DNA of 19,866 nt, taken from positions 157,992 to 177,857 of the forward strand of contig NW_014577079.1 in NCBI RefSeq assembly GCF_000485595.1, given 5' to 3'. This DNA comes from Priapulus caudatus (Eukaryota). Of the stretch, positions 1 through 19,866 are shown piece by piece; the stretch's first letter is position 1, and every line of letters starts with the position of its first letter. Made by a program: the position numbers and the translations under genes. A model generated the notes under the pieces. It was not told where the DNA came from, did no database searches, and saw only the letters and a program-made list of their open reading frames with translations.

Positions 1-679
1 ACTCCTGTAATATAGACTGCTGTATATACTGCTGTATACTCCTGTAATATAGACTGCTGTATACTCCTGTAATATAGACTGCTGTATACTCCTGTAATAT
101 AGACTGCTGTATATACTGCTGTATACGCCTGTAATATAGACTGCTGTATACTCCTGTAATATAGACTGCTGTATATACTGCTGTAATATAGACTCCTGTA
201 TATACTTCTGTAATAAAGACTGCTGTAATATAGACTGCTGTATACGCCTGTAATATAGACTGCTGTATACTCCTGTAATATAGACTGCTGTATACGCCTG
301 TAATATAGACTGCTGTATACTCCTGTATATACGCCTGTAATATAGACTGCTGTATACTCCTGTATATACGCCTGTAATATAGACTGCTGTATACTCCTGT
401 ATATACGCCTGTAATATAGACTGCTGTATATACTGCTGTAATATAGACTGCTGTATACTCCTGTAATATAGACTGCTGTATACGCCTGTAATATAGACTG
501 CTGTATACTCCTGTAATATAGACTGCTGTATATACTGCTGTATACTCCTGTATATACGCCTGTAATATAGACTGCTGTATACGCCTGTAATATAGGCTGC
601 TGTATACGCCTGTAATATAGACTGCTGTATACGCCTGTAATATAGACTCCGGTATACTCCTGTAATATAGACTCCTCTA
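1..679. repeat. Minisatellite, ~25-bp unit ACTCCTGTAATATAGACTGCTGTAT with 10-15 bp sub-units; continues off the left edge
   Basis: The unit and variants (ACGCCTG for ACTCCTG, extra ACTGCTGTATAT) repeat continuously from base 1 to ~675. Confidence 0.95.
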
Positions 680-1947
680 TATTATACACTCCTGATATCG
701 TCGCAAACATTTTCCGCCGTAACCGTGGATGGTTCTATGTAGCGAATGCTGAACGGCGTGTGGGTGGTGGGGGGGGGGATGGGACGTGTAAGGCAAAACA
801 GTATTCGAGGCTACGTACGCTCTGGGGTAATATTCTGTGCAACGTTTCTATACCTGCTATGCGAAAAGGTTACCTCGTGAAAGCGTACATTTGAATTAAA
901 AGCTGTACAAAACAAGGGCACTCGTGAGGCCTTTCCCCCACGTCTGTGGGTGAATAAATACACTGACATTTTCGTGATACGTGGGAGTATGTAAAAGGGT
1001 TTTCAGAAATTTCGTGTTAAATTGCTATTTGAGTGCGCAGGTAGAGTGGTGACAGGTCATAAATGCTGTAATTTTAACAGCGTGTTCAATTCCATATGAA
1101 AGTTGGTACACATTCTTTCATATGTCACACGAATGGCTAGCAGTAATTAATTGTGAACTGCGTCAAAATGTGCACCGTTTTACAAACACTTCTTATGTAA
1201 TCTGAGAAGTAAACAATGAGTTTCTTACCATATCGTCTCATGTAGTTGACCGAACGCTTGCTAAATTTGCCTCCCATTTCAGTTTGTAAGGGTCTTGGTT
1301 TTTTGATGCTGTTAGTCCTATCTGCTGTGGTTATGACTCGCTAATGGTTAGTACACAGCTTTTGTAGTCTAGGCGGGTAATTCTCTCACTACGTAAATGG
1401 AGTTCCATTAGTTCCTGTTTACAAGCGCTTCCGATATCGTTACCTTCCTCAGGATATTGTGATGTCATCCGCTTCCTTTAAATTTTATTCGATTTGCACG
1501 GGTGTGTCCATATATGTGCGTGTGACTATATTGAACGTGTTTAGCTTTAGGTTCCTGCGTAAAGTTGGTGACGCAGTCATTGATGATTCATTTTCCCCCT
1601 TCTAAGCCATGAACAACTCGAGCCATATAAGTAACTTTGTGTGTAGCAAAAAATGTTCATGCTGGTTTCACTCAATTTGTTCGCATCTTTACTGCTTGTT
1701 TGCTATGTTTGACTATAGAGGGGTTGCAATCATTGATACCCACCAGGGGACCATTGTCAGAAACGTTGTAGCTCTGTGATGGTGGGTAGTACTATTATAT
1801 AAGAGAAAATGGCAAGGTACAATAAGAATTATATTACATGTCAATGTTTCTGTCAGTGGCCCCCCAGGCGTCATACTTGCAGTAGATCTGGCCACATTAC
1901 CCGAGGTTCCTTAAAAATCATTTAATTGTTGTGTACGTGTTTTGTAG

Positions 1948-2091
1948 ATTTCAAAGCTAAAGAGCCGTATTGTGGACGTGGCCATTAAAGAGCCATACAT
2001 GGGTGAACAGATTCCTTTAAAATGGCTGAAATTTGAGAGAGAAGTCACGCGACTGGTCAACCAGGGTGTCAACTACTGTTCGCTCCATCAA
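1948..2091 (+). CDS. Exon A: last Roc helix and Roc-COR junction (ISKLKSRIVDVAIKEPYMGEQIPLKWLKFEREVTRLVNQGVNYCSLHQ)
   Basis: Acceptor ttttgtag|, donor |gtatgt, 144 nt, phase-0 end. MGEQIPxxWLxFE is the typical start of COR. Not in the ORF track. Confidence 0.88.
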
Positions 2092-5000
2092 GTATGTAAA
2101 ACGATTTTGCTTACAATAAATGGTTTCAGTTGACTGTGGGTGAAGAAACAGTAATTCATAAAATTGATGAGTATACTACGGGTACGGGAGGTAGGAGATG
2201 GTATCAGGTGTAACATAGAAAGACGCAGGAGAAAGGTTTTATGCTTTAAGATCAGGATGTCTATCAATGTAAGCATAAGATGGGAGATTGCATGAATAAC
2301 ATATAGAAGGGTATGAGATTACGCTTCCCGTAAGAATGTTCTTAGTTGTCATGAAAATTTTTACCAGTATCTCATTGAACTCGGCTGTTAGCGACTTGAC
2401 TGATACATACAAAAAACTGCGCTACAGCTAGAATAATAGCAAGGCTGTCAAGCTCGTTATTAAGCGATCGTGGCTAACACGGCCAATCTCGCCTCCAACA
2501 GATAGCAGACCAAATTTTCTTATACCAGTATGGGATTATAATTAAGCTCACTTCGTTATCGACACGTAAACGTTACCCATACCCTGTTGAAACCGCGTTG
2601 CGACTAGAACCATAGCTGCTAAGCCCGTTACTCTGTGACCACGAATAACATGGCTATGGCTGCTTCTCACGGATTAGGGAGAACAGGGATCAGGGACAAA
2701 TTTCCCATTAGCCAGTACGAAATTAAACTCGGTCGTTATCGACGCGCAAACTTGACCCGTACCTTAGAAACCGTGCTGCAACTAGAATCGTAGCGAAGCC
2801 TTCGAGCACATCACTCTGCCTAGCTGGCTCTAGCCAGTGACCGCCGGGGGGGTCGGTTTCTTATCGCAGATGAGGGAGATCGTTCAGGAGGAGGAGATTG
2901 CACTCGAGGAGGACCTCGCGACGATGCTCAACTTCTACCATGACCTCGGCGTCGTCGTCTACGTCGGCGGCGTTGGCGCCATCGACGACTGCCTCCGCAA
3001 CACCGTCATACTGCAGCCACAGTGGCTGCTCGACGTCTTCAGGCGCGTCATCACGGTCACCGACCTCAATGACCAGGTGAGTCACCCTCGCGGGCCACGT
3101 TGTTATGGTCACCGACCTCAGTGAGCAGGCGAGTCGCACCGCGGGGCGCATCGCCACGGTCACCGACCTCAGTGAGCAGGTAGGTCATCTTGTGGGGCAC
3201 GTCATCACGGTCCCCGACCTCAGTGAGCAGGTAGGTCATCTTGTGGGGCACGTCATCACGGTCCCCGACCTCAGTGAGCAGGTAGGTCATCTTGTGGGGC
3301 ACGTCATCACGGTCCCCGACCTCAGGGAGCAGGTAGGTCTTCTTGTGGGGCGCGTTGTTATGGTCACCGACCTCAGTGAGCAGGTGAGACGCCCTCGCTG
3401 GAAACATTAAGACTTTGGTAGTAAATACATATCGTGTTTATTTACCATCATTTTACTACTGAAACGTTCCAAGTGCCTGTGCACTGTATATTTGATCCTG
3501 TGTACATACGTTTTACGCGCGGCGTCAACGTAATCAAGTATGGATGGCAGAAAGTCTGATTGTCGCGCATTTGCAGTGGCCACATTTCATGGATTCATGG
3601 GGGAAGCTTGAGCGTGAGGGAATCATAGAGGACCGTCTGCTAGACCATATGTGGGCTGACATCATAGAACAGAAGTCTGCACTCATAGGCTTCATGGAGA
3701 GGTTCGATCTACTCTGTGAGCGGCAGCAACCTACCAATGTACGTACCTATATGTGTGTATGTGTATATGTATGTGTTTATATATGTGTGTGGACGCACAC
3801 ACATTTGCGCACATACACACACAAGCAAGCACGCACGCACGCACGCACGCATTCACCACACATCACAGAGAGAGAACAATCACTTTGCTTAATTTGCTTT
3901 GTTTTGCTCTGCTTTGTGTTTTGCGTTTGATTTGTGGTTATTGACGTATAATATTCACGACGGAATTAATGGCCAGATTTGTGGGCAGTTCTGTTGCTTG
4001 TATGAAAAATCCTTACATGGTTTGTGCACGTGCTTTCAGCAATGGTGGTAGCCTTGTAGATTTCCTTTATAGTTCGATAAAATTCCTGGAAAATCTACTT
4101 CTCCCATTACAGCTAATGGACGAAGAGGAAAAGGATTGGGTGAAAAGCTACTATGTGCCTTGTAGACTGCAACAGTGTCCGGACACTAATGGCCTCACCA
4201 CTGCCGGCAAACATGATGCCATTTTCTATTTAGACTTCAATGGATTCATGCCAGGTATTTGTAATGTGATATCATCAGGAGTGTATAATCCCCCCCCCCC
4301 AATCCCTCTCTATTATACACTCCTGATATCATTAATACTAATAATACTCATTGGTATCAAATATAGGTTGTAAGTACAGTGTTTTAGAGAATTATATGCT
4401 TAATATGCTTATATAGTTTCATGCCACATATTTGTTCTATAATGTCATTAATGGTAATTCCTCTTAAATATAGATTGTATTTAGTCACTATAGTGTTACA
4501 GTAGTCCAAAAATCCGGATGTCAGAAATCCGGACCACGCGAGAACCTGGACTTTTCGAAAGCGCTTAAACATTTTGAATTAAGCTTTTTTTGTAGTGAAA
4601 ATTTTTATGCTTACATTTTTGTCAAGTGTTGACTTTATTTTTCTTTAAAACTGCTCGTTTTGATAAATGAAGCATGCTGTATTTGATAATAAATAAACTA
4701 TCAAAATTTACCTGTTCATCTCTTTTTTATTCCTACTTAAATTTAAATTTTAAAAGTACTTCCCGAGAATCCAGAAGTTCCGAAAATCCGGACTGACCCA
4801 ATCCCCGAGTAGTCCAGATTTTCGGTCTTTCACTGTATAGAGAATTCTTCCATTGTAGATTCATGCCAGTTATTTATAGTGTGATCTATGTTACATATAT
4901 ATAGTGTTATAGAGAATTCTATGTTCACAATTTCATAGCAGGTATTTTTGCTGTGTCATAGCAGGTATGTTGTTAGAAGCAAAGACCTATATATATACCT

Positions 5001-8000
5001 GCTATATATAGCTTCCAATGATCAGTGGTAATTGCTCTCAAAAATCATAGTTTGTATGGTATATATATATATATATAGAAAAAAACTTCAAGGCTGTGTT
5101 GCATGAAATATTTTACATAGTGTGTACACGTATTCTGTCAGATTACATTAAGACATGGTCATCTAATAGCAAAGGTAAGATATTATATTATATATCATAT
5201 ATTATTGATATCTTATATTATTTTTATTATTGTGCGATTATTAATTTGGTTGTTAGCTATACGTCACTGCTAACGATGAAGTCTAGACGTGATACGATGG
5301 TACGCACTGCTTTTGCAGATGGCATCTTTCATCGCTTGCTAATCAGAGCTGTGCGCTGGAGTCAGGAGAATGGAGGGCGGGAGCCGAAGCTCTACTACCG
5401 CGTCGCACGCTTCTACGTCAACGACGAACACGACTTCGTGCTGGAGATGTCCAGCTTGCATTATTCACGAATAAAGGTACCGATCGTAGTGCGTACGCCA
5501 CGTCGGTGTAATTCCCGTCTCGGTCAGTGTTGCAGGTGAATCGACATTTTATCGGAAGTTTAACTGTCCTACAGATATGTCTGCAATGTACATAAATATA
5601 TGTATACGTTAATGAGCCAAATACTGGTAAAAAAAGCCAAGGTGGGAAAATAAATATGGTGAAAAGAAGTGCGTATTATCATTGAGCAAGAATCGAGCAT
5701 ATTCAGTATGGTCGGGAAAAAACTGTAGGCAGTAAACGTGGTGTAGGTATATACATCTGATTTTTTACACAGTTTTAATAAGTGCTAGTGCTGCTTAATA
5801 AGGTCAGGTGGTAATAACTGTAGGTGGTATTGTAGATGTGAGTAAGAGAACACGTATGTGATAACTGGCAGTCAGTAGACATGGGTGAGAGTGTATAGGC
5901 ACGTGAGAGCGCAGTGTGCAGGTACGTGTGTGTGCTGTGTGGTGTGTATTACTAATACGCGCGCAAACACGCGCCGAGTTGTGGGGCTGTGTGTGTGGGA
6001 GGGGCCGTGTGTGTGTGTGTGTGGAGGGGGGCGGGCGTTGTGTGTGGACATGCGTTGTATGTGTGCGGTGTGCCCGTGAGCGCATTTGCGTGTTGGTATA
6101 TAGGTCGTGCATGTGCGCGTGCTGCGTTTGCGTACGTTGCCGATGCGTGCGTCGTGCCTGTGCCTGTGCGTTGGCGTTCCGTGTGTGTGACCGTGCGTGC
6201 GTGCGTGTGTGTGCTTTGTGCCGTGCGCGTAGTGTGTGTAGGTTCGTATGTGCGCATGTGTTGTGCGTGCGTGCGTGCGTGCATGTGTATGCATGTACGT
6301 TTGACGTGTTGGGATGTTTCAGGTGCTAGTGCTTCGAGTTGCCGTTCTGGATGATGAGGAGGAGCAGGATATGGAAGTTGGCACAGACAACCTTCCTCCC
6401 CCGAAACCCCACGCATGTGCTGAGGTAAGGCATCAAGTATTGTTTATTGTGCATAGTCTCTCCTCCCAATACTACATTCTTTATATATTCTTAGATTAAA
6501 TTTTGAGAGGTAGGAAAAGTTAGGAGAAGCTGATGTCGAAACGTTTCTTATTCGTTGCCATGTGGCGTATAGCGTTAAATATTTTTGCCGAAGCCCTGGA
6601 AGCTAACTCACTGGCACCACACGTTTTAGTACAGAAATATTGCAGGCCTCCTGTTTAAATATATTTGTTTGTTAATTCGTTACCCAATTGCCTTTGCCTT
6701 TCATCACATGATTTGTGTGAAACAATTATTTCCAGTTATTGCTATTGTTCTTCAACGCGAACCTGATTCTGTTAGTGCTGAATATAAATTTCATAAATTT
6801 CAATTCTCAGCTCTGTTTGAATTCCATTGTCGTTTGTAAACTTTCGCTTTCATTTTGGCTTCTCCAATGCTAAGTCTTCGTCTCGACTTCTATCCGAATG
6901 AATGAATCTGAAATCCGCGCCATGGCAACCCTGGAGTTATTTCCGCTAGTGATGGGTCAACGTCACCGTGCAGTTCCGCATCGCGCTAACGCGCGCGCGT
7001 TCCTTCCCCGCAGGTGCGCCGCTTCCTCGAGCTCGCACTGCAGGACCTGAAGAAGGTGTGGATGTGGCGCATCAGCTACCGCACGATGGTGCAGTGCGGC
7101 TGCAGCCGCGAGTGCGCTCTGCACCGGCGCGCCGCCTGCACCGAGCAGTCCTGCGTGCACTTCCTGCCGCTGGACGACTGTCTGTCGAACAAGGTGAGTT
7201 AGAGGTGATGAGTGTAAGGGAGGGAGGGGCTGAGTGGGAAGGCAGCATGCGAGGGACCCAGGGTGGGGGAAGGGACAGACAGGGTGAGATGCAGGTGGGG
7301 GGGGGGCAGAGGTTAAGGTAAGAATGGGGATGCAGGAGTGTTTATTAATAATTAACAGTTGACCGATGTGACCACTTTGGTTATCTATTGAGATGGCATA
7401 AATTTGGTATATTTTTTCAAGTTTCAATAATGAGTATTTTAATGGAAATTTATATTTCACAGGTTGTGAGCTGTGATCACCGCAGAATTAAAACGGCACC
7501 TTTCAGAAAAATTTTCCCCTCACCGACGCCATTTGGTAATTATACTTTTATATTAGTTTGACTATTAATTATACATAAATAACACGTATATAAAGAGATA
7601 TTGAATTTGAGAAATTTCACACGTTTTTAGAGATATTGAGGTTAAGTCCTGCAGTCAAGTGATTATGATGTCAAATTAGATATTAGCTGTATGACCCTCA
7701 AGTGAAATTATTTCTTTCCATGAAAATATTTACATTTTTGCCCACGTGGCATGCTTGGTCCAAAACTAAATTCCTGAGATATTTTTAAAACAACATACCT
7801 AATATCAAGAACGCACCTGTACCATACAGTATAGATATACTCATGGTGATATTCATATGTTAGTCAAGTTGTAGAGTAAAGTCAAGTCAAATAAAAAGAC
7901 TCAAATCACTTTTTTCCACAGTAAAAGATGGGCCCGTTATTGAGGCCATCAGCAAGGCTGTCATAGCCCAGCAGGCAAGGAACACTGAGTCGGTCGTGAC

Positions 8001-8441
8001 GGATCTGCCGCACTGGGTGAGAGGGGCTGCGAAGATGCTGAACGCCGCCACTCCGGGAGCCGACTGGTCCGCGCTTGCCAAGAAGCTCGGTAGGTGTTGC
8101 CAGTGGCTCACCCTTCTTGGGCTGTTTATGTGCATCGGACCCTCCCCCTTCCCCTCTGGCTTATTTTTTGGTTTCAGCTAAAAAAAAAAAAATTCTCATC
8201 CCAGTGCAATGTCATTGGTCATCACATTGCGCTCGTGTTTTTTGTTCAAAAGAGTTGCCCTGAGTGACACTTACGTACAGGCATTGACAGTGTGTTGCGT
8301 CACTGAACTCACCTTCTGCTCACGCAGGCTATCGTAAGGAGAAGGTGCGTGACTTTGAGGATGACATCAACCCGGGTCTGGCACTGATCGTCGACTGGGT
8401 GCATCGCGGCGGCAACAACGTGGCGTGCGTCNNNNNNNNNN

Positions 8442-8478
<37 letters not shown>

Positions 8479-11400
8479 GCTCTCGCTCTCGCTCTCTCTC
8501 TCTCTCTCTCTCTCCCTGGGGTAAGTTTACGAGTTATTTGCCGTAATTTAAAAGCCTTTTGCGTGAACCTGTCGCGTTGTGCTGTTGTCACTGTGGCGTG
8601 TGTGTGCATATCCCCGTGTTGTGCTGGCTGATGTGCCACCCCCGACCGAGTGTACGGCATAATGCTTGCGTGACCATGAGTATACATTTATTTGCACGCA
8701 TTCGTTGTGTAATTAACATAAGAATACATGTGTTTAAGGTTATGAACATTTGCATGTTCATGGTTGCCTGTATTAGCATTTATGCATACTCGTGGAGTGC
8801 CGTGTGTTCGCAAGCTGCCTCACTAATTCCATGCGTTCAAACCAATCCTTATAGAATCCTTATATTAATCCCTTAGTAATATATTTTCTATTTCTACATT
8901 TCTATGGAATTATATTACTCTGCACCCGTCACCCTACACACCACTGTCACTCTTTCGTTGTCATTTCCAACTGTAATTTCCACCCTGGCACTCTCCCAAT
9001 GTCATTCTCCCACTATCACTCTCCTATACTGTCGCTCTCCTCGTCATTCTCCCACTATCACTCTCCTATACTGTCACTCTCCTCGATTGTGACAATGTTG
9101 TAGATGTACAATGCGTGTAGTTTTACGACAAAGTATACCGTGTGTAATCCTACATCTAACTACGGGGAGATTATCCATCCATTATAAGACTGTCTATGAT
9201 CAAGAGTAGATAATAACAAGATGATAACAAGATTGTTATTATCTACTCTTGCTATATTATGTTACTTTTGCACTGGTTATTTTCGTTTTTACTTCTATAC
9301 GCGTAAATCTCGTGTCTATTATGTCACTTATGCTCGCAGCATGTTCCTGTTTTATCGTGTTGCTCCCATACACATTTTTTACGACCATTCGTTGATGTTT
9401 CTGCCCCCCACGGCTGTGTTACAGAGGCGGACGTGCAGCCAGCTCAGGTGTTTCTCAGCTACTCCTGGGACGTGCAGGACCAGGTGAAGGTGCTGCGCAC
9501 GCGTCTGGAGCAGGCTGGTTTCACCTGCTGGATGGACCTCGGTCAGATGGGAGGTGGAGACTACTTGTACAGCAAGATAGAGTTGGCTATCCGCGATGCA
9601 AAAGTACATAAGAGATTAAAACCTATTCAATCAAATCTGTATCTAATTAAAGGTCATGCAGGAAAATCGTCAAAAAAATTTCCATTCTATGGAGGTGACC
9701 ACTAACACAGGTTTTACTGTATTTTTTTAATAACTGATGCCCATTATCACTTAAGTTACATGTTACATTCAATTATGTGCACAGAGCATATATTCGTAGA
9801 ACATAAATATAGGATTATGTGAGAAAAAAAACAATTTTATGTTTGTGCTACTGGTTTGTAACTAGTGCATGAATGAACTCTCACCAACTCAAATGTTATT
9901 TTCAAACATGTAATGAAAGAATGCAATTATATAATTTAATAAATAGGAGCGACTATTCAATAATAATACTAGTAATGGGAAGGAATCCATTAACGATAAT
10001 AACTTTTATATAGAATTTAAATAAAGACCATTACCGTATTTTGTTACTTGCACACTGCACAGTCCCATCCACTTGGTGGGTTCTTCTTTACGGATCACTT
10101 TCCTCCGGGCGTAGATGGAGGGTCACGTGATGTGGCTGCCCTTGTGTTAGGATTAGGATCAGGGTTAGGGTTAGGATTAGGATTAGGGTTAGGGTTAGGG
10201 AAATAAGGCCATTTCTAGCACGGAAGTATGAGTGGAATATTTCTGTGGAAGATGTGGACTTTGAAGCGTACAAAGTGACTAGTGCTGCCACGTGACGGCA
10301 CCCTCCATCTACGCCCGGGGGAAAGGGACACCCCTTCTTTACATCGTCTGTGATAATCACGGGTGTATAATGACAAATTAAACTTAAATTATTAAAAATT
10401 AAAATTGCTTAAAAAAATTAAAATTAAAATTAAATTATATCTCATTACTCACCCGTGGTATAGTGCATGAACTGCACATAATGATTTCGCTGTGTCGCAT
10501 TCGTTACAGATGGTAGTGTGTTGTATCACTCCTAAGTATGTGAGCTCATACATGTGCATCAAGGAAGCGAACCTTGCTGACGTGCTTCGTAAGCCCACGA
10601 TCCCGGTCATGTTCAAGAAAACACAGTGGCCGCCTCCTAACGGTCTAGCACTTGTCTTTCCCCATCTCCTATACATAGACCTATTCGGTAAGCCACCTTT
10701 ACGCTCGTAATATATTACTAGTAAGGTATTGTACACTAATGCCTGTCGAATCACAGTTTTTTTGGTGGGGGGACCCAACCCCAGAAAAGGTGACTGATTA
10801 CTTGTAGCCATGCCACACAGGCTTATGCCCTTTGTGGTATAAGTGGGTATGAAAGCAGGATGATGTGGAATAGACAGAATAATTGTTTGTAAGATGACAA
10901 AAGTCGAATTAGTTTAGTGCAGAGAGATTCTGCCACTAGTGTGTATGAATATGGTTCATAGTGAAGTTCATCATTCTTTTGAAGTTCATCATTTATTCTT
11001 TGAAGTATTGTAAAGTAAAGCCTAATTTGAATTTCGCTAGGTCTTGGTGGCCACGGTGGAAGCGGCATTCATGCTGACTTTGAGGCTCGAATGGCCGAGG
11101 TCATTTACCAGGTGGCTCAGTACTCACAACCAGCGTTGCCAAGGAAACACCTAGCAGGCTATAAACCTGTGCATTTCGAGCTACAGGAGAAGATGAATGT
11201 ATTCAACGTGGAGGCTGCCACGTTTGTACGAGATTCAGGTGTGCAAAATACAAGCTATGATATCAAATTATATCTGTGTACACAGTGCTTGTGGGCATTA
11301 GCAGTGCTTGATTGCATGTGTCTGATGCGCTTTTGAAAATGTGTTTTATTTGTTTTCAGTGACCACAGCTTCGGTACATGGCGAGGGAGACATTCACGGG

Positions 11401-11487
11401 ACAGGGAGAACGCTAACGCCTGTCACAGTGGGAGCAGGTATACCGGTAGCTAACGTGCAACGATGTACAGTCTGCGCTATCTTGTAG
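1948..11487 (+). CDS. 5'-partial multi-exon gene (14 exons in window): ROCO-family protein, [Roc end]-COR-Cys/His-rich-Death-TIR-CaaX
   Basis: Exons: 1948-2091, 2870-3076, 3577-3738, 4113-4254, 5319-5476, 6323-6424, 7014-7193, 7463-7535, 7922-8089, 8328->8431 (gap), 9425-9603, 10510-10687, 11041-11238, 11360-11487. All visible junctions are GT-AG with matching phases and no internal stops. COR motifs PYMGEQIPLKWL, FYHDLG, VILQPQWL, YYVPCRL, FMPDGIFHRL; Death motif DWSALAKKLGY; TIR motifs VFLSYSW, CWMD, CIKE, IPV. Confidence 0.9.
2354..2830. repeat. Three diverged ~175-180 bp tandem copies in the intron before exon B
   Basis: Shared blocks: tcgttatcgacacgtaaac (~2553) and tcgttatcgacgcgcaaac (~2733); gaaaccgcgttgcgactagaaccatagc (~2589), gaaaccgtgctgcaactagaatcgtagc (~2767) and aaactgcgctacagctagaataatagc (~2414). 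Confidence 0.75.
2870..3076 (+). CDS. Exon B: COR-A core (MREIV...MLNFYHDLGVVVY...NTVILQPQWLLDVFRRVITVTDLNDQ)
   Basis: Acceptor ttatcgcag|, donor CAG|gtgagt, 207 nt, phase 0/0. LxFxHDLG and VILxPQWL are COR hallmarks. Confidence 0.93.
3047..3400 (+). repeat. Seven tandem 51-52 bp copies of the exon B 3' end plus donor site
   Basis: Unit ~GTCATCACGGTCCCCGACCTCAGTGAGCAG|GTAGGTCATCTTGTGGGGCAC. CAG| ends at 3076, 3128, 3179, 3230, 3281, 3332 and 3383. Confidence 0.95.
3577..3738 (+). CDS. Exon C: COR-A (WPHFMDSWGKLEREGII...LIGFMERFDLLCERQQPTN)
   Basis: Acceptor tttgcag|, donor |gtacgt, 162 nt, phase 0/0. GIL-like and MExFDLL motifs of COR. Confidence 0.9.
4113..4254 (+). CDS. Exon D: COR-A to COR-B transition (LMDEEEKDWVKSYYVPCRL...FYLDFNGFMP)
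   Basis: Acceptor cccattacag|, donor CAG|gtattt, 142 nt, phase 0/1. YxVPxxL motif. Confidence 0.9.
4276..4325. mobile_element. 50-bp miniature TIR element (14-bp TIR CAGGAGTGTATAAT, 7-bp TSD ATATCAT)
   Basis: 4276-4289 is the exact reverse complement of 4312-4325. ATATCAT flanks both sides (4269-4275 and 4326-4332). Confidence 0.7.
4499..4835. mobile_element. Tc1/mariner (pogo/Tigger-like) MITE with TA TSD
   Basis: TA|CAGTAGTCCAAAAATCCGGA ... TCCAGATTTTCGGTCTTTCACTG|TA. Imperfect TIRs, subterminal AAATCCGGA repeats, AT-rich non-coding core. Confidence 0.75.
5319..5476 (+). CDS. Exon E: COR-B (DGIFHRLLIRAVRW...HDFVLEMSSLHYSRIK)
   Basis: Acceptor ttttgcag|, donor AAG|gtaccg, 158 nt, phase 1/0. 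Joins exon D to give FMPDGIFHRL, the PxGxFxRL motif of COR-B. Confidence 0.92.
5900..6300. repeat. Degenerate (GT)n/(GCGT)n low-complexity tract
   Basis: Visible GT/GCGT runs; source of several spurious ORFs on both strands. Confidence 0.85.
6323..6424 (+). CDS. Exon F: beta-strand plus acidic/Pro-rich loop (VLVLRVAVLDDEEEQDMEVGTDNLPPPKPHACAE)
   Basis: Acceptor tgtttcag|, donor GAG|gtaagg, 102 nt, phase 0/0. Confidence 0.88.
7014..7193 (+). CDS. Exon G: end of COR-B and Cys/His-rich segment (VRRFLELAL...CGCSRECALHRRAACTEQSCVHFLPLDDCLSNK)
   Basis: Branch-like gctaac plus tccttccccgcag|, donor AAG|gtgagt, 180 nt, phase 0/0, strong GC3 bias. Confidence 0.92.
7463..7535 (+). CDS. Exon H (VVSCDHRRIKTAPFRKIFPSPTPF)
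   Basis: Acceptor tttcacag|, donor TTG|gtaatt, 73 nt, phase 0/1. Needed to bridge phase-0 exon G to phase-1 exon I. Confidence 0.82.
7922..8089 (+). CDS. Exon I: linker and first half of Death domain (...LPHWVRGAAKMLNAATPGADWSALAKKL)
   Basis: Acceptor ttttttccacag|, donor TCG|gtaggt, 168 nt, phase 1/1. DWxxLAxxLG is the Death domain helix 2 motif. Confidence 0.9.
8328..8431 (+). CDS. Exon J, 3'-truncated by gap: Death domain second half (GYRKEKVRDFEDDINPGLALIVDWVHRGGNNVACV...)
   Basis: Acceptor ctgctcacgcag|, phase 1, open up to the N run. PxxxLLxxW-like helix 4. Not in the ORF track. Confidence 0.85.
8432..8441. other. Assembly gap (10 N)
   Basis: N run followed directly by a (CT)n microsatellite. 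Confidence 0.99.
8442..8514. repeat. (CT)n microsatellite with CTCG interruptions
   Basis: Directly visible. Confidence 0.95.
8985..9085. repeat. Pyrimidine-rich minisatellite containing a 42-bp near-exact duplication
   Basis: gtcattctcccactatcactctcctatactgtc(g/a)ctctcctc at 9001-9042 and 9043-9084; underlying ~14-bp unit. Confidence 0.85.
9425..9603 (+). CDS. Exon K: TIR domain N-half (QVFLSYSWDVQDQVKVLRTRLEQAGFTCWMDLGQMGGGDYLYSKIELAIRDAK)
   Basis: Acceptor gtgttacag|, donor AAA|gtacat. betaA VFLSYS, betaB CWMD and BB loop MGGGD fit the TIR_2 pattern. Confidence 0.93.
9612..9719. mobile_element. Degenerate Tc1/mariner-type MITE remnant
   Basis: Right end gaggtgaccactaacacaggttttACTG|TA; only a weak left counterpart (taaaacct). 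Confidence 0.35.
10092..10333. mobile_element. MITE with 9-bp TSD (Mutator-like) carrying an internal TTAGGG/TTAGGA tract
   Basis: 10098-10123 and 10300-10325 are inverted repeats (25/26 match). CTTCTTTAC is duplicated at 10083-10091 and 10334-10342. GG...CC termini. Telomere-like hexamers at ~10147-10200. Confidence 0.8.
10510..10687 (+). CDS. Exon L: TIR domain C-half (MVVCCITPKYVSSYMCIKEANLADVLRKPTIPVMFKKTQWPPPNGLALVFPHLLYIDLF)
   Basis: Acceptor cgttacag|, donor TCG|gtaagc, 178 nt, phase 0/1. betaC, SxxCxxE and IPV motifs. Confidence 0.93.
11041..11238 (+). CDS. Exon M: GLGGHGGSGIHADFEARMAEVIYQV... and C-terminal tail
   Basis: Acceptor tttcgctag|, donor CAG|gtgtgc, 198 nt, phase 1/1, open frame. 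Confidence 0.85.
11360..11487 (+). CDS. Terminal coding exon N (VTTASVHGEGDIHGTGRTLTPVTVGAGIPVANVQRCTVCAIL*), ending in CaaX
   Basis: Acceptor tttgttttcag|, phase 1. Reads open to TGC GCT ATC TTG TAG TAA (double stop). Not in the ORF track. Confidence 0.83.
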
Positions 11488-11810
11488 TAAAAGTCAGTGT
11501 AAGTAGTGTCTTGTGCGGGGTTGTAGCATACCCCATGAATCTCTCTGTCTCACTCTATATATATATATATATTATACATAGTATCATGAACATTCCTGAA
11601 CATATCTTTTTAATACTACTGTATTGGTATGTTCATGATAGTTTGCCTATGTTCATACATATATGTAGTAGCTATGTTTGTTCTGCACGCCACTTCACTT
11701 CTTGGTGGTGGGGGACAAGATTGAAACCTGAAGTATCAAGTCTTCACTGATGAGGACAGAGTATATATTTACTCGGAGACGATTAGTTAGATGAGAAGAG
11801 ACTTGATTCA

Positions 11811-11816
11811 AATAAA
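11811..11816 (+). promoter_or_regulatory. Candidate polyadenylation signal (first AATAAA after the stop)
   Basis: Hexamer only. Other AATAAA occur at ~12144, ~13406 and ~14895, so the true 3' end cannot be fixed. Confidence 0.3.
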
Positions 11817-13081
11817 GTGCATCTGTTAGAATGCGCGATGATGAAGATCTACACGTTATTGACTGTGATATTGCAGAATCATCGCAGCAACCAAATAATA
11901 GGTCCTTCTGTTAATAATAGATTCTGAAGACACTACCCGATATGTATCTAATTTTATATACACTTGCTGTTATCGAGTATATTGTACTAAACCTGGCATG
12001 CGCGTGCGTGGTGGTGTCCGTGTAATAACCAGTACCAACTTGTCGTTTTGGGGGAAAATTGGTGGCTCGTGATTGTTGGAATTTTAACACGCATTTGGGA
12101 ACTCTTGAAAATGGGATTGAAGGGAACCTCACAAAGATCTTTTAATAAACGTTTGCAATCCAATGTATCCCGACCACATATTTTCTACTTTGAAATGTTA
12201 TTTCATATAAACGTGTACAATATTATTGAAGTTGAATAGTGAAATGGTGGAATGAGGGGGTCTCCCATTACAGACTACCGATAACAGATTTGTTGAATCT
12301 ACCTATCAGTAAGAGGGAATATTCAAACTTGGATTTTAAATATCATGTATTGACATGTTTTGGGGGAAAATTTCCTGTAACGTTAATGACAATGGCTGAA
12401 TTGAAATATCACCGTAGTGAGGTCCAGAGTGTGGTTAATCATATACACGAAATGGTGCGCTGCAATCTCTACTGAGTATTGTGTAAATGCTTTTGCTGCA
12501 TTAAAGAAGTACCACGTATGTGTAACTCAAATGTAACAACATGGTAGTTTATATCAACAATAGCTTGCTTTTCTATAGCTGAATAATTGTCACTAATATG
12601 TCCTTATCTTCGGGAGACAGCCAGGCAAGGTTATTTAATCTGCCTTTACCTTACGTGATACCACTTATGTGCAGTTTTGCATGATTTTTAAACATGTCGA
12701 TACTGGTGACATTCTGTTCAATTTCTGGGTATCAAGATTCTAAAACGGTGATAATAATATGGTTGTGCCATATGAATTGTGTGTTGGGATTTTGCAGCGG
12801 TTTTTGCTGACCAACTCGCATCCATCATTTTAAAATAATTTACAACTTCCAAATTTTGTGAAGCACGCCTTAGTAATATTTAGTGATTACCACATGGCCA
12901 GTAAATACTTCTATCCCCAACTTCGCCAGGTCCTCTGTAAGCATAGGTATTACTGGTTTTATAAAAAATTGATGCCAGTGTGTGATACTACCAAATCAAA
13001 AGTAAGTGTTCTCATATAGCTAGCGAATGAGCAATGTTGTTGTAACATATTGCTGTACCGTACATATGATCTATCTCTGTA

Positions 13082-13126
13082 CGTGTGTGTGTGTGTGTGT
13101 GTGTGCGTGCGTGCGTGCGTGAGTGC

Positions 13127-13187
<61 letters not shown>

Positions 13188-13274
13188 TGTGTGTGTGTGT
13201 GTGTGTGTGTTAGTGTATGTGTGTGCGCGCGTGTGTGCCTGTGCGTATGCGCGTACGTGCGTGTGTGTGTGTGT
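13082..13274. repeat. Compound (GT)n/(GCGT)n microsatellite
   Basis: Directly visible. Confidence 0.95.
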
Positions 13275-14489
13275 GAAACGTACACAACACAATATTGGTT
13301 TTATTACATATGCGTTGCTGTTCATCACCGAATACATTTCCTGTGATGTCATTTTGTTGAAATATTTATGGTTTCATAGTTGCGAGAAACCAGTCAAGTA
13401 TAGTCAATAAACTAGCTATACCCTGACCAATCAATATCCACCTTAGGGGGACGTACCCCACCGACCAGTAAATACAGGGTACTACCAGAATTACAACTTG
13501 CCACTTAATTAAGAACACTGGTATCTTGAAGTGATGGAAGTTGGCTTCACTTCCCGCAGAGAGGCTGGGCAAGGCAGGAAATGCTAATGTTTGATGCTGT
13601 TGGCTGTTTAGAGCAATGCATCTGCTGCGTAGGCAACGGCTTTTTCAGAGGAAGCTAAAATGGCCAATTTATGGTATTGACCAATGGAATTTTTCAGTGA
13701 GCCAGACGTTTCGTAGGTACGCGTACTATGGCTACTGCAAGTTCATAGCTGGACATTTCAGTAAATGTGGTTTCTTGTATCAGTGATCATGATGTGCAGA
13801 GCATCGCATTAGCCGTGATGTTGTTTCAAGGTGCATTTTTAATCAAATCTACTTTTATGTGATTTAGTGTTCCGCATAGGTTGTGTGTGTTTTGAACATA
13901 AAATGTGCTAATTAGTTGATAATGAAAAATGACCATGATTAAGGAAAAAATTGATGCGTTTATTTGTGGTTATTACAGGCATGAGTTCGTTATGTATATG
14001 TATTTATTAAATATAAGTGTTCTGCATGGTGTTTTTCTCGCGGTGCTGCAAACTGAAAGTTCTTTTCTTGGCTACTGCCACAAGAAACTGATTAGGGGGC
14101 TAAGCACGATTGTATTGTCTATCGTGTTAATGCGTTTCTACGGGTTGTAGCCCTCCCCCATGCGTCGATTCAGCTGTAGTTTTACATTTGTTGTGATTTC
14201 ATTTTAGATGCATAAGTAATGCAGAGTAAATGATGTAAAGTTATACACTAAAATTGGTTTTATAGGTTCAAGATTTTATGTTTACGGATGTGTTAAACGT
14301 TCGGAAACATTAAATTTCTCACAGAGTAAACTACTTTTAGATATTTGGAGATTTTTGTTGGCTAAAATACTTGTGTTTTGCCAAATGCCTGCAGCAGGGC
14401 TTTTCTGTGCCACATTCGAAAATTGACATCATTATAATCGGTTATTATATTGATGTTGTTGTGTGCATGTATGTAGGTGTATATGTACA

Positions 14490-14493
<4 letters not shown>

Positions 14494-14573
<80 letters not shown>

Positions 14574-14578
14574 TGTGT
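14494..14578. repeat. Compound (GT)n(GCGT)n microsatellite
   Basis: Directly visible. Confidence 0.95.
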
Positions 14579-14964
14579 ATGTATGTTTATTTGCTGTTGT
14601 GCACGAGGACATTTGTTATGTTGCGCTGACAAGGGTGGAGTTTTATACATATATATTCGTTCAAGGTATTGTCTATACTTCAAAGGGGAAACAGACCATG
14701 TGAATGCTATTTGTCGTAAAATTTTAGGCACACGTACGTATATGCACTTATGGTCCGTAGGTCACTGACGAATGAACCGGTTATTTTTGTTTCTTAGAAA
14801 TTTTTAACCGTCGTGTCACATTGGTAACGTTTGAACTGTCATGTGTGTAGAGATTTTTGGGAGAACATTCACATACGTATGGTATGGACCATGAAATAAA
14901 CCATGTAAATGTCATCCGCATATTGCAATATAGTTACTAGTAGTGTTATTTTTATACGTCTGTG

Positions 14965-14968
14965 ATAT

Positions 14969-15002
<34 letters not shown>

Positions 15003-15092
15003 ACATAAATATATATATAATATACATATATATATATTTATATAATATCAGGTATAATATATATATATATACATATATATATATTTATATAA
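14965..15092. repeat. (AT)n microsatellite
   Basis: Directly visible; start of the duplicated block. Confidence 0.9.
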
Positions 15093-15989
15093 TCAAGGTA
15101 ATGACTGCTTATTACTTGGTTAGAAAAATTTGGAAAGAAATATCATGGGATATTATTGTAAAAAAATTCGATGCGCTTAGTGTAATAATATAACTGACGC
15201 TTTGTAGTTTGGGCGAAGGCTGACTAATTGCCATAGTCGCGTACATGCCACTCGTCAGTGGCATTTGCTTTCCTAGGGAAACTGACCAAACATTGGGCTA
15301 CGTCGATGCATTTGCAGCAATAATTACAGTAATTCCACGGGTATTTTTTTTTTATAAATCATGGTGTTTGTAAGTATGTATTAATTTGAATTTGTAACCG
15401 AGAAAAACGCCTACCAAAAATCACACGTGTACCTAATAATTGGCCTAATAGTATTTGTGGTTCAAATCAGAAATGTTTTCGTGAATCGTCAATGTGTGTT
15501 GTTGTTGTTTTATCGGCGTTCAGACCAATAAATGTTGTAATCGGCGTGGCGTGACATAATTGTATAAATTAACTGCCGCGTCACACCAGAAACTATATGA
15601 TACATGTACGAGTTCGGCGAGGTGTTCTAAGGCAATTAAGCACTGGCTGATATAAGTGGGGAAATTAGTGGCGACGTATCTATATCTGTTATTATGGCTG
15701 TCTGCGTGAATAAAGTTACCTTTATAAAGTTAACGGAACTGTTTGATGTAGTTATATTTTCGTAGCAAACGATACACAGTTGCAAACAGATGGCGTTTTT
15801 TATTTTAAGAACGATCGTCTGCCTATTGGCCGCATATGAAGCATGTCATATTGATTCTGTTCCCGTACCCATTATTTTACCACCTGGATATTACCAAATA
15901 AAACATAATCTTCACTAATATAACATAATATATTGGTTAGCTCTACCGCTTGTAGGCCACTTTGCTCGATCTATGCCATTGGTTTTTGG

Positions 15990-17861
15990 CATGGTTCATA
16001 TACAGGAGGAACTGAAAAAGGACTTTTCAAGGACATTTTATCAGAGAAATGCAAGGCATTTTACGGAACATTTTATCGGAATTGCATACACAACAAAACA
16101 TACCTGGATTAATTTAATAACCCCATTCTTAATGCACTGTCACCTCTTTTAAAAAAAAACTTACGCTATGAATCACATTAAATAAACCCCTTCTAAACAC
16201 CTGTCACCCTTCTACAACATAGCCCTTAGGACCGTGATGCGGCCATGATGGCCGAGCTTGCCGAGGATTGAACACTGTGTCTTTTCAATCACAGCCTACG
16301 CCCACCAGCTGTTTGATATTTTTATAGTGGGGACTCTAACAGCATGGAATGCGCCGTCTGCAGGAACTAGGGCATTCTGCATAGGCTAGAACGGTTTCCT
16401 ACGATAAGAGTGTTGCAGCAAAAACGAAAATAAACGCCTTTTAGCGCAGCTGCGCTAACGTCCTTCTTGTTGAATTTTTCATCATTCTCCGGTAATCGGA
16501 ATAAGCCCCGCGCTTCTTGCGTTGATGGCCATGAATGGGCCGTGACCGACGTTTACCGGTTCCCTGTACTACCGTTTTTCGCCGGCCTATTTACTTTTCG
16601 GTAAATAATGAAATCCCGCCGATGCATTTCGGCATCGAAGAGGAAAATTTTCCCACATTTTCACGGTCGCTGTCAATTTTCAAATAAAATAATGCGTGTT
16701 TTAATGTAATTTACCACGATTACGTATAGAAACTATATTGTTATTTTTACTCTGATTTCTGCCGTATCTTTCCTTGGAATTTTCATCGTCTTTGCAATGC
16801 CTTTCCGTAGATTTTTCTGCGTTTTTCTGCGTGATTATTATTCGCGGGGCAGGCACATCATTTTGAAATGCCTCCAACATTTTTACTTCTTGCGGCTTAG
16901 TTAAGTTACGTCCCATGTTTCACTGTTATTTACGAAGGAAGGTAACATGTGGCATTCGTAATAATTTTCACTTTTGCTTCTATAAGTAATGATTTCCATA
17001 ATTTGCTCTTCTGCCCATGATAATAATATTATTTCGGGCTGCATCATCGAAACGGCTCATTATTCAACATTTTCAGTTCGGACTCTTATCATATCGTTAT
17101 AACCTAAATTATTCATTAAATTAAATACCGCCTAGGATGAATATTTGGTGAATTTTGTTATTACTTGGTTGCCTATGCTTGGTTTGGCCTATTGCCTTGG
17201 TTTTTGCCTTGGTCTCCTTCCTATCCTTATCTTTGTTTTGTGAATTTTATAACTACATTGTATTTGTTTTGTTGGCATATTAAAATTCTAATCTTTTTGA
17301 ATTCAGATCTAATATGGAGCATGGAACTGAGCGATTTATTGTTACTCTGTTTTATAATCTCCAATTCCTAGAATATCGTCCATATATAATCATTGTCATC
17401 TTCTAAAAACTAACAGACCATGCCGCTGACGCGCTGTGGAGAACGTGCGCGCGGCCTGCGAATTTTGCGGCACGTCTCCACTGCGACAGGCGGCTTCATA
17501 CTTGAAACATGCCCCGCGTCGCGTAGGCGCATATCCGCGCGGGAACTGCGCGTCTCATTCCCGCGCAGCAGGCGCTTAGGATGCAACAGTCGAAAGCTGT
17601 GCCTAGCAAATCTTGTATCATGTCTCTGTGGATTTACTGGACTGATTTTTAGGTACTGACGTTACTGTAATTTCCGATCATCATTTAACTGTCTATCGTG
17701 TCTATAGCTTTTTAAAAAGCTGCATTAAATCACAGGACATTTCCATGAAATTCATAGGACTTTTTCAAGCAACAAAAATCCAATATTTAACTAAATTCAA
17801 GTACTTTCAAGGACCTCAACTACTCAAATTCAAGGACTTTTCAAGGACTGTGCGAACCATG
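15990..17861. mobile_element. Non-autonomous DNA transposon, hAT-like, ~1.87 kb
   Basis: Left end CATGGTTCATA(TA)CAG; right end CTGTGCGAACCATG (reverse complement CATGGTTCGCACAG). TTCAAGGAC(T/A)TTT subterminal repeats cluster at both ends. TTTTGG flanks both sides. No transposase ORF seen. Confidence 0.72.
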
Positions 17862-18320
17862 TTTTGGCTTCATTCGTGAAGCATACATATAGGGCCTCGA
17901 CAGCTGCATTGTATTGGTTTTTATAACGGACTTCGTCTAGACTCTAGCCTTTCCGCGCGTGAGGTAGTTCTAGCATCTTACCGGCCCCTTACCGCAAAAC
18001 CCGACTCTACAAAGCCTTTGCCCGCGCAGGTGTTAACCGATGAAAATCGGCATAGACTGTCTTTCGTAGTCGTTTAGTTGTACAGTTATGTTCTAGCGGT
18101 TTAATGCAGTTATCACGCAAAAGGGCATTACAGTGAGCGCTTCTGGCCTTGCATTTCATGCGCCCGTCCTTGGGTAACGTCTTTCGGTCGTAGCGCGGGT
18201 TTCTACGAACCGTATCTAGCGGTTTGGTTCGTAGATGTTTTCAGTTTTTGTCGTGTGTGCGTCGTTTGTTATACGCGTATTATGGAATATCTACGGGTTG
18301 TCTGCCATCTGCCTACTGCT

Positions 18321-18351
<31 letters not shown>

Positions 18352-18572
18352 GCTTCTTCCGTCTCTCTCTTCTCTCTCTCTCTCTCAGTGCGTCTCCTGC
18401 ACTCTCTCTCTCTCTGCTCCTCTCTTCTCTCTCTCTCTGCTCATCCTCTCTCGTCGCTCCTCTCTCCTCGTCTCTCTCTCATCCTCTATCTTCGACTCTC
18501 GTCTCCTCTGCCTCGCTCCTCGAGGGTCTCTCGATCTCATCTCTCTTTCATTCTCTGTATTCTCTCTCTCTC
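18321..18572. repeat. Noisy (CT)n microsatellite
   Basis: Directly visible, abuts the gap. Confidence 0.9.
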
Positions 18573-18597
18573 NNNNNNNNNNNNNNNNNNNNNNNNN
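18573..18597. other. Assembly gap (25 N)
   Basis: N run between (CT)n and (AT)n tracts. Confidence 0.99.
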
Positions 18598-18637
<40 letters not shown>

Positions 18638-19866
18638 CATATATATATATTTATATATATCAGGTATAAATATATATATATATACATATATATATATTTA
18701 TATATATCAGGTATGACTGCTTATTACTTGTTAAAAAATTTGGAAGAAATATCATGGGATATTTTGTAAACAAATTCGATGCTTAGTGTAATAATATAAC
18801 TGACGCTCTTGTAGTTTTGGCGAAGCTGACTAATTTGCCATAGTCCGTCAATGCACTCGTCAGTGGCATTTCTTTCCTAGGGAAACTGACCAAACTTGGG
18901 CTACGTCGATGCATTTGCACAATAATTACAGTATTCACTATTTTTTTTATAAATCATGGGTTTGTAAGTATGTATTAATTTCGAATTTGTAACCGAGAAA
19001 AACGCCTACCAAAAATCACACGTGTACCTAATATTGCCTATAGTATTTGTGGTTCAAATCATGAAATGTTTTTTCGTGAATGTCAATGTGTGTTGTTGGT
19101 TGTTTTACGCGTTCAGACAATATGTTGTAATCGCGTGCGTGACATAATTGTATAATTAACCGGTCACACCAGAAACTATATGATAATGTACGAGTTCGCG
19201 TGTTTCTAAGGCAATTAAGCACTGCTGATATCAGTGGGGAATTGTGGCCCGTATCTATATCTGGTTATTATGCTGTCTGCGTGAAATAAAGTTACCTTTA
19301 TAAAGTTAACGAACTGGTTTGAATGTAGTTATATTTTCGTACAACGATACACAGTTGCAAACAGATGGCGTTTTATTTTAAGAACGATCGGTCTGCCTAT
19401 TGCCCATATGAAGCATGTCATATTGATTCCTCCCGTACCCATTATTTACCCCTGATATTACCATAAAACATATCTTCACTAATATACATAATATATTGTT
19501 AGCTCTACCCTTGTAGCCACTTTGCTTCGATCTATGCCATTGTTTTTGCATGGTTCATACAGGAGGACTGAAAAAGGACTTTTCAAGGACATTTTATCAG
19601 AAATGCAAGGACATTTTATCGGACATTTTATCGGAATTCATACACAACAAAACATACCTGGATTAATTTAATAACCCCATTCTTAATCACTGTCACCTCT
19701 AAAACTTACCTGGATCACATTAATAAACCCTTCTAAACACTGTCACTTCTACAACATACCCTTGACGTGATGCGGCCATGATGCCGAGGCTTGCCGAGGA
19801 TTGACACTGTGTCTTTCAATCACAGCCTACGCCGCACCTCTGTTTGATATTTTTATAGGTGGGGAC
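18598..19866 (+). repeat. Second copy of ~14965-16334, running off the right edge; probable false duplication
   Basis: Colinear match from the (AT)n tract through atgactgcttattacttg to tttttatag(g)tggggac. Differences are mostly 1-2 nt indels. Confidence 0.92.

What the first reader, a model, noticed from the sequence alone, without database searches (positions are those of the whole stretch)
1948..11487. Kinase-less ROCO protein with COR-Death-TIR-CaaX architecture: candidate membrane-anchored, GTP-switched immune/cell-death module
Seen: 14 phase-consistent exons encode COR, a Death domain, a TIR domain and CAIL-stop in one reading frame. The J-K link crosses a gap, so that join is inferred. 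Established: the vertebrate ROCO proteins are LRRK1/2 (COR then kinase), DAPK1 (COR then Death, no TIR) and MFHAS1; MyD88 is Death-TIR without Roc-COR; COR mediates dimerisation and TIR domains are activated by clustering. Inference: nucleotide-dependent Roc-COR assembly at a membrane could switch on a Death-TIR output, analogous to an NLR but with a GTPase rather than a STAND ATPase. I know of no functional characterisation, though homologues may exist as uncharacterised invertebrate models.
Basis: partly seen in the sequence, partly recalled or inferred. Interest (0 to 1): 0.88.

Follow-up and report, generated by a model that had tools for sequence, protein, structure and literature searches.

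The report
Lipid-anchored invertebrate ROCO-Death-TIR switch protein
This is the back half of a real, spliced priapulid-worm gene from an old invertebrate family that genome surveys have listed but, as far as I could find, nobody has tested: it joins an LRRK2-type switch to a death domain and an immune-type TIR domain that likely cuts NAD+, and ends in a predicted lipid anchor.

Summary
Fourteen phase-consistent exons (1948-11487) encode residues 542-1246 of Priapulus caudatus XP_014670082.1, whose full order is Neuralized (NHR)-Roc-COR-Death-TIR_2-CaaX, with no kinase. The gap is not a gene break. Four RNA reads continue exon J in frame into it, and 20 of 20 aligned homologues have Death and TIR contiguous, 24-25 residues longer than RefSeq's join. 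No read spans the gap. The architecture is not new: it is listed for a centipede and an oyster (PMC5094078, Table S10), and an Aplysia ROCO-Death-TIR protein is filed as MyD88-like (PMC9334734). My searches found no functional study. Added here: the family forms one clade that follows animal phylogeny; the CaaX box and a second cysteine are kept (28 of 28 complete ends); the TIR's catalytic-position glutamate is invariant (44 of 44); the guanine-specifying G4 aspartate is mostly lost; and a sister family reuses the Death-TIR-CaaX cassette. Best model (0.45): a membrane-anchored switch that clusters an NAD+-cleaving TIR. 'GTP turns it on' and the NLR analogy are unsupported.

The parts
1948..2091 (+). 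Exon A (RefSeq residues 542-589): end of Roc and start of COR-A
   Evidence: AG/GT, phase 0-0; identical to XP_014670082.1
2870..3076 (+). Exon B (590-658): COR-A core
   Evidence: Pfam COR-A E 9.7e-10
3577..3738 (+). Exon C (659-712): COR-A, second half
   Evidence: weak COR-A hit, E 0.0096; AG/GT
4113..4254 (+). Exon D (713-759): COR-A/COR-B linker
   Evidence: AG/GT, phase 0-1
5319..5476 (+). Exon E (760-812): COR-B
   Evidence: AG/GT; fold match of a homologue's model to LRRK1/2 and CtRoco Roc-COR; Pfam COR-B does not hit the Priapulus protein
6323..6424 (+). Exon F (813-846): COR-B with an acidic loop
   Evidence: AG/GT
7014..7193 (+). Exon G (847-906): end of COR-B with conserved Cys/His cluster (possible zinc site, inferred)
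   Evidence: C874, H895, C902 invariant in 32 of 32; G-H junction seen in a contig of run X1
7463..7535 (+). Exon H (907-930): last COR-B cysteine and linker
   Evidence: spliced junction in X1 contig; C910 invariant
7922..8089 (+). Exon I (931-986): linker and first half of the Death domain
   Evidence: RNA reads in X4; Pfam Death 968-1018
8328..8431 (+). Exon J, visible part (987-1021): middle of the Death domain; the exon continues into the gap
   Evidence: 4 reads run past 8431 in frame
8432..8441 (.). Assembly gap that hides about 70 coding bases (last Death helices and linker) and the J donor; RefSeq skips them
   Evidence: N run; homologues 24-25 residues longer here, 20 of 20
9425..9603 (+). 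Exon K (one split codon, then RefSeq 1021-1079): TIR first half with FLSYSW and the WMDLGQMGGGD loop
   Evidence: Pfam TIR_2 E 3.1e-10; RNA reads
10510..10687 (+). Exon L (1080-1138): TIR second half; catalytic-position Glu1098 at 10564-10566
   Evidence: TIR_2 E 3.2e-6; Glu invariant in 44 of 44 rows
11041..11238 (+). Exon M (1139-1204): family-specific GGHGG loop, last TIR helix, start of the unconserved tail
   Evidence: motif kept in 27-28 of 28; M-N junction in X1 contig
11360..11487 (+). Exon N coding part (1205-1246): tail ending C-T-V-C-A-I-L; CaaX at 11473-11484, upstream Cys at 11464-11466, stop 11485-11487
   Evidence: X1 contig runs to 11538; CaaX in 28 of 28 complete ends

Best explanation
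The window holds the last 14 exons of the Priapulus member of a conserved invertebrate NHR-Roc-COR-Death-TIR-CaaX family, a kinase-less ROCO protein that is predicted to be lipid-anchored and likely works as a membrane-bound switch whose clustering turns on an NAD+-cleaving TIR domain. Shown: gene structure, domain order, splicing and expression, orthology, and the conserved P-loop, Glu and CaaX motifs. Inferred, step by step: (1) the C-x-x-C-a-a-L end is geranylgeranylated and probably palmitoylated, holding the protein on a membrane; (2) the NHR binds a short peptide motif of a membrane partner, as Neuralized NHR1 binds Delta; (3) this input and the Roc-COR monomer-dimer cycle decide whether copies come together, in a direction that is not known and need not be GTP-on; (4) the Death domain acts mainly as the oligomeriser, as SAM domains do in SARM1; (5) clustered TIRs hydrolyse NAD+, giving a cADPR-type signal or local NAD+ loss, most likely in a defence or cell-death programme.
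For: Domain order kept in 35 stored proteins by family HMMs (of 212 stored, isoforms included); Pfam finds COR-A and Death in 32 of 32 aligned members, Roc in 31, TIR_2 in 30, Neuralized in 26, and no kinase family. CaaX in 28 of 28 complete C-termini, 27 ending in L, each with a second Cys 2-3 residues upstream, after a tail that is only 9% conserved. TIR is the best-conserved domain (56% mean identity); Glu1098 is invariant in 44 of 44 rows and lies in the helix after the third strand of the model. By sequence profile the nearest solved TIRs are bacterial enzymes (7uxr, Cat1, AbTir) and SARM1; no MyD88 or vertebrate TLR TIR is among the 60 sequences listed. P-loop Lys 32 of 32, G3 W-D 32 of 32. 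A sister family puts the same Death-TIR cassette, plus a second TIR and CaaX, behind a HEAT/ARM-like solenoid and coiled coil, which recalls SARM1's ARM-SAM-TIR layout. Related invertebrate ROCOs carry caspase, Bcl-2, DED, CARD and GT4 domains. Many non-TLR animal TIRs with this Glu make cADPR, and the legend of the figure of active proteins lists Roc and COR among their domains (bioRxiv 10.64898/2026.04.20.719644).
Against: Nothing about function was measured. In that preprint only 12 of 61 animal TIRs picked for having the Glu were active as isolated domains, and TLR2, IL-1R9 and IL-1R10 have the Glu but no activity. The fold does not separate enzyme from adaptor: SPARTA TIR Z 17.0, SARM1 16.4, MyD88 TIR 15.7 (same picture). 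The G4 Asp is kept in only 6 of 54 family sequences against 57 of 93 other ROCOs, and Priapulus departs further at G2 and G5, so GTP control may be weak. In CtRoco, GTP breaks the dimer (PMC5714945, abstract). The only expression link to infection is one clam contig labelled 'neuralized pats1' by BLAST, and it goes down, not up (PMC4769524). One myriapod member has lost its P-loop (P0027).
Confidence: 0.45

Rival explanations
1. A MyD88-like adaptor with a built-in regulator: the TIR docks on receptor TIRs at the membrane, the Death domain recruits IRAK/Pelle-type or caspase-adaptor Death domains, and the output is NF-kB or apoptosis signalling with no enzyme role for the TIR.
For: Death-then-TIR order as in MyD88; the Death profile hits MyD88's Death domain (E 1.4e-3) as well as p75NTR/NRADD (3.6e-9); an Aplysia ROCO-Death-TIR protein is filed as MyD88-like (PMC9334734); MyD88 TIR is within 1.3 Z units of the best fold match; a lipid anchor would replace the sorting adaptor MAL (recalled).
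Against: The TIR is of the TIR_2 type (79.5 bits) and fails Pfam TIR PF01582 (14.3 bits, cut-off 21.3); the catalytic-position Glu is invariant across the family; sequence neighbours are enzymatic TIRs.
Confidence: 0.25
2. A developmental or neural signalling protein rather than an immune one: the NHR binds Notch-ligand-like NxxN tails at the membrane and the p75-like Death domain and TIR act in trafficking, pruning or neurite degeneration.
For: NHR is very close to Neuralized NHR1 (E 6e-32), the domain that binds Delta (PMC5675594, passages); the Death domain is nearest p75NTR/NRADD; the family follows the species tree without visible expansion; of the four runs laid, mainly one (X4) covers the exons, which could reflect stage- or tissue-limited expression.
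Against: No RING ligase domain; no named member from insects, nematodes or vertebrates among the hits that were named, although all use Notch or neurite pruning; neighbouring ROCO clades carry death and immune effectors. This rival concerns the setting and is compatible with an enzymatic TIR.
Confidence: 0.15
3. The Roc domain is a degenerate or nucleotide-insensitive scaffold in this family: COR gives a standing dimer, and control comes only from NHR ligand binding or membrane crowding.
For: G4 Asp lost in most members (6 of 54 keep it); Priapulus has G4 GTHRR, and differs from the family at G2 and G5; a long, 18%-conserved insert splits the Roc domain; P0027 lacks the P-loop.
Against: P-loop Lys 32 of 32, Thr 31 of 32, switch I Thr 29 of 32, G3 W-D 32 of 32; G4-G5 are known to vary in working Roc domains (PMC6337361, passages).
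Confidence: 0.12
4. Two separate genes, COR-Death and TIR-CaaX, wrongly joined across the gap.
For: No read or contig spans 8431-9425; RefSeq's own join is wrong in detail; Roc-COR-Death proteins without TIR exist (P0029, P0036).
Against: Exon J runs on in frame; 20 of 20 aligned homologues are contiguous with a fixed spacing; four homologues are encoded whole on 4-6 kb Logan contigs, too short for introns of this kind; exon K starts in phase 1 behind an AG and has no start codon context; read depth is alike on I, J and K.
Confidence: 0.02

Closest known systems
[quoted passage not shown] 2016 (PMC5094078, text and Table S10); NCBI name 'neuralized PATS1' for the Saccoglossus protein; Aplysia LOC101861518 (PMC9334734)
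   Same: Same domain order; 39-48% identity over the full length; one clade in the Roc-COR tree. This gene is the priapulid member.
   Different: Nothing in architecture. The passages I read do not mention the CaaX box, the catalytic Glu, the G4 change or the orthology, and report no experiment.
[quoted passage not shown]
   Same: Roc-COR-Death-TIR_2 core.
   Different: Kinase and SH3 in place of NHR. A7RN39 itself was not among my hits; the Nematostella kinase-ROCO that was (A7RN40, P0098) falls outside this family's clade.
DAPK1, LRRK1/2 and MFHAS1 (vertebrate ROCO proteins); Chlorobium tepidum Roco
   Same: Roc-COR tandem by profile and fold; DAPK1 has COR then Death; MFHAS1 and CtRoco are kinase-less (PMC6337361, passages).
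   Different: No kinase, no LRR or ankyrin repeats; adds NHR, TIR and its own CaaX box; G4 Asp mostly lost.
SARM1 (ARM-SAM-SAM-TIR NADase)
   Same: TIR_2-type domain with the catalytic-position Glu; close fold match (Z 16.4, rmsd 2.4, 132 aligned); an oligomerising domain directly before the TIR.
   Different: Death instead of SAM, Roc-COR and NHR instead of ARM, C-terminal lipid box instead of a mitochondrial leader (recalled). Activity untested.
MyD88
   Same: Death followed by TIR.
   Different: TIR of another class with the Glu kept; about 950 further residues in front; CaaX tail.
Prokaryotic AP-GTPase (Roc)-COR counter-invader proteins with TIR effectors (Kaur et al. 2021, PMC8195603, passages) and anemone LRR-Roc-COR-TIR_2 'Novel Gene 1'
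   Same: Sensor-Roc-COR-effector logic with TIR as one effector.
   Different: Those have fast-evolving LRR sensors; this family has one conserved NHR, an added Death domain and a lipid anchor.

Membership tests
ROCO proteins | Roc domain directly followed by COR | tested here: met
   Pfam Roc and COR-A above cut-off; homologue model matches LRRK1/2 and CtRoco over 580-845 columns. Roc lies upstream of the window and rests on the RefSeq model.
ROCO proteins | G1 P-loop GxxxxGK[T/S] and G3 DxxG | tested here: met
   GPHRVGKT at 190 and WDFSG at 390; Lys 32 of 32, W-D 32 of 32
ROCO proteins | G4 aspartate for guanine specificity (usual, but G4-G5 vary in Roc domains) | tested here: not met
   Priapulus GTHRR; Asp in 6 of 54 family sequences (6 unparsed) against 57 of 93 other ROCOs (8 unparsed); variation noted in PMC6337361, so this does not exclude membership
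ROCO proteins | GTP binding, hydrolysis and nucleotide-dependent monomer-dimer cycle | not testable with these tools
   needs purified protein
NHR-Roc-COR-Death-TIR family ('neuralized PATS1') | Domain order NHR-Roc-COR-Death-TIR_2, no kinase | tested here: met
   matches the row in PMC5094078 Table S10
NHR-Roc-COR-Death-TIR family ('neuralized PATS1') | Groups with the other members in a tree | tested here: met
   Roc-COR tree: 36 family rows plus one fragment on a branch with SH-like support 99; Priapulus with myriapods and chelicerates, 97 (FastTree, no bootstrap)
Catalytic (NADase) TIR domains, SARM1 type | Glutamate on helix alpha-C | tested here: met
   S-x-x-C-x-x-E, Glu1098, invariant in 44 of 44, in helix 73-84 of the model. 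Equivalence to SARM1 E642 is by motif and position (recalled), not by a residue-level structural alignment; the alignment stops three residues short.
Catalytic (NADase) TIR domains, SARM1 type | Fold closer to enzymatic than to adaptor TIRs | tested here: inconclusive
   SPARTA 17.0, Hydra TRR-2 16.9, RPV1 16.5, SARM1 16.4, MyD88 15.7
Catalytic (NADase) TIR domains, SARM1 type | NAD+ hydrolysis on clustering | not testable with these tools
   needs an assay; base rate 12 of 61 in the 2026 preprint
MyD88 | Death domain followed by TIR | tested here: met
MyD88 | Small stand-alone adaptor with a PF01582-type TIR | tested here: not met
   1246+ residues; PF01582 14.3 bits against cut-off 21.3, TIR_2 79.5 bits
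NLR immune receptors | STAND ATPase (NACHT or NB-ARC) and repeat sensor | tested here: not met
   neither found by Pfam
DAPK1 / LRRK kinases | Protein kinase domain | tested here: not met
   no kinase family in the protein or in 32 members; UniRef's 'non-specific serine/threonine protein kinase' names for members are not backed by a domain
CaaX-prenylated proteins | C-terminal Cys-aliphatic-aliphatic-X; X = Leu predicts geranylgeranyl (recalled rule) | tested here: met
   CAIL-stop, exon N spliced and transcribed; 28 of 28 complete ends
CaaX-prenylated proteins | Actual prenylation and membrane location | not testable with these tools
   needs labelling or imaging

The most novel reading that the evidence does not exclude
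Invertebrates have kept, since the common ancestor of protostomes and deuterostomes, a second SARM1-like NAD+-cleaving system built on a movable, prenylated Death-TIR-CaaX cassette. It is wired in one family to a ROCO switch with an altered nucleotide pocket and a Neuralized peptide sensor, and in a sister family to a HEAT/ARM solenoid. The ROCO form would be the first animal protein shown to couple a Roc-COR cycle directly to an enzymatic TIR at a membrane, and a kinase-free model for how membrane binding and Roc-COR assembly drive an output in LRRK2-type proteins.
Probability: 0.3. Interest if true: 0.8.

Novelty: new member of a known kind. Interest (0 to 1): 0.5.

Why it matters
If the TIR is an enzyme under Roc-COR control, this family gives a simple readout (NAD+ loss or cADPR) for a long-debated question: which nucleotide and oligomer state of a ROCO protein is the active one. 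It would also add an old, widespread NAD+-signalling pathway to molluscs, annelids, chelicerates, echinoderms and amphioxus, where it is now filed as 'MyD88-like' or mislabelled a kinase. The gene itself is already in RefSeq and the architecture in print, so the value lies in the testable predictions, and in the correction that RefSeq's Priapulus model lacks the end of the Death domain.

Tried and rejected
Whole genome: none held, so upstream exons could not be read; tblastn finds no part of residues 1-541 in the window. Pfam Death does not hit single exons; COR-B is found by Pfam in only 3 of 32 members, so COR-B rests on the fold match. RNA: the run search listed no holder on record as RNA (no evidence either way); X2 and X3 barely cover the exons; no J-K joint in any run. 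The TIR tree did not return the family as one side of a branch, because a single long-branch row (P0118) rooted inside it; the sister family's TIRs are set apart by 100/97. Fold comparison could not tell enzyme from adaptor TIR. Literature: 10 searches; 'TIR domain + ROCO + NADase' gave 0 papers; none of the papers opened describes an experiment on this family. The ecTIR-DC classification (Gerdol et al. 2017, recalled; cited in PMC6321704) was not in the library and may already name this family. Supplements of the 2026 preprint are closed; its Table S4 may include a member, active or not. The clam result was set aside as weak: a BLAST label on one Trinity isoform whose component also holds an unrelated gene. 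Absence from vertebrates, insects, nematodes and cnidarians is not established: only 20 of the 144 new representatives were looked up by name and 59 scanned with Pfam. Rejected: artefact of chance ORFs; two genes; a hidden kinase; membership of MyD88 or NLR families.
Full report
Observation. The window has two N runs, at 8432-8441 and 18573-18597. Fourteen exons between 1948 and 11487 have AG acceptors (14 of 14) and GT donors (12 of 12 testable), and their phases chain without a stop: 480 residues before the gap, 226 after it, ending C-T-V-C-A-I-L-stop. A search with exon B alone returned one protein among 49 candidates, at 100% identity: XP_014670082.1, Priapulus caudatus LOC106811067, 1246 residues. 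The exons encode its residues 542-1246; residues 1-541 are not in the window, and no genome was held to read them. Pfam gives Neuralized 3-150, Roc, COR-A 564-709, a Death match just under cut-off at 968-1018 and TIR_2 1028-1139, with no kinase.

The gap. RefSeq joins exon J to K directly and is 25 residues shorter there than 17 of 20 aligned homologues, and 24 shorter than the other 3. RNA settles what happens at the left edge. Of 43 reads of run X4 laid on 7880-9630, depth falls only on bins that overlap exons I, J and K, and 4 reads run past 8431 with six more in-frame codons, D-K-M-A-Q-S, where homologues begin the fifth Death helix. About 70 coding bases should lie in the gap, more than the 51-52 base reads, so no spanning read is expected and none was seen. 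Contigs of run X1 (RNA by guess) show the G-H and M-N junctions with GT..AG ends. Runs X2 and X3 hardly cover the exons. One transcript across the gap is therefore inferred, not shown, but a split gene is very unlikely.

The family. A search with residues 540-1246 gave 32 proteins among 5779 candidates, most with the full order, from an annelid, a nemertean, molluscs, myriapods, echinoderms and hemichordates; NCBI calls the Saccoglossus protein 'neuralized PATS1'. Further searches added amphioxus, starfish, octopus, spiders, ticks, mites, horseshoe crab and a flatworm (20 of 144 new representatives were named). In a Roc-COR tree of 89 rows (near-duplicates and fragments left out), the 36 family rows and one fragment sit on one branch (SH-like 99), and inside it deuterostomes, ecdysozoans and lophotrochozoans separate, with Priapulus beside myriapods and chelicerates (97). 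The TIR tree shows a similar, weaker pattern. This reads as an orthogroup inherited from the protostome-deuterostome ancestor. I saw no named vertebrate, insect, nematode or cnidarian member, but the survey cannot prove absence.

Conserved features. Among 32 aligned proteins the P-loop Lys and G3 W-D are invariant; 28 have a complete C-terminus and all 28 end in CaaX (27 with Leu) with a second Cys two or three residues upstream; the four without are two short models and two TIR-less paralogues. The tail before the box is 9% conserved, the TIR 56%, COR-B 50%, NHR 42%. The TIR has S-x-x-C-x-x-E, with Glu1098 invariant in 44 of 44 rows, on the helix after the third strand of a confident model (pLDDT 85). 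Against my reading of a plain GTP switch: the G4 Asp is kept in 6 of 54 family sequences (30 have Asn) but in 57 of 93 other ROCOs, and Priapulus departs at G2, G4 and G5 (these residues lie outside the window). A Cys/His cluster ends COR-B.

Structure. A model of the crinoid member (P0007, 1083 residues, pLDDT 74, pTM 0.63) matches LRRK1, LRRK2 and CtRoco over Roc-COR and SARM1 over the TIR. By sequence profile the NHR is nearest Neuralized (E 9e-48), the Death domain nearest NRADD and p75NTR, and the TIR nearest bacterial enzymatic TIRs and SARM1. By fold, enzymatic and adaptor TIRs are nearly tied (SPARTA Z 17.0, SARM1 16.4, MyD88 15.7), so the fold adds nothing on activity.

A sister family. 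The representative search returned a second group of 1200-1570 residues matching only Death-TIR at 40-50% identity. These have a weakly HEAT/ARM-like region and a coiled coil, then Death, two TIRs and again a CaaX end; 34 stored proteins read Death-TIR-TIR-CaaX; named ones are from Ptychodera, Dreissena and Macrostomum. Their TIRs keep the same loop and Glu and form their own branch (100/97). They may be the ARM-fold 'MyD88-like' proteins of the Aplysia survey (not checked). The same anchored cassette behind two unrelated regulators suggests that Death-TIR-CaaX is the working output unit, and that Death serves to cluster TIR.

Mechanism. Most likely (0.45): a prenylated protein on a membrane; NHR reads a peptide motif of a partner, as Neuralized NHR1 binds Delta (PMC5675594, passages); the Roc-COR cycle gates self-association; Death domains cluster the TIRs; the TIRs cleave NAD+. 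All five steps are inferred. A 2026 preprint supports the last step in general: non-TLR animal TIRs with this Glu often make cADPR, and the legend of its Figure 3 lists Roc and COR among the active proteins' domains; but only 12 of 61 animal TIRs were active (10.64898/2026.04.20.719644; parts 1-3 of 6 read; figures not held, supplements closed). The direction of the switch is open: CtRoco is dimeric without nucleotide or with GDP and monomeric with GTP (PMC5714945, abstract), while membrane-bound LRRK2 is the dimeric, more active pool (PMC6337361, passages). Rivals: MyD88-like adaptor (0.25), developmental or neural role (0.15), nucleotide-insensitive scaffold (0.12), split gene (0.02).

What is known. 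[quoted passage not shown] The Aplysia immunome files a ROCO-Death-TIR protein under MyD88, names NHR in the legend of its figure of TIR-COR proteins, and suggests a GTPase TLR cascade (PMC9334734; passages and supplement rows). A clam contig labelled 'neuralized pats1' falls about 760-fold in QPX nodules (PMC4769524; one passage and one supplement row), a weak hint. Bacterial Roc-COR-TIR proteins are predicted counter-invader systems (PMC8195603, passages), kinase-less ROCOs are common (PMC11378527, passages), and conserved invertebrate TIR families have been classed as ecTIR-DC (PMC6321704, passages; the source paper was not available). Ten searches found no experiment on this family. Two earlier notes of this scan describe the same family in other genomes; they are unchecked AI notes and add no independent support.

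Verdict. A real gene, correctly read; a new member of a listed but untested family. Interest 0.5: not surprising as an architecture, but it yields sharp, cheap tests, and the anchored catalytic-type Death-TIR cassette with its sister family seems not to have been described in the papers I could search.

Noticed in passing
XP_014670082.1 at window 8429-9426: RefSeq's model skips about 25 residues of the Death domain at the assembly gap; RNA reads show the exon continuing.
   Followed up: yes
P0063-P0105, P0197-P0202 (e.g. Ptychodera XP_070570166.1, Dreissena XP_052279458.1, Macrostomum PAA93690.1): Sister family: HEAT/ARM-like solenoid, coiled coil, Death, two TIRs with the catalytic-position Glu, CaaX end; same cassette as this gene, SARM1-like layout.
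   Followed up: partly
P0133, P0049, P0087, P0135, P0047, P0046: Related invertebrate ROCO proteins with other effectors: Bcl-2-Roc-COR-caspase (Owenia CAH1786849.1), DED-Macro-Roc-COR-Death (Anneissia XP_033101050.1), CARD-FN3-Roc-COR-TIR (Amphiura XP_072027841.1), Roc-COR-GT4, Roc-COR-kinase-ZU5, Macro-Roc-COR. Some may be fused gene models.
   Followed up: no
window 7014-7535 (exons G-H): Cys/His cluster at the end of COR-B (C874, H895, C902, C910 in 32 of 32; C876 30; C880, H883, C893 27): a possible zinc site.
   Followed up: partly
window 11041-11065 (exon M): A G-G-H-G-G-[S/T]-G loop late in the TIR is kept in 27-28 of 28 family members and was not found by pattern in the sister family; role unknown.
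   Followed up: no
P0001 residues 486-491 (upstream of the window): G4 Asp replaced, mostly by Asn, across the family (6 of 54 keep Asp). In Ras the like change lowers guanine affinity and favours xanthine nucleotides (recalled).
   Followed up: partly
window 3042-3385: A 51-base minisatellite of 6.7 copies grew out of the last codons and donor site of exon B; each copy carries a CAG-GT or similar donor-like site in the intron. Use as alternative donors was not tested.
   Followed up: no
window 10095-10328: MITE-like element in intron K-L: 51-base inverted arms around a TTAGGG-like core; it draws most reads laid on the region, so it is multi-copy.
   Followed up: partly
window 14981-16334 and 18598-19866: The end of the window repeats an earlier 1.35 kb stretch at 89% identity with 87 gap openings, right after an N run: probably an unpolished duplicate in the assembly.
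   Followed up: partly
window 1-681: Degenerate tandem array with 25/37/50-base periods inside the intron before exon A.
   Followed up: no
window 9540: Silent C>T in a Leu codon of exon K in 10 of 10 X4 reads, likely an allele.
   Followed up: no
P0027 (Chamberlinius millipede): This member has lost the P-loop and G3 motifs but keeps Death, TIR Glu and a CaaX-like end.
   Followed up: no
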